The notes under the pieces are model-generated. The model saw only the letters and a program-made list of their open reading frames with translations, did no database searches and was not told the DNA's origin. From contig JBNGBT010000001.1 of the NCBI GenBank assembly GCA_049903315.1, positions 1 through 64,000 on the forward strand: a stretch of 64,000 nucleotides of DNA, read 5' to 3'. Below, one piece after another: positions 1 through 64,000 of the stretch. The DNA comes from Candidatus Cloacimonadota bacterium (lineage in GTDB: Bacteria; Cloacimonadota; Cloacimonadia; JGIOTU-2). The position numbers and the translations under genes are program-made. Within the stretch, counting starts at the first letter, position 1. Each line of letters begins with the position of its first letter.

Positions 1-66
1 GACGAGTTAACACCAATGGAGAAATTAATAGCATATTTCTTCCCTAAAAGTGTAAACAACGCGTGA
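1..66 (+). CDS. possible 3' end of a gene entering from the left (DELTPMEKLIAYFFPKSVNNA*)
   Basis: Open frame from base 1 to TGA at 64-66, followed by AT-rich intergenic DNA; too short to identify. Confidence 0.3.
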   Translation, partial: DELTPMEKLIAYFFPKSVNNA

Positions 67-298
67 AAATCTTACAAATAATAAGTGTTCTTTTTAAATA
101 ATTGTATTGGGATTTGCTATTATAAAATGAGATCTGCAAAAAGGTAGTTGTTCTATTATTCTGATAAATGAAGTTGTTTTGAGTCGTATTCTAATGTGAT
201 GAATTTAAAAACAAATAAAAAACAAGTTAGATTATAAGTTATATTAATTAAGAGTACAATTAAGATTTTAAAAGCTCAAGAAGAGGAGACGAGTTTAT

Positions 299-1348
299 TT
301 AAAACCATTTCTTTTTCTTAAAATATCTAAGCATTACGATAAAAATACCAAGCATTACGGCAAGTGTGACAAAGTAACCCCATTTCCATTGAAGCTCGGG
401 CATAAATGCAAAGTTCATACCATAGATGCCAGCAATGAAGGTCAGGGGAATAAATATGGTCGCAATGATCGTGAGTACTTTCATTACTTCATTCATTTTA
501 TTGCTGATGCTGGATAGATAAATATCAAGTAAGCCGGAAACCATGTCGCGATATGATTCAATAGTGTCTATTACCTGTATAGTATGATCATATACATCCC
601 GCAGGTATACGTTGATGCTCTCATCAATGAGATCGCTTTCTGAGTGATGCATTGCGTTGATGACTTCACGTAAAGGCCAAATAGATTTTCTCAAATACAT
701 CATCATTCGCTTCATTCGATGAATAAGCTGCAGGGTACTAGTGGTGGGAGTTTTCACGACCTCATCTTCCAATTTTTCAATGGATTCGCCAACAGTCTCA
801 AGAATAACAAAATAGTGATCGATTATCGAATCAATAAGTGCATACATAAGATAATCTGCATGGAAGTTCCTGATACGTCCCTTTTTATTTCTGATGCGTT
901 GCCGAATTGCATCAAACACATCACCGCTGCGTTCCTGGAATGAAATCACATAGTCCTTCCCAAGTATGATACTCACTTGCTCTGCACTAATACTATCGTT
1001 CTTGTTACGATAGAGCATTTTCAGGACGAAATACATATAATCTCCAAAATCCTCAACTTTTGGTCGTTGCTCGGTGTTCATTATATCTTCAAGCAAAAGG
1101 GGATGCAGATTAAAATACTTACCAAAGTCTTCCATTACAGAAGCATCGTGAACGCCATCAACATTTATCCATGTAACTGTTGAAGTGTTTATGAACTCTT
1201 TGCATTCTTCGACGCTATTGAGAGTTTTCTCAGTAAAGTTGTCCGCATCATAATCCATGACGCTAATATGGACTTTTTCCATTTTTTTCTGACCGACATG
1301 TATAAGCGTACCGGAAGGTGTGCCGTGTTTTGAAATTATATCATTCAT
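299..1348 (-). CDS. corA: Mg2+/Co2+ transporter CorA
   Basis: GIYGMNF signature, MPEL loop, two C-terminal TM helices, HPLLLEDI and QRPKVE motifs. Confidence 0.95.
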   Translation of the reverse strand: MNDIISKHGTPSGTLIHVGQKKMEKVHISVMDYDADNFTEKTLNSVEECKEFINTSTVTWINVDGVHDASVMEDFGKYFNLHPLLLEDIMNTEQRPKVEDFGDYMYFVLKMLYRNKNDSISAEQVSIILGKDYVISFQERSGDVFDAIRQRIRNKKGRIRNFHADYLMYALIDSIIDHYFVILETVGESIEKLEDEVVKTPTTSTLQLIHRMKRMMMYLRKSIWPLREVINAMHHSESDLIDESINVYLRDVYDHTIQVIDTIESYRDMVSGLLDIYLSSISNKMNEVMKVLTIIATIFIPLTFIAGIYGMNFAFMPELQWKWGYFVTLAVMLGIFIVMLRYFKKKKWF

Positions 1349-1359
1349 ATTTCTCCTAG

Positions 1360-2781
1360 TTAATCTATATCTCCAAGTAAATATTCTTGCCCATATTGAA
1401 CAAATCCAAATACTGTCTTTTCATTATTACAATTCATGACTTCAAGACCAAACCAAGTATATTCCTCCTCATCAGTCAATAAAGATAATGCTTTATAGGA
1501 TTCTCCCTGGAAGAAATCATTGATCTGTTTAAGATAAGATGCTGCCATTTCGAGGTCATCCTCATTGGAAGGATCTAAGGGAGTTGGGATGCTTTTATAA
1601 GAAATGTACCTACAAAGTTCATCAAGCTGTTTGAAAACACAGGCATCAATTATATTCTGAAGTGTGATAAGAATGGTATCAGAATGTACAGTAGTAATAT
1701 CATTTTGTTCAAGGTATGGAAGCAGGGGACCGTCAAGATGAATACTGCTGAAAATTGCTGAAACAAGACTGACTTCTTTCTCATCGGGTTCGATGCTGAG
1801 ATTTAATGTATCTTGATCTATATCCAGAGAGAACGAATAATAATAATTTTCAAAAATTTGCTGTGGATAACGTTCTTTTTCTAGAATAAGCATATAACTG
1901 CGCCTGGTGCCTTCGTTGATAACGGATTGCGCTATGAAACCTCGGTTTGCATTGAAGATTTTGAGAATATCCGGTTCGAGCCGTCTGTCTTTTTCGGGAA
2001 TTAGATTTTCTTCAACGAAGAGTGCAACTTCAAGTTGAACAAATCCATCAAAGGTGAAATTATCCTCTTCAATTGCATAAGAAGCCATAAGGAGTGCACT
2101 CTGGTCTGGAGGTTCAAAATCTATTAAGCATTCAGTATTAACGCCGGATTTTATCCAATCAGAGGGTACGTTCATCTGCATCTGCATGAATTCCTGTGAG
2201 CTCATCTCACCATCATACTTTTGGGGTTCAAGCCATTTTGGAATTTCTGGTTTGTGTATCCTGTACACAACGATTTTTGTGACATGATCATTGTCATCCA
2301 AAAGGAATCCAATCCCGTCATCCCAGTAAGCGATCCCGTCCGTAAAGGTCTCAAAGTGAGTACCATACGCATTTACGACTTTCACCTTCGTATCTCCAAT
2401 TGCAACACCTTTATCGGTAAAAATGAATTTCTGAGGATCAGCTTCAACATGTATTTGATCGATGCGGAAGTTCATGTCTTTTCTATTGAACTCGCATACA
2501 AAAGTTATTGAGAAAGTCCCGGTATCATAAAAATATGTAAATGGAAGTTCCATATCCTCTCGAGGTGTACCGAGGAGTTCATACATTTCTTTTGGGGTAT
2601 CATATACTGTAATAAGTCCTGGGAATCCCACGCCCTGTTCGAGGTTGTTTCCCCGCAATACTATTTCGTACTGAGAAATTTCTTCAGATGTCTGAATAGT
2701 TTTTGCTGTCTTAATCTGATGAGCACAATATGTGAGTGCAAAGATCAGGAAGATCATAAGTATCGATTTATTCGTTTTCAT
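1360..2781 (-). CDS. hypothetical exported protein or lipoprotein
   Basis: 473 aa ORF; hydrophobic N-terminus with lipobox-like LTYC; GGA SD. Confidence 0.75.
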   Translation of the reverse strand: MKTNKSILMIFLIFALTYCAHQIKTAKTIQTSEEISQYEIVLRGNNLEQGVGFPGLITVYDTPKEMYELLGTPREDMELPFTYFYDTGTFSITFVCEFNRKDMNFRIDQIHVEADPQKFIFTDKGVAIGDTKVKVVNAYGTHFETFTDGIAYWDDGIGFLLDDNDHVTKIVVYRIHKPEIPKWLEPQKYDGEMSSQEFMQMQMNVPSDWIKSGVNTECLIDFEPPDQSALLMASYAIEEDNFTFDGFVQLEVALFVEENLIPEKDRRLEPDILKIFNANRGFIAQSVINEGTRRSYMLILEKERYPQQIFENYYYSFSLDIDQDTLNLSIEPDEKEVSLVSAIFSSIHLDGPLLPYLEQNDITTVHSDTILITLQNIIDACVFKQLDELCRYISYKSIPTPLDPSNEDDLEMAASYLKQINDFFQGESYKALSLLTDEEEYTWFGLEVMNCNNEKTVFGFVQYGQEYLLGDID

Positions 2782-2855
2782 GACTTTTTTTCCTTCGTTT
2801 TAATGTAAGATGTCATGCATTTCGGGTATCGCCAATTCTTCATGGTTTATAGCAA

Positions 2856-3527
2856 TTATACCCCACTCTCATTTTTAGAAGTGGGCATGGCTAAAGAACC
2901 TTTCCTTTCCAGTGGTCGATAATTCTTATATGTCCAAAGTGCGCTGAATATTCCAATATAAGCTCCAAAGAGTACATCGCTGGGATAGTGGGCTGTAACA
3001 ATCACTCTGCTTAAACATACTAATATTGCAACAGTAATAAATACAAAAGCCCATCGTTTGAAGATCAATGACATAGCAGTGAGTATTGAGAATATTCTCA
3101 AAGAATGCCCTGAAGGCGTAGAGTTCATAGCCCATTCTTTAGTAAAAAAGTGAAAACCATATTGTTCTTGCTCATAGAGCATGACAGGTCTATTTCTACC
3201 GAGGAATACCTTTAAACCTTCACCCACAACAAGTGCGATTGCAGCACACAAGGCAACATAGAGAAGCATTCTAGTCCAATGATGCTTTATTGTCGGATCA
3301 AAAATTAAAATGATGATGAAACACAATGCTACTGCAATCCTTATACATGATCCATCAGCCATATAAGACAAATAAGTGCCTGCATCGAAGATCCAGGTTG
3401 AGGAAAGATGACCATTAATCCATAGACTAATTGGTTTATCTAATAAAAAGAAAAAGATAAGATATAGAGTGAAAAGGATTCCGGTGTAGAGAATCGTTTT
3501 ATTTTCTAGATTATCCATATTTATCAA
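2856..3527 (-). CDS. PAP2-family phosphatase (membrane)
   Basis: KVFLGRNRP, PSGH and SRVIVTAHYPSDV catalytic motifs; several TM helices. Confidence 0.92.
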   Translation of the reverse strand: MINMDNLENKTILYTGILFTLYLIFFFLLDKPISLWINGHLSSTWIFDAGTYLSYMADGSCIRIAVALCFIIILIFDPTIKHHWTRMLLYVALCAAIALVVGEGLKVFLGRNRPVMLYEQEQYGFHFFTKEWAMNSTPSGHSLRIFSILTAMSLIFKRWAFVFITVAILVCLSRVIVTAHYPSDVLFGAYIGIFSALWTYKNYRPLERKGSLAMPTSKNESGV

Positions 3528-3536
3528 TTCCTCATA

Positions 3537-4823
3537 TTATTTGTTTTGTAAAATAAGAAGAATTGCTCTGGCTGCTTCAATTTTAACATACCAATCTTCA
3601 ACGAGAAGTAAAGGTTGAAGTACAAACACACCATTTTTATCTCCCAGTTCATTGAGAGAAAGCGCTGCCTCGATCTTGATGTTTGGATGAGGATCGTTCA
3701 GAAGGTTTGTAAGAGTTTCTTTTACCTCTTTCTTATTATAGAATCGCAGGAAACGGGTTGCTGTTTCCCGTACTTCATCATCAGGATCTTGAGTAGCTCT
3801 GAGCAGGAGTTGCCATGCCCAGTCTTGGTCAATATCACCGACGATCTCAACCACCGCATTCCTGATATTAAAGTCCTCGTGGTCTAAAAAATCATTTACC
3901 ATTTGAACTGCGTATTCATCACCCCAATGCGCAAGAAAGATCGTTGCAACCATACTCGTCGGAGTTGTTGAACCCGTAGACAAGTCATATAAATAGCTGA
4001 TATATGTTGTATCTTGAAGTCCCACGAGAAGTGTGCCTGCAAGGAGGAGCTTATATGCTTCAAGTTTATACTCATCAAACTCGATAACATTATCAAGATC
4101 TCCATTCTCTATTTTTTTGATTTCCTGTTGCGTGATATTCATGGCTTCTTGTAATTGTGATTCATCTCCAAGCTCAGAGATCGCCACAACTGCATCTGCT
4201 CTAATGAGGAGGAATGAGTCAGTCAATGCTTCCAGGAGGTGAGGAACTGCTTCTTTTGCATTACGCAGAGAAATCGCATTGATAGCATCATCACGTACAG
4301 AACCCGCCGGATCATTGAGCATATCTATGTAAATTGGAATAAAATCATCACTTCGTGCGAAGGTGAGTTCGTTAAGCATCATGTCTCGATTGTAGCTTGA
4401 TTCGTCAGCAAGGCCGATTTTGATGAATTCTAATGCCTCTTCTTTCCTGCCGAGTCTATACAATGCAACAGCTGATGCCTTCTGGGCAGTGAAATTAGGA
4501 TCAAAAGCAAGGGTGAATTCAAGATCAGGTATAGCAGTAGTATCTCCAATCGTACCAAGTGCTCTTGCAGCTTTCATAACTACAATGTCGTCTGGATCAT
4601 ACAGAGCTTCTATCAAACCAGGTACAAATGATGGATCCGCAATATCTCTCATCGCATCAATAGCTCTGCTTCGAACGAAATAATCATCGAGCAGCACTGC
4701 GTTTTTGAGCACATCCTTCGCTTCGTTCTGAAGTCCAACTCTCTCCTTTTTTGAAATTCCGGAAGCACACCCCACTATCAATATTACCAGGAACAAAGAC
4801 AGCAATTTTTGTCTTGCATTCAT
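3537..4823 (-). CDS. HEAT/PBS-lyase repeat lipoprotein
   Basis: Lipobox IVGC; repeated LxDpdxxVRxxAaxAL units. Confidence 0.85.
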   Translation of the reverse strand: MNARQKLLSLFLVILIVGCASGISKKERVGLQNEAKDVLKNAVLLDDYFVRSRAIDAMRDIADPSFVPGLIEALYDPDDIVVMKAARALGTIGDTTAIPDLEFTLAFDPNFTAQKASAVALYRLGRKEEALEFIKIGLADESSYNRDMMLNELTFARSDDFIPIYIDMLNDPAGSVRDDAINAISLRNAKEAVPHLLEALTDSFLLIRADAVVAISELGDESQLQEAMNITQQEIKKIENGDLDNVIEFDEYKLEAYKLLLAGTLLVGLQDTTYISYLYDLSTGSTTPTSMVATIFLAHWGDEYAVQMVNDFLDHEDFNIRNAVVEIVGDIDQDWAWQLLLRATQDPDDEVRETATRFLRFYNKKEVKETLTNLLNDPHPNIKIEAALSLNELGDKNGVFVLQPLLLVEDWYVKIEAARAILLILQNK

Positions 4824-4844
4824 TGAGTCCTCCGCGCAAGTTTT

Positions 4845-5291
4845 TTATTCTTTTATCACTCTATTATAAAGCTCCCTCAGAAATTCTAATCCTTTTTTGG
4901 ATATTTGCCTCGAGTATAACTCTCGGTTGAACATATAGACTATATGCTCACAACCCGGTTCAATATTGAACTTCATCCTTTCTGTGGTTCCACTATCTGC
5001 ATCACTCAGAAAGATGATCTCGCCGGAATACCCGCATTTATAGAATTCAGCAGTTTTTTTTGTGATGAATGACAGCACCCTCTCAATATTTTCGCGATCC
5101 ATAAAAGTCTGAGCCAGAACCGGCTTTATTCCTTTATGGTTTTGCCCTGTATTGAAGAGAATTTCCACTCGATCAGCATTATCCTGCATATACATTTTCA
5201 TGGCATAATCGATGGATGTGTCACATCCTGCGAGAAAAAGAAGCAATATTCCCAAATAAATAATGACCCTTTTCATGGCGTCCCCTTTCAT
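4845..5291 (-). CDS. hypothetical lipoprotein (start may be the second ATG, MKRVII)
   Basis: Lipobox LAGC after a hydrophobic stretch. Confidence 0.75.
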   Translation of the reverse strand: MKGDAMKRVIIYLGILLLFLAGCDTSIDYAMKMYMQDNADRVEILFNTGQNHKGIKPVLAQTFMDRENIERVLSFITKKTAEFYKCGYSGEIIFLSDADSGTTERMKFNIEPGCEHIVYMFNRELYSRQISKKGLEFLRELYNRVIKE

Positions 5292-5326
5292 GGCTTCCTC
5301 TAATTCCTTAATCAGGCTTTTGTAAA

Positions 5327-5356
5327 AATGTAAAATTTATAGATAAATACTGTCAA
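5327..5356 (-). promoter_or_regulatory. sigma70-like promoter TTGACA-N18-TACATT
   Basis: Consensus -35 and TAnnnT -10 just upstream of the lipoprotein gene run. Confidence 0.5.
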
Positions 5357-5398
5357 TATTTTACCCTTCATTTGATAAAAATATTTTTGAAGTCCTCC

Positions 5399-6625
5399 TT
5401 ACTTCTTTCTGATGACCTTTCCTTCTGCCATGACCATTGTGGGGAATGCACCCAAACGGAGTGGGTTTTTATCCCACACAACAAGACTTGCGAGCTTGCC
5501 CTGTTCAACGGTACCCAGAATATCATCTATATGAAGTATTTTTGCATTTTTGTAGGTAATGAGTGAGATCGCATCTTCCTCAGACATACCCTGTATCATG
5601 AAATATTTCAAACTGTCACGAAGTGCAATTGTGTGTATTACTGGATGATCTGTCATCAATCCATAAAATGCTTTTGATTGCATAAGAAGCAGCGTGTTCT
5701 GGTAATATGCATGCTTGAGTTCTACTTTGTATCCCACTGAACCAAGAGGTCCATATACCACAGGGATATCGTTCTTTGCAAGCTCATCAAAAATATCTTT
5801 ATGAAAGACATCCCCGGTATGGTCTGCGGTGCATTTGATCTTATATTTTTTTGCAAGATGAATGAGATACAGTACATCATCATCTTTGTGGACATGCACT
5901 TTTGAAGTATATTGGCCGGATAAAAGAGTGAGAAGAGCCTTGTCTTCCGGAGAGAATCCAAGTTCAAATTCTCGTTCAATTATTTTTTTATCTACATCGA
6001 AATCTTTCTTGCTGATTTTTTTCTTTTTATATTTTGCCTGAAGCTCGATGATCTTTTTATCTTTTGCGACTTCTGCCTTTTCCTGTTTAATAAGAACTTC
6101 ATCCAGCTTTTTTTCTAGAAGAGCATACACGCCCATTCGTGTATTTGAGCGCTCGCCTTTCCAGTCGGTTGTAGAGCGTGGATTAAATCCAAGCGCCATC
6201 TTAAAGCCATATGCTTTCAAAAATGCTTCATCACGATTTTTCCCGAAATTCTTGATGATCATTGCCTGTCCGCCAATGAGGTTTCCACTTCCGGGAACGA
6301 CGCAGCTATACAATACACCGAAATCTACTGCATCTTTGAATGCACGGTCATCAAAATAGATGCTGTCTATAGGGTTATCGAGCGGAAGTATCTGGTTTAT
6401 GATATCATTGGTTTCGGATTCTGTCCATGGCTCGCCTTCGCGGTCCATACCAATGTGAGAGTGTGCATCGATAAGAGCGGGAGTTACCCATCCTTCAAAA
6501 TCCGCTTTCATTTTTTTATCAGAGATATCAATGATTTTTTTGCCTTCAACTACAATGTATTTATTTTCTGCTTTTCCCTTTCCGTCAAAGAGTACGCTTG
6601 CTTTAATAATTTTCTGCTTTGCCAT
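5399..6625 (-). CDS. metal-dependent amidohydrolase
   Basis: PALIDAHSH (HxH), KMALGFNP, HVH, TDHP and GTVEQGKLASLVVW motifs. Confidence 0.9.
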   Translation of the reverse strand: MAKQKIIKASVLFDGKGKAENKYIVVEGKKIIDISDKKMKADFEGWVTPALIDAHSHIGMDREGEPWTESETNDIINQILPLDNPIDSIYFDDRAFKDAVDFGVLYSCVVPGSGNLIGGQAMIIKNFGKNRDEAFLKAYGFKMALGFNPRSTTDWKGERSNTRMGVYALLEKKLDEVLIKQEKAEVAKDKKIIELQAKYKKKKISKKDFDVDKKIIEREFELGFSPEDKALLTLLSGQYTSKVHVHKDDDVLYLIHLAKKYKIKCTADHTGDVFHKDIFDELAKNDIPVVYGPLGSVGYKVELKHAYYQNTLLLMQSKAFYGLMTDHPVIHTIALRDSLKYFMIQGMSEEDAISLITYKNAKILHIDDILGTVEQGKLASLVVWDKNPLRLGAFPTMVMAEGKVIRKK

Positions 6626-6636
6626 GTTTTCTCCTT

Positions 6637-7944
6637 TTATTTTGATGAAACGCTTATACTATCACACAAGATTGCAGGCATTCTTCCGCCCCAGCAGGGA
6701 TGAAGTCTGTTTTCAATAGCGATCACTTTTTTCAGGGTATCATAGACATTTCCTGCAACCATAACATCTTTTACGCGACCCACGATCTCGCCCTTCTCAA
6801 CATATAAGCCGGGACTGACACCGACAGAATAATCTCCATTTGGAATATTGCCGCTGTGCGCTCCCATGACACCATCCAGAATGATGCCTTTATCCATCAT
6901 TGCAACAAGTTCTTCGAATGATTTTTCACCTGGTTCTATTCGTGGATGACCCAGCCGAGGGGAAGGTTTTAATGTGATGCTGTCACCTCCCCACATAGTG
7001 GTTCGGTATCCATGTCCTGTTGATTTTTTTCCTAATTTTTGTGCGTAATTCAAATCATAAAAGAAGTTTTTGAGAACACCTTTTTCTATGATATTCATCT
7101 TTTTAGTAGGAACACCTTCGTCATCAAAACTGCGAGCTCCGGGAACCTCATCATTAAGGGGATCATCATAGAACGTGATACTCTCACTTACAATTTCTTT
7201 CCCGATATCATTTTTAATTGGTGAGATATCTTCATAGATGCTCTTTGCACTTGTACCGCTGTGCAGACGCCAAAGGAGTGTGTATATGCTTCCCGGCATA
7301 AAAAGTATTTTCATTTTACCTCCGGAGATCATACATACTTCAGAGGAATTATTATACATTTTCGCCAGATCACCAAGAATATTATGCGAGATGGAAAAGG
7401 GGATTTTCTCTTCATATACGCGGGAGATACCTGCACCACCGCCGGGATAAACCAAGCCGAGCCAGTATCCATTTGAACCCATTTTTGATTGCACGCCTGT
7501 TCCATGAGTATTCATGATCCTCACATTTTGAATCTCTTTATACGCAACAACTTCAATCTCTGCATCGGTATTCTTGAGAAACACATCGGCAATGCGCTGG
7601 CAGTTCTCAACCATGGTGGAGGATGTCACTTCTGCAAGATGATCATTATAGGTTTTGAGTTCGGGAAGATTGGAGGTTTTGGGAAAACCATAAAGTGCTT
7701 GTACTCCCCCTTTGAGTGAATTCAAAGCATTTTGAAGAAATTCTTCTCGATTGATAAGGTTCTTTGTGTAGGAGAAACCAAGTTTTCCATCCTTGATAAT
7801 ACGCAGAGCCATTCCGGACTGGAATTGGCTTTCAATATCATGGAGTTCGCCTTTTTGGAACATCACTTCGGATGCTGTCGGATCACAATAATATATTTCT
7901 GCCTGATCGCAGACTTTACGAGCCATGTCTAATAATTTTTCCAT
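6637..7944 (-). CDS. pmbA: TldD/PmbA family protein, PmbA/TldE-like subunit (likely start 7944, MEKLLD)
   Basis: FDDEGVP motif without HExxH; ATG overlaps the tldD stop (TAATG) and has a GGAGG SD. Confidence 0.88.
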   Translation of the reverse strand: MEKLLDMARKVCDQAEIYYCDPTASEVMFQKGELHDIESQFQSGMALRIIKDGKLGFSYTKNLINREEFLQNALNSLKGGVQALYGFPKTSNLPELKTYNDHLAEVTSSTMVENCQRIADVFLKNTDAEIEVVAYKEIQNVRIMNTHGTGVQSKMGSNGYWLGLVYPGGGAGISRVYEEKIPFSISHNILGDLAKMYNNSSEVCMISGGKMKILFMPGSIYTLLWRLHSGTSAKSIYEDISPIKNDIGKEIVSESITFYDDPLNDEVPGARSFDDEGVPTKKMNIIEKGVLKNFFYDLNYAQKLGKKSTGHGYRTTMWGGDSITLKPSPRLGHPRIEPGEKSFEELVAMMDKGIILDGVMGAHSGNIPNGDYSVGVSPGLYVEKGEIVGRVKDVMVAGNVYDTLKKVIAIENRLHPCWGGRMPAILCDSISVSSK

Positions 7945-9308
7945 TAGATACCTCCTAACACGACATTTTTCACAAGAATGTGAGGAGCTCCGTGGCATGA
8001 ACGTATATTAGTTTGTCCTTTGCCGCACCCGCCAGTTTTGGAAAGTTTCAGATCATTCCCAACTGCAGTGATATCCTGAAGAGTTTGATAAAGGTTGCCT
8101 GAAATATTAATGTCACGTATCATGCGTTCTTTCTTTCCGTTCTTTACGATAAAGCCATATTGGGCTCCGAATGTGAAATTTTCCCCAGACGTCTGGCCAC
8201 CTTTTGGATCAACAATGTAAAGCCCGTCACCAAGTTCTGCCATGAGCTGTTCGAAGGTTTTTTCTCGAGGTTCAATATAGATCGTTCCCATGCGTATTAT
8301 AGGGGCATAACGATAATCTTCTGCAACGCAGTGCCCTGATATCGGTTCTCCGAACTCTTGTGCGGTTCTGCGCGAATGCAGTCTGCTGGTAAGTACGCCG
8401 TTTGTTAAAAGTTTCACTTCACGTACAGCGACACCCTCGTCATCATATTTGTAGAATCCCAATTGATTTGGCATAGTTGCATTATCTATGATCGAGAGAA
8501 CATCACTGCCAAGCTTATTGCCGATTTGCATTTTTTTTCTCATTGCAGGAAGTGATTCCACAATATCTGCTTCGGAGAAGTGCCCGAAAGCTTCATGGGC
8601 AAATACTCCCGCAAGCCCCTGATTGAGAATACAATCATATGCACCGGCTTTGAGCGGTTCTGCTTTCAGAAGATCAATAACAATTTTTGTCCTTTTCTCG
8701 AAGATATCATCGAGATCACGAAGTGTATAAAAGCCGTCACTACCGCCTGCGCCGATACGAATATTCTGTACGAGGTTGCCTTCTTTGCTTGTGAGGTTTC
8801 CCCCAATGCCCGTTGTGACAAGGTCTTCATGAATTTCTGCCCCTTCTGATGACGTGAAATATTTCTCGCGGGTTACTTCAAAATATCGTGTATTCGTCAT
8901 CGCGATCTTGTCATGAGCCAATGGGATGTCATTGTAATGACGCAGCAATTGCAGCTTTTCTTCGATAGAAATGGTGCGCGGATCTTCTTTTAAAGTTGGC
9001 TTGAATGTATCTTTAATAATCGGCACTTTAGCAAGTTTGATCGGTTTTTCAATATTGTTGCCGAGGAGCACTGCATTTTCTTGCGCGGTTTTCAGCGCTT
9101 TTTCAGCATCTTCTTCTTTTGTAAAGGAAACGGAAGTAAAACCCCCGTTTTTGAGCACACGCACGACATATCCGTCTGTGGTAGTTGAGCCAATATTTGA
9201 GAGCTCTTTCCCATCGAGGGTAATGAAGGTTTCCTTCTTGATCTCGTAACGTATATCAGCATAGTCTGCATCTGCTTTTTGTAAAATATGCTTTAATTTC
9301 GATAGCAT
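7944..9308 (-). CDS. tldD: TldD metalloprotease subunit
   Basis: HEAFGH zinc motif, YDDEGV, RMGT and C-terminal GCGKGQ. Confidence 0.92.
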   Translation of the reverse strand: MLSKLKHILQKADADYADIRYEIKKETFITLDGKELSNIGSTTTDGYVVRVLKNGGFTSVSFTKEEDAEKALKTAQENAVLLGNNIEKPIKLAKVPIIKDTFKPTLKEDPRTISIEEKLQLLRHYNDIPLAHDKIAMTNTRYFEVTREKYFTSSEGAEIHEDLVTTGIGGNLTSKEGNLVQNIRIGAGGSDGFYTLRDLDDIFEKRTKIVIDLLKAEPLKAGAYDCILNQGLAGVFAHEAFGHFSEADIVESLPAMRKKMQIGNKLGSDVLSIIDNATMPNQLGFYKYDDEGVAVREVKLLTNGVLTSRLHSRRTAQEFGEPISGHCVAEDYRYAPIIRMGTIYIEPREKTFEQLMAELGDGLYIVDPKGGQTSGENFTFGAQYGFIVKNGKKERMIRDINISGNLYQTLQDITAVGNDLKLSKTGGCGKGQTNIRSCHGAPHILVKNVVLGGI

Positions 9309-9330
9309 AGGACCTCCTATCTTTGTCTGT

Positions 9331-9360
9331 AATGTACAGTATTTGATAAAAATAAGTCAA
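9331..9360 (-). promoter_or_regulatory. sigma70-like promoter TTGACT-N18-TACATT for the tldD operon
   Basis: -35 and -10 match upstream of the GGAGG SD of tldD. Confidence 0.5.
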
Positions 9361-9377
9361 TTTTTTATCATAAATAC

Positions 9378-9406
9378 AAAAAACCCGGCAGCGTTCACTA
9401 CCGGGT
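9378..9406 (-). terminator. rho-independent terminator
   Basis: Minus strand ACCCGGTAG-loop-CTGCCGGGT followed by a T-run, downstream of 9430..10434. Confidence 0.8.
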
Positions 9407-9429
9407 ATTATTATTTTTGAATGTTTCGA

Positions 9430-10434
9430 TTATTTGGGTGAGAATGCCGATGAACTTTGCGAAGTTGCAGGAATGTGTTGTTCAGCAGTTCCTTTAACCG
9501 CTTCTGGCGCAGACATATTGAAATACTGCCACCAAATCTCATTAGTGCCGTTAATAGAATCGTAGGTTACAAGACCAGCATAACCTGTCGGGAATGTTGC
9601 GTCAGTGAAGCTGTCTGTATAAATATCATTGAAGTAGAGGTCAAAAGTAGAGCCGTTTGCGACGACCTTGATTTTGGTAAATGCATAAAGTCCATAACCA
9701 ATATTATTTGTGTAAGTCCAATCAATGATCATTGTTTCAACGCCACCATCTTGAAGCCATACACTGTACTCACCAGTTGCGGCTACAGCGATTAAATAAC
9801 CATCAGCAGATTTAGAATCATAACTTAAGAAACCATTTGAACGAAGGAATAAACCAAAAGTGTAACCTATAGTTACATCACTTTCAATTCTTCCAACACG
9901 TGTTTCGATAGTATAGTCTTTGAATTCCTGGTTGTAGTAAGCATTTGCCCAAGAGTCGTTTTCCCATCCTTCCATAATGAGATTGCTGGTAGCGACATAC
10001 CAACGAGCATCTTCAAAGACGAAATTGTTCGCAACTCCATCAGAGAAGTCTTCAGTAAATCCCATAGTGGTGAAATTCCAGACAGGACCGGAAGTGCTGC
10101 CTTTTTGATCGTCATGAGCAACGATTTTCCAATAATATTTTGTCACATATCCTAATGCGCCAGGATTGAAGTTCGCAACATTAATATCTTGTGCCACCAG
10201 TTCGGCTGCACCCGGATTTGGGTTTGTCCCTAAATAAACATCGTAGGTAAGAGGATCACCCTCAGGATCTGTACATTCCCACTGAAGAAGCGGAGCGATG
10301 CCCAGATTCGTTGAATTGTCAGCCGGTGTGGGATTTGATGGGGCATTTGGTTTGTCATTTGAGCTGCCAGTAGTCTTACAGAAAGAAAGCATGGCAACGA
10401 GCATGACAACGAGAATTATTTTGATAAATTTCAT
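9430..10434 (-). CDS. lipoprotein with N-terminal Ig/FN3-like domain and C-terminal lectin/DUF1080-like beta-sandwich
   Basis: LSFC lipobox-like; DPEGDPLTYDVYLGT...YYWKIVAHD...GPVWNFTT; C-terminal FDLYFN...GYAGL pattern. Confidence 0.7.
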   Translation of the reverse strand: MKFIKIILVVMLVAMLSFCKTTGSSNDKPNAPSNPTPADNSTNLGIAPLLQWECTDPEGDPLTYDVYLGTNPNPGAAELVAQDINVANFNPGALGYVTKYYWKIVAHDDQKGSTSGPVWNFTTMGFTEDFSDGVANNFVFEDARWYVATSNLIMEGWENDSWANAYYNQEFKDYTIETRVGRIESDVTIGYTFGLFLRSNGFLSYDSKSADGYLIAVAATGEYSVWLQDGGVETMIIDWTYTNNIGYGLYAFTKIKVVANGSTFDLYFNDIYTDSFTDATFPTGYAGLVTYDSINGTNEIWWQYFNMSAPEAVKGTAEQHIPATSQSSSAFSPK

Positions 10435-10582
10435 TTTAACTCCTTGTTTTTATTGAAAACTTTAAAATTTTCAAAGTTATTTAACAGCTTGAAGTTGTTC
10501 ATGTCAACATTTTTAAAAATTATAAATTTGTACTTCATGCGTAGGTATAACAGTGCTTTGTGTCTTTCGCAAAGGAACGTTC

Positions 10583-11950
10583 CTACGAAAGAGAATCGGC
10601 TATAATCTTTTCTTCAGCTTTCCTAATATGAGCAACTGCATAGAAATGAGCAATGATACCTGAAATGCAATACGAGATCGTAATTCCAATGAATGCACCT
10701 TGTATCTGGAGTATCTGTGCACCGAGATATGCAAGAGGTATGTAAAGCACAAACATCTGAATGGTAACCAAACCCGCCGCATGGAAAGGTTTTTGTAGTA
10801 CATTGAGAGAAACATTAGACAGGAGAAGCACTCCCTGCAAGCCATAACCGAAAGGAACAATTGATAGGTATTTTATAATCGTTTCGACCACCAAAGGATC
10901 CTTATTGAAAATGCCAGCTATTGGTCTGGCAAAAATTAAGAGAACAATAAAAGTTCCGAATCCCCATACAAGAGAAAACAATTCTGCGAGACGAAGTCCT
11001 CTTTTTACCCGGTCAAACATTTTTGCCCCAAGATTCTGCCCTATGAAGGGCCCAAATACCGATGAAAGCGCACGTATCACAGCCAGGGCAAAGAATTCAA
11101 TCCTGGAAGCAACCCCGAAACCGGCTACCGCTTTAGGTCCATACGAAGATATGATCCTTGTCATGACACCTACCGAGACGGGTAATATCATGCGAGCACC
11201 TGCAATTGGCACGCCGATGAAAAGAATGGATTTCCATGATGCCAATATTTCCCGAAAAGGAGTCTTCTCAAATGTGATCATTCTGTCTCTGCGAACCAAC
11301 ACCCATGTAGCAGCAACAGAAGCACTGAAACGGGCAATGACAGTCGATATCGCTGCACCCCGAATTCCAAGAGCGGGGAAAGGACCTAAGCCGAAAATCA
11401 GCATAGGATCCATAATAAAATTCATGATGACTGCCACGATCATTATCGCACTGGGGGTTTTCATATCCCCAGTTGCCCTTATCGCATTATTGCCGACCAT
11501 TGGAATGAGTACGAAGAACATTCCGTAATACCAAATACCCATGTATTGTTTGATGTAGGGGAGTACCTGCGGTGTTGCGCCGAGAAGTTTAAAAAGCGGA
11601 CCAATAGTCGAAAGCCCGATGATCACAAAAATAAATACGAGTACTACTGCAAGCAATAAACCGTCTGTGGTAATTCTTCGTACTTTATAGGTGTCACCTT
11701 CGCCTATAGCGCGGGAGATGATTGCAGAAGCGCCCATTCCAACTCCGAGTGCGATACTGTTCACAACAAGAACTACTGGAAAAGTAAAACTGAGTGCTGC
11801 AAGCTGTGTCGCCCCCAATCTTCCTACAAAGAAAGTGTCCACAAGGTTGAATGCAACCATCCCGAGCATACCCACGATCATCGGTGCAGTAAGCTTGATC
11901 AGGAGCTTGCCGATTGGACCATCAATAAGTTTTGCTTTGGTATTCTTCAT
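10583..11950 (-). CDS. MATE family efflux transporter
   Basis: NLVDTFFVGRLG, RATGDMKTP, GIRGAAISTV; about 12 TM helices. Confidence 0.95.
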   Translation of the reverse strand: MKNTKAKLIDGPIGKLLIKLTAPMIVGMLGMVAFNLVDTFFVGRLGATQLAALSFTFPVVLVVNSIALGVGMGASAIISRAIGEGDTYKVRRITTDGLLLAVVLVFIFVIIGLSTIGPLFKLLGATPQVLPYIKQYMGIWYYGMFFVLIPMVGNNAIRATGDMKTPSAIMIVAVIMNFIMDPMLIFGLGPFPALGIRGAAISTVIARFSASVAATWVLVRRDRMITFEKTPFREILASWKSILFIGVPIAGARMILPVSVGVMTRIISSYGPKAVAGFGVASRIEFFALAVIRALSSVFGPFIGQNLGAKMFDRVKRGLRLAELFSLVWGFGTFIVLLIFARPIAGIFNKDPLVVETIIKYLSIVPFGYGLQGVLLLSNVSLNVLQKPFHAAGLVTIQMFVLYIPLAYLGAQILQIQGAFIGITISYCISGIIAHFYAVAHIRKAEEKIIADSLS

Positions 11951-12067
11951 CTATTTCAACTTTCCTGAGGAATTGAAAAAAGTGAGATTTTTTTCGTCAA
12001 GCAAATGAGAAAAACTTGAAAAGAAATGTGGGGTAATGAAATTTCTAAATTAAAGAAAGAAGGTGCT

Positions 12068-12544
12068 ATGCGAGAGATATTAAATCCTTATATGAAGTAT
12101 GAAGGGTACAATTGCTTCGGGTGTGCGCCGGGCAACTCGTGCGGACTGCAGATGAAGTTCTTTGAAGATGGTGATGAAATTGTCTCAAAATGGGAGCCGA
12201 GAGATTTTTTCCAGGGATACCTCGATGTGCTGCATGGGGGAATACAATCTGCTCTTATTGATGAAATAGGAAGCTGGGTTATTTTGATAAAAGGAAGAAC
12301 TGCTGGTGTCACTTCGAAGTTGGAAGTTAAATTTAAAAAAGCTGTGTATGTGAATAAGGGAACGATTACTCTCCGGGCAAAACTTCATGAAAAAAGACGA
12401 AATCTTTACACTGCTTATGTCCGCCTTCTCGATGCTGAAGACACGCTTTGTGCAGAAGGATATGTCACCTATTTCACTTTTTCAAAAGAGAAAGCAGAGA
12501 AGCACTTCTACTTTCCTGATTATGAGGAGTTCTTCAAAGATTAA
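12068..12544 (+). CDS. PaaI/hotdog-fold thioesterase
   Basis: CFGC..N..GL and LHGGIQSALIDE motifs; AAGGTG SD before ATG 12068. Confidence 0.88.
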   Translation: MREILNPYMKYEGYNCFGCAPGNSCGLQMKFFEDGDEIVSKWEPRDFFQGYLDVLHGGIQSALIDEIGSWVILIKGRTAGVTSKLEVKFKKAVYVNKGTITLRAKLHEKRRNLYTAYVRLLDAEDTLCAEGYVTYFTFSKEKAEKHFYFPDYEEFFKD

Positions 12545-14034
12545 TCGCGTTCTTTTTCGCTGAATTTCTCAACCTGGTAAATGTAGATTTCTGTGTTCGG
12601 GTCTTTATAGGCATCTCTCGGTAAACCTGCTTTGTGCGCACAGAGATTTTCCAGAAAGGTCACTCTGTCCCATCCGGTTTCTGTGGCGACCTGGGGAAGG
12701 AATACACCGCTCTGCCAGCCCTTTTTTATCCATACACCGTCTATGCCCATGCGTATCTGCTTCCAGTCTGTAATTTGCTCCATGGGTGTGAGAACAGATA
12801 TTTCAATGTTGATATCCTTGAGTTCTTTTTCTTTCACTTTGGGGAAACGCGGATCTTCGCACGCTGCAGAAACAGCCATTTCAGATACGGCTTTATAAAG
12901 GGGCATCTGCGCATGCATATGTCCGATACATCCTCGGAGATTGCCAAACTTATTCAGGGTCACAAACACAGCTCGTTCTTCAGTAAGTTTTTCATCATCC
13001 GGTTTTTCCGGTTGAATTCTTTTCCCATTATCCAAATAATAGGTGATACTTTTTCTCGCAAGATCGAGTAAATATTTTTTTTCTTCAAACGAATACACTG
13101 ACTGCTGAGTATCCGTCCCTTCTTTCTGAATATCGGATTCGGACTGCGGAAAAACAATCGAAGAATAACCAACAATATGTGACGAGTACTTATCGCCTGT
13201 AATATCTGCCGAATTTTGGTATGCGAGCATGATTGGTTTGTCTGCCCCAAAGTATTTCATGACTTTCATAAATGGGTAGGTCGCATGAAATCCACAAATT
13301 TCGCATTTTCCTTTTTCAACTTCCTTCTTGAGTTCTTCAGTGTCCATTCCCAGTATAACATCTATTGTGTGGTGGTCCATATCTACGGTTTGTTTGTAAG
13401 GATGGAAATGTGCCATATCGGAACTGGCAACAAGAGCAATCTTTTTATCTGTTTTTTCAAGTATTGAGATGAGGGCATCAGCAAGTTTATTAAGAAGAGA
13501 GTAATCTGTAGTTGCGGTCATAATAGGGACAATTTGTGCGTCCGGAAGCTGATATTGCACAAAAGGAACTTGGGTCTCAAAGCTGTTCTCCCCCCCGGTG
13601 AAAACCTGAGAGATGGACTCAAAATCGGGATGAGAAGCACACAATTTTTGAGAGATCTCTTTATCAACTTTAGAAGTGCCAATAGGGGATTTGACATTAT
13701 CACCGCAGTATATGCTCACCTTGCCTGCATTGTAGCGATGGCTTGTAGCAATGATAATAACTGTATCAAAATTTCCATTTTTTAGAAGCGAATATCCATA
13801 CGCAGCGATTGGACCGGAATAGGCAAGACCTGCATGGGGTGAAATAATGCCAAATGGGACTATATCTCTATTTTTTCCGAGCTCTACATTGTCGAAGAAT
13901 TTGGTCAGCATGCTTTCCAGTTCTTTTTTGGAGCCAGGATACCAGGAACCTGCAAGAGAGGGCTCGAGTGTTTCCGCCCATAGGTTTGTGGAAAAGAGCA
14001 TGAAGCATAAAAATATTCCAATTTTTTCTAACAT
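12541..14034 (-). CDS. amrB: AmmeMemoRadiSam protein B (MEMO1) fused to protein A (AMMECR1), with N-terminal signal peptide
   Basis: AGSWYP, SPHAG..YSG, SSDMAHF and VGYSS (MEMO); FVTL...LRGCIG, EISVL and GVFLPQV (AMMECR1). Confidence 0.92.
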   Translation of the reverse strand: MLEKIGIFLCFMLFSTNLWAETLEPSLAGSWYPGSKKELESMLTKFFDNVELGKNRDIVPFGIISPHAGLAYSGPIAAYGYSLLKNGNFDTVIIIATSHRYNAGKVSIYCGDNVKSPIGTSKVDKEISQKLCASHPDFESISQVFTGGENSFETQVPFVQYQLPDAQIVPIMTATTDYSLLNKLADALISILEKTDKKIALVASSDMAHFHPYKQTVDMDHHTIDVILGMDTEELKKEVEKGKCEICGFHATYPFMKVMKYFGADKPIMLAYQNSADITGDKYSSHIVGYSSIVFPQSESDIQKEGTDTQQSVYSFEEKKYLLDLARKSITYYLDNGKRIQPEKPDDEKLTEERAVFVTLNKFGNLRGCIGHMHAQMPLYKAVSEMAVSAACEDPRFPKVKEKELKDINIEISVLTPMEQITDWKQIRMGIDGVWIKKGWQSGVFLPQVATETGWDRVTFLENLCAHKAGLPRDAYKDPNTEIYIYQVEKFSEKERD

Positions 14035-14184
14035 ATGTACCGCCTTTGTATTCTTTTTCTAATCAACCAAAAAAATATGCAAGGAAAAATTAAAATTCAT
14101 TCGTAATTATTATAAGAAGTCTGAATATCACTTCGAGCAGTTCATAATCCTACAGGTACTTTTTTTTGATATGTACTATTTAGA

Positions 14185-16104
14185 CTACTTTTTCTCCGGT
14201 TCAATAATACAGAGAACTTCACCTTTTTTTACAGAATCTCCAGCTTTGAAATTGATTATCTTTATCACGCCGTTACATGGTGCAGCAAGGTTATTGAACA
14301 TCTTCATCGCTTCGAGAACGACTATGGTTTCCCCGGCTTTTACTTTATCTCCCACTTTCTTTCTATACTCGAATACCATACTGGGAATGGGAGCTTGCAG
14401 TGTGCCGGATCTATCTATTTCAACAGCTTTTTTCTTTTCTTTTTTAATCGGGCTTATTCTTGCGCCACGTGCATTCGGATCAGCTACTTCTACATTAAAA
14501 TATTCACCATCTACATACACATCAAATGAGCGCACATGAGCAGGTTTGTCTTTATTGGTTTTGGCAGTGAGTTCGCCTGCGAGAGCTTTCCGCAATATCT
14601 CATTTTCCTTTTCGACTTCTTCGAGAGTTTTTGGCATCACATCATGCGGAACTTCTTCAAGATCATATTTCCATTTGAGAAAGCGTTTGCCGGTCACAGG
14701 ATACAGCGCACAGATGATTTCGTCATCCAAATTCTTTGCTAATCCCTTTACCTCTTTTTTTACTTTGGGAAGTTCGGGCTCCAGCATGTCACCGGGACGA
14801 GTAGTGATTGGGGTTTCTCCGCGGGGATAACCTTTGAGGGCTTTTTTCTGAACTTTTTTATCAATGGGAAGAGTTGTCTTTCCATACAGTCCAAAGCAGA
14901 GATCTTTTACCTGTTCTGTAATTTGGGAATATTCACCCTCCTCTTCATCGAAGAGAACATTATTAACTGTTTGAATACCAATGATCTGACTCGTTGGAGT
15001 AACCAACGGAACCTGTCCGAGCTGTTTTCTCACTTTTGGCAGCGCTTCAAATACATCATCAAGCCTGTCCAAGGCATCCATCTGACGAAGCTGATTCACT
15101 AGATTGGAAAGCATCCCGCCCGGAGTTTGATGAAGGATCACATTGATATCTATGATGGCATTTTTTGTATCGTCCAGCAGGTGCCTGTATTTTGGTGTGA
15201 TCTTTTCCATTTCTTTATCGATCATAGCCAATTTTTGTATGTCAAAGCCCGTATCCCTGTTTGTTCCAAAAAGAGAAACAACGAGTGGTTCCACAGCCGG
15301 ATGAGAGGTCCGATATGCATAAGGTGCCATGCAGGTATCGATTATATCCACCCCTGCTTCAATGGCTTTGAAAAGCGCTAAATCGCCCATCCCGGAAGTA
15401 AAGTGAGTGTGCAGGTGGATTGGGATGTCTGTCTGAGCTTTTAAAGCCCTGATAAGATTGTAAACATCATAGGGTGAGATTAGACCAGCCATATCTTTGA
15501 TGCAGATCGTATCAGCACCGATTTTCTCGAGCTGCTTTGCTTTTTCCAGATAATAATCAAGATTATATGTTTCGCCGCCCATACGAGGTTCTGTGAGTGA
15601 ATAGCAGATAGTGCCCTGGAAATGTTTGTTGTTCTTTTTTATGATCTTTACTGCAGTTTCAAAATTTCTAAAATCATTCAAAGCATCAAACACACGGAAA
15701 ATATCGATCCCGTTATCGCCTGCACGCTGGATGAATGCCTCTACTACATCGTCTGCATAGTTGCGGTAACCTACAATATTCTGTCCCCTGAGCAGCATCG
15801 AGAAAGGAGTTTTCTTAATGTATTTTTTTAGTGTTCTGATCCTTTCCCATGGATCTTCATTTAAGAATCTGTGCATGGTATCAAATGTTGCTCCACCCCA
15901 CATTTCCATGGAATAGAACCCAATCTCATCCATCATCTCAGCAACGGGAAGCATGTCCTCAGTTCTGCCGCGAGTGGCAAAAATACTCTGATGTCCATCA
16001 CGGAAACTCAGGTCTTGTATCTTTATCGGATTCTCAGCTTTTGGGCGGTTGGGCTCATAATTCATCTTTGCCATTTCCAAAATGCCATGTTTATCAAATT
16101 TCAT
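14185..16104 (-). CDS. pyruvate/oxaloacetate carboxyltransferase (5S/OadA/PycB-like) with C-terminal biotinyl domain
   Basis: RDGHQS, EMWGGATFD, IKDMAG, HLHTH, PGGMLSN and EAMKM biotin motif. Confidence 0.93.
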   Translation of the reverse strand: MKFDKHGILEMAKMNYEPNRPKAENPIKIQDLSFRDGHQSIFATRGRTEDMLPVAEMMDEIGFYSMEMWGGATFDTMHRFLNEDPWERIRTLKKYIKKTPFSMLLRGQNIVGYRNYADDVVEAFIQRAGDNGIDIFRVFDALNDFRNFETAVKIIKKNNKHFQGTICYSLTEPRMGGETYNLDYYLEKAKQLEKIGADTICIKDMAGLISPYDVYNLIRALKAQTDIPIHLHTHFTSGMGDLALFKAIEAGVDIIDTCMAPYAYRTSHPAVEPLVVSLFGTNRDTGFDIQKLAMIDKEMEKITPKYRHLLDDTKNAIIDINVILHQTPGGMLSNLVNQLRQMDALDRLDDVFEALPKVRKQLGQVPLVTPTSQIIGIQTVNNVLFDEEEGEYSQITEQVKDLCFGLYGKTTLPIDKKVQKKALKGYPRGETPITTRPGDMLEPELPKVKKEVKGLAKNLDDEIICALYPVTGKRFLKWKYDLEEVPHDVMPKTLEEVEKENEILRKALAGELTAKTNKDKPAHVRSFDVYVDGEYFNVEVADPNARGARISPIKKEKKKAVEIDRSGTLQAPIPSMVFEYRKKVGDKVKAGETIVVLEAMKMFNNLAAPCNGVIKIINFKAGDSVKKGEVLCIIEPEKK

Positions 16105-16122
16105 GTATTACTCCATTATTAT

Positions 16123-16156
16123 GCATAAGCGCAAAAGCGTACAAGCGTAATGCGTT
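16123..16156. repeat. octamer tandem array (GCATAAGC GCAAAAGC GTACAAGC GTAATGC), 3' flank of the four-helix-bundle gene
   Basis: Period-8 repeat read directly; reverse complement of the array at 16521-16552. Confidence 0.85.
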
Positions 16157-16159
16157 ATT

Positions 16160-16504
16160 CTATCTTTTTTCTTTAAAATATTTAATAAATTTCAGTAATT
16201 TTCTTCTTAGTTTTTCAACTTCTTCAAAAATTGATTCATCATTTAAAAAACCCAATTTTTCTGAAATAATCAATTGAGTCTCAAGTTCGGCTAAAGACCC
16301 GAGACTTATATAAAGAAAATGTATATATTCTTTTTCTGAATTTCTCGCAGCTCCCTCAGCAATATTTGAAGGTATAGATACAGCAGCTCTTTGCATCTGC
16401 GATGTCAAACCGAATTGCTCATCAGAGGAAAAATGAGAAGTGATATTATAAATTCTTATAACCAGTTCAATTCCTAACTTCCACACATCCAAATCTTTAT
16501 GCAT
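16160..16504 (-). CDS. four helix bundle protein (TIGR02436 / 23S rRNA IVP / bAvd-like family)
   Basis: HKDLDVWK...E.FGLTSQM.RAAVSIPSNIAEGAAR...FL.IS.GSLAELETQL family signature. Confidence 0.93.
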   Translation of the reverse strand: MHKDLDVWKLGIELVIRIYNITSHFSSDEQFGLTSQMQRAAVSIPSNIAEGAARNSEKEYIHFLYISLGSLAELETQLIISEKLGFLNDESIFEEVEKLRRKLLKFIKYFKEKR

Positions 16505-16520
16505 CGTTTACACTCTTATC

Positions 16521-16552
16521 GCTTTTACGCTTCTGCGCTTTCACGCTTTTAC
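16521..16552. repeat. octamer tandem array (GCTTTTAC GCTTCTGC GCTTTCAC GCTTTTAC), 5' flank of the four-helix-bundle gene
   Basis: Four period-8 units read directly. Confidence 0.88.
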
Positions 16553-16555
16553 TCA

Positions 16556-16720
16556 CTACCATTTCTGCTCTCTTCTCTGCACCATAATACGGTTATGCAT
16601 GATCAACTTTCTGCCTGCCATTACCCACTGATTCTTGTCCTGCTTTTTACTATCTTCCTCCTGTTTGAGGAATTGCATGACACCGGCGATGGCAGCTCGT
16701 AGTTTTCTATTCTCTTCCAT
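16556..16720 (-). CDS. small acyl-CoA carboxylase epsilon-like accessory subunit (54 aa)
   Basis: MEENRKLRAAIAGV...W..AGR pattern directly after the carboxyltransferase gene; the longer ORF call overlaps that gene. Confidence 0.7.
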   Translation of the reverse strand: MEENRKLRAAIAGVMQFLKQEEDSKKQDKNQWVMAGRKLIMHNRIMVQRREQKW

Positions 16721-16727
16721 GTCAGTA

Positions 16728-18284
16728 TTATAAGGGTATATTCCCGTGTTTTTTTGGTGGGATATTTTCTTTTTTAGTGTACAGGATTTCCAGTGCATCA
16801 ATAAGTCGAGTGCGGGTTTCTGAGGGTTGAATGACCGCATCAATATATCCACGTTCTGCTGCAATGTATGGATTGTTGAAGAGTTCTTCATACTCCTCAA
16901 TTTTTTCTTGCCTTGTTGCTTCAGGATCTTTTGATTCCTTGATCTCTTTTTTATAGCTTCCCACAATATTGACAGCTCCTGGAGCACCCATCACTGCGAT
17001 TTCTGCGGATGGCCATGCAAAAAGTGTATCAGCTCCCAGATGTTGGGAGCTCATTGCAATATAGGCACCACCATAACTTTTCCTGGTTGTAACCGTGAGC
17101 TTGGGGACAGTAGCTTCGGAATAACTCCAGAGGATCTTGGCTCCATGACGGATAACTCCGCCCCATTCCTGGTCACAACCTGGCAGATATCCCGGTACAT
17201 CTACAAAAGTGATAAGAGGAATATTGAAGGCATCGCAAAAGCGTATGAAACGTGCTATTTTATCAGAAGCATTGATATCCAAGCAACCTGCAAGTACAAG
17301 CGGTTGATTTGCAATTATACCCACTGTTTTCCCGTTCAATCGACCGAAACCTATGACTGCGTTTTGAGCAAAAAGCTCGTGAATTTCATAAAATTCTCCA
17401 TGATCAAGAATAGGATGAATGACATCCCTCATGTCGTATGCTGCTTTTGGGTCATCAGGAATTACCGTATCCAGCTCAGGGCACAACCTGCCGGGATCAT
17501 CTCCCATAAGGATCAGAGGAGGATCCTCCATATTATTGCCGGGAATATAACTCAGTAATATTTTTACCTGTTCAATCGCATCTTCGTCGCTTTCACACGC
17601 AAAATGAGCATTTCCGCTCTTTGTGCTATTCGCAACTGCACCGCCGAGATCTTCAAAAGTGGTTTCTTCTCCTGTCACAGATTTTATCACACTTGGTCCC
17701 GTGATGAACATATAACTGCTGCCTTTTACCATGAAAACAAAATCGGTCATTGCAGGTGAGTATACAGAACCGCCTGCTGTAGGTCCCATAATGAGGGATA
17801 TCTGCGGTATGACGCCGGAAGCCCTGGAGTTGCGGAAGAAAATCTCCCCATACCCTTTCAATGAATCAATTCCTTCTTCCACGCGCGCGCCGCCGGAGTC
17901 ACTCATTCCAATGATCGGCACACCTGCTTTCATGGCAAGGTCCATTGTTTTTACGATTTTTTCTGCATGTTTTTCTCCAAGGGAACCTCCGCGGCAGGTA
18001 AAATCCTGAGCGTATGCATACACCGGACGACCGTTTACCAGTCCGTAACCTGTGATTACTCCGTCAGTTGGAATTTCGGTATCCGGCATAGTGAAATTCG
18101 TGCAACGGTGCTTAACCATCATATATATTTCGCGGAATGTGCCTTCATCAAATAAAAGGTCAATGCGTTCCCGGGCAGTGAGTTTGTTTTTCTTATGCTG
18201 TGTTTCGACACGGACTTTGCCCCCCATTTCCTTTATTTTTGCTTCTTTATTTTTCAAATTTTCGATTTTTTCAGACACTTTCAT
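16728..18284 (-). CDS. acyl-CoA carboxyltransferase beta subunit (methylmalonyl-CoA carboxyltransferase 12S-like)
   Basis: LTARERI, DSGGAR, GGSVYSPAMTD, DVPGYLPG, RKSYGGAY and KKHGNIPL C-terminus. Confidence 0.95.
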   Translation of the reverse strand: MKVSEKIENLKNKEAKIKEMGGKVRVETQHKKNKLTARERIDLLFDEGTFREIYMMVKHRCTNFTMPDTEIPTDGVITGYGLVNGRPVYAYAQDFTCRGGSLGEKHAEKIVKTMDLAMKAGVPIIGMSDSGGARVEEGIDSLKGYGEIFFRNSRASGVIPQISLIMGPTAGGSVYSPAMTDFVFMVKGSSYMFITGPSVIKSVTGEETTFEDLGGAVANSTKSGNAHFACESDEDAIEQVKILLSYIPGNNMEDPPLILMGDDPGRLCPELDTVIPDDPKAAYDMRDVIHPILDHGEFYEIHELFAQNAVIGFGRLNGKTVGIIANQPLVLAGCLDINASDKIARFIRFCDAFNIPLITFVDVPGYLPGCDQEWGGVIRHGAKILWSYSEATVPKLTVTTRKSYGGAYIAMSSQHLGADTLFAWPSAEIAVMGAPGAVNIVGSYKKEIKESKDPEATRQEKIEEYEELFNNPYIAAERGYIDAVIQPSETRTRLIDALEILYTKKENIPPKKHGNIPL

Positions 18285-18408
18285 TTTATCTCCGAAGCTA
18301 TAAATTTTCTAACCTGAATATTGAGAGATAAAAAAAATATAGTTAAAAAATGTAAAGAAAAACGGAAGTAACAATGTTACGTTCGTTCAGAATTCTTCAG
18401 GAAATTAC

Positions 18409-18596
18409 ATCTTCATTTTCTCCTTGATGAGAAAACGAAGCAAAAGAATCAATCGCGATCAAGAAAATGCTAAAATTTTATTCACTTCACTAAAAGAAAA
18501 GAACTCGTCCTCCCGATTCATCGGTATGACTCAAACAGCTTTTCTTTATTAACGTTCAGCAAAAGAAATTTATTTACGCATTTTCTTAATATGCGG
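18409..18596 (+). repeat. 188-bp structured dispersed repeat, copy 1
   Basis: Identical to 18794-18981 except for three T/C substitutions; extensive internal complementarity. Confidence 0.92.
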
Positions 18597-18605
18597 ACAA
18601 CAATT

Positions 18606-18649
18606 TCCCCTCTATAAAGAGGGGTGATTCTGAAGGAATCGGGGTGTGT
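18606..18649. repeat. REP-like double-hairpin element TCCCCTCT-N4-AGAGGGG-T-[hairpin]-GGGGTGTGT
   Basis: Second copy at 38632-38678. Confidence 0.8.
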
Positions 18650-18793
18650 AAATTACGAGAAATTAATTTATTGTGAAATAAATATATTTCAATCGGTCTG
18701 CTGGAGGAATACTCCTCTTTTTTAGTGAAGAAAATATAGAATATTATTTATACTCTTTGATTAATGAGGATCGAGTTTATGATATGTAATCCT

Positions 18794-18981
18794 ATCTTCA
18801 TTTTCTCCTTGATGAGAAAACGAAGCAAAAGAATCAACCGCGATCAAGAAAATGCTAAAATTTCATTCACTTCACTAAAAGAAAAGAACTCGTCCTCCCG
18901 ATTCATCGGTATGACTCAAACAGCTTTTCTTTATTAACGCTCAGCAAAAGAAATTTATTTACGCATTTTCTTAATATGCGG
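18794..18981 (+). repeat. 188-bp structured dispersed repeat, copy 2
   Basis: Direct repeat of 18409-18596, offset 385 bp. Confidence 0.92.
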
Positions 18982-19178
18982 CAAATTTTTACTCTTTATC
19001 AAAACTTCTTTCCAATTAATCATCGGAGAGAGTCCAGTGAACAATGTTATGGCAAGTTTGAAAAATAATTATCACATTCGTATTTTGTCTCTGATAAAAA
19101 AACATGATTCAATAATTTTTTTTCATATATCCAAGAATAGAAATAGTCAATTCAATATTCAAAAATTTCTTTTATTGT

Positions 19179-19207
19179 CTCTGTGCTCTCTGCGTGCTCT
19201 GTGGTGA
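19179..19207. repeat. period-9 CTCTGYG tandem repeat
   Basis: CTCTGTG-CT-CTCTGCG-TG-CTCTGTG; inverted relative at 38568-38596. Confidence 0.75.
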
Positions 19208-19218
19208 ATTTATTGTCA

Positions 19219-19259
19219 CTTCATTTTCTCCTTGATGAGAAAACGATGCAAAAGAATCA
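19219..19259 (+). repeat. truncated copy (5' hairpin/pseudoknot module) of the 188-bp element
   Basis: CTTCATTTTCTCCTTGATGAGAAAACGATGCAAAAGAATCA, one mismatch to the full copies. Confidence 0.88.
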
Positions 19260-19334
19260 CCCCGTTTTTTTCTTGACACAAAATTATGAATTTTCTTCCT
19301 GATATGTATGTAAAAAAGCACAAGGGAGAAACCG

Positions 19335-20210
19335 ATGAAAAAGCAACACAGATTTTTACCCTTTATTACAATTCTCATATTTCTGATCATATTGGCAGGA
19401 TGCGCAGCAAAAGTGAAAATGCTTCCGCCGCCTTCAGAACCACCAGTTCTTAAGTATGTAATACCAGAAGGAAAACCGTTCACCTACAAGATATCGAACG
19501 GCTACGAGCAATCTTTAAGCATGATGGGAATTCCGATGAAAACAACTCTCTTGAAGGATATGGTTGTCACCTTCTATCAACTTGCATTTGCACAGGAAGC
19601 CTATCAACTGCAGGTAATGATAAACGATATCTCAATGAAGGTAACAGCTCCGGGCACAAATCTCACACCGAATCTGAGCCAAATCCCTGGAAAGAGCTTT
19701 GAGATGACCGTGACGAATAAAGGTGAAGAGATCGGACTTATGGGTGCGGACAAACTTACCTATTCTCTTGGCGAGGAAGGTGAACAAAATATGGAAAGCG
19801 AATTCGAGCATCTTTTCCCTGATCTGCCTGAGAAGGTGTTGAATCCGGGTGACACATGGACCACGAACGATACAACTGAAGTAAGCAATGGGGGTATGGA
19901 AACAGTGATCATCACAAATAGCAATAACACTCTTGCAGGATATGAAATGATAAGCGGACATGAATGCGCAAAGATAACCGGTACATATACCAGCACAATA
20001 ACAGGAAGCGGCACCAAAGAGGGTTCGGTCATACAAACAACCGTGGAAATGAAAGGAAAAGAAACTCTTTATTTTGATTATAAAATGGGAGTGCTCGTAC
20101 TACAGAACTCATCGGGAAATGGAAGTGGAGATATCAAAATTACAGGTGCAAAGGAAATGACACTTCCCATGTCCCAGACCGTGACCAATAAAATGGAGTT
20201 AGTGGAATAG
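19335..20210 (+). CDS. hypothetical lipoprotein (beta-rich)
   Basis: Lipobox LAGC; GGGAG SD; TTGACA at 19273. Confidence 0.82.
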   Translation: MKKQHRFLPFITILIFLIILAGCAAKVKMLPPPSEPPVLKYVIPEGKPFTYKISNGYEQSLSMMGIPMKTTLLKDMVVTFYQLAFAQEAYQLQVMINDISMKVTAPGTNLTPNLSQIPGKSFEMTVTNKGEEIGLMGADKLTYSLGEEGEQNMESEFEHLFPDLPEKVLNPGDTWTTNDTTEVSNGGMETVIITNSNNTLAGYEMISGHECAKITGTYTSTITGSGTKEGSVIQTTVEMKGKETLYFDYKMGVLVLQNSSGNGSGDIKITGAKEMTLPMSQTVTNKMELVE

Positions 20211-20253
20211 GAATATTTATAAATGGGAGTTGTAAGAAATTTATGTTGAAGTA

Positions 20254-21708
20254 ATGAGGAGTATCGTGAATAAGGATGAGTTAATTAAACGTTTGCAAGA
20301 TGTTGAATGGGATGACTTTGAGGTAAAGAAAGCGGAAAAAGGTATTCCAAAAAATTCTTGGGAAACAGTAAGTGCTTTTTCAAATACGGGAGGTGGGTGG
20401 TTAGTTTTTGGGGTTCATCAAACTGGTAAAAATTATTCAATAACCGGACTCACGAATCCTGAGAAAATAGAGCAAGATTTTAATAATACCCTACGGTCTA
20501 AAGAAAAATTCAATATTATGATACAACCAATCTGTAAAAAATATAGTATAGATGGTAAGACAATTCTGGCTTTCTTCATTTCTGTGTCCGATCAAAAACC
20601 TGTTTATTTCAATAACGTTAAAAATACTTTTATTAGAACTGGTAGTGGTGATCAAAGAGCAACTCAAGCAGAGATTGATGCCATGTATAGAGATCAGTCT
20701 TTTGGCACAAAAGATCGAGAACTCACAGGTTTCGATACATCAGCACTTCATCAGAAATCAATAGACAGATATAGAAACTATCTGGCTAATAGAAAGCCAA
20801 GTCATCCATATAATCTTTTTTCCACAGATCAGCTATTAGATAAGTTACAAGTTGTAAATGAGGATAAAGTAACGATCGCAGGTTTACTTTTCTTTGGGAA
20901 AGTCGATTTCATTGATAAGTTTCTTACAGATTTTAGAATAGATTATTTTGAAATACCCGGTAGTTCGTTGAAGGATGCGTCGGAACGATATACCTTCAGA
21001 TTAGATCAGCAGGAAAATATTTTCGAATATTATTTTGCCATTTTTCCGCGTTTGCTACAAAAGATAGATATCCCCTTTAAAATGACTTTAGATGGTATGG
21101 CTTCTGAAGAACAACCTCACATAGAAGCTCTACGTGAAGCACTGGTAAATATGTTGATGCATGCAGATTATTTCAGCACATCCAAACCAAGAGTAAGGGT
21201 CTTTAATGATCATCTTCAATTTTTCAATCCAGGTGGTTTACCACAAGACCTGGAAACTTTGCGTAAGTCCGATATATCACAACCAAGGAATCCAATCCTC
21301 GCTAAAATATTCCGTGTTATTGGTCTGGCCGAAACTTCCGGTTATGGTTTTGATAAAATTTTTAATGGTTGGAAAACTTATGTAAAAGAACCACCTGAAT
21401 ATCAATATAGACTCACGTTTGTTGAATTGAAACTCACTACCCAGAAAAAAATGAAGTTGGGAGAAAAGTTGGTAGATGGGTTGGTAGAAAAGTTGGTAGA
21501 AGATCATAAATTAACACAAAACCAATCTAAAATACTCAAACTTATGTTAGAGAATAATCGAATTTCTATTTCATTATTATCTGAGAATATCGGTATAAGT
21601 ACAACTGCTATAGATAAAAATATTTCTCGTTTAAAGAAACTAAATGTTCTTCAAAGAATAGGATCAGATAAAGGTGGGTATTGGAAGGTTGTTAGTTTAT
21701 ATAAATAA
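20254..21708 (+). CDS. AlbA_2/Schlafen-like domain + HATPase_c_4 (RecG-C-like) + C-terminal wHTH protein
   Basis: E...FEVK, SAFSNTGGGWLVFGV, REALVNMLMHADY, NPG, PRNP.LA..F, and RIGSDKGGYWKV C-terminus. Confidence 0.88.
   Translation: MRSIVNKDELIKRLQDVEWDDFEVKKAEKGIPKNSWETVSAFSNTGGGWLVFGVHQTGKNYSITGLTNPEKIEQDFNNTLRSKEKFNIMIQPICKKYSIDGKTILAFFISVSDQKPVYFNNVKNTFIRTGSGDQRATQAEIDAMYRDQSFGTKDRELTGFDTSALHQKSIDRYRNYLANRKPSHPYNLFSTDQLLDKLQVVNEDKVTIAGLLFFGKVDFIDKFLTDFRIDYFEIPGSSLKDASERYTFRLDQQENIFEYYFAIFPRLLQKIDIPFKMTLDGMASEEQPHIEALREALVNMLMHADYFSTSKPRVRVFNDHLQFFNPGGLPQDLETLRKSDISQPRNPILAKIFRVIGLAETSGYGFDKIFNGWKTYVKEPPEYQYRLTFVELKLTTQKKMKLGEKLVDGLVEKLVEDHKLTQNQSKILKLMLENNRISISLLSENIGISTTAIDKNISRLKKLNVLQRIGSDKGGYWKVVSLYK
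21454..21501 (+). repeat. in-frame 12-bp tandem repeat x4 (KLGE KLVD GLVE KLVE)
   Basis: AAGTTGGGAGAA AAGTTGGTAGAT GGGTTGGTAGAA AAGTTGGTAGAA. Confidence 0.85.
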
Positions 21709-21791
21709 TAAATAATATTTAAATATTATTTTTCGAACAAAATTCGGAAAAAATCTCTAACCAGATACTCTCTCGTTCATATGTTATAAAC

Positions 21792-21826
21792 AAAAAGCCC
21801 GATCACGATTGGTCGGGCTCTTTTTT
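21792..21826. terminator. bidirectional rho-independent terminator
   Basis: AAAAAGCCCGATCA-loop-TGGTCGGGCT-C-TTTTTT between convergent genes. Confidence 0.85.
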
Positions 21827-21843
21827 AAGAAAATAATTTCAGA

Positions 21844-23085
21844 TCATCTCAAAAGCAGAAGCTTGTTTGAAATAATCTCATCACTTGTCTCGATCCTGTA
21901 CAGATAGATGCCGTTCGGTACGTGGTTTCCATCAAAGCCGGTGCCGTCCCACACTATCGAACGCTGATCTCCGGAGATAGCAAGTTCATTTACAAGCTGT
22001 CCTTTAGTGTTATATATCTGCACAGTCTGCCCTGTGATCTGCATTGGTGCAAATGAGATTGTCGTGACATCCTTCATTGGATTTGGGAAATTCTTTATCT
22101 GAGATTGCTCATGTGGATCATCCGCACTTGTTCCACCTCCATCTGCAAAGTAAATGAAACGTCCATTCACGTCTGTCATTTTAGTCGACACGAGTTGGTT
22201 CGATCTATTGATCTCATACACTCCGGAACCATTCGTAACAAGGATGTTTCCGTTACCAAGCTCGTACACGCCGCGCAATCCAGACACAACATCATAGTAG
22301 CCCACATACACGCCTGTGTTGGTATATTCGTAACAGCCGCTCGGAGTGCTGAATCCTGCTACAAGAATATTCCCGGAAGATGCCTCTGCAATTTGTTCAG
22401 GAAAGTGCATCCCGGTAACAAGATCATTGAGATATGTGCCTGTAGCATCATAGCGGTGGATCGCATTACTTGAGCTGGTAGAAACAAGGTAATCGTTCTC
22501 ATGAGTTCGATATAAAACACAGAACGGACTGTCCATTCCTCCTGCTCCGATTGCTATAAAGTTGCCGACATAAGTCCCGCTTGCATCAAATTCTGCAATT
22601 GCATCAGCATTTGTGCCGGAAGCACTCGTCACCAAAATGTTGCCGTCAGCTTTTAGACCCCAGCCGCGCACATTGTCCAGAATGGCAGTATTCGGACCGC
22701 CGGCAGGTGCAAACCAACCTAAGAAATTGCCATTCAGATCATACTTTATTAATCCGTCTTTCAACTGGTCAGAGACCAGGATGCTGTGTCCGTCCGGATG
22801 AAGAGCCGCAGCAATAGGCGTGGATAGATTAGTCGGGTCCGAAGGGACAAAATTTGCATCATAAAGATTGCCTGTGTCTGGATAAAAAGCCATGACCCTG
22901 TCATCACCGGAATCCGGAATGAGTAAAAGACCTCCGGCAGGAATATCCCGCACAGTTCGGACTTCTGAAGATGTCGTTTGAGAAGTCTTGTCGATCCCCA
23001 TTTCTTCGTTGAATTCTGCTAAATTGTCTGCAAACGTAAATGCCGTAAAAGATAGCATGAGTATAAGTACTAAAAATTTTTTCAT
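21844..23085 (-). CDS. secreted beta-propeller protein with FlgD-Ig/T9SS-like C-terminal sorting domain
   Basis: Signal peptide; repeated YD..G.Y.G blades; NFPNPM...IYNTKGQLV...WDG...GIYLY...KLLLLR. Confidence 0.85.
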   Translation of the reverse strand: MKKFLVLILMLSFTAFTFADNLAEFNEEMGIDKTSQTTSSEVRTVRDIPAGGLLLIPDSGDDRVMAFYPDTGNLYDANFVPSDPTNLSTPIAAALHPDGHSILVSDQLKDGLIKYDLNGNFLGWFAPAGGPNTAILDNVRGWGLKADGNILVTSASGTNADAIAEFDASGTYVGNFIAIGAGGMDSPFCVLYRTHENDYLVSTSSSNAIHRYDATGTYLNDLVTGMHFPEQIAEASSGNILVAGFSTPSGCYEYTNTGVYVGYYDVVSGLRGVYELGNGNILVTNGSGVYEINRSNQLVSTKMTDVNGRFIYFADGGGTSADDPHEQSQIKNFPNPMKDVTTISFAPMQITGQTVQIYNTKGQLVNELAISGDQRSIVWDGTGFDGNHVPNGIYLYRIETSDEIISNKLLLLR

Positions 23086-23412
23086 ACATTCTCCTGTTTT
23101 TTTAAGTGTTCATATAAAATGTGTTTCATAACCTTTTAATGATTATAATATTGTTGAAAGGTACCTGTGAAAAGTACTTTTTCCTATCAAAGAAATTAAC
23201 ATGATATTACTTTATCAAAATTCTCATGTCCTGATTCAATGATACATATAATAAGAACTGACCGAATGCATGATTTTATTTTACTGAAAGAGGTCGGATT
23301 ATGTATATAGTTGTCAAGATAAAATGAAAATAAAATATAAGTTAAAAACTATATTTTCTTGACGAAAATTATTCAATTTTATTATTCAAACTATGAAACA
23401 TGGGAAAATGGA

Positions 23413-26073
23413 ATGAGCGAGTCAGAATATCAAACAAGAAAGCAAAGAATTGATGTAAAAATTGGTAAGTGTTGGAATCTCATACATGCAAAGGATGTGG
23501 ATGACTATTCTTCTCTTACAAATCATGCAGTAAAAGAATATCCAACAATTAAAGGATTTGCTGACTATGCACTATTTGTGAATGGAAAACTTCTCGGTTT
23601 CATTGAAGCAAAAAAGATATCTGTGGGAACTGAAAATGTACTTGAACAAGCAAAGAGATATTCTTCTGATATTCCAAATACCATTGGCGAGTGGGGAGAT
23701 TACAAAGCACCATTTCTCTTTTCTTCCAATGGTGAGAAAATCTTTTTTTTAGATATTCGAAATCCTCTCAGCATTAGCCGTGAAATCTCCGATTTCTACA
23801 CACCTCAAACACTGGAAGATTTACTGTCTTACGATAATTCAGTCTCAATAGATTGGCTCAAAAAAAATTCAGTATCAGACATAAAGCGATTGCGATATTA
23901 TCAGGTTGAAGCTATTGAAGCCATCGAAACAGCCTTGCAGCAGAAGAAGCGAAAAATGCTGCTTGCTATGGCAACAGGAACTGGAAAGACTTACGTAATT
24001 GTATCATTAATCTATCGCCTGCTTAAATCCGGTTATGCTAGGCGCATTCTGTTTTTGGTTGACCGTAGAGCTTTAGCTGCTCAGGCAGTAACTTCTATGT
24101 CGGCTTTTAAAACTCTTGATGGCCTTAAACTTGATAGAGAGTATGAAGTATACAGTCAGAAATTCCAACGAGAAGATTTTGAAGAAAATGTGAAGTTTGA
24201 TTCAAAAGTAATGCCCAATAAATATCTTACCGATCCGAAGAATAAACACACATTTGTCTATATCTCTACAATTCAGCGAATGACGATGAACTTATTTGGT
24301 AATGAATTTTGGCAAAACAAAGAATATGATCCGAATGTATCGAAGCTGGATATTCCGATCAATGCTTTTGACGTAATCATTGCTGATGAATGTCATCGTG
24401 GATATTCTGCCAGTGAAACCGGAACCTGGAAGAAAACATTGGATCACTTCGACGCTATTAAAATCGGTTTAACTGCTACTCCGGCTGCACACACGATGGC
24501 TATGTTCACCCACAAGGTTTATTCCTATTCCACCGATAAGGCAATAGAGGATGGTTTCCTAGTAGATTATGATGCAGTTAAGATCAATTCCAAAGTGAAG
24601 ATTGATGGTGCCTTCCTGAAAGAAGGTGAACTGGTGGGTGAAATTGATACAGAAACCGGTGCTGAAAGATTGGATGAATTAGAAGACGAACGGGAATATT
24701 CCTCCGGTGAAATCGAAGAAAAAATAACAGTACCAGATTGTACTCGAAAAATCATTAACGAACTAAAAAAATATTCTGATAAATTTGAAGCAGAAAACGG
24801 ACATTTTCCCAAAACTTTGATTTTTGCAGTTAATGATATTGAACATAGATCACATAGCGATGAAGTTGTACGAACCTGCAAAGAAGTATTTGGCAAAGGA
24901 GATGATTTTGTTAAAAAGATTACCGGCAGCCCATCTGTGGATAGGCCACTGCAGAAAATCCGGGAATTCCGTAATCGTAAGAATCCTAAAATAGTCGTTA
25001 CAGTTGATATGCTTTCCACAGGAGTTGATATTCCTGCCATTGAATTTATTGTATTTATGCGTATGGTAAAATCGCGTATTCTTTGGGTGCAAATGTTAGG
25101 AAGAGGTACGCGACTTTGTAATGAAATCCACAAAGATAAGTTCGTCATTTTTGACTGCTTTAATGGTTCATTGATAGAGTACTTCAAGAATGCTACTGAT
25201 TTCAAAGTTCAATTAAGCAAAGAAATCCTAACCTATCACGATTTAATCGAACGGATTTATAACAACCAGGACAGGCAATACAATATTTCCGTTTTAATCA
25301 AACGTCTGCGCCGCATTGAAAAAACGATGAGTGGTAAAGCCATCGAACAATTTGCTGAGTTCATTTCTGAAGGTGATCTCAAAAAATTCACCGATAAATT
25401 ACGCTTCGAAATCAAGAACAATTTCATTGATATCATGAAGCTACTTCGGAATGAAGATTTTCAGAAACTGCTGACAAACTACAAAAGACCGAAACAGATT
25501 TTTACCAAAGCATATGATACGGTTGATGAAGTAAGTAGTGATGAAGTATTTTCGGTTGGTGATAAGTACGAGAAACCGGAAGATTATTTGAAATCATTTG
25601 AACAATTCGTGAAAGAAAATCCAGAACATATCCAGGCAATCGAGATACTGCTGCATAAACCGCAGGGTTGGAACTACGATGCTTTGGAAGAACTGAGAAA
25701 AGCTCTAAATAAGCATAGATTCAAAGAAAAGGATCTACAACGTGCTCATGAGTATTTATATAAAAAGCCTTTGCCAGACATTATCTCGATGGTGAAACAT
25801 GCTGCTGATTTTGATGTTCCAATTCTTAATGCTCAGGAACGAATAGAAAGAGCTATACAATCAATCCCAACTAAAATGGATTTGAATGAAGAACAGCAAA
25901 AATGGCTGGGATACATCAAGCATTATCTCATCAGTAATTTAGCTTTGGAAGAAGAAGATCTCAGCAGCCATCCTGCCTTTACCAGACACGGTGGCAAGAA
26001 AATTGCCAAACAGGTTTTTGGTGACAAATTAGTTGAACTGATTAAAGAGATTAACGCTGCTGTTGCGGCATAA
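23413..26073 (+). CDS. hsdR: type I restriction enzyme R subunit (EcoEI-like)
   Basis: ADYAL..IEAK nuclease motif, MATGTGKT Walker A, DECHRG, GLTATP, TGVDIP, QMLGRGTR and EcoEI_R_C-like tail; ATG 23413 preferred over TTG 23359. Confidence 0.93.
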   Translation: MSESEYQTRKQRIDVKIGKCWNLIHAKDVDDYSSLTNHAVKEYPTIKGFADYALFVNGKLLGFIEAKKISVGTENVLEQAKRYSSDIPNTIGEWGDYKAPFLFSSNGEKIFFLDIRNPLSISREISDFYTPQTLEDLLSYDNSVSIDWLKKNSVSDIKRLRYYQVEAIEAIETALQQKKRKMLLAMATGTGKTYVIVSLIYRLLKSGYARRILFLVDRRALAAQAVTSMSAFKTLDGLKLDREYEVYSQKFQREDFEENVKFDSKVMPNKYLTDPKNKHTFVYISTIQRMTMNLFGNEFWQNKEYDPNVSKLDIPINAFDVIIADECHRGYSASETGTWKKTLDHFDAIKIGLTATPAAHTMAMFTHKVYSYSTDKAIEDGFLVDYDAVKINSKVKIDGAFLKEGELVGEIDTETGAERLDELEDEREYSSGEIEEKITVPDCTRKIINELKKYSDKFEAENGHFPKTLIFAVNDIEHRSHSDEVVRTCKEVFGKGDDFVKKITGSPSVDRPLQKIREFRNRKNPKIVVTVDMLSTGVDIPAIEFIVFMRMVKSRILWVQMLGRGTRLCNEIHKDKFVIFDCFNGSLIEYFKNATDFKVQLSKEILTYHDLIERIYNNQDRQYNISVLIKRLRRIEKTMSGKAIEQFAEFISEGDLKKFTDKLRFEIKNNFIDIMKLLRNEDFQKLLTNYKRPKQIFTKAYDTVDEVSSDEVFSVGDKYEKPEDYLKSFEQFVKENPEHIQAIEILLHKPQGWNYDALEELRKALNKHRFKEKDLQRAHEYLYKKPLPDIISMVKHAADFDVPILNAQERIERAIQSIPTKMDLNEEQQKWLGYIKHYLISNLALEEEDLSSHPAFTRHGGKKIAKQVFGDKLVELIKEINAAVAA

Positions 26074-26098
26074 ATAAAGATTAACAGGATTTTAATTA

Positions 26099-27502
26099 AT
26101 GGACATAACCAACAAACTCTGGGGCATGTGCCACACACTGCGGCATGACGGAATCGATTATGGTGATTACATCGAACAACTCACATACTTGCTTTTTCTG
26201 AAAATGGCAGATGAACGCGGTGTGGAAGTAAAAAAAGAGTACAACTGGCAAAGTGTGATAAATCTCTCCGGTACGGAATTATTAGATCATTATACCAAAA
26301 TTCTCCAAAAATTACGTGATTCCGACGGTATTTTGGGTGAAATCTTTATCCAGGCAATTCCTCGTTTCAGCAATCCGGTAAACTTAAAAAAAGTTTTGAA
26401 CATGATCGATGAGATCGAATGGACTTCCCTGGAAATTGATGTGAAGGGTGAAGCCTTCGAAGGACTATTAGAAAAAGCAGCCAGTGAAGGTAAGAAAGGA
26501 GCAGGGCAGTATTTCACACCTCGTCCGCTTATTCGAACTATAGTAGAAGTGATGCAACCCGATCCTCTAATTACAAAAAGTTTTACGATTAGCGATCCGG
26601 CTTGTGGTACTGCAGGTTTTTTGATGGTTGCCTATGAATGGCTGATGGAAAAATATAAATCCGGTATAGATAAACGACAATGGCCACGCATTCAAAAAAA
26701 GACTTACCACGGTCAGGAATTAGTAGCTCGTCCACGCCGATTGGCTTTAATGAACATGTTCCTGCATGGTGTAGAACCGCAGATCGTCTTGGGTGACAGC
26801 ATTTATGAACCGGACAGCGGAGAGCGTTTTGACTGCATTCTTACCAATCCGCCCTTTGGTACCAAAGGTGCCAATCAGGTTCCCACCCGCGATGATTTTA
26901 CCGTAGCTACAAGCAATAAACAACTCAACTTTATCCAGCACGTTGTAACGATACTCAAACCGGGTGGACGCGCCGCCATGGTTCTTCCCGATAACGTGCT
27001 CTTTGCCGATCAGGCGGGTGACGTGATCAAATATTTGATGGAAGACTGTAACTTGCACACGGTGTTGCGTTTGCCAAACGGCACTTTTACTCCCTACAGC
27101 CAGGGTGTGAAAGCTAATGTGCTTTTCTTCCAGAAAGGACTCAGAACAGAAGAAGTGTGGATTTATGATAACCGCACCAATATTCCCGGAGTTACAAAGA
27201 AAGATCGTCCTCTCACAGAAACGATGTTCGAGGATTTTATTAACTGCTATGGTAACGATCCCGATGGAAGAGCAAAACGAAAGGCTACTGATGAAACAGG
27301 ACGCTTCCGCAGTTTTGATGAAAAAGAAATTGCAGAGCGGAATTTCAACCTCGACATTACCTGGCTGAAAGATGAAAGCTTGGGTAATAATGATGATTTA
27401 CCCGAACCTGAATTGCTGGCCAGCGAAGCAATCACCGAACTGAGCGCTTGCATCGATGAGCTGCAGGAAATTCTCGATCTGCTGGAGAATGGAAGTGAGT
27501 AA
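26099..27502 (+). CDS. hsdM: type I R-M N6-adenine methyltransferase M subunit
   Basis: GQYFTPR, DPACGTAGFL and NPPF motifs. Confidence 0.95.
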   Translation: MDITNKLWGMCHTLRHDGIDYGDYIEQLTYLLFLKMADERGVEVKKEYNWQSVINLSGTELLDHYTKILQKLRDSDGILGEIFIQAIPRFSNPVNLKKVLNMIDEIEWTSLEIDVKGEAFEGLLEKAASEGKKGAGQYFTPRPLIRTIVEVMQPDPLITKSFTISDPACGTAGFLMVAYEWLMEKYKSGIDKRQWPRIQKKTYHGQELVARPRRLALMNMFLHGVEPQIVLGDSIYEPDSGERFDCILTNPPFGTKGANQVPTRDDFTVATSNKQLNFIQHVVTILKPGGRAAMVLPDNVLFADQAGDVIKYLMEDCNLHTVLRLPNGTFTPYSQGVKANVLFFQKGLRTEEVWIYDNRTNIPGVTKKDRPLTETMFEDFINCYGNDPDGRAKRKATDETGRFRSFDEKEIAERNFNLDITWLKDESLGNNDDLPEPELLASEAITELSACIDELQEILDLLENGSE

Positions 27503-27506
27503 TCAG

Positions 27507-27561
27507 AAATGCCAGACGCAGTCTGGTAAATTGAAAACGGCAGACAGCGTCTGCCAAAAGT
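27507..27561. repeat. two tandem palindromic units AAAY-GSCAGAC-N3-GTCTGSY-AAA (28-bp period), matching the internal yhcG motif at 27853-27879
   Basis: Read directly: GCCAGAC-GCA-GTCTGGT and GGCAGAC-AGC-GTCTGCC versus internal GGCAGAC-AGT-GTCTGCC. Confidence 0.85.
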
Positions 27562-27570
27562 AGATATTGT

Positions 27571-28614
27571 ATGGACATAGTAATAAATCTTTATTCCAAA
27601 CTTATCCAGGATATAGGGGTTTTGCTCCAACAAGGACGGACAAAAACCTATTATGCAATTAATAGAGTATTACTTGAAACGTATTGGAAGATTGGCGAAA
27701 AAATAATCAATTATGAACAACATGGGAAAGAGCGAGCAGAATATGGTTCAAACCTCTTAAACAATTTATCGAAGGATTTAAAATTAAAATATGGTAAAGG
27801 TTTCAGCCGAAGAAATGTCTTAAATATGCGTAATTTCTATCTGTTCTTTCCAAAATGGCAGACAGTGTCTGCCAAATTGAACTGGAGTCATTACGTTGAA
27901 CTGCTTTCAATTAGCGATGAATTTACCCGATCTTTTTATGAGAAACAGTCGATCAAAGAAAACTGGTCTGTGAGGGAACTGAAAAGACAACGGCAATCAG
28001 GGCTTTTTGAAAGACTGGCGCTGAGTAAAGATAAACAGGAAATCATGGAATTATCAAAAAAGGGACTTATTATTACGTCTCCTGAAGATGCGGTAAAGGA
28101 TCCATATATCTTGGAATTCCTCAATATCCCTGAAACCAATACGATATCAGAAAGTTATTTAGAAAAAAGACTGATAGATAATTTAGGAATGTTTCTATTG
28201 GAGTTGGGAAAAGGATTTAGTTTTGTAGGACGGCAATACCGGCTCACTATCAATAACACTCATTTCTTTGTTGATCTCGTATTTTATCACAATATTCTGA
28301 AATGTTATGTTCTCATGGATTTAAAGATTGGAAAGGTGCATCATCAAGATATTGGACAGATGAACATGTACTTGAATTATTTTAAAGAGGAAGAAAACAG
28401 AGAGGACGATAATGAACCGATTGGGATCGTTCTTGCTGCTGATAAAGATGAAATTATGGTGAAATATGCGACGGGCTCGATCTCGAATAAACTTTTTGTG
28501 TCTCAATACAAATTATATCTTCCTGATAAAAAAGAGTTGGAGCAGAAACTGAAAGCGCTTCTCCGGGAAGATAAAAAACTTATCGAAGCTGAGATGGATA
28601 ATGGAAATGAATAA
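27571..28614 (+). CDS. yhcG: YhcG/DUF1016 PD-(D/E)XK nuclease family protein
   Basis: YW.IG, GKGFS.RN...MR.FY, L.WSHY, WSVREL, KDPY.LEFL, FLLELGKGF.FVGRQ, DL.FY..IL and GQM..Y.NY motifs. Confidence 0.93.
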   Translation: MDIVINLYSKLIQDIGVLLQQGRTKTYYAINRVLLETYWKIGEKIINYEQHGKERAEYGSNLLNNLSKDLKLKYGKGFSRRNVLNMRNFYLFFPKWQTVSAKLNWSHYVELLSISDEFTRSFYEKQSIKENWSVRELKRQRQSGLFERLALSKDKQEIMELSKKGLIITSPEDAVKDPYILEFLNIPETNTISESYLEKRLIDNLGMFLLELGKGFSFVGRQYRLTINNTHFFVDLVFYHNILKCYVLMDLKIGKVHHQDIGQMNMYLNYFKEEENREDDNEPIGIVLAADKDEIMVKYATGSISNKLFVSQYKLYLPDKKELEQKLKALLREDKKLIEAEMDNGNE

Positions 28615-29947
28615 AACTTTGCCTGAAGGATGGATTGAGATTAAGCTTTTAGAACTAGTGCTTAATAAAAAGGGTAAGAAACCAAAGCAATTTTCTAATA
28701 TACTAAAAGATGGATTTTTGCCTTATATTGATATTAAAGCATTTGAAAAAAGTGAAATCACTAAATATGGTGAAATAAATTCGTCTTCTTTAATTAATAG
28801 AAATGATATATTGGTTGTCTGGGATGGAGCCAGATTTGGATTCGTGGGTAAAGTTCAAGAAGGTGCAGCAGGTTCAACAATAATGATTATTACACCTTGT
28901 ATAATTGATAGCATCTATACTTATTATTTCTTACAACACAAGTATCCTTATATCAATTCTAATCCAAAAGGTACAGGTATACCTCATGTAAATCCAGAGA
29001 TCTTTTGGAACATGCCTATCCCTCTCCCACCACTTGCCGAACAAAAACGCATTGCTGCCAAACTGGATGCTGGTTTACCACACATTGAGAATCTGAAAGA
29101 AAGGCTAGAAAATGCAAAAGAATTAATAAAACAATTCCGCCAAAGTGTGCTCAATGCTGCAGTAACCGGGAAATTGTCGGAAGAGTGGAGGGAAAAGAAT
29201 CAAGATATCGGAGGATGGATAATAGGCGAATTTTCAAAATTTTGTGATATAATACCTGGTTACGCTTTTTCAAGTCGTGATTTTATTAAAAAAGGGATAG
29301 AAGTTGTAAAAATAGCAAATATTCAATATGGATTGTACGAAGATTCAATCAATCAAGAATACTTACCATTATCTTTTTTGGATAAACATTCAAGATTTAT
29401 AGTCCGAAAAAATGATATCTTAATGGCATTAACTCGTCCAATAACAAACGATACTCTTAAAGTATGTTTATTTCCCAAAGGAAGAGGAATTGCATTACTA
29501 AATCAACGAGTTTCACTAATTAAACCTTATCGCACAGTTTCAAAAAATTATTTATTGTTATTTATGCAGTCTGAAAATTTCAAAAATGAAGTAAGATCTA
29601 ATTTAAGTGAAACCCTTCAACCAAATTTATCTCCAAAAGATCTAGCAAAAATAATAATAAATTTACCTTCTTTCGAGGAACAATGTGAAATCATCCGTCG
29701 GGTGGAGAAGTTGTTTGGAGTAGCGGATAAACTAGAAGCACGTTTGTATAAGATTAATCAGTATGTTGAGGATTTAGGTAAATCTGAGCTGGTAAAAGCC
29801 TTCCGGGGAGAACTTGTACCCACCGAAGCTGAACTCGCTGAAAAGGAAGGACGAAGCTACGAAACAGCAGAAGAATTGCTGGAAAGAATAAAAGCGGAGA
29901 AGAATAAATTGGAAGAGGAGAGAAAGGGGAAGAAAGGTTGTAAGTAA
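28601..29947 (+). CDS. hsdS: type I R-M specificity subunit
   Basis: LPEGW start; two TRDs each followed by P.PP..EQ..I; AFRGEL...E.A.ELLERI tail. Confidence 0.93.
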   Translation: MEMNKTLPEGWIEIKLLELVLNKKGKKPKQFSNILKDGFLPYIDIKAFEKSEITKYGEINSSSLINRNDILVVWDGARFGFVGKVQEGAAGSTIMIITPCIIDSIYTYYFLQHKYPYINSNPKGTGIPHVNPEIFWNMPIPLPPLAEQKRIAAKLDAGLPHIENLKERLENAKELIKQFRQSVLNAAVTGKLSEEWREKNQDIGGWIIGEFSKFCDIIPGYAFSSRDFIKKGIEVVKIANIQYGLYEDSINQEYLPLSFLDKHSRFIVRKNDILMALTRPITNDTLKVCLFPKGRGIALLNQRVSLIKPYRTVSKNYLLLFMQSENFKNEVRSNLSETLQPNLSPKDLAKIIINLPSFEEQCEIIRRVEKLFGVADKLEARLYKINQYVEDLGKSELVKAFRGELVPTEAELAEKEGRSYETAEELLERIKAEKNKLEEERKGKKGCK

Positions 29948-29966
29948 TCTATAGACCGCTAATATT

Positions 29967-30632
29967 ATGAAAAAGATAAAAGATTTACCTAAAAATGAAC
30001 GACCACGAGAAAAACTTCTCGAAACAGGAGCTCAGAATTTATCCGATCGAGAGTTGCTTGCTGTTATCCTTGGAAAAGGTACAAAAAATCTTGATGTTCT
30101 GGCATTATCCAGAAAGATTATGAAACTCATCGATAAAGAGGGGATCGATTTTGATATTGCTAGTATACTTGAAATTGAGGGAATTGGAACTGCAAAAGCC
30201 GCATTACTTTCTGCAGCGTTTGAGTTTGTGCGGAGAAGAGTCAAGCCAGAAGGGCTCAAGATAAAATTTCCTGCAGATGTATTGCCGCTCATTCAGCATT
30301 TCGCAGATCGTAAGCAGGAACATTTTCTTTGCATTTCAATTAATGGCGCTAACGAAGTGATGAACATCCGAGTTGTTACAATTGGTTTAGTCAATAAAAC
30401 ACAAGTTCATCCACGAGAAGTCTTTGCTGATGTCATTGCCGAGAGAGCTTCCGCTGTTATTTTTGCTCACAATCATCCCAGTGGAGAGCTTGAACCAAGT
30501 GATGAAGATGTTGCAGTTACTAAACGACTTATAGAAGCGGGAAAATTATTAGGGATAAAAGTTATAGATCATATAATCTTTAACAAGAAAGGATTTTATA
30601 GCTTCCTTGATGAGGGATTACTCCCAAACTAA
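29967..30632 (+). CDS. radC: RadC/JAB-domain protein
   Basis: RPREKL, GIG.AKA HhH, VHPREVF, AHNHPSG...PS..D and DHII motifs. Confidence 0.93.
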   Translation: MKKIKDLPKNERPREKLLETGAQNLSDRELLAVILGKGTKNLDVLALSRKIMKLIDKEGIDFDIASILEIEGIGTAKAALLSAAFEFVRRRVKPEGLKIKFPADVLPLIQHFADRKQEHFLCISINGANEVMNIRVVTIGLVNKTQVHPREVFADVIAERASAVIFAHNHPSGELEPSDEDVAVTKRLIEAGKLLGIKVIDHIIFNKKGFYSFLDEGLLPN

Positions 30633-30660
30633 TAGATTTATCAATTGAAACAAGATCAGT

Positions 30661-30891
30661 TTACTTCTTTTCTACTTCCCCTCCCCCCTCTTTCCTCTTC
30701 TTCATCATTGCTCCCATTGGTCCCCATATAAGTATCAAATGCGCTAAAGTGCCGCCTATGAGAAGACGGTTTATACTTTCTTTGTATGGCGTGCCCTTGA
30801 GCAGGATCGCGGCACCGATAATGACCGCACCCCAGATGATCGCACTTCCAATTATGAATGCACCATAAGTTATTGCTTTATTTTTGTTCAT
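30661..30891 (-). CDS. small 2-TM membrane protein
   Basis: Two hydrophobic segments; overlaps the end of the TraB gene; GGAAG SD. Confidence 0.7.
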   Translation of the reverse strand: MNKNKAITYGAFIIGSAIIWGAVIIGAAILLKGTPYKESINRLLIGGTLAHLILIWGPMGAMMKKRKEGGGEVEKK

Positions 30892-31834
30892 AAGAAACTT
30901 CCTTTTCTAATTGCTTTAAAGTATATCCTTTTTCTTGCAGACGTGCAAGCAGTCCGTCATCTCCTACCATATGAAAAACCCCGACAATGATGAAATAGGT
31001 GTGCTTTTCTTCATTTTCCACCAGATCGATGATCTCCTGCACCATTTCCTCTTCCCTTTGCGTGAACATCCTGTCATAATAATCTGCCATGCCGGGCATT
31101 TCTTCTTCCAAGCTCAGGATCTTTTCTTTGGAGATTGAGTTCAGTTTCTTTGTATCTCCGTCCTGCCATGCGACCAGCATTTCATTGAAGTTCTCGCCAG
31201 CATTTTCAAATTCATCCATGGTATACTCGAGGTAGTCGATCTGTGTGTCTTCGTCCATAGAAGAGATTGCTTCCAGTTGTGACGTTGCCTCTTCAAGCTC
31301 AATGATCTCCATTTCTTTTTCATGTGCCTGGTTCAAAAAGTGCATATCGATACCCAGTCCTGTCTCTATATCGATTTTCTGCAATGCGCCCATTCCGAGA
31401 TTCAAACTCACGAACCATGGCTTGAACATGTTCAGTTGCTGCTCGCTGAGACCAAGTTCTGCGAAGTCGGCTACAAGGGTGTCGAATAACGCTTCGTCAA
31501 GTCTGCTTTGCAGATTGGTGCTGTCCCGATAGATCGCATGCAAGCCAATAAAATTATTTATTACATTCTGATCGAGCGTGGTGGCATCGAGCTCAACGAC
31601 CAGAACATCACTTTCATCGAACGCACCTTCGATCGTGCTGTCCAGCGGATAGGCATCTTCCGGCATAACATGGATAGATCCTAAGAGGAATGCCTTGTTA
31701 TGACCGCCCTGAATTTCCCACATGCAAAGGTCTGCATAGAGTGCTGAGGTGAGTAACAGAACAAGGCACACAACTGCGATGGCTGTCAGTATTTTTTTTC
31801 CCGAAAACCGGGAAGTTGTTGTAATCATTTTCAT
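30878..31834 (-). CDS. TraB/GumN (TIKI) family metalloprotease, exported
   Basis: LLGSIH, VVELD, PWF, GIDMHF, ELE....Q and VGVFHMVG..GL...L...GY motifs. Confidence 0.88.
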   Translation of the reverse strand: MKMITTTSRFSGKKILTAIAVVCLVLLLTSALYADLCMWEIQGGHNKAFLLGSIHVMPEDAYPLDSTIEGAFDESDVLVVELDATTLDQNVINNFIGLHAIYRDSTNLQSRLDEALFDTLVADFAELGLSEQQLNMFKPWFVSLNLGMGALQKIDIETGLGIDMHFLNQAHEKEMEIIELEEATSQLEAISSMDEDTQIDYLEYTMDEFENAGENFNEMLVAWQDGDTKKLNSISKEKILSLEEEMPGMADYYDRMFTQREEEMVQEIIDLVENEEKHTYFIIVGVFHMVGDDGLLARLQEKGYTLKQLEKEVSYEQK

Positions 31835-32688
31835 TTTTTTCTCCTGAATATTTCTTTTTCTGCTATATTAAAATATGAAAAAATAGATTGGTAGCTGCGT
31901 ATGATATGCTTGATGCTCTCAATCGTAGTATTCTCGTCATTATAGATTATTTCAAGTATTTCCGAGAGTACGCATTCTATGATCGAACCGCTGAAGTGAA
32001 TGAGTGAGAGGAATGCATCCTGTATCCAGACCGCATGTATCATTTCTTCACCTGACCGGTCAAAAAATGCAATGAGAGTTTCATTTGCATCTTTTATGAT
32101 GATCAGCCATTGCCCGAGTAATTCATCCAGTACGATATCCGATTCTGTTTTAGCGATCTGGCGTACCCCTTTGATGGTTTCATCAGCATAATGTTTGAGG
32201 AATATCTGCAAACCTCTTGAATTATTCTCAAGGATGTGCGGGGTGATCATTTGCAGGGGAGTGGGGAAGCTGTCTATGATGAGAGAATGTTCTGCGCTTT
32301 CGATCATGCTTATAACCTTTTCATACACGAGCTCGCTGGATTGCAGTTCATAAATACCAATAGGTTCCTGTTTCACATTAAGCTTATCAACCTCCTCAAT
32401 GATCCCTTCTCTTTTTTTGGTGAACTCTTTCTCAATCTTATTCAGAAATTGCTCGATGGGGATAGTATCGTAGTACAGTTTGTTCGAAGTATTGTCGCTT
32501 ATAACTGCACCTTTGCGCTCCAGACTTTTCAGCGCTTTGTATGTATTGGCAACCGGTTTCCCGATTTTGGAAGCGATCTTATAGCCGGTGCTGCGTTTGT
32601 TTTCAAGCAGCCAGATATAGATGGTTGCTTCGAGGTTGGACAGCCCCATTTCACCAAGCAGGTCAGCAAGCTTATTCTGAGTTTTCAT
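31831..32688 (-). CDS. TrmB-family transcriptional regulator (likely start 32688, MKTQNK)
   Basis: LGLS..EA.IY..LL...TGY.IA...G......Y..L.SL..KG wHTH; AGGA SD before ATG 32688. Confidence 0.85.
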   Translation of the reverse strand: MKTQNKLADLLGEMGLSNLEATIYIWLLENKRSTGYKIASKIGKPVANTYKALKSLERKGAVISDNTSNKLYYDTIPIEQFLNKIEKEFTKKREGIIEEVDKLNVKQEPIGIYELQSSELVYEKVISMIESAEHSLIIDSFPTPLQMITPHILENNSRGLQIFLKHYADETIKGVRQIAKTESDIVLDELLGQWLIIIKDANETLIAFFDRSGEEMIHAVWIQDAFLSLIHFSGSIIECVLSEILEIIYNDENTTIESIKHIIRSYQSIFSYFNIAEKEIFRRKK

Positions 32689-32701
32689 ATATATCCTATT
32701 T

Positions 32702-32724
32702 AGTAGTAGTTTTATGCTACTACT
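32702..32724. promoter_or_regulatory. candidate operator AGTAGTAG-N7-CTACTACT
   Basis: Perfect 8-bp inverted repeat between TTGACA (32744-32749, minus) and the TrmB start. Confidence 0.6.
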
Positions 32725-32882
32725 TTTTGGCATTGTTTTTATTTGTCAAATTTTTTAATTTATTTATTGCTATTTTGAGTCTTTAATGCGCTCAGACTCT
32801 ATTATTAATTTTTAGAATCATTTCATTGACAAAAAAAATCAATATGTTACTAAATTTTTAAAAACACGAATGGGATCATAAT

Positions 32883-33407
32883 ATGATAATTGTGAAATTA
32901 GTTTCTAAAATTATTAAACTTCTGGAATCCGCAGCATCACCTGCGCAGCTCTCATGGGGATTTGTGCTTGGGATGTTCCTCGGTTTTATTCCGGGATTCA
33001 GTCTTTTTAAGATATTCATAGTACTTCTTATCATTCTGCTCAATGTGAACATTACAATGGCGATCGTGTCCCTTGCTCTGTGCGGTTTACTCGGGCTGCT
33101 TCTGGACGGATTGTTCCATTCGATCGGTTTTTCCCTTCTCACGCAGGTCTCATTTCTGCAGGGCTTCTGGACGGCTCTCTATAATACTCCGATATTCCCA
33201 TATTCACGCTTCAATAATACTGTAGTATTGGGAGCGCTTATCAGCTCGATCGTGCTCATCGCACCGGTTTTTTTCCTTATCAAAACACTGGTCATGCTCT
33301 ACAGGAATAAGCTCTCCGCCAGAGTGAAGAAGCTCAAGATCGTCAAAGTGCTTTCCACATCCAAGCTTGTGGGCTTGTACAAGAAGATCAAAGTGGTGGG
33401 GGGATAA
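32883..33407 (+). CDS. TIGR03546-family membrane protein
   Basis: SP.QL..GF.LG...G..P and RFNNTVVLG motifs; paired with the next gene. Confidence 0.85.
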   Translation: MIIVKLVSKIIKLLESAASPAQLSWGFVLGMFLGFIPGFSLFKIFIVLLIILLNVNITMAIVSLALCGLLGLLLDGLFHSIGFSLLTQVSFLQGFWTALYNTPIFPYSRFNNTVVLGALISSIVLIAPVFFLIKTLVMLYRNKLSARVKKLKIVKVLSTSKLVGLYKKIKVVGG

Positions 33408-33408
33408 C

Positions 33409-35283
33409 ATGCGTGTAAAAGGGATAATATTTTTAGCAGTTCTTGCAATTATCGTTGTGGTGCTTTCACTCATTTTTTCGGATAGCTGGCTGGAAAAACA
33501 AATGGAAAAAACAGGCAGCAAAATGGTGGGCGCACGAGTCGAATTTGAGGGATTGAATTTTTCACTTTTCAGCTTGAGACTGTCATGGGACAGCATGCAG
33601 GTAGCCAATCCTGATGATGTGTGGCAAAACTCGTTTGAATCGGGATACACAGAGTTCAATCTTGCATTTGCACCGCTCCTGAAAAAGAAATTTGTAATCG
33701 AGAACCTGCAGATGAGCGAGGTGGCTTTTAATACGGAGCGAAGCACGGACGGCTCTCTTCCTGCAAAGTGGAAACCTGGTAAGAAGGAGGACAAGCCGGA
33801 AAAGAAAACACCTGAATTCATCAAAAATATTGAAGCAGGGATCAAGGATGAGGTCAAGCAATTGCCGGTTATGAATATGGATCAGTACACAAAGGATATT
33901 AACGTGGATAGTCTGCTGGCAGCGATCAACCTGAAGACGCCGCAAAAAGTTGATTCTCTAAAAGAGGTATATACTCAGAAATATGCACAGTGGCAAAAAC
34001 GAATAGAAGATCTGCCGGATCAGCAGGATGTGAAGGAGCTTGAGACCCAGGTGAAAAGCATTGATGTGAATAATATCAAAAGTGTAAAAGATGCCGAACA
34101 AGCCATGGCAACGATTAAAGGTATTCTCGATAAAGCAGAACAGTATAAGAAGCAATATAACGATATTCAGCAGGCGATAGGTCAGGATTCAAAGCTCGCA
34201 CAAAATACATCGGGTGAGGTAACGGTATGGATAGATCAGGATAAAGCGAAAGTACTTTCCTATGCAAAACTTCCGGATCTCTCCGTGGGAAACATGGGTA
34301 AGATCGTATTTGGCAAAAGGGTGATCGAGCAAGTCGATAAGATCACGAACTATATAGGAAAAGCGAAATATTACCTGGACATACTCAAAAAAAATGACAA
34401 GCCCAAAAAAGTTAAAGCTCCCCGTTCAAAAGGACAGAATATATCATTTCCCCTCAAACCGGGCACGATCTATCCTTCTTTCTGGATAAAAAAGATCGAG
34501 TTTTCGGGAACTACAGAAACCGGCTTCAAATTCGCGGGACTTATCACGGATATTACAAGCGATCAGAAACTTATTGATACTCCGACAGTGCTCTTTGCCC
34601 AGGGAATCCGGCAGGATAACGCACAGCTTGATGTGGAACTAACTTTTGATTATCGATCTGAACAGAGCGAGGAAAAGCTGGTAGTTCAGATGAGCAATCT
34701 TCCAATGAAAAATGTGACACTCAGCGATACGCCGCTTCTGCCGAGTAGGATAGAAAAGGGCACAGGAAAAATAGATGCGATCATGCTGCTTCAGCGTCCG
34801 GATTTTGATGCACGGATTGATTTTGTCGCTGAAAATATTGAGTATGCCCCTTCTTCCAAGAATGAGAAAATGGATGCCCGTCTTGTGCGTATCAGCGAGC
34901 AGCTTACGGCTTCGATACATACAATAGATTTCAAAGCAAAGCTCTGGCAGGATGCAAGAGAACCGCTCAAATTCACACTCACCAGCAATCTTGATAAGAT
35001 ACTTACACAGGCAGCAAAAGATGTATTCCAGCAGGAATTGGAACAGGCTAAAAAAGAACTTCGAGCCAGAGTAGATGCCGAACTGCAAAAGTATAAAGAC
35101 CAGCTCAACCAGGAAATTATGACGCAGCAGCAGAAACTGCAAAAACTTTTTGATGATCAAAAAACACGATTTAATGGCGAATTTGCAGTGCTCGAAAATC
35201 TTATTGGCGAAGACGAAGATATTCTTGGAAATGTACTGCAAAACCAGGCAAAGGATCTGCTGGACGGTCTGTTCAAGTTCTAA
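33409..35283 (+). CDS. TIGR03545-family protein (N-terminal anchor, AsmA-like, coiled coils)
   Basis: GARVE, QVANP..W.N, PLL.KK.VIE, F.T.R.T.G, G.NI.F, P.FWIKK and SNLD motifs; start MRVKG. Confidence 0.82.
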   Translation: MRVKGIIFLAVLAIIVVVLSLIFSDSWLEKQMEKTGSKMVGARVEFEGLNFSLFSLRLSWDSMQVANPDDVWQNSFESGYTEFNLAFAPLLKKKFVIENLQMSEVAFNTERSTDGSLPAKWKPGKKEDKPEKKTPEFIKNIEAGIKDEVKQLPVMNMDQYTKDINVDSLLAAINLKTPQKVDSLKEVYTQKYAQWQKRIEDLPDQQDVKELETQVKSIDVNNIKSVKDAEQAMATIKGILDKAEQYKKQYNDIQQAIGQDSKLAQNTSGEVTVWIDQDKAKVLSYAKLPDLSVGNMGKIVFGKRVIEQVDKITNYIGKAKYYLDILKKNDKPKKVKAPRSKGQNISFPLKPGTIYPSFWIKKIEFSGTTETGFKFAGLITDITSDQKLIDTPTVLFAQGIRQDNAQLDVELTFDYRSEQSEEKLVVQMSNLPMKNVTLSDTPLLPSRIEKGTGKIDAIMLLQRPDFDARIDFVAENIEYAPSSKNEKMDARLVRISEQLTASIHTIDFKAKLWQDAREPLKFTLTSNLDKILTQAAKDVFQQELEQAKKELRARVDAELQKYKDQLNQEIMTQQQKLQKLFDDQKTRFNGEFAVLENLIGEDEDILGNVLQNQAKDLLDGLFKF

Positions 35284-35308
35284 ATAATTAATATACGAAT
35301 AATAAAGA

Positions 35309-35336
35309 GAAGGCGATAAAGCGCATTATCGCCTTC
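35309..35336. terminator. 11-bp stem hairpin, possible terminator or processing site
   Basis: GAAGGCGATAA-N6-TTATCGCCTTC; weak U-tract. Confidence 0.5.
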
Positions 35337-35384
35337 ATCTAACATTTTATTGACAGCACCAAGCATTGATTTCCCAATTTATAT

Positions 35385-36467
35385 ATGAAAAAAATATTCA
35401 TTATCGTGCTTGTATTCATAATTTCACTCATACTCCTCGCATCATCGCGTGGTCTTGAGTTACTGAAGGAAGCACAGTTTTATGAAAAGCTCGATGACGG
35501 CTCTGTTCAATGTACACTTTGCCCCAATTATTGCAGATTACCGGAGGGCATCAAAGGATTATGCCGTGTCCGCCAGAATATTGATGGCATATTGTATTCT
35601 CTTGTATATAACAAGCCCGTTTCTGTGAATATCGATCCTATCGAGAAGAAACCTCTCTATCATTTTTACCCTGGCTCAAAAATACTTTCTCTTGCCACAG
35701 TGGGATGCAACCTGCGGTGTAATTTCTGCCAGAATTGGACAATATCACAATCAAATCCAGACGAAGTACGATCCTATGATGCCACTCCTGAGGAGATTGT
35801 CGAACTGGCAAAGGAGTATAAGTGCAAGAGCATTGCCTTCACCTATACAGAACCAACCGTTTTTTATGAATACATGATCGACATTGCGAAATGTGCACAT
35901 GAAAACGACATCAAAACCGTGTGGGTAACCTGCGGCTACATAAACGAAGAGCCGCTCCGAAAACTCATTCCGTACCTCGATGCGGCAAACATCGACCTGA
36001 AAGGGTATTCCGAAGATTTTTACTCGACCTATACAACGGGCACACTTGAGCCGGTTCTCCGAACCATCGAGATATGCAAGGAGGAAGGGCTCTATTTTGA
36101 GATAACAAACCTGGTTATCCCGGATGCGAATGATGATCCTGAAATGATACGCGATATGTGCGTGTGGCTGAAAGAAACGATTGGAACAGAGTACCCGCTT
36201 CATTTTTCGAGATTTTCACCTCAATTCAAGCTGACGAACAGACCGCCCACGCCAGTAAAAACACTCGAGAAAGCATACGAGATCGCAAAAGATGTTGGTT
36301 TGAAATATGTGTATATAGGAAATGTGGTCACAGCTTCCGAAGATACCTTTTGCCCGAACTGCGGAAAGAAGATCATAGACAGGTACGGATTTAGTGTGCA
36401 GGAGATAAATATTTCAGATGGCAAATGTGATTTTTGCGGACATGAAATATTTGGCGAGTTTGAATAA
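35385..36467 (+). CDS. amrS: AmmeMemoRadiSam radical SAM enzyme, with N-terminal hydrophobic signal or anchor
   Basis: C.LCP..C...G.C.VR, DPIEKKPLYHF.PG, GCNLRCNFCQNW.ISQ, TY.EP, NIDLK, PLHFSRF and C-terminal CP.C/C..C. Confidence 0.95.
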   Translation: MKKIFIIVLVFIISLILLASSRGLELLKEAQFYEKLDDGSVQCTLCPNYCRLPEGIKGLCRVRQNIDGILYSLVYNKPVSVNIDPIEKKPLYHFYPGSKILSLATVGCNLRCNFCQNWTISQSNPDEVRSYDATPEEIVELAKEYKCKSIAFTYTEPTVFYEYMIDIAKCAHENDIKTVWVTCGYINEEPLRKLIPYLDAANIDLKGYSEDFYSTYTTGTLEPVLRTIEICKEEGLYFEITNLVIPDANDDPEMIRDMCVWLKETIGTEYPLHFSRFSPQFKLTNRPPTPVKTLEKAYEIAKDVGLKYVYIGNVVTASEDTFCPNCGKKIIDRYGFSVQEINISDGKCDFCGHEIFGEFE

Positions 36468-36473
36468 ACTTTC

Positions 36474-38600
36474 ATGAAAAAGAAATACCTCCTTTTCATC
36501 GCATTAGGAGTCAGTTCACTCATTGGTCAAACAGTACTTCTGCGTGAAATGCTCATCGAAGTACGCGGGAACGAGATTGTCTTTTCAATCTACCTTTCAT
36601 TGTGGCTTTTAATGATTGCAGCGGGGAGTTTACTCGGAAGATACCTCTTGCATAAAAAGAATTTCGAAAGATGGATTTCAGCAGGTTATATATTACTTTC
36701 GGTTCTTCTGATCTTGCAATTCTTCGGGATTCGATTATTGGGGAATGCGTTCACGATCATTTCCGGCGAAATGTTCAGCATTGGGAATATGTTTCTGCTT
36801 GCACTGATCATTCTTACGCCAGGATGCCTGATACTCGGCGCATTATTTCCATTGTTATGTACAGCCATCAAGTCGATGAAAGACCCGGTGCACGAAGGAT
36901 ATATTTTTGAGAGTATCGGCATTGTGGTTGGCGGTATACTCTTTGCTGTCGGGATACTTTTTTTTAAGCATATCCAACTGCTTGTGGTTATCGGATTACT
37001 CAACAGCATCATTCTGTTTTTGATTTTTAAAAGGAAGTATCTATTCATACCGATCGTGATCTTTTTTGTGTTTGCTTTCTTCGCGGAGCACATTTTTATG
37101 GATATCTATGCCCGGAAATATATTCCCCAAACACTTCAGTTCTCGCGTGATTCCAAGTACGGCAGACTCGATGTGACCGAAGAGCAGGAGCAGATGAATT
37201 ATTTCTGGAATGGAGAACTTTTTGCTCACACTGATAATAAAATGTATGCAGCACAGATGGTGAATTTCGTCATGATGCAAAATCCTCATGCACAAAAAGT
37301 GCTGCTCGTGGGAGGGATGCTAAACGGGTTTATTTCCGAGATAACACAATATCAATCCCTCGAATACATCGACTATCTCGAACTGGATAAAAACATGATC
37401 GCCTTTGCTCCCCACCATCCGGATGTGCAGTATATTCAGGACGACCCGGTTCGTTTTTTACGGACTACTTCAGAGAAATATGATATCATTTTTATTGATG
37501 TGCCAGATCCCACATCCCTGCTGCTGAACCGTTATTATACAATGGATTTTTTTACACTTGCACAAAAGCATTTCTCGACAGATTCTTCACTTCTGGCGAT
37601 TACTCTGAGCAGCGGGGCAAATTTCATGACGCCGGAACTTGTACTGCTCAATGCGTCGGTATGGAATACATTTGCCGAAGTGTTTCCCTGCACGATCGTA
37701 ATCCCTTCGATAAAAAATATTTTCATAGGAAGCAAGGCAGAAATACTCACGAATAATGTCGAAAAACTTCAATTACGCGCAGAAGGTCACCAATCCGAAT
37801 GGTTTAATAAAACTGTAATTTTTGAGAGGTGCAATGCTTTGCGGTTACAGCAATTTTTCAGATCGATAAAGGGGAAAGGAGATCTGAATACAATTGCCGA
37901 TCCTGTTGCCTATCTCTCCGCAGTAACGGTTTGGACGAGTATTTTGGAAATGAATATTAATTCAACTCTGGCATGGATGAAAACTCATAGCGGATTGCTC
38001 TTTGTACTCAGCATTATTCTCGTTCTTGTACTCGCTTTCAGCGCTTCTAAACTGAATATTCAATCTCAAACTCAGACCGATATGCAGATTTTTTTGGTAA
38101 GTCTTGTAAATTTTGTGATGCAGCTGGTGCTTCTCAACCTCTTCCAGATGCAGTTTGGAAATATCTATTTCATGGTCTTTTTGTTCACCTCGTTCTTTAT
38201 AATCGGACTGGCTGCTGGGTTTGTATTCCGTAAGAGAGTCCGATTAAATATTTCATTATTGTATGTGCTCAATATTATTTTTGCAGGAAGTGTCTGGCTC
38301 ATATTTGATGTGCTGATGCCCGGCATTGTATATTTATTTTTCAATATACTTTTTGCCTTTCTTGAGGGGAGCATTCTATCAAAACTTCTTGATGTGAAGT
38401 ATCAGAAAGAGAGCATTCAAAGTGGAAGTTCGTTTTATTTTTTAGATAGTCTAGGGTCCATGGTCGGGGGGCTGATCATAGGTGTGCTATTATTTCCTGT
38501 TCTTGGAATTAGGAGTAGTGTCCTTGTGCTAGTGTGTTTACTTGTGATAAATCTACTTTTAGGAGTATTGCCGCAGAGCACACAGAGAGCACTAAGATAA
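36474..38600 (+). CDS. polytopic membrane protein with central spermidine-synthase-like (class I SAM-binding) domain
   Basis: Q..LLRE.....GNE TM block; SKYG, VLLVGG, ELD, DP..F and YDIIFIDVPDP; C-terminal TM block with D.LGS..GG. Confidence 0.85.
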   Translation: MKKKYLLFIALGVSSLIGQTVLLREMLIEVRGNEIVFSIYLSLWLLMIAAGSLLGRYLLHKKNFERWISAGYILLSVLLILQFFGIRLLGNAFTIISGEMFSIGNMFLLALIILTPGCLILGALFPLLCTAIKSMKDPVHEGYIFESIGIVVGGILFAVGILFFKHIQLLVVIGLLNSIILFLIFKRKYLFIPIVIFFVFAFFAEHIFMDIYARKYIPQTLQFSRDSKYGRLDVTEEQEQMNYFWNGELFAHTDNKMYAAQMVNFVMMQNPHAQKVLLVGGMLNGFISEITQYQSLEYIDYLELDKNMIAFAPHHPDVQYIQDDPVRFLRTTSEKYDIIFIDVPDPTSLLLNRYYTMDFFTLAQKHFSTDSSLLAITLSSGANFMTPELVLLNASVWNTFAEVFPCTIVIPSIKNIFIGSKAEILTNNVEKLQLRAEGHQSEWFNKTVIFERCNALRLQQFFRSIKGKGDLNTIADPVAYLSAVTVWTSILEMNINSTLAWMKTHSGLLFVLSIILVLVLAFSASKLNIQSQTQTDMQIFLVSLVNFVMQLVLLNLFQMQFGNIYFMVFLFTSFFIIGLAAGFVFRKRVRLNISLLYVLNIIFAGSVWLIFDVLMPGIVYLFFNILFAFLEGSILSKLLDVKYQKESIQSGSSFYFLDSLGSMVGGLIIGVLLFPVLGIRSSVLVLVCLLVINLLLGVLPQSTQRALR
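38568..38596. repeat. period-9 CTCTGYG-family repeat (reverse orientation) forming the last codons (LPQSTQRAL) of the upstream gene
   Basis: Reverse complement resembles 19179-19207. Confidence 0.7.
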
Positions 38601-38631
38601 ATAGGATAAAAATAATTTAGAAATGAATAAA

Positions 38632-38678
38632 TCCCCTCTAAAAAGAGGGGTGTCCGCCAATTGGCGGACGGGGTGTGT
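38632..38678. repeat. REP-like double-hairpin element, second copy
   Basis: TCCCCTCT-AAAA-AGAGGGG-T-GTCCGCCAATTGGCGGAC-GGGGTGTGT. Confidence 0.82.
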
Positions 38679-38687
38679 AATTTGTTG

Positions 38688-38715
38688 TTCATCTTCTCAT
38701 TGATGAGAAAACGAA
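38688..38715 (+). repeat. degenerate 5' fragment of the 188-bp element
   Basis: TTCATCTTCTCATTGATGAGAAAACGAA. Confidence 0.7.
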
Positions 38716-38732
38716 ACGATTAAACACTTCAT

Positions 38733-38761
38733 TGTCATACTTCGAGAACCTCAGCATGACA
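38733..38761. repeat. imperfect palindromic REP-like unit TGTCAT-ACTTCGAGAACCTCAGC-ATGACA
   Basis: 6-bp terminal inverted repeat; single copy in the window. Confidence 0.5.
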
Positions 38762-38813
38762 TCTGCCTATCAAGATTTCTTCACGATAATTTCCATGAGG
38801 TCCATAAGAAAAT

Positions 38814-38853
38814 ATCTGCGTTTATCTGTGCAATCAGTGTTAATCAGTGTGCT
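38814..38853. repeat. ATCWGYG tandem repeat x4 (10/9/10 spacing)
   Basis: Same unit and spacing recur at 43549-43589. Confidence 0.78.
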
Positions 38854-38889
38854 ATTGTATATCTATAATAGAAATCCGTTGTTCTAATT

Positions 38890-40026
38890 CTATCTACTCA
38901 ACAGCTTATGCGCTTCCTTTAAGGATTGAATGATTGGAACCTTCTGAGGACATTTCGACTCACATTCACCGCATTCGATGCATTTATCTGCACGGTTTTC
39001 CTCTTTAATGAAATTATTATACATCATAACCGAACGTTCCATGTCATCATAAATATTACTCTGCATATATGCACCAAGGCATGATGAGATAGATACTCCC
39101 TGAGGACAGGGTTCACAATATTTACAGGATGTGCAGCGGATTGGTGATCGCTTATGATATGCTCGCTTGATTTTTTGGAACACGTGCATTTCATCTATTG
39201 AAAATAAATTAACTTTCGCCTTATTAGCACTTACAACATTTTCCTGTACCTGCTGCAATGTCGTCATGCCACTCAGCACAAGAGGAATTTCTTCATGATG
39301 CCAGACCCATTGCAAAGCACCATCAGCATAAGTCATCTTGCTGCTGAAATTTTGCCAGATTCTTTGTATTTCAGCAGGTGGTTCTTTCGCAAGAAGACCT
39401 CCACGGATTGGCTCCATCACGATCACATCGATATTCTTCTTTGCCGCAAGCTTGAGCCCCTTCCTTCCCGCCTGATATCTGGTATCCATATAATTATACA
39501 TGATCTGACAGAATTCCCATTTATCATAGTCATGTATGATAGCTTCAAAAACTTTATAATGATCGTGAAAAGAAAAACCGATATGTTTGATCCTGCCCTC
39601 TTTCTTTTTGCTTTCACACCATTCAAGCACATTCATTACTTTGAGCTTATTCCAAGATTTTTGGTTCAAAGCATGCAATAAATAAAAATCGAAGTAGTCA
39701 GTTTGCAGTCTTTCCATCTGCTCATCGAGGAGTTTATCCATATCATCGTTATCGTTCACAAACCACGCAGGAAGTTTTGTAGCAAGTAAAATATCTTTTC
39801 GATTTCCATGCTTATGTAGATATTTTCCTATGAATTTCTCGCTCTCACCACCATGATAAGGATAGGCAGTATCAATATAATTCACCCCGTGCTCAAGCGC
39901 ATAATCCAGCATTTCTTCTGCCTTGTCCGCATCGATCTTTTTAGAATCTCCATCAATGATCGGCAAGCGCATTGCCCCAAATCCCAAAATTGAAACCTTA
40001 TGACCGCACAGTGACCGATAATGCAT
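38890..40026 (-). CDS. aldo/keto reductase with C-terminal 4Fe-4S dicluster
   Basis: LGFGAMRLP, NYIDTAYPYHGG.SE, ATKLP, DFYLLH and GFSFH; CxxCxxCxxCP and CxxCxxCxxxCP. Confidence 0.93.
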   Translation of the reverse strand: MHYRSLCGHKVSILGFGAMRLPIIDGDSKKIDADKAEEMLDYALEHGVNYIDTAYPYHGGESEKFIGKYLHKHGNRKDILLATKLPAWFVNDNDDMDKLLDEQMERLQTDYFDFYLLHALNQKSWNKLKVMNVLEWCESKKKEGRIKHIGFSFHDHYKVFEAIIHDYDKWEFCQIMYNYMDTRYQAGRKGLKLAAKKNIDVIVMEPIRGGLLAKEPPAEIQRIWQNFSSKMTYADGALQWVWHHEEIPLVLSGMTTLQQVQENVVSANKAKVNLFSIDEMHVFQKIKRAYHKRSPIRCTSCKYCEPCPQGVSISSCLGAYMQSNIYDDMERSVMMYNNFIKEENRADKCIECGECESKCPQKVPIIQSLKEAHKLLSR

Positions 40027-40151
40027 AGTATATAATACCTTTTTTTCACACTTCAGGAATGTGAAGAATATTTGTTAAGATTTTTCTTTATAATGCTTCA
40101 TTTGCATCGTTTCTCAACGAGTCCTCGTTCTTTTGGAATCAACATTAATTA

Positions 40152-40643
40152 TTATGCCTGCAACTCCTTCAAGGTTTCGAGCACTTTTTCTGCATGATCC
40201 TTTGCTTTCACTTTGTGCCATGCCTGAGCGATCATGCCTTCCGGTGTGATTAAAAAGGTGCTGCGAACTACTCCCATGAACTCTTTTCCGTACAATTTCT
40301 TCTTCTGCCATACACCGTACTTTTCCATTACTACATGGTCGGGATCGCTGAGGAGTTCGATGCCGAGATCATGCTTTTCGATGAAGTTATTATGACTCTG
40401 TATCGAATCCTTGCTCACGCCAATTACAATTGCACCGAGTTCGCTGAATGCATCTACAAGGCAGGTAAACTCCTTTGCTTCCAATGTACAGCCGGATGTA
40501 TTATCTTTTGGGTAGAAATAGAGCACCAGCCATGAACCTGCATAATCACTGAGCGAGACGTCCTCCTCACTCTGATTCAACAGCGTGAAGTCCGGTGCAT
40601 GATCACCGATCTGAAGTATAATGTTTTTCATGCTATCCTCCAT
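40152..40643 (-). CDS. bcp: thioredoxin-dependent thiol peroxidase BCP/PrxQ
   Basis: YFYPKDNTSGCT.EA, GVS.D and RSTFLI motifs. Confidence 0.93.
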   Translation of the reverse strand: MEDSMKNIILQIGDHAPDFTLLNQSEEDVSLSDYAGSWLVLYFYPKDNTSGCTLEAKEFTCLVDAFSELGAIVIGVSKDSIQSHNNFIEKHDLGIELLSDPDHVVMEKYGVWQKKKLYGKEFMGVVRSTFLITPEGMIAQAWHKVKAKDHAEKVLETLKELQA

Positions 40644-40968
40644 TATCAGACAATGAATCTATGATACCTTTCATATTGTCCCGATATTTTTTTAGTGCAT
40701 TTTTACCTTTTGTTGTAATACGAATAAGGGTCCGCGGGATCTTGTCCACAAATTCTTTGCTGACCTTCACGTAACCTGCTGCTTCCAGCTTGCTGATGTG
40801 GCTGGAGAGATTGCCGCGCGTCAATTCCGTCTGCTTCATTAAAAAAGTAAAATCCGCACTGTTGATTACCGAGAGGTAGGAGAGGATCATGAGCCGGGCA
40901 GGTTCATGCACCAGTTTGTCGATATCTGAAAGGGCGTGAAATGATTGTTCAGATGTAGTATTTGCCAT
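40633..40968 (-). CDS. winged-helix (HTH_34/MarR-like) transcriptional regulator
   Basis: DKLVHEPARL.I...L, DF..L, LT.GNLS.H..KLE.AGYV and P.T....T.KG. Confidence 0.9.
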   Translation of the reverse strand: MANTTSEQSFHALSDIDKLVHEPARLMILSYLSVINSADFTFLMKQTELTRGNLSSHISKLEAAGYVKVSKEFVDKIPRTLIRITTKGKNALKKYRDNMKGIIDSLSDNGG

Positions 40969-40980
40969 GAGAACTCCTTC

Positions 40981-42186
40981 CTACTTCAGCTTCTTTGCGA
41001 ATTCATCTTTACCGGACCATCCTGTCAGCAGCAATACCAGCGCTAGCACACCCGAACCAATTATGAAAGTGGAAATCGGTGACAGATCAAACAGGTACAA
41101 CAGATTGCAGCATAATGCCATAACCCCTACAAAAAAGAAGCGCTTTGCTTTGTACATCGTGGCAAGAATGAGGAAGTACAATCCAAGACAGATAAACATA
41201 AGCGCCGGAACGAAACCGAAAGAACGGGAAGAAACTTCAGCAAGTCCCTGCACAGAAAACACTGCCAATCCTGCAAGATTGACCAAAAACATGACCATGA
41301 AATTCCTGAGAAAGCTTCTGCTTTTCACAAAGCTGTTAACCTCGTTTTCTTCAAGGTGTGTGAAGGTGGTTCTTTTACGTGCTGAGTAGGTGAACATACT
41401 GAATATGACGGGTGGAACTATGAGCAGCACATAGAGAGAGACAACACTCAACTGCTTGAAGATGAGATACACCACGACCCACACAAAGAAGTTGACTCCC
41501 AAATAGATCTCATCGATCCCATCCTGGTACACAAGGGAATATCCTTTTCGCTGCTCTTCCAGATCTTTGTATTCCTCGGACTTATCTTCCAGAATAGGAT
41601 TGTCCCTGATGAATTTGTAGAATGTGTACAAACCCGCTGGGATCATGACTGCTGCGATGAGGAACAGGGAATAGATGAAATTGAGCAACATGCGCTGCTT
41701 CAGTAAAAATACAAGCGCGATTCCCGCAATTACTGCAAACCCATAAAGATAGTATCTTTTAAATTGATAACGATTGGCGAAATAGAAGAAAAATACTCCA
41801 ATTCCTACAAGGATGATAACCGGCAATGCTCTGAAGAATCCGGAAGGAATGGTGACAATATTCCGTGCAAACAGGAAGAACACCCCTGCTCCAAAAAAAG
41901 CAACCCCTGCAATAAGGAACATGACCATGCGCTGGCTCGTACGGATGTCCACATACCCGATGCGGGGAAAGGTGAACCGCTTGCGTATACTCGTTGCAAG
42001 CGGACCAACCATCACGGATGGGAGGATTACCAGCATGATGAGATTCTTGTCGTACATTACATTAAAATAAAGATACAACCCAATCACCAGGCAGATGAAT
42101 CCCCACATAATATCCAACACCCCGTCCTGATGAAGGGTCTGCACTGCCCTTTTACGAACTTCTTTTACATCAAAGTTTTGAGTCAT
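40981..42186 (-). CDS. polytopic membrane protein with internal tandem duplication
   Basis: Two copies of QDG..(D/E)I..G...RKR.TF; about 12 hydrophobic segments. Confidence 0.78.
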   Translation of the reverse strand: MTQNFDVKEVRKRAVQTLHQDGVLDIMWGFICLVIGLYLYFNVMYDKNLIMLVILPSVMVGPLATSIRKRFTFPRIGYVDIRTSQRMVMFLIAGVAFFGAGVFFLFARNIVTIPSGFFRALPVIILVGIGVFFFYFANRYQFKRYYLYGFAVIAGIALVFLLKQRMLLNFIYSLFLIAAVMIPAGLYTFYKFIRDNPILEDKSEEYKDLEEQRKGYSLVYQDGIDEIYLGVNFFVWVVVYLIFKQLSVVSLYVLLIVPPVIFSMFTYSARKRTTFTHLEENEVNSFVKSRSFLRNFMVMFLVNLAGLAVFSVQGLAEVSSRSFGFVPALMFICLGLYFLILATMYKAKRFFFVGVMALCCNLLYLFDLSPISTFIIGSGVLALVLLLTGWSGKDEFAKKLK

Positions 42187-42212
42187 TGTGACCTCCGTGA
42201 AATATTGAGTTT

Positions 42213-42229
42213 AGTTTGCAGCGCAAACT
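42213..42229. promoter_or_regulatory. candidate operator AGTTTGC-AGC-GCAAACT
   Basis: Perfect 7-bp inverted repeat between TTGACA (42262-42267, minus) and the membrane protein/HTH operon. Confidence 0.62.
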
Positions 42230-42320
42230 TATATGCAACTAAAACAAGTTGGCAGATTTGGTGTCAAGAAATTGTTAATGATTTATTAAAACAGATAAGA
42301 TTGTAATGATTTGTAATATA

Positions 42321-43229
42321 TTAATTATCAGAGATTCCCATGATATTCAAATTTCCTAAGGAAACAGTGAATTTATTAAATCTTGTTTTATCACCGGAAT
42401 ACAATAAAGCCTGAATATAGAGACTATGTATTGATATATAATCTGATTTAGACTTGATTTCTCCAATTTTCTGTTCTACTGATCTCAATATACGTGCTGA
42501 ACTGATACTTTCAGTATTTCGGAATAAAAGAGAATGTTTACCTTCATTATCCTTAGATTCTAAAATAGATTTATCAAATTGATCCAAGAATTGAAAATGT
42601 TTAAAATCATCTAATGTTATTGAACTGATATTTTCTATTCCATTTATTTGTTCTGTTAACCAACAACATGAATTATTATCAATTAAAAATCTATTTAGTC
42701 TATCTTTAGAAATTATTCTAGAATTATTAATAATTGCAGTTCCATAATAATTTTTTCTGTATCTGTACATGACATCATATGTGAGTGAATATCTTAAAGT
42801 TATCTCACCAATAAATTTTCTGAATTCTTTGTGAAGGGATTTTATTGAATTAAATCTTTGAATATTAGCTTGAAAATAAATTGCAAAGATTATTGCGTGG
42901 AATGGTGTATCAAAAATCTGATAGCCACCATCTCCAATATTTATAAAATAGTCTAAAAAATCATCCTTGTTTTTATCTTGAAATAAATAAGATTCATGCT
43001 CAAGACAATTTAAAACAGTAGTGATGTAGAGTTGGTGGAAAACATGAGGAATGAGGGTTTGTTGTTCTTGTGGGAATTTGCTATATTGGTAAATATCAAA
43101 ACCTAATACAGCCTTTGTTGTTAAATACTCTGATAAAATGTCTGCAATTACGTTGATGCTTTTTTCAGTACCTAATTCTTTAATCTTAGCTTCGATCTCT
43201 TCAATTTTTTTTTTAGTTAATCTTTTCAT
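42321..43229 (-). CDS. class III nucleotidyl cyclase-like protein (orphan, AT-rich)
   Basis: GFDIYQYSK and IGDGGY acidic metal-binding motifs, LRYSL, YYGTAIINNSRI. Confidence 0.65.
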   Translation of the reverse strand: MKRLTKKKIEEIEAKIKELGTEKSINVIADILSEYLTTKAVLGFDIYQYSKFPQEQQTLIPHVFHQLYITTVLNCLEHESYLFQDKNKDDFLDYFINIGDGGYQIFDTPFHAIIFAIYFQANIQRFNSIKSLHKEFRKFIGEITLRYSLTYDVMYRYRKNYYGTAIINNSRIISKDRLNRFLIDNNSCCWLTEQINGIENISSITLDDFKHFQFLDQFDKSILESKDNEGKHSLLFRNTESISSARILRSVEQKIGEIKSKSDYISIHSLYIQALLYSGDKTRFNKFTVSLGNLNIMGISDN

Positions 43230-43363
43230 TTATTTCCCCAATGTTACAACAGTTATTATTGTTGATAGATATATAATTATTCTTTTTGTTTGCCATTTTC
43301 AATCCAATCCCGTAGACTTTTTTTGATTTTTACTAAAAATGGATTTAAGCGTCAAGAAAAATA

Positions 43364-43510
43364 TTAGGTATTAGGTATTGGGTATTGGGTGTAGGGTAAT
43401 GGGTGGAGAATATCAAATTTCTAATTTCTAATTTCAAATGGGTAGGGGCTGAACATGTAAATCGAAAAGCAGAAAGCAGAAAGCAAAAAGCAGGAGTCAG
43501 AAGTCAGAAT
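43364..43510. repeat. cluster of heptamer tandem tracts (TTRGGTA, AATTTCW, AGAAAGC/AGAAGTC) with a truncated GTAG-REP at 43442-43458
   Basis: Period-7 units read directly. Confidence 0.8.
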
Positions 43511-43548
43511 TATCAAATCGGTAAACGATTTTCAAAATTATATTTATA

Positions 43549-43589
43549 ATCAGCGCGAATCAGCCCAATCAGTGAGAATCTGTGTCCTA
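43549..43589. repeat. ATCWGYG tandem repeat x4 (10/9/10 spacing)
   Basis: Matches 38814-38853. Confidence 0.75.
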
Positions 43590-43695
43590 TTTTCCCTATA
43601 CAGTTTCAAATATCAAGTTTCAATTTTCAATGTCCAAAAACAGGCATTGAACCACATTTCATGACCCAATGCCTGGCACTATATTCTATAATGAA

Positions 43696-44421
43696 TTAAT
43701 CAAATGCGTTTTCTGTTTTCCACACTTCCCAGATTTTTCCCACAAGATCGGGGCTTGGTTTCAGGACCATTTTTCCGGGTTTCCAACCGGAAGGAGTTGC
43801 CTGGGTGCCTTTGCTTGCACGAACCAGCTGGAATGCCTGTACCTGCCTGATGGTTTCACTGACATTTCTGCCCACAGGCGGGGTCAGCACTTCGTAACCC
43901 TGGACAATGCCATCAGGATCAATGAGGAATCTTCCGCGTGTTTCCACACCAGCATTCTCATCATAGATGCCGTACACTGTTCCAACTTTACCGCCGGCAT
44001 CGGTCAGCATTGGGAAGGGGATACCTCCTTTTACCATCTTAGAAAGTTCATTCTCGTCCCACATTTTGTGGACGAACACACTGTCCACACTCATTGATAA
44101 AACTTCGACTCCAAGTTCCTGGAATACTGGATATTTCTCTGCGACCGCAGAGACTTCAGTAGCTCACACGAATGTGAAGTCACCCGGATAACAGCAGAGC
44201 ACAACCCATTTTCCGAGATAATCCGAAAGCTTAACGCTTATGAATTTTCCCTTGTGATAGGCAGGTGCTGTAAAATCAGGTGCTTTTCTTCCGACCATGA
44301 TCATTTTTCGTTCCTCCGTTTTTTGTGTTATTTTTTCGTCTTTTTTTTCTTCAACTTCCTCACCGACCGGACCGCCTGTTGGCCTGGCACAGCCCACGTT
44401 CATTTCTTCTGGCATGTGCAT
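43696..44421 (-). CDS. prxU: selenocysteine-containing peroxiredoxin; in-frame UGA at 44164-44166 read as Sec
   Basis: ORFs 44164..44421 and 43696..44094 are in frame; read-through gives [20 protein letters not shown], with U at the peroxidatic Cys position; SECIS-like hairpin follows. Confidence 0.93.
44136..44153 (-). promoter_or_regulatory. bacterial SECIS-like hairpin UCUCUGC-GGUC-GCAGAGA
   Basis: Perfect stem starting 11 nt 3' of the UGA, with a G-containing apical loop. Confidence 0.8.
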
Positions 44422-44528
44422 GCTCCTTTATCGATAGTTGTTATCATTAATATTTGATTTATTAAGTTAATAATTTTCATAACTGATTGTTTTAAATAAA
44501 TAGTTTCTTTAGCTGTCAAGAAAAAAAG

Positions 44529-44589
44529 AATATCCAATATTCAATAATCCATGACCAAAGTCCAAGTAGTGGCTGAACATGTTTAGCCC
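44529..44589 (+). repeat. heptamer tract + GTAG-type REP (GTAGTGGCTGAACATGTTTAGCCC)
   Basis: Family copies at 43442, 46039 and 46932. Confidence 0.85.
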
Positions 44590-44615
44590 AGAATGAAATC
44601 TAATATCGTAAATCG

Positions 44616-45956
44616 TTAATCGTTATTCGATATTTCTTCAAGTGTAGCTTCGATGAATACATCTCTTCCGGTTGCAATATCTTCGGCTGTTTCATGTACA
44701 AGGATATCCGGCATGATGGGTGCTAACTTATCCATATTCTCGACTGCTGCCTTGTAGGTTGTTCTCCCGATCGTGATGATCATCTGGGTGTTTGGAAGAC
44801 GGAGTTCAGTATCTTTACCTGCGTTGCATTTAAACGTTGCACCACTTGGTGTGCCCACAAAGGTGCCGATGTTATTGTAATCCAGAAGTGCACAAAAGTG
44901 TCCGTTCGTTGAGCCGCATCGGCCATCGATCAGCGTATAAAGATTCCCTGTAAAATGATTTTCAGCAAGAGGGATCGGATCAGCGAAATCTGCATACTTT
45001 CCATAGCGTTCTGCAAAATAGGGAACTGGTTCGCTTTCAAGGTAGGAAAGCAGGATGGTCGAGCAGAATGGATCACCGCCACTGTTACCTCTGAGATCGA
45101 GTATCAGGTTTTCGATCCCTTTATCTTTGATCTCTTTGAAGCATGAATCCATGAAATTACGGAAGTAATCCACCCGAGAATAATATGCAAAGGTGTAGAT
45201 CGTGAGGATGGCTGTGTTTTTACCTTCCATGATTTCGAATTCGAGTGGAGGATTACTGAAGTGTCGGAACACCACTTTTCTCACAGATGCATCGTCAGTG
45301 GGAGTTAGTTCTGCCGTGACAGGATCTTCGCTGTCTGGTTTGATGTAAGTTATTTCAAAGCCGTCCGGCAGTCCATACATGCTTGCATAGAATTGAGAGA
45401 AACGAGTTGAGAGTTGTGAATCGATGAAATAGGGATTCATTGCATCAGCAGGGGTGATCATTCTGAAATCGGCTATGATCGTGTCAACTGGGGTTTTATT
45501 AATCTCAATTAGAATACTTCCATCGGGTACTTCAAGGGAATCGTTATAAGTGCCTATCACAGCGAGTTGTTCATCTATGAGTTTGACGGTGAGGGGAAAC
45601 ATATTTCTGGGCTTTGTGATAAAGAATCGCCCAGGCATCCATGTGGATGTGTGCATGCATCCGATCTTGGCAGTAATGGGTGCGAGAATCTGGAAGAATT
45701 CATTCATGGTCATCTCATGATCGATCAGCGCATAGTGCGCATCAAAGAGACTGTCCATTTCTGCTTTTGAGGTGTATTCGTAAGTGCAGCAGTGTTCTTG
45801 CTCAAGGATTTCTCGGAATCTCTTGAAATCCTGCTGGAGTGCTCCGACGCTGAATGCTTGTGATGATTGAAGATTCTCGTCGGCTTGCAGCAAATTCACT
45901 GTAATGAGGAAGAAGCAGAAAAAGAAAATAAAAAATATGTATTTTATTCTTTTCAT
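44616..45956 (-). CDS. S41-family (tail-specific/tricorn-like) peptidase, exported
   Basis: Signal peptide; LILDLRGNSGG, GS..HF, VGTPSG and IMPDI motifs. Confidence 0.85.
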   Translation of the reverse strand: MKRIKYIFFIFFFCFFLITVNLLQADENLQSSQAFSVGALQQDFKRFREILEQEHCCTYEYTSKAEMDSLFDAHYALIDHEMTMNEFFQILAPITAKIGCMHTSTWMPGRFFITKPRNMFPLTVKLIDEQLAVIGTYNDSLEVPDGSILIEINKTPVDTIIADFRMITPADAMNPYFIDSQLSTRFSQFYASMYGLPDGFEITYIKPDSEDPVTAELTPTDDASVRKVVFRHFSNPPLEFEIMEGKNTAILTIYTFAYYSRVDYFRNFMDSCFKEIKDKGIENLILDLRGNSGGDPFCSTILLSYLESEPVPYFAERYGKYADFADPIPLAENHFTGNLYTLIDGRCGSTNGHFCALLDYNNIGTFVGTPSGATFKCNAGKDTELRLPNTQMIITIGRTTYKAAVENMDKLAPIMPDILVHETAEDIATGRDVFIEATLEEISNND

Positions 45957-46010
45957 GAAGTGATCCTTTTTTTTGTGATGGATTTATATGGGATTAAGAA
46001 GTCAAGGAAT

Positions 46011-46061
46011 ATAGGATTTAGGGTTTAGGGATTAGGGTGTAGTCCCTGAACATGTTCAGCC
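46011..46061 (+). repeat. heptamer tract (TTAGGGN) + GTAG-type REP (GTAGTCCCTGAACATGTTCAGCC)
   Basis: Read directly; REP core CTGAACATGTTCAG. Confidence 0.82.
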
Positions 46062-46105
46062 AGATAAAGAGATATGAAATCTTAAATCCCGATCGATATT
46101 CGTTT

Positions 46106-46279
46106 TTATTTTCCTATTATTGCTCCAATTACCAGACCGAGTCCGATACCACCGAGGATAGATCCAATAAAATAGAAAACTGAGAATGGTAACAGGAAAA
46201 ATCCTACGCCAATACCTATCATTGTTCCTCCGCCAACTGCCCATCCGCTTCTGTCTATCTTCTTGTCTTTTGTTTCCAT
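46106..46279 (-). CDS. small glycine-rich 2-TM membrane protein (57 aa)
   Basis: GGAG SD before ATG 46279; GxxxG-rich helices. Confidence 0.7.
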   Translation of the reverse strand: METKDKKIDRSGWAVGGGTMIGIGVGFFLLPFSVFYFIGSILGGIGLGLVIGAIIGK

Positions 46280-46426
46280 ATCATGTCTCCTGTGATTTAT
46301 CAATTTCCTCAATAATTCAGGAATTTCTCATATTGAAGCTATTTTCGTCAAGTTATGCGGCGAATTATGACTTTAAAAATTCGAATTTCTTTACAGGAAC
46401 GAAGCAGTGCAATGGAGATTATTATC

Positions 46427-46906
46427 ATGAATGTAGAAATCTATGAAGATTATTCTATTGATGGAAACTCAGGAGCAGGGCAACTCTTTAGCGAGTATGC
46501 TCAGTCGCTTGGTTTTCCCCTTGATTTTCAGGATTTTGATAAGGAATTGGAGAATCTACCTGGTGAATATGCACCCCCTGAAGGATGTATCTTTCTCTGT
46601 AGAATACAGGATGATATTGCAGGTTGCATTGCTCTCAGAAAACTCGAGCCGGGTATTTGCGAATTAAAGAGGATGTATGTGAGAGAAGGATATCGGGGAA
46701 AGGGGATAGGGAAGATGCTTGTAGAAGAAGTGATCAGAAGAGCAAAAAAAATTGGCTACAAGAAAATGAGATTAGATACACTTCGTTCTATGAAAACTGC
46801 AATAAGAATATATGAGGAGCTTGGATTTAAGGAAATCAGCGCTTATCGTTATAATCCATTCGAAAATGCGATGTATATGGAGAGAAAACTGGAGAATATC
46901 CAATAA
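46427..46906 (+). CDS. GNAT family N-acetyltransferase
   Basis: L.FQ.F..EL..LPG.Y.PP.G, GC.ALR, CELKR.YV...RGKGIG and LDTL..M..A..IY..LGF; GGAG SD before 46427. Confidence 0.92.
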   Translation: MNVEIYEDYSIDGNSGAGQLFSEYAQSLGFPLDFQDFDKELENLPGEYAPPEGCIFLCRIQDDIAGCIALRKLEPGICELKRMYVREGYRGKGIGKMLVEEVIRRAKKIGYKKMRLDTLRSMKTAIRIYEELGFKEISAYRYNPFENAMYMERKLENIQ

Positions 46907-46955
46907 CCAATATTCAATTTCCAATGTCCAAGTAGCGGCTGAACATGTTCAGCCC
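46895..46955 (+). repeat. heptamer tract (AATDDCC x5) + GTAG-type REP (GTAGCGGCTGAACATGTTCAGCCC), overlapping the GNAT stop codon
   Basis: Read directly; perfect palindrome GGCTGAACATGTTCAGCC. Confidence 0.88.
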
Positions 46956-46999
46956 ATTAGAAAATATGAAATAACTAAACAATTTTTTTCATGCAATCA

Positions 47000-48034
47000 T
47001 TAATTAAAAAATTGCATTGCTTCAACCCACCTTTCACTCAGGTCTTCAGGTATATCGTGCCCCATTTCGGGAATAATGATGTATGTGTAAGGGATATTCT
47101 CTTCTTCAAAAACTGAAATCATTTCTTCCTGCTTTGGACGGTAGGGATCATTTTCGCCTGCTACCATCATGATCTTAAGACCAGATTTATTTGCTTCGGA
47201 CACATTTACAGCATCAAACTCTTGCGGCTTACCGGGGCATACTCCGAATACTCCCTTTACTGGAATGATCTGATTTATTGCAAAATCCATCGCAGCAATT
47301 CCACCAGCGGACATACCTCCGATATAAACCGAAGTTGTGTCGATTGCATAATCAGTGACAATCTCATGATATATTCGAGAGATATCCTTTCGCGCACGTT
47401 CATCATAGGATCGCCAGCCAAATGTGTTTGAGTCATAATAGAGGTAGGACTGCACATAAGCGGTGATCATTTTATCTTTTAACTCGTCAGGAATTTTCCA
47501 CCGCTCTTTTGCTTTTGACAATGAACTTCCACCTCCGTGAAGGATCAAGAAGACGCGATAGCGTTTAGCTGGATCATAGTTTTCCGGTAATTGGACATCA
47601 TATATTGTTTTTGCCTTTTCTAATGCTGCTGAACGTAGTTCAGTATCTTTTTTTACGAGATCATTGAAACGATCATACTCAATGTAAGGTGCACACTTGG
47701 GCAGGCTTGGATGAAGTAGGAAAAAATATCCCTTCTCATGCCCTTGTGCATAGAGATCGAGAGATTTCTCATATTGCTCAGTTTTGCGATAGAGATATTC
47801 AAGCTCTTTCATGAGTTCGAATTCCTGTTCAAGATATTGATCAAAATTATCTTCAACGAGAATGAGAGCAGAATCGTAACATTCTTTCTTTTCAAGTTTT
47901 AAGATAGTATCATAGAAAACATCATAGGATATAGATTCACTCTTTAATTTTTTGGACTGATATGTGTCTTTATTTGAGGAGGGTGAACAGCTGATAATCA
48001 TGAATATTGATATCATTATGGGGATCAATTTCAT
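47000..48034 (-). CDS. alpha/beta-hydrolase (esterase-like) lipoprotein
   Basis: IISC lipobox; LHGGG oxyanion motif, GMSAG nucleophile elbow, GENDP and MGH. Confidence 0.85.
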   Translation of the reverse strand: MKLIPIMISIFMIISCSPSSNKDTYQSKKLKSESISYDVFYDTILKLEKKECYDSALILVEDNFDQYLEQEFELMKELEYLYRKTEQYEKSLDLYAQGHEKGYFFLLHPSLPKCAPYIEYDRFNDLVKKDTELRSAALEKAKTIYDVQLPENYDPAKRYRVFLILHGGGSSLSKAKERWKIPDELKDKMITAYVQSYLYYDSNTFGWRSYDERARKDISRIYHEIVTDYAIDTTSVYIGGMSAGGIAAMDFAINQIIPVKGVFGVCPGKPQEFDAVNVSEANKSGLKIMMVAGENDPYRPKQEEMISVFEEENIPYTYIIIPEMGHDIPEDLSERWVEAMQFFN

Positions 48035-48063
48035 CGGATGTCCTTTCTATAAAATTATGTTCA

Positions 48064-48180
48064 TTATTGGTTCATATGTTCTTTCAGTGCTTCTTTACTA
48101 CTGGGATAATCAGGTTTTATTTTAAAAGCTTTCTGATAATTTTTGACGGCAAGATATTTCCTGTCATTGGCGCTTTCACA
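48064..48180 (-). pseudogene. orphan C-terminal TPR-like gene fragment (LAVKNYQKAFKIKPDYPSSKEAL...*)
   Basis: Hand translation of the intergenic region resembles a TPR helix B and cap; no start codon. Confidence 0.5.
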
Positions 48181-48184
48181 GGTT

Positions 48185-49339
48185 TTATTCCGACACATCA
48201 TCCTTTTCACAAAATTCTTCTTTTCCGTCAGGATAAAGTAAACTTAATCCGATTACTCGATCATCGTCATCCCGTTCAAATCTGATTGTCGGCAGTTCGT
48301 TCATCGCTTTAAAACCTGCAGGCAAATGAACTTCATACAGGTCGTCACCGACTTCGCTAAGCTTCAATTTAAGACTTCCATCCCGCTGTGAATAATAGAA
48401 ACCGTTTTCAAGTGTGACATTTCTGAGATTGCCGTAACGGCCGGTGATTCCTTGAGGATCATTTTTCTGCGTTATTTCTTTGTCGGTATCCTCCACCTCG
48501 GTTTTTATGAACTGAATGAGCTCGTTCCTAAGATCGATGGTCACTATGAGATCTTTCAATATAGGATATCCGATATTGACATATTCATTATTTCTGTCCG
48601 ATAGAATAATATCCGGAGAATCGAAAATGATATCCGCAAGTTTAATTCGGTCGTCCAGTTCACCCTTCCAAATTTGATGCGTTCCTCCGATGGTGCGTGA
48701 TTGAGCGTCCAGCGGAACAGGAGGGGCTTTAAATTTCAACCGATCTTTGAGCGCAAAGGGAAAAGAGAATGAAAAGGGAGCACCGGTATCCAGATGAGCG
48801 TTCCACGTGCATACATCGGTTTTAATCGGCACTGTCAGGATTTCGCAATCGGGCATCAAATCAATGACATTTTTCTGACCTTTCGACAATTCTCCTTCTG
48901 TCAGAATGATCTTTTTGTCCGGATAATTGATATTTATTAGGAAATCGGAAAATGCTTTAAACGAAATAATGCCGTCAACAGGAATCATATTCCTCAGGGG
49001 CATTGCTACCATGCTGATATCAGCAAACGATTTGCCGGACACGTTCATTTCAGAGACAACCACCTGAGGAACAGAAGATTTTTGATTACTGCCGGGTGCT
49101 CCAATTTCGACCTTCCCGGTTTCTTTTAAATCCAAACGGGATGCCAGATCTTGATCGATGACATGTCCACTGGCACCGGTATCAAAAATAAATTGATAAG
49201 GTCCGCTTTGATTGATAAAAATTTCGATCACTGGTCTGTTCAAGCTTAAATCCAAAGGAATAACAATCTCAGATTGTCCTGATGAGGCATTCGGTAAAAA
49301 CATCAATAAAATGGCTATGTAATAAATTGTTTTACTCAT
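48185..49339 (-). CDS. secreted double-domain retropepsin-like aspartyl protease
   Basis: FIFDTGAS and HLDTGAP motifs; DGII and NIG; signal peptide. Confidence 0.85.
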   Translation of the reverse strand: MSKTIYYIAILLMFLPNASSGQSEIVIPLDLSLNRPVIEIFINQSGPYQFIFDTGASGHVIDQDLASRLDLKETGKVEIGAPGSNQKSSVPQVVVSEMNVSGKSFADISMVAMPLRNMIPVDGIISFKAFSDFLININYPDKKIILTEGELSKGQKNVIDLMPDCEILTVPIKTDVCTWNAHLDTGAPFSFSFPFALKDRLKFKAPPVPLDAQSRTIGGTHQIWKGELDDRIKLADIIFDSPDIILSDRNNEYVNIGYPILKDLIVTIDLRNELIQFIKTEVEDTDKEITQKNDPQGITGRYGNLRNVTLENGFYYSQRDGSLKLKLSEVGDDLYEVHLPAGFKAMNELPTIRFERDDDDRVIGLSLLYPDGKEEFCEKDDVSE

Positions 49340-50334
49340 TTTGTTATCTCCTTATTTTTTGTGATCTCTTGTTTTTTTGATTTTTCAATGACATTTACTT
49401 CCACCCAGAAAATGTCGGTCTTTTCACGAGCCGGATGATAAAGTGTGATTTCCTGTAGATCCTCAAAGGTATGACGCTTTTCGAAATACTTGTTCCATGT
49501 AACCTGAGGGTAAGCGGCAAAGAAAAAATACTTACCATCAGAAGATATTGATGGGCACCATCCGGATATCATTGAATTAATACTATCACCGAGTTTTAAT
49601 AAATCACTCCAATTGTCATGTTCATCTCTAAAGGAAACAAAATAATTATCTCGAGGTACTATCAAATAGCTTTCATCCGGTGAAATTACCGCATGAAATT
49701 GTTCTTTTTCGCTGTTCACCTGCGGTGGAAGTTCTTCCGGTTTCATATAGTTGCCATTAACGAACCTTGATCGATAAATTTTCTCACCACCGTCTTTGGT
49801 TTTTTTGGAATAATACAGGGTTCCGGTTTCGGTAACAGAAGGGCAGCATACAAATCCATCGCCATTAATGGGATGTCCAATAGGTTTGGGCTCACTCCAT
49901 CCAGAACTTGTTTTTTCAATAAACCAAATGTTGACCACATCTGCAATGAGTGAATCATTATCAAGAGGTCTGTAAGAATGAAAAAATAATTTAGAGCCGT
50001 CAGGATGCATCGAAGGAAAACCATCCAGATATTTCCCGGAAAAGAAAGCTACATCAGGCGTGGTCCAGCAGCCATTTTCCAGTTTGGTTGTTACTATTGT
50101 TTCGCTATTCCCGGCATGGACTGTATAAAATATTTCCTTGCCGTCAGGTGCCACAGCAATAGCGGATTCACTCATGCCGGTTGATATAATCCCGGGTGCA
50201 AAAAGCTCTGGCGACATTCCTGGTGGTGACTGACCCAGGTAGGGACCGGTGAGTTTTGGAAATTCATTTTGTTGAGCAATAATGTTTGTGGCTATGGTCA
50301 GTATTGCGATAATGATACAAATTGTTTTTTTCAT
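49336..50334 (-). CDS. secreted PD40/TolB-like beta-propeller protein
   Basis: GPYLGQ.PPG..PE.FAPGIIST N-terminus; repeated P.(I/F)SPDG blades; DIFWV C-terminus. Confidence 0.85.
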   Translation of the reverse strand: MKKTICIIIAILTIATNIIAQQNEFPKLTGPYLGQSPPGMSPELFAPGIISTGMSESAIAVAPDGKEIFYTVHAGNSETIVTTKLENGCWTTPDVAFFSGKYLDGFPSMHPDGSKLFFHSYRPLDNDSLIADVVNIWFIEKTSSGWSEPKPIGHPINGDGFVCCPSVTETGTLYYSKKTKDGGEKIYRSRFVNGNYMKPEELPPQVNSEKEQFHAVISPDESYLIVPRDNYFVSFRDEHDNWSDLLKLGDSINSMISGWCPSISSDGKYFFFAAYPQVTWNKYFEKRHTFEDLQEITLYHPAREKTDIFWVEVNVIEKSKKQEITKNKEITK

Positions 50335-50345
50335 GTTACTTTCCT

Positions 50346-51254
50346 TTATTTCAAATCTTTTGATTTTAATTCTTCTATAATCTTCGCACCCACCCAGTAA
50401 ACGTCTCCTTTGCCACGTTCCCCCGACGAAAAGAAAAGATATTTTCCATCAGCAGTTATAAAAGGTTGACTGGCTCTCATCCCCAGATTAATCTCCAGTG
50501 GTTTGCTCCAACCTCCATCCCTCTTCCTGAATGAGCAAAACAGCACACTATTTGGTTCTTCTCCCGGTCTTCCCACAGTATAAACGATAGTACTCTCATC
50601 CGGAGCGATCCAGGGATGCTGGTTCCGTCCTTCCTCATTAAATGGCGTACCAAGTTTTTCAAGCTTCTGATACATGCCCTCAGACTTTCTTATGATTCCC
50701 AGTGCTTCATTCCCCATACCACCTGAAATATCGGTGGTGTAGATCGTCCCGCTATCAGTGGAAGCGATATGCATCGTCTTGTTGGGATTGAATAACTCCC
50801 CTAGATCCCCTATCCCTCCCCAGTCACCATTTTCATCTCTATCAACATATAGAGTAAACATCTGCAGTGCTCCGTCAATAACTCTTCCGGATTGAAAATA
50901 GAGTCTCTTGTTATCGGGAGTAACAAAGGGCTCGAACGTGAACTCATTTTTTGTAAAGGAAGCAACTTCCGGTTCGGTCCAAACCCCGTCAACAATCTTG
51001 CATATCATAATAACAGTCTGATTAAGCCCTGAATGCCTGCGGGTAAAGTAGAACTCATTGCCGTCAGGTGAAAAACAGCAGGAGAACTCATGTGATACTG
51101 TGGAAATGATCCCCGGTGCAAAAATCTCTGGTATCATACCCGGCGGCTTCTGACCGAGGTAGGGGCCGGTGAGGTTGGGAAAATCTGTTTGTTGAGTCAA
51201 AATGCCTGTGGCTGCGGCCAGCATTACAAAGATGGTACAAATTGTTTTTTTCAT
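50346..51254 (-). CDS. secreted PD40/TolB-like beta-propeller protein (paralog)
   Basis: GPYLGQKPPG..PEIFAPGIIST, FSPDG and DVYWVGAKIIEELK. Confidence 0.85.
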   Translation of the reverse strand: MKKTICTIFVMLAAATGILTQQTDFPNLTGPYLGQKPPGMIPEIFAPGIISTVSHEFSCCFSPDGNEFYFTRRHSGLNQTVIMICKIVDGVWTEPEVASFTKNEFTFEPFVTPDNKRLYFQSGRVIDGALQMFTLYVDRDENGDWGGIGDLGELFNPNKTMHIASTDSGTIYTTDISGGMGNEALGIIRKSEGMYQKLEKLGTPFNEEGRNQHPWIAPDESTIVYTVGRPGEEPNSVLFCSFRKRDGGWSKPLEINLGMRASQPFITADGKYLFFSSGERGKGDVYWVGAKIIEELKSKDLK

Positions 51255-51267
51255 TTTTGTTACTTCC

Positions 51268-51488
51268 TTATTTTAATTCTTCGATGATTTTTGCAGACAA
51301 CCAACAGATAGTCTTTTAACCACCCAAATATCAGGCATTTTATGAACTTCATTAGAGCCATTCTTCGGCCTGATTGAAACAAAGAATAGCATTTTGCCAT
51401 CGCTCGAAAGGGATGGTTCCTCATTCACGAAATCACAGAAAAAGAGAAGAATTGCAGGTGAATCCCATTTCCCATTTTTCATTGTCAC
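51268..51488 (-). pseudogene. internally deleted PD40-family fragment
   Basis: EPSLSSDGKMLFFVS.RP...DIWVVKR joined out of frame to the conserved terminus ICWLSAKIIEELK*. Confidence 0.7.
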
Positions 51489-51517
51489 ACTAAAGTCCGG
51501 ATGACAGGAGTTATCTT

Positions 51518-53443
51518 CTAATATTGAAATCCGATCAAATTCCAGTAATTCAGGTAGAATGCAAATCCAATAAAGATGAATGCAGTAAATATGTAGCCAA
51601 GTCGTCTTTTAAAATTCCAGTGCTCATCTTTCCAACTCTTAATAAAGAAAATAATAAAGGTTAAGCTCAGAATCATGTTTACAAGCGGAAGAACGAGCAA
51701 TGCTTTTATTATTAAAGGGACTCCAAATGCGAATTGTTCTTCATTCATCATGAAGGCAGGTGCAAATCCTGCGATAAATGTCAGATAGATAATGCTCACA
51801 ATGGTAGCTGAAAACTTTGTATAGCGTATCAGTCGGGAATGAGCCGGGCCTGGATTTTTACGGGAACGTATTTTATTTACCAGTGGTCTTAGTATACCTA
51901 TACAGAAGAAAATAAGAGCAAAAATACCATACCATAACTCTGCAAACCGGAGATATTCCTCGTACCATGCCAGTCTTTCATAGCTAATTGGCATCTGCTG
52001 AGCATCCATATGTATATATTTGACATTCCCCTTCTCATCTTCACGATATGTAATCTTAATATTACTTTGAGGGAATTGAAACAATCCCGGTTCTAATTCT
52101 ATGAGGCTGTTAGCAGTATTTTCTGTAAGCTTCCATACTCCGCCTGTGTAAGTCAGTTTATCAAAAGAATCCAGGCCTAATCGGACACCCCGGTAACAAC
52201 CTGTAAGTTTTGTTTCTTTAAATGGCTTATCTTCAGGGATTTCTTTTGTGGAAGTTTCTTCTGGTCTTTTGAAAAAATAGCTCATAAGGTGATCAGTTAT
52301 CTCCATCCGTAATATTGAATTACCGGTATTGTTACAGACAAAAAAGCCAAGATTACATTCCGGTAAAAGAAATAAGCGGCTGGAAAATCCGGAGAAATCT
52401 CCATCATGCATAATTGCCCGTTGATTGTAATCCTTGTACTCATAGAAACCATAACATACACCAGGCAATTTAGGATCATTGGTGAATTGCTGTTTTTGCA
52501 TCTCCGCGCAAGTATTCTCATTCAGGATTTGTTGGTTTTTATATTTCCCTCTTTGCAGTTGGGCAATCATAAAATGGGCCATGTCTTCTGCAGTTGCAAT
52601 TAAAGAACCAGCCGGAGATGGCATAATTATTGGATACTCTGCTGGAACAACCTGATAATTCCCATTGATAAATTGATACCCATTGGCCAGGGATGATGAT
52701 AGTTCTTCAGTTATTGCAAAACTGCTATTTTGCATTTCCAGCGGCTGCAAAATGCTTTCTTCCATGTACTGTTCAAATGAACGACTGGAAATGGTCTCAA
52801 CCAAATGCCCTGTAAGGTAAAATCCATGATTTGAATAGATAATTACATTTCCCGGAGGAAGAGAACGGGGAAGCATATTGGAAGCAAGAAAATCACCAAT
52901 CGGTTTTCTTTTCCGTTCATCACGAGTCAATATCCCGATTGGCTTACTACGAAAACCTGATGTATGGGTTAACAGATTATGCAGGGTCACCGGCTCTGGA
53001 TAATTCTCTGGTAATTTAAAAAGTGTAAGATATTCATTAACATCGGTTTTTAAATTTAATTTACCTTGTTCAACAAGTTGCATTACTGCAGTTGCAGTAA
53101 ACAGTTTCGATACAGAACCGACACTCAATAATGTTTCTCCCGGTTTTACAGCAGTTTTTTTTGTAACATCAGCATAACCGTATCCCTTGCTCAGAAAAAT
53201 TTCTCCATCTTTTACCATCACAAAAGCCAAACCCGGGATATGATATTCTTCCATCTTTTTATGAATAAAATCATCAATGTAAGTTTCAAGGGTTGACAGA
53301 TCCTTAGAGTCTTTAATCTCAATCTGAGATTTTTTCATTAAACTATCTTCATATGATTTGCTATATTCTGAAGATATCAATGAACTAATGATAATATTAA
53401 AAATCATTAATGAAATAAAAGCAATTTCTTTTTTCATTTTCAT
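51518..53443 (-). CDS. serine hydrolase (beta-lactamase/AmpC-like) with C-terminal TM helices
   Basis: GSVSK (SxxK), LLTHTSG, YSN and HDG; three C-terminal hydrophobic helices. Confidence 0.9.
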   Translation of the reverse strand: MKMKKEIAFISLMIFNIIISSLISSEYSKSYEDSLMKKSQIEIKDSKDLSTLETYIDDFIHKKMEEYHIPGLAFVMVKDGEIFLSKGYGYADVTKKTAVKPGETLLSVGSVSKLFTATAVMQLVEQGKLNLKTDVNEYLTLFKLPENYPEPVTLHNLLTHTSGFRSKPIGILTRDERKRKPIGDFLASNMLPRSLPPGNVIIYSNHGFYLTGHLVETISSRSFEQYMEESILQPLEMQNSSFAITEELSSSLANGYQFINGNYQVVPAEYPIIMPSPAGSLIATAEDMAHFMIAQLQRGKYKNQQILNENTCAEMQKQQFTNDPKLPGVCYGFYEYKDYNQRAIMHDGDFSGFSSRLFLLPECNLGFFVCNNTGNSILRMEITDHLMSYFFKRPEETSTKEIPEDKPFKETKLTGCYRGVRLGLDSFDKLTYTGGVWKLTENTANSLIELEPGLFQFPQSNIKITYREDEKGNVKYIHMDAQQMPISYERLAWYEEYLRFAELWYGIFALIFFCIGILRPLVNKIRSRKNPGPAHSRLIRYTKFSATIVSIIYLTFIAGFAPAFMMNEEQFAFGVPLIIKALLVLPLVNMILSLTFIIFFIKSWKDEHWNFKRRLGYIFTAFIFIGFAFYLNYWNLIGFQY

Positions 53444-53820
53444 TTCCTTTTTTTTAGTTCTTTTGGTTTTAATTCTTCAATGACCTTTACTTCCATCCAG
53501 AAAATATCGGCTTTTTCAGGAGCGGGATGAAAAAGCGTGATTTCCTGTAGAACATCAAATGTATGATGCTCTTTAAAGTATTTTTTCCATGGTACTTGAG
53601 GATAAGCAGCAAAGAAAAAATATTTTCCATCAGAAGATATCGATGGGCACCATCCGGATATCGTAATTACATCGAAATCATCATCACAATCTAAATCTAC
53701 TGGATAGGCAAGTATTGGTTCAATGTTATAGTTTGAAATGATTATCTCATCGCTGAAATCAAATTCTGCAGATAAACTTATTGCGATTAGTAGAAATACA
53801 ATAAATATTTTTATTTTCAT
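53440..53820 (-). pseudogene. chimeric ORF: FG-GAP-protein N-terminus fused to a PD40-protein C-terminus
   Basis: 53663-53758 resembles 56620-56714; 53476-53662 resembles 49384-49570 at DNA level. Confidence 0.75.
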
Positions 53821-53830
53821 TTCTTACTCC

Positions 53831-55318
53831 TCATTTCAATAAAAGCATCTTCTTTGAAGCCAAGGTTTTACCGTTTTGTGTTAAGACTGCATAATACATT
53901 CCGGATGATACTGGTTGGTTGGATTGATCGGTACCGTTCCAGACTATATGTTGAATGTGTGATTGGATGAATGGGAGATTCGAGAAAGTCTTCACCTGCT
54001 GTCCTTTAAGATTAAATATTTCGATTTCTAAACGTTCGTTATGTTTACATAGTGCGCTACAAAATCTGATTGTTGAAGACGGATTAAATGGATTGGGATA
54101 ATTCCAAAGATTACAACCGGAAGGCTGATCGATGATATTTTCAACCTCATTGCTGCCATCGGGAGCAAGTTTCACAATATAAACATCATCACCATTTCCA
54201 AAAGAATTTGTATAACCTGCTAAAACATATCCTTCATCTTCTGTTTGTTCTACGAAGAATGAATAATCATTTCCAGTTCCTCCAACATCTTTTCTCCAGA
54301 TCCGATCTCCTGAATACGATATTTTCAAAGCAAGAACATCAAAATCTCCATTAACAGTGGCATTGGTCAATCCGCCCAAAATAAAATCACCATCTGAAGT
54401 AATATCCAAAGAATAGCAATAATCTACCACATCTGTGCCATAAACATGAGACCAGATTTCATTGCCTTGTTCATCTGTTTTTATCAGCCAGACATCAAAA
54501 TCTCCGGCTCCAAATGATTTTGTGCTCCCAGCCAGTATATAACCTTCTCCCGGTAGGATCTGCATTGAATAGGCATTTTCAATTTCCGGTCCTCCAAAAG
54601 TGTGAGACCAGGTTTCATTACCTAAACTATCAGTTTTGATGAGATACGCATCATAATTTCCATTCCCGAACGATGATGTTAGTCCCGCCAGAATATAGCT
54701 TCCATCAGCTTCCTGGTGGACAGTGTAAGTTTTGTCATTACCATTACCGCCGTATGTTTGCTGCCATTCCAGGTTTCCGTTTTCATCTGTTTTAATCAGC
54801 CAGGCATCCTGGTTGTTGTTTTCAATGTTTCCGGTTCCACCCGTGATGACATAACCGCCGTCACTGGTTTGTTCCACATATTGTGTCCTGTCATTTTCAG
54901 ATGTTCCATAGGTTTGATTCCATTCTTCATTGCCATCGGCATCCGTTTTTATCAACCAGAAATCCCGCATTCCATTTCCAAAAGATTCTGTAGTTCCAGC
55001 TATAATGAATCCTCCATCTGTTGTTTGCTGCCCCATGATAGAAAAGTCATTCTGGTTGCCGCCAAAAGTTCTGTCCCATAACATAGTGCCATGTTCATCG
55101 GTTTTTATCAGCCAGATATCGTTCATGCCATTGCCGGTTTGATCAGTCGTTCCGATGATGATTAAGCTGCTGTCACTCGTTTCCCGGATGCACGTGGAGG
55201 TATCTTCGTTGATGCCGCCAAAATGTTTTGTCCAGAGTGTATCTGGCGCAGTTTGGGCAACTAGAAAACAGCTTGATAATATAAAAAATAACATTAAAAA
55301 TATTCGTTTAATTTTCAT
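53831..55318 (-). CDS. secreted beta-propeller repeat protein with FlgD-Ig/T9SS-like CTD
   Basis: About seven repeats of D.WLIKTD..G...W..T(F/Y)GG...D....QT.DGG(Y/F)I.AG; NYPNPFN...KMLLLK. Confidence 0.88.
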   Translation of the reverse strand: MKIKRIFLMLFFILSSCFLVAQTAPDTLWTKHFGGINEDTSTCIRETSDSSLIIIGTTDQTGNGMNDIWLIKTDEHGTMLWDRTFGGNQNDFSIMGQQTTDGGFIIAGTTESFGNGMRDFWLIKTDADGNEEWNQTYGTSENDRTQYVEQTSDGGYVITGGTGNIENNNQDAWLIKTDENGNLEWQQTYGGNGNDKTYTVHQEADGSYILAGLTSSFGNGNYDAYLIKTDSLGNETWSHTFGGPEIENAYSMQILPGEGYILAGSTKSFGAGDFDVWLIKTDEQGNEIWSHVYGTDVVDYCYSLDITSDGDFILGGLTNATVNGDFDVLALKISYSGDRIWRKDVGGTGNDYSFFVEQTEDEGYVLAGYTNSFGNGDDVYIVKLAPDGSNEVENIIDQPSGCNLWNYPNPFNPSSTIRFCSALCKHNERLEIEIFNLKGQQVKTFSNLPFIQSHIQHIVWNGTDQSNQPVSSGMYYAVLTQNGKTLASKKMLLLK

Positions 55319-55328
55319 AATAGTATCC

Positions 55329-56882
55329 TCAATTTAATAATAACATTTTGCAGGAAGCTAATGGGGTGTTGTTTTGTTTTAAAACTGCATAATACATACC
55401 AGATGATACTAACTGATTGGATTGATCAGTTCCGTTCCATACAATTTGTTGATTGAGTGATTGTATGATTGGAAGATTCGAGAAAGTCTTCACTTTCTGA
55501 CCTTTCAAATTGAAGATTTCAATTTTTATTTTTTCGTTTTGATTATATTGTTCACTGCGAAAACTGATCTTTGAAGATGTATTAAACGGATTAGGGTAAT
55601 TCCAGAATATATTTGAATCAATCAGGTTATGCAGTTCATCATCGACATCAATTGTAAGTTCATTTCTGAACCAGACGATTTTATCACTGCCCCAGAAAGT
55701 TGAAATCAGATCCTGATCTTCGTCATTATCGAGATCTGCTGCCAGAGTGCTGTGTACAAAGGTTGCATTATCCCAGATATATTGACTTTCTCCGAATGTT
55801 CCATCTCCCTGATTCAGGAAATAGACAATTTTATTCCACACTCCGCAAGAAACGATTACATCATCATCATTATCATTATCAAGGTCAGCAGTGGATACTT
55901 GGAAAGCATCTTCTGTATCTGTCGAGATAATCTGCTGATCACCGAAAGTGCCGTTTCCATCCAGGTTTTCGTACCAGGCTGTTTTATCATCACCCGTTGA
56001 TGCAGATAAAACATCGGGATCGCCATCATTATCAATATCACTTATCCAGATCGATAGAAGATTATCAACTGCAGTTGTGATAGTTTGCTGTGGCTGGAAT
56101 GTTCCAGAACCATCTATATTCTCATACCAATAGATTCTATTTGTTGTATGGTTCGTTCCTGTCACCATATCGAAATCTCCGTCTAAATCGAGATCAACAG
56201 GAATGATACGACAGGCTTTAGCAGCGTTGTATGCAATAATATTAGCTGCCGAAAATGTGCCTAGACCATCGAGATTTTCATACCAGGCAAATGTATCATC
56301 TTCCCACGAGGCAACGACAATATCATTATCTCCATCATTGTCGATATCAGCTGTAGAAACATGAAACGCTCCATCCCGAGTACTATCAATCGTGATTTGT
56401 TCTTTAAAAGTACCCATTCCATCAACGTTTTTGAACCAGACAACTCGATCTGAAAAATAGTATGTCACAACAATATCCAAATGATTATCCGAATCAAAAT
56501 CTGCAGCAGCCAGACAGGAAGGTATTTGATATGTATCGGAAATCAAGTTTTGATTACTGAATATGCCTGATCCGTCCAGATTTTCGAACCAGCATACTTT
56601 ATGATCACCACCAAAAATCGCGGCTATATCAATATCTTCGTCATTATCGATATCTACAGGTAAAGCCAGTATTGGTTCAACATTTTGTGAAGTGATTAGT
56701 ATTTCATCGCTGAACAAAAGTTGAGAATTCAGTAATTCGTCAGACGGAAATCTTTCCGGTATCATACTCTGAGGTTTCTGACCAAGATTAGCATCGGTGA
56801 GATTTTGCAAATCGTTAGGCTGAGCAGAAATGCTTGTTGCGGTAAAAAGCATAATACAAATTATTACTAGTAATTTATTCAC
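55329..56882 (-). CDS. FG-GAP/VCBS repeat secreted protein with FlgD-Ig/T9SS-like CTD
   Basis: Repeated AD.D.DGD.D..., WYEN.DG.G.F units; NYPNPFN...KMLLLN. Confidence 0.9.
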   Translation of the reverse strand: MNKLLVIICIMLFTATSISAQPNDLQNLTDANLGQKPQSMIPERFPSDELLNSQLLFSDEILITSQNVEPILALPVDIDNDEDIDIAAIFGGDHKVCWFENLDGSGIFSNQNLISDTYQIPSCLAAADFDSDNHLDIVVTYYFSDRVVWFKNVDGMGTFKEQITIDSTRDGAFHVSTADIDNDGDNDIVVASWEDDTFAWYENLDGLGTFSAANIIAYNAAKACRIIPVDLDLDGDFDMVTGTNHTTNRIYWYENIDGSGTFQPQQTITTAVDNLLSIWISDIDNDGDPDVLSASTGDDKTAWYENLDGNGTFGDQQIISTDTEDAFQVSTADLDNDNDDDVIVSCGVWNKIVYFLNQGDGTFGESQYIWDNATFVHSTLAADLDNDEDQDLISTFWGSDKIVWFRNELTIDVDDELHNLIDSNIFWNYPNPFNTSSKISFRSEQYNQNEKIKIEIFNLKGQKVKTFSNLPIIQSLNQQIVWNGTDQSNQLVSSGMYYAVLKQNNTPLASCKMLLLN

Positions 56883-56883
56883 C

Positions 56884-57318
56884 TTAATCTCCTTTATTTA
56901 AGCTTTCTGCCGGAAATGAAAAATGCTGCTGTACAAAAACCCAATTTCCTTTTTGCTTTTCAAGTACACCTGTCCAGCGTGTATTTTCCCAGTTTGCCGG
57001 TTTACCATCCCATTCGTTCAGATCATCGAGAATGCAGTAAAACCAGGCAACTGTGCCTGATTCTGAAAGACCAATCCGCAAGTCTCGGATCTCATGCCCG
57101 ACTGCTTTAAATCGCGGATCCTTAAAGAAATCACTGTTCTTTTTGAATGCCTTGAATCCTTTGACAACAGTATCTGTCGGATGCACTTCAATAAAATCTT
57201 CATCGTGGGCAAGCGTTGAGAATGAAAGATCAAAATCCTTGTTTATCGCCCACCCGATCATATTGTGAATGGTTTGTTCAATTTTCTTCAGCTCTTCGGT
57301 TTTTTCTTTTTTATTCAT
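56884..57318 (-). CDS. SnoaL/NTF2-like protein
   Basis: SG.VAW, RWTGVLEK..G.W...Q.HFS. Confidence 0.85.
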   Translation of the reverse strand: MNKKEKTEELKKIEQTIHNMIGWAINKDFDLSFSTLAHDEDFIEVHPTDTVVKGFKAFKKNSDFFKDPRFKAVGHEIRDLRIGLSESGTVAWFYCILDDLNEWDGKPANWENTRWTGVLEKQKGNWVFVQQHFSFPAESLNKGD

Positions 57319-57325
57319 GAATAAA

Positions 57326-58411
57326 TTACCTCAATAACGTAATTTTTTTTGTTTCCGAGAATTCTTCTGAACTGATCGTACAGAAATATACACCAGGTTT
57401 GAGGTCGTTCGTGTCCCAACCGATAGAATAACTGCCGGACTCGAATGCTCCTTTGATCGGTCTACTCACCAATTCACCTTTTACATTATGGAAAGTAAGA
57501 TGAATTTCTGCATTATGCTTTAGAGAAAATCTAATAGTACCATTTGAATGAACCGGATTAGGGAAAGAGCCGCGAAAATCAATATTTTCCTCTGGTTTTT
57601 CAGGTTCCTCTACCGCGGTAGAAAGGTCGATAAAATCTACAGTATTGGCCTCGAAATTGGGAACAGCGAGAATGTCATCAACGGCATTATAGAAGAGCCC
57701 TGCCGGTTCATCGAAATCTCCGGGAATATTTTCTGGTGGATTGATCAGTGAATTGTCATATTTATATACATAGTCAGTTCCATAATGAGATGCAATATAT
57801 ACATTTCCCTCAGGATCGATAGCTATGCCATCAAAATATCCTGTAGAGGTAGGGAACGTAGTTATATCTGATGAATCAGCAACATTGATCGCATAGATGG
57901 ATGAGTGCCATTGCCATGCAACAGCAAGCAACCGGTTGTTCTGAATATCAAAGACAACATCCTGCGTATAATTCGGGAGTCCGGAAACAAAAACATGGTA
58001 ATCATGTGTAGCTGGATTGAGTTTGAATATTTTCCCGCCTGTATCCACCACATAGAGGTTTCCATCCAAATCTGATGTCATGCCGTCAAGCCAATTTGTT
58101 GCCGGCAGGTATTGTGTAAATGTAACTGTTCCTGTTGCAAGGTTAATTCCTTTTACATGCCTGTTGCATGAAACATAAAGTATGTTGTCCATGAGGTGCA
58201 TGCCAAGGCATTCGGTCATGTTTGTGCCAAGTGTATCCAGGATTCCACTGGTGTCTGACCGTACAACAGTATATGTTCCATAATTGGAAACATAGTAGCA
58301 GTCTGCAGCAGGATCAAACACAACGCTTTCAGGATTGTGGTAGGTATCCTGTGCATAGCAGATTGATGAAATGATAAGTAAGATTGGGATGAATAATAAT
58401 AATTTTTTCAT
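57326..58411 (-). CDS. SMP-30/gluconolactonase-like beta-propeller with T9SS-like CTD
   Basis: PESVVFD, YYVSN, DG...D..GN.Y; FPNP...KG...GVYF...KKITLLR. Confidence 0.85.
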   Translation of the reverse strand: MKKLLLFIPILLIISSICYAQDTYHNPESVVFDPAADCYYVSNYGTYTVVRSDTSGILDTLGTNMTECLGMHLMDNILYVSCNRHVKGINLATGTVTFTQYLPATNWLDGMTSDLDGNLYVVDTGGKIFKLNPATHDYHVFVSGLPNYTQDVVFDIQNNRLLAVAWQWHSSIYAINVADSSDITTFPTSTGYFDGIAIDPEGNVYIASHYGTDYVYKYDNSLINPPENIPGDFDEPAGLFYNAVDDILAVPNFEANTVDFIDLSTAVEEPEKPEENIDFRGSFPNPVHSNGTIRFSLKHNAEIHLTFHNVKGELVSRPIKGAFESGSYSIGWDTNDLKPGVYFCTISSEEFSETKKITLLR

Positions 58412-58423
58412 GTGTAAGACCTC

Positions 58424-60889
58424 CTATTCATATTTGATTATCTCTACAGGATTTGCATTTGCTGACTTGAACGTCTGAAATATGATCGTTGCAAGCGTTG
58501 TAATGAGCAGTAGTAATCCTGCTGTAATAAAATAAGAAATATTAAGTGAAATATGGAAACTGTAATCCTGTAACCAGCTATGCATAAGAAACCATGCAAC
58601 AGGAATTCCAGCAAAGATCGAAATAAGTGTAACAATGAAAAACTCTTTGCAAAGAGTAATGGTTACTTCAGAGACCGAAGCCCCAAAAACTTTCCTGATA
58701 CCGATTTCTCGTTTTCGCTTATTCATCATAAATAATGATAATCCGAAGATACCTATAAAAGCAAGGAAAAGAGCTATGAATGTTAGAGACATCAGAAGCC
58801 GTAATTGTGATTGTTCGATGTCGTAGAGCACTTTATATTGATCATCTAAATATGATAAATTTAATGAAATAGTTGGGAAAAGTTCCTGCCATTTTTTTGT
58901 GATGTGCTCCCGGGCAAGTGCTTCTTTTTGTTGATCGAACCGAATGAGAATGTTATTGAAGAAAAGAGGTTCGTATACATAAAGAAGTGGTTTGATCTCA
59001 TTTCGGATTGAGGAGTAGTGGATGTCATTCACAACACCGACGATCATTCCTTTGTCAAAATTAAGTGCGGCATTGTTCCACCCCATTTCTTTTCCGATTG
59101 CTTCTTCAGGACTTTTAAAACCGAGGATAACTGATGCTTTCTTGCTGATGAGAAAGTATCGATAAGGGGTTTGTATATAGTTCAGAAAGTCTTCTTGATC
59201 GGTGAAATAGCTATATCTTGGCATGAAATTGTGTTTGTATTCTCTCATATCTTCACCGGCAATGACAGGGATATTCAATGTGCTGACAAAGGTATCATCG
59301 ATTGGATTTAAATATATGTTTGGGCTTTGTTCTGAATCGTCAATATCAAGACCTCGTACAAATCCTCCATCCAGTATTTCCTGAGAGGGATCCTGGCATA
59401 CTGCAGAAACACTAATGATCTCGGGATAAGAAAGTAATTGTTCCTTAAATAATTCATAGTTACTTTTGATCCCATTAGGATTGTGACTGATCAGGAAGAT
59501 ATTATCGGTGTCGAATCCGAGGTCTTTTTTCATCATAAAACGATACTGTGCAAAGGTTACAAAGGTACAAACCATCAACACTATTGCTGCTGCAAATTGA
59601 ACAAAAACCAGTATTCTTCTTAGATTAAAGAAATGTTTCTTATAAGATTGGATCACAGCGGATTGCCGTGTAGAGTGTAATGGTGATACAAGTGACATAT
59701 GGAGTGCCGGATAGAGACCAGCGAGAAATCCAATGATGCACGTAGCAAGAAGAAATGGTAAGATAATTGAAATATTTAGGATATTGTAGAAGTGTAACGA
59801 ACTATTAGTGATTGAATTAATAACCGGCAGAAGTAATTCCGATAGTCCAAGGGCTATGATAAAGGCAAAACAGGCAAATACGATCGTTTCGCTTATGTTA
59901 TATATTGCTATCTGTTTATGCCCTGCACCTAGAATTTTCCGAATCCCGATCTCATGGAAGCGTGAAGTAAAACGTGCAGTACTAAGATTAATATAGTTGA
60001 AAATTGAAATAAGCATCACAATAACTGCTAATGCAATGAGTGCGTAGATTTCATTGATATCCCCATTTTGTTCGAGTTCCCTGTCCAGATGGGAATAAAG
60101 ATGGATATCTGTGAATTTTTGTACAGGAAGATCACTACTTTCGAGGATGTCCTCTTGACCTGTAATTTCGACAAGAAATTGTGACACCTTTTGTTGGAGT
60201 GATTTCGTAGTAGTTCCGGGATGAGTAAGCACATACACATAGGACCAATTTTCATCACGACCAAGTGGATCAAACGAAGCAAGCATATCAAAATGAATGT
60301 GTGAATTCTCTGGAATATCTTCCATAATGCCCGTGACCGTAAAATCAATAGTCCGGTCTATTCTGTTCATACCGACAAGACTTACGATATGTCCCATAGG
60401 ATTGGAGTCTGGAAAATACTTTTCTGCAATAGATTTTGAGATCACAATGGAGTTTGGTTCTGTGAGAGCATTTTCTGGATTACCGGACTTCAAGGGAAAA
60501 TCGAATACTGAAAATACATTATCGTCAGCAAAAAAGAAAGCATCGTTGCGGAACGTATGTTCATTTATTTTAATATTATTGAAATCACTTCGCTGGAACC
60601 TTACGAGCTCTTCTATTTCCGGGATGTGTTCCGGCAGGAATTTCATAAAACTATCGGGACATCGTGCAAAGTGCGGATTATAGCCTCCCGGATAATCAAA
60701 CTTCCTTGTTACCCGGAAAATTCTATCTGCTTTTGAATGAAATCTGTCATAGCTCATTTCTGATGAAACATAGAGCAACACGAGAAAGAGTACTGTTAAT
60801 CCAATAGCAAATCCACCAATTGTAATTGCAGAATATAGTTTATGCTTTCTGATGTTTCTTATTATGAGTTTTAAGTTGATTTTAAACAT
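58424..60889 (-). CDS. ABC transporter permease (MacB/FtsX type)
   Basis: SYDRFH....I.R, NYINLSTAR...R..EIGIRK.LGA, Q...EIGIRKVFGAS and NP...IKYE. Confidence 0.92.
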   Translation of the reverse strand: MFKINLKLIIRNIRKHKLYSAITIGGFAIGLTVLFLVLLYVSSEMSYDRFHSKADRIFRVTRKFDYPGGYNPHFARCPDSFMKFLPEHIPEIEELVRFQRSDFNNIKINEHTFRNDAFFFADDNVFSVFDFPLKSGNPENALTEPNSIVISKSIAEKYFPDSNPMGHIVSLVGMNRIDRTIDFTVTGIMEDIPENSHIHFDMLASFDPLGRDENWSYVYVLTHPGTTTKSLQQKVSQFLVEITGQEDILESSDLPVQKFTDIHLYSHLDRELEQNGDINEIYALIALAVIVMLISIFNYINLSTARFTSRFHEIGIRKILGAGHKQIAIYNISETIVFACFAFIIALGLSELLLPVINSITNSSLHFYNILNISIILPFLLATCIIGFLAGLYPALHMSLVSPLHSTRQSAVIQSYKKHFFNLRRILVFVQFAAAIVLMVCTFVTFAQYRFMMKKDLGFDTDNIFLISHNPNGIKSNYELFKEQLLSYPEIISVSAVCQDPSQEILDGGFVRGLDIDDSEQSPNIYLNPIDDTFVSTLNIPVIAGEDMREYKHNFMPRYSYFTDQEDFLNYIQTPYRYFLISKKASVILGFKSPEEAIGKEMGWNNAALNFDKGMIVGVVNDIHYSSIRNEIKPLLYVYEPLFFNNILIRFDQQKEALAREHITKKWQELFPTISLNLSYLDDQYKVLYDIEQSQLRLLMSLTFIALFLAFIGIFGLSLFMMNKRKREIGIRKVFGASVSEVTITLCKEFFIVTLISIFAGIPVAWFLMHSWLQDYSFHISLNISYFITAGLLLLITTLATIIFQTFKSANANPVEIIKYE

Positions 60890-60895
60890 AAGAAA

Positions 60896-63259
60896 TTACT
60901 CGTATTTTAGAGCTTTAACCGGATTTGAATTTGCTGCTTTTATCGTTTGAAAACTGACAGTACAGATCGCGATTAAAACTGAAAGAACAAACGTTGCAAC
61001 AAATATCTGGTATCCGATATTTACTCGATAAGCAAAATTCTGGAGTAATGAATTTAGAATAAAATAGGCAGCAGGACAGGCGATAAGATTAGCAATAACC
61101 ACCCATTTAGTAAATTCTTTGGAAAGGATAATGACAATATTTGGGATATTAGCCCCCAAAACTTTTCTGATCCCAATCTCTTTTGTTCGCTGTTGTGTCA
61201 TGAAAGTGGATAAACCGAATAAACCAAGACAGGCTATAAAAATTGCCAGGCCGGTAAATATTTTCAAGATCATTTCCATCTCCTGCTCAGAATGATACAT
61301 GGCATTATATCGTTCATCAAAAAATCTGAATTCATGATTATCTTCCGGATCGAATTTAGCCATTGTTTCTTCCAAAAACGAAATAGTGCTTTCCGAATTT
61401 TCTGCATTTATCCTTACAACAAGGTAATCCACATAATCTTTAAACACCATGAACAGCATCGGCTCAATGGGATTGTGTAAAGATTTAAAATGGAAATCTT
61501 TCATCACACCCACGATCTCACCGTCATTACCCCAAAATGAATATTCCTTTCCTATCGGATCTTCTAATCCCATTTGTTTTATAGCTTCTTCATTCAACAA
61601 AACTCCAAAATTTTCCTCATCAGAAAATTCTGCTGAAAAACTGCGTCCTTCGGCCATCTCTATTTTGAAGGTTTCAATAAAATCATAATCAACAATATTG
61701 TAATGAACCAGAAATGTTTCTTCATCATTTTTACCTTCCCAAGCACTTCCAGAAGCTGAACTCATTATTCTATTGGGGAGTGTACGAGCTGCAGACACAT
61801 TTTCCACACCAGGATGTTTGAGAAGCCCCTCTTTTATGGCATCGATTTCTCCCATTCCACGAATATTGGTATATACAATCTGCTCTTTATCGAAACCCAT
61901 TTTTTTATTCTTCATATATTGCAATTGTTTGGCGATCATCAGAGTACTGATGATAAGAATGATCGATAGCGTCCACTGAGTAACCACCATCACTTTTCGG
62001 AAAATCACACCTTTCGAACTCGTAATTTGCGAGCCTTTCAGGGTAGTAACGGGTTTGAAAGAAGAAAGCATAAATGCCGGGTAAATTCCAGTTAGAAATC
62101 CAAGAATGATTACGAAAGCAACAAGTCCTGCTAACATTTCGGGTTTCAATAAATAGAGAAGTGATAATTGTTTTGCAGAAATATTGTTGAAGGCTGGTAG
62201 ACAAAATTCAACCAGAACCAGAGCCACTCCCAGAGATATCAACAACAGAAGCATCGACTCACCAAGAAACTGCCAGATCAATTGGCTTCGCTGAGAACCG
62301 ACAACTTTTCTTAATCCAACTTCTTTGGCGCGTTTTGTATATCTGGCTGTGGACAGACTGATAAAATTTACACTGGAAATAATGATAATAAATACAGCAA
62401 TGATACTGAACAAAACCAGATATCTAAAATCTCCTAATCCACCAAAATCTGCGACCAACCCCACTGAATGCAGGTAAGTTTTTGTAATAGGCTGCAAATA
62501 AAGTTCCGAAGATAATCCTTCTTTTTTTTCTTTCAGATACATTTTAATTTTTGCCGTCATCTCTTCGCAGTCAGTCCCATCTACCAGTTGTACGTAGGTA
62601 TAAATTGAATTGCTGCCCCAGTTATCAAGATCAGGGTTTCGATCTGCCAAAATCTGGAAAGGAAGAATGTATCCGAATGAAATATGCGAATTTTTGGGAA
62701 CATCTTCTATTACAGCAGTAACCTGTAGATTCAAATCGTAAATTGAAACTGTTTGACCAACTGCTTCTTCATCTCCAAATAATTTTGCTGCTATTGATTC
62801 TGAAAGTACAATCGAGTTTTTATCTGAAAGAGGATCCTGGCTACCTTTAATGACCGGAAAGCTGAACATCTCAAAAAAATCTTCATCAGCAAAGGCACCG
62901 GTTCTTTCCTCAAATTTTTCATCTCCCACTTCTATGGTTTGTACAAAGCCAGTGTTGTACCTGGTTGCACGCTCGATTTCCGGAAAATCATCTTTCATAG
63001 CTTCTGCCATTGGAGCTGGTGTAACTGCTACCTGCATGTTCTGTGATGAATAACTTTGGTTTTCTAAAACTCTATAGATATTCTTTCCATTTTCATGAAA
63101 TTTATCATAGTTGCTCTCATCAAATATCCAGAGAGAAAGCAGAATTCCGCAGGCCAATCCAATGGCCAGTCCAATGATATTTATGGCGGAAAATACTTTC
63201 TGCCTTGATAGGTTTCTTATCGCAATTTTTAAATAATTTTTAATCATTATTTTCTCCAA
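60896..63259 (-). CDS. ABC transporter permease (MacB/FtsX type)
   Basis: KNYLKIA.RNL, RAKEVGLRKVVG, RTKEIGIRKVLGA and NPVKALKYE. Confidence 0.93.
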   Translation of the reverse strand: MEKIMIKNYLKIAIRNLSRQKVFSAINIIGLAIGLACGILLSLWIFDESNYDKFHENGKNIYRVLENQSYSSQNMQVAVTPAPMAEAMKDDFPEIERATRYNTGFVQTIEVGDEKFEERTGAFADEDFFEMFSFPVIKGSQDPLSDKNSIVLSESIAAKLFGDEEAVGQTVSIYDLNLQVTAVIEDVPKNSHISFGYILPFQILADRNPDLDNWGSNSIYTYVQLVDGTDCEEMTAKIKMYLKEKKEGLSSELYLQPITKTYLHSVGLVADFGGLGDFRYLVLFSIIAVFIIIISSVNFISLSTARYTKRAKEVGLRKVVGSQRSQLIWQFLGESMLLLLISLGVALVLVEFCLPAFNNISAKQLSLLYLLKPEMLAGLVAFVIILGFLTGIYPAFMLSSFKPVTTLKGSQITSSKGVIFRKVMVVTQWTLSIILIISTLMIAKQLQYMKNKKMGFDKEQIVYTNIRGMGEIDAIKEGLLKHPGVENVSAARTLPNRIMSSASGSAWEGKNDEETFLVHYNIVDYDFIETFKIEMAEGRSFSAEFSDEENFGVLLNEEAIKQMGLEDPIGKEYSFWGNDGEIVGVMKDFHFKSLHNPIEPMLFMVFKDYVDYLVVRINAENSESTISFLEETMAKFDPEDNHEFRFFDERYNAMYHSEQEMEMILKIFTGLAIFIACLGLFGLSTFMTQQRTKEIGIRKVLGANIPNIVIILSKEFTKWVVIANLIACPAAYFILNSLLQNFAYRVNIGYQIFVATFVLSVLIAICTVSFQTIKAANSNPVKALKYE

Positions 63260-63290
63260 AATTTAATTTAGATTTAAAATTCGTATATCA

Positions 63291-64000
63291 CTATTCATAT
63301 TTAAGCGCTTTTGCGGGATTAATATTTGCTGCTTTGCAGGCGTGAAAAATTACCGTTGTCAGAGCAATGAGCAACGCGATAAATGAAGAGAGAAAAAATA
63401 TATATAATGAAAGACTTGTCCGGAAAGCAAAGTTCTCGAGCCATTTTCTCATTATAATGAAGGCAACTGGCCAAGCGATAATATTGGCTAAAAGTACAAG
63501 AACAAGAAACTGCCTGGTTAAGAATACGATCACCTGATTACTTGATGAACCAAGTACTTTTCTGACGCCGATTTCTCGGATTTTCTGTTCTGCAGAGTAT
63601 GATGATAATCCCACTAAACCAAGACATGCAATGAAGATCGCAAGGATCGTGAAATAACCAAATAGTTTCAACAGATTTGTTTCTGATTGATAGAGCTTAT
63701 TCAAGTTTTCATCAAGATAATGATATTCAGGAGGGGATTCCGAACCATACTCTATCCACATATTTTTCAATGTTTCTAACACTTTAGGAGATTGATTCTG
63801 ATTATACCGTATGAATAGACATTTGATACCTCCATAATAATCCTGACCATTATCAGGTATAATGAATGCAAGAATCGGAAATATCTGGCTACGAATTGAG
63901 GATGAGATGAAATCATCCATGACGCCAACCACTGTGCTGAATGTGGCGTTGTTAAGTGAGTCTGTAAAAGCAAAATATCTTTTCCCCAAGGGCTCTTCCC
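63291..64000 (-). CDS. ABC transporter permease (MacB/FtsX type), 5' part outside the window
   Basis: IACLGL.GL, EIGVRKVLG and NPAKALKYE. Confidence 0.9.
   Translation of the reverse strand, partial: EEPLGKRYFAFTDSLNNATFSTVVGVMDDFISSSIRSQIFPILAFIIPDNGQDYYGGIKCLFIRYNQNQSPKVLETLKNMWIEYGSESPPEYHYLDENLNKLYQSETNLLKLFGYFTILAIFIACLGLVGLSSYSAEQKIREIGVRKVLGSSSNQVIVFLTRQFLVLVLLANIIAWPVAFIIMRKWLENFAFRTSLSLYIFFLSSFIALLIALTTVIFHACKAANINPAKALKYE

Follow-up and report, generated by a model that had tools for sequence, protein, structure and literature searches.

The stretch at 16123-16552 of the window (the whole 64,000 nucleotides of Candidatus Cloacimonadota DNA analyzed here) is an instance of a widespread repeat-armed cassette, in which a four-helix-bundle gene of the TIGR02436 family stands between two arrays of short tandem units that are complementary to each other. 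We found no description of a repeat-armed TIGR02436 cassette outside rRNA in the literature, supplements and most subscription journals aside (including the available parts of PMC5524665, PMC10053308, PMC10910872, and 10.1101/2024.02.27.582315). As to its nature, we give slightly less than an even chance to a DNA insert that lacks a transposase, would be moved by host or borrowed enzymes, and encodes a protein, pentameric by prediction, that would bind the arms of its own cassette. The locus is composed as follows:

14185..16104, minus strand: downstream host gene, a biotin-carrying carboxyltransferase of the OadA / pyruvate carboxylase B type, with its GGAG outside the arms (profile match)
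16123..16153, minus strand: right arm, rich in pyrimidines and free of stops in the mRNA sense, with four units that complement those of the left arm (sequence, fold)
16160..16504, minus strand: four-helix-bundle gene, TIGR02436 / PF05635, 114 aa, Avd-like fold (profile match, structure model, dN/dS 0.09-0.17)
16505..16520, minus strand: spacer from the left arm to the start codon, with a weak candidate ribosome-binding site, partly paired in the predicted fold (sequence, fold)
16521..16552, minus strand: left arm, four period-8 units, purine-rich in the mRNA sense (sequence reading)
16556..16720, minus strand: upstream host gene, a conserved 54-aa ORF of the carboxylase operon, whose stop is the insertion point (genome comparison)
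16728..18284, minus strand: host gene, a carboxyl transferase (PF01039, MmdA-like) with which the compared junction set begins (profile match)

Re-reading of the sequence bore out the initial annotation in its letters and coordinates, in the two period-8 arrays, and in the flanking stops, GGAG, and ATG. The left arm (16552-16521) begins directly 3' of the upstream stops TAG TGA (16558-16553) and contributes extra stop triplets in two of three frames, and the right arm (16153-16123) terminates 8 nt ahead of the GGAG of the next gene (16114-16111; ATG at 16104). Deletion of 16123-16552 in silico yields a normal junction, as had been proposed, with 18 nt left past the stops, a size that fits the plain junctions of relatives. 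The arms can pair in any of four registers at 8-nt spacing (15/17, 19/21, 20/24, and 13/15), and their duplex, which at -40.6 kcal/mol is more stable than that of any of 2000 dinucleotide shuffles (-24.5 +/- 3.4), agrees with the claim of a stem of about 30 bp. The minimum-energy fold does close the ORF, with about 31 pairs, while the fold of the whole 481 nt, with a z of only -2.2, is modestly unusual. Left-arm bases pair with the right arm at a mean probability of 0.64 as RNA and 0.56 as DNA. The ORF is indeed richer in A+T than its neighbors (GC 0.30 vs. 0.42-0.44; third positions 0.21 vs. 0.39-0.41). In the cassette region, promoter-like matches are at chance level, no terminator was found, and there is no Rfam match at E up to 1. 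The 54-aa ORF upstream (16556-16720) has no Pfam or NCBIfam match in a profile search; it lies between two carboxylase subunits, 62 genomes out of 201 from the phylum have a match to it, and it is possibly a small subunit of the complex.

To our knowledge, the TIGR02436 proteins, for which two structures have been solved, have neither an assigned function nor a catalytic role. The 114-aa protein of the window matches TIGR02436 (E 2e-36, 124.5 bits vs. a cut-off of 24) and PF05635 (E 8e-37, 126.1 bits vs. 33.8), and its structure model (four helices, pLDDT 94) superimposes on 2GSC with a TM of 0.93 and also matches 2RLD, each of these entries having five chains. The family has been described as a homopentamer (PMC4990558), and the window protein is likewise predicted to be pentameric. 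The model also resembles Avd, the accessory protein of diversity-generating retroelements (DGR), with a TM of 0.79 to 4DWL and of 0.71-0.72 to Avd in DGR complexes, at 12% identity, and the Avd pentamer has been described as binding an RNA stem-loop with all five protomers in contact (10.1101/2023.10.23.563531). This likeness suggests one alternative, a non-autonomous retroelement, in which an Avd-like pentamer would hand the RNA of the cassette to a reverse transcriptase from another locus, whose cDNA product would enter transcribed junctions. The orientation of the cassettes along their operons agrees with such a route, as do PF00078 matches in the genomes with 26 and 21 copies and their absence from those with 10, 4, and 3, in a comparison of five genomes only. 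However, IS capture accounts for the many copies in those two genomes, genome G000 (96% complete) has no reverse transcriptase (PF00078) match, none of these enzymes is found beside the closest copies inspected, and the protein, besides its low identity to Avd, is not strongly basic (K+R 15, D+E 17 over 113 residues). We consider this alternative very unlikely.

The history of the insert is best read at its own junction, in a survey of 70 genomes with both flanking genes, out of 72 fetched (L158, perhaps a duplicate, was not counted, and two genomes, G152 and G159, are incomplete). Intact genes are present in 14 genomes, and broken ones in 3 (one full-length with a break, two with an internal deletion). 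Five junctions hold arms only, with both arms in G002, G004, G189, and G203 and the left arm alone in G162; two (G005 and G007) hold about one unit; at least 27 are plain, consisting of a stop, up to 33 nt, and a start; and the remainder either contain different inserts or defied parsing. The empty orthologous site suggested by the in-silico deletion is therefore present in relatives, at the predicted size, and the gene is not vertically conserved here without arrays, the junction being filled, empty, or decayed among them. The pristine junction of G120, of genus g48, places the insertion between the stop codon and the few bases that precede the ribosome-binding site, and its comparison by eye with the filled junctions of G163, G191, and G131 reveals no target-site duplication, which in an old insert may have eroded. 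G163 and G191 carry a second gene lineage with different period-8 arms at the identical junction, G070 carries a relative one junction upstream, and G147 and G037 carry arm pairs of other units, with no gene, in the same operon. Nucleotidyltransferase-like genes (named by translation) and REP-like elements have also entered the junction that follows the 54-aa ORF (L280 in G070, L369 in G132, and L368 in G169), which is thus an insertion hot spot.

On the operon tree, the near-empty alleles of the window's genus branch off from among filled ones; they are therefore losses, and their break is close to the base of the stem. Those of G005 and G007 are separate on this tree, yet the cassettes of these two genomes at another site are close, so that one or two losses may be counted. 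Since, moreover, the four intact congener copies at the window junction form one clade (in a quick protein tree of 127 columns), the window copy is an old insert that has been repeatedly lost and gutted. The copy at this site is common to four genera in two families, and the nearest proteins outside the junction (63-70%) are found at unrelated junctions, in other families and in one Calditrichaceae record, each between period-8 arms. The best match from a named genome has the operon as well, which makes a Cloacimonadota host likely.

Purifying selection acts on the gene, with a dN/dS of 0.09-0.17 (11 of 13 pairs computable). The initial view of a mobile element is to be corrected accordingly: this copy is an old and long-resident one. 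In genus g48, third positions differ by 0.09-0.29 in the cassette versus 0.26-0.43 in the flanking genes, in 15 of 15 pairs, which hints at lateral replacement at the same site, with A+T-rich codons explaining a part of the difference; no gradient of co-conversion into the flanks is seen in this genus, and the low divergence of the cassette is absent from genera g1 and g33 (0.15-0.40 vs. 0.19-0.43). Of alignment A3, rows G096 and G131, which ran in the wrong orientation, were disregarded. As to excision, no joint at the cassette ends was found in the DNA contigs of 8 runs, weak evidence given that contigs drop rare variants. The proposal of a mobile or excisable element with no transposase of its own holds up in that the cassette is inserted, losable, and transposase-free; an excision driven by the protein finds no support in these contigs.

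The build of the window locus recurs across the family. All 11 congener genomes carry between 3 and 26 matches (119 in total), of which 96 loci were analyzed, 83 with full-length copies and 76 with complete flanks, at 41 site clusters, a lower bound since clusters 1, 3, and 14 join neighboring unrelated copies. Enrichment of complementary flanking arrays, expected under the initial annotation, is strong: with complementary flanks defined by an ungapped inverted-match score of at least 12, they are present in 48 of 76 congener copies versus 31 of 2216 control ORFs of G000 (4 of the 31 belonging to the TIGR02436 family), and swapped congener flank pairs reach this score in 57 of 901. Among 80 named genomes of many phyla, 73 of them usable, the figure is 50/73 versus 12/432 for swapped flanks, and viral contigs gave 26 usable, distinct loci, 19 of them positive. 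The compared genomes are kin, so that these counts overstate independence. Both-side arrays could be called at 89 of 168 loci and share their period in 87 (7 in 63, 8 in 23, and 6 in 1). Left and right units differ by at most one letter in 55 of these 87, versus 160 of 4412 non-cognate pairs, and there are 48 different units among the 55 well-matched loci, the unit changing from locus to locus. Units are common to proteins above approximately 60% identity, and below that they are no closer than chance. Arms of 4-5 units are found on the two sides in 58/87 and 64/87, a mode set in part by the threshold, which drops two-unit arrays; we infer that this number, together with the tracking of the protein by the unit, fits one unit per subunit. 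GxxExxY genes that lie at gene junctions between short inverted flanks possibly follow a parallel cassette design (G000:C33:94855-95244 and G000:C44:153701-154048), the inverted flanks of this group in G000 being weak, with a score of 12.5 in 2 of 6 copies. Short genes separated by repeated elements are also found at G000:C44:216137-219522, the repeated elements presumably resembling integron cassette sites.

The arms are also ordered with respect to the host operon. Throughout the family the left arm is G-rich and the right arm C-rich in the mRNA sense, the left array starts between -25 and +11 nt from the upstream stop in 41 of 57 loci, and the neighbors are co-oriented with the gene in 56 of 69. 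A stop triplet is found in 48 of 66 distinct units versus 38.0 +/- 3.1 expected (P 0.0014), and a period of 7 or 8 shifts this triplet through the reading frames. Both the position at the stop codon and the co-orientation can be explained by selection after random insertion.

Such arms, co-oriented and able to pair, also raise the possibility of an mRNA version of the rRNA intervening sequence (IVS), in which the two arms would form a stem in the transcript, and RNase III would remove the ORF with no religation and so leave the operon message in two pieces. The build is that of the Coxiella IVS, whose 28-bp terminal stem is described as cut by RNase III (PMC4990558). The enzyme is encoded in G000, the stem is predicted at the pairing probability given above, and the GGAG of the next gene lies outside the stem. 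However, no excess of G.U is seen, with G.T at 101 versus A.C at 116 over four sets (47/74, 13/10, 18/13, and 23/19), a test that register slippage blurs. Moreover, 7 of 7 genomes with congener site 0 encode the N-terminus of the downstream gene (ThiD-like by translation) in the right arm, which lies in frame behind the start codon; and in 24 of 59 loci no stop interrupts the downstream frame within the right array, so that a cut there would harm the downstream message. Cleavage of the transcript also leaves the tandem units and the mobility unexplained. An RNA stem recognized by RNase III, as the initial annotation had considered, is in this way not supported by the mismatch types as a general role, and it is contradicted where the right arm is coding; we judge such a role quite unlikely. 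Cleavage may nevertheless occur as a side effect and, RNase III being encoded in G000, may occur at the window site in particular.

If the window copy is old, recent moves have to be sought in other congener copies. Near-identical copies are found at many sites in G009, G001, G005, and G007, the matching sites being empty in G000, and these copies sit between outer terminal repeats with 8-bp duplications. One group, family A, has imperfect terminal repeats, which we take to be ISL3-like, with perfect 8-bp duplications at 6 of 15 paired ends plus L057, and its members with broken ORFs still show perfect duplications; 36 of its ends are present in G009 and none in G000, and a search of 5 genomes for a helper transposase gave no PF01610 match. 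It is MITE-like, with imperfect 28-bp ends around intact or broken genes (L071, L082, L116, L117, L124, and L127, in G009 and G001). In a second group, family B, the 8-bp duplication is perfect in L106 and has one mismatch in L104 and L109, and the right end is shared with an IS256 Zn-variant transposase element (L138:1-1514, G008), which has a decayed arm pair in its left region, upstream of the transposase, and is the likely parent of this non-autonomous family. Both families, with terminal repeats, an 8-bp duplication, and no transposase of their own, accord with mobile insertion cassettes or MITEs. As the copies with broken ORFs keep perfect duplications, the recent congener spread is hitch-hiking on IS ends, for which the gene is not needed in cis, and every clearly recent move observed is explained by IS ends with 8-bp duplications. 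Short palindromic elements have themselves inserted in four-helix-bundle genes and arms (L113 in G001, with a GIY-YIG-like ORF named from translation, and L108, L109, L115, and L007), an identical palindrome being present in both arms of L105 and L108 and in one arm of L102.

All of this could also describe a passive passenger, possibly a small regulator useful to its host, with arms that are its own control sites, carried about by IS ends and gene transfer and later deprived of these ends. Both families speak for it, family A by its duplications around intact and broken genes alike and its presence in G009 as opposed to G000, and family B by its link to a transposase; so does a dN/dS of about 0.1 at long-held sites. 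On the other hand, no IS-type terminal repeats were found outside the cargo at the four scanned copies of the window site (site 2), and an outer repeat with duplication has any candidate at 9 of 83 loci, in a strict scan whose blanks are weak, as it also missed the true family A ends, which were found by pattern search. The arms reach up to the stop codon or into it, so that ends would find no room; the IS-free members are basal to the IS-borne clade (in the same quick tree of 127 columns), so that the cassette had to enter an IS first; and frequent loss and unrelated neighbors speak against a needed host function. We view the passenger as unlikely, less so than the cut transcript.

Remains of arms appear to be scattered more widely. 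In G000, 31 period-7/8 arrays are found versus 1 in a shuffle, 6 of them in the window, where the arms of the cassette itself fall below the threshold of the scan. All six tracts match arms of other congener subfamilies over 16-37 nt; they are located at the ends of genes, in stacks next to a short palindrome with 19 copies in the genome, and may be arm debris. The orphan tracts noticed in the initial annotation thus exist, and its suggestion that they are scars of this very cassette fails, since they match the arms of other subfamilies and the window copy's own unit is found away from the cassette 7 times, versus 3.4 +/- 1.9 expected and 8 in the largest shuffle. Stacks of different 7-mer tracts at 43362-43640, 44520-44640, 45990-46090, and 46895-46960 of the window are possibly a chimeric REP-like family formed from arm debris. 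Among these stacks, at 43696-44421, lies a peroxiredoxin-like gene split by an in-frame TGA near 44164-44166, at a CxxU-like position, which is likely a selenoprotein.

Published heptamer repeats may belong here as well. The intergenic repeats GGGAATC and GGGGA(C/T)T have been described as four-unit arrays after stops and as convergent pairs, with no gene named (PMC4692102), and TAACTGA is another unexplained intergenic heptamer repeat (PMC4679880). With the cassette arms they share 7-nt units, mostly in four copies, a G-rich strand just past the stops, and frequent convergent pairs, and units similar to them serve as arms at L191 and L250; they differ in that the terms "helix bundle" and "S23" are absent from the available parts of both papers. 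In metagenomes, GGGAATC arrays have the gene nearby in 3 of 120 cases, and 25 have a convergent partner within 150 nt; in the one case inspected, at L432, the array is approximately 280 nt upstream of the gene. We treat the link of the heptamer-repeat families to cassette arms as a lead.

Under the reading that we prefer, a transposase-free DNA insert, the protein would bind its arm units, about one per subunit, and would hold the two arms together as DNA, as duplex sites or as a fold-back strand, and by doing so might help host recombination or repair to copy the unit into gene junctions. With many stops in the left arm and none in the right, an insertion there would be nearly silent for the operon, loss would be ordinary hairpin-promoted deletion that leaves both arms, one arm, or one unit, and long-range spread would also use IS ends. 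The filled, empty, and decayed alleles, the two lineages at one junction, and the lack of a visible target duplication speak for this scheme. Against it, the IS-free copies could be old IS-borne inserts with eroded ends, the copy at the window site is old and its tree follows the site, and a dN/dS near 0.1 fits a gene useful to the host equally well. We entertain more tentatively, and with some doubt, a larger scheme of an enzyme-free mobile class across bacterial phyla, in which an Avd-like pentamer ring would read a co-evolving arm code of 7-8 bases and drive insertion at stop junctions and replacement of residents, gene-less remains would be the source of heptamer families, and the rRNA IVS would be a special case. 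Whichever applies, the cassette supplies a concrete candidate ligand for TIGR02436 proteins, the cognate arm unit, with a built-in control of specificity, and a single junction offers natural filled, empty, and decayed alleles. If the larger scheme is true, a ring protein with many natural repeat specificities represents a new recognition code, and the heptamer link provides an origin for 7-base repeat families left unexplained in the published papers.

In the foldback transposons of Drosophila, short tandem units likewise build up long inverted ends, and the loop between these can include a gene; those elements belong to eukaryotes, are far longer, duplicate their target, and depend on a transposase. 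The class of mobile insertion cassettes, MITEs, and transporter IS (PMC3129680) resembles the cassettes in lacking a transposase of its own and in carrying a passenger gene, and the congener families A and B fit in it. The window copy, in contrast, has no outer terminal repeat and no visible duplication, the ends of its family not being conserved in sequence, and it is not an IS-ended cassette at this site. The DGR accessory protein Avd (4DWL; 10.1101/2023.10.23.563531) shares the four-helix fold, at the TM of 0.79, and is a pentamer that binds structured nucleic acid, whereas the window gene, only 12% identical to it, has carboxylase genes for neighbors and no adjacent reverse transcriptase, template repeat, or variable repeat. 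The closest build is that of the S23p IVS in Coxiella 23S rRNA, which, according to PMC4990558, has the same protein family, about 430 nt, A+T-richness, approximately 30 bp of terminal complementarity around the ORF, and a sporadic distribution. RNase III excision of the kind known there is unlikely for cassettes whose arm is coding. The Coxiella IVS lies in rRNA and the window cassette lies between protein genes, and because of this the latter has the build of an ORF-bearing IVS and is not a member of that class. Window-type cassettes differ further in having arms made of tandem 7-8-mers with a locus-specific unit and in occurring in many copies per genome, and the ORF, described as decaying in Coxiella (PMC4990558), is under purifying selection in the window cassette.
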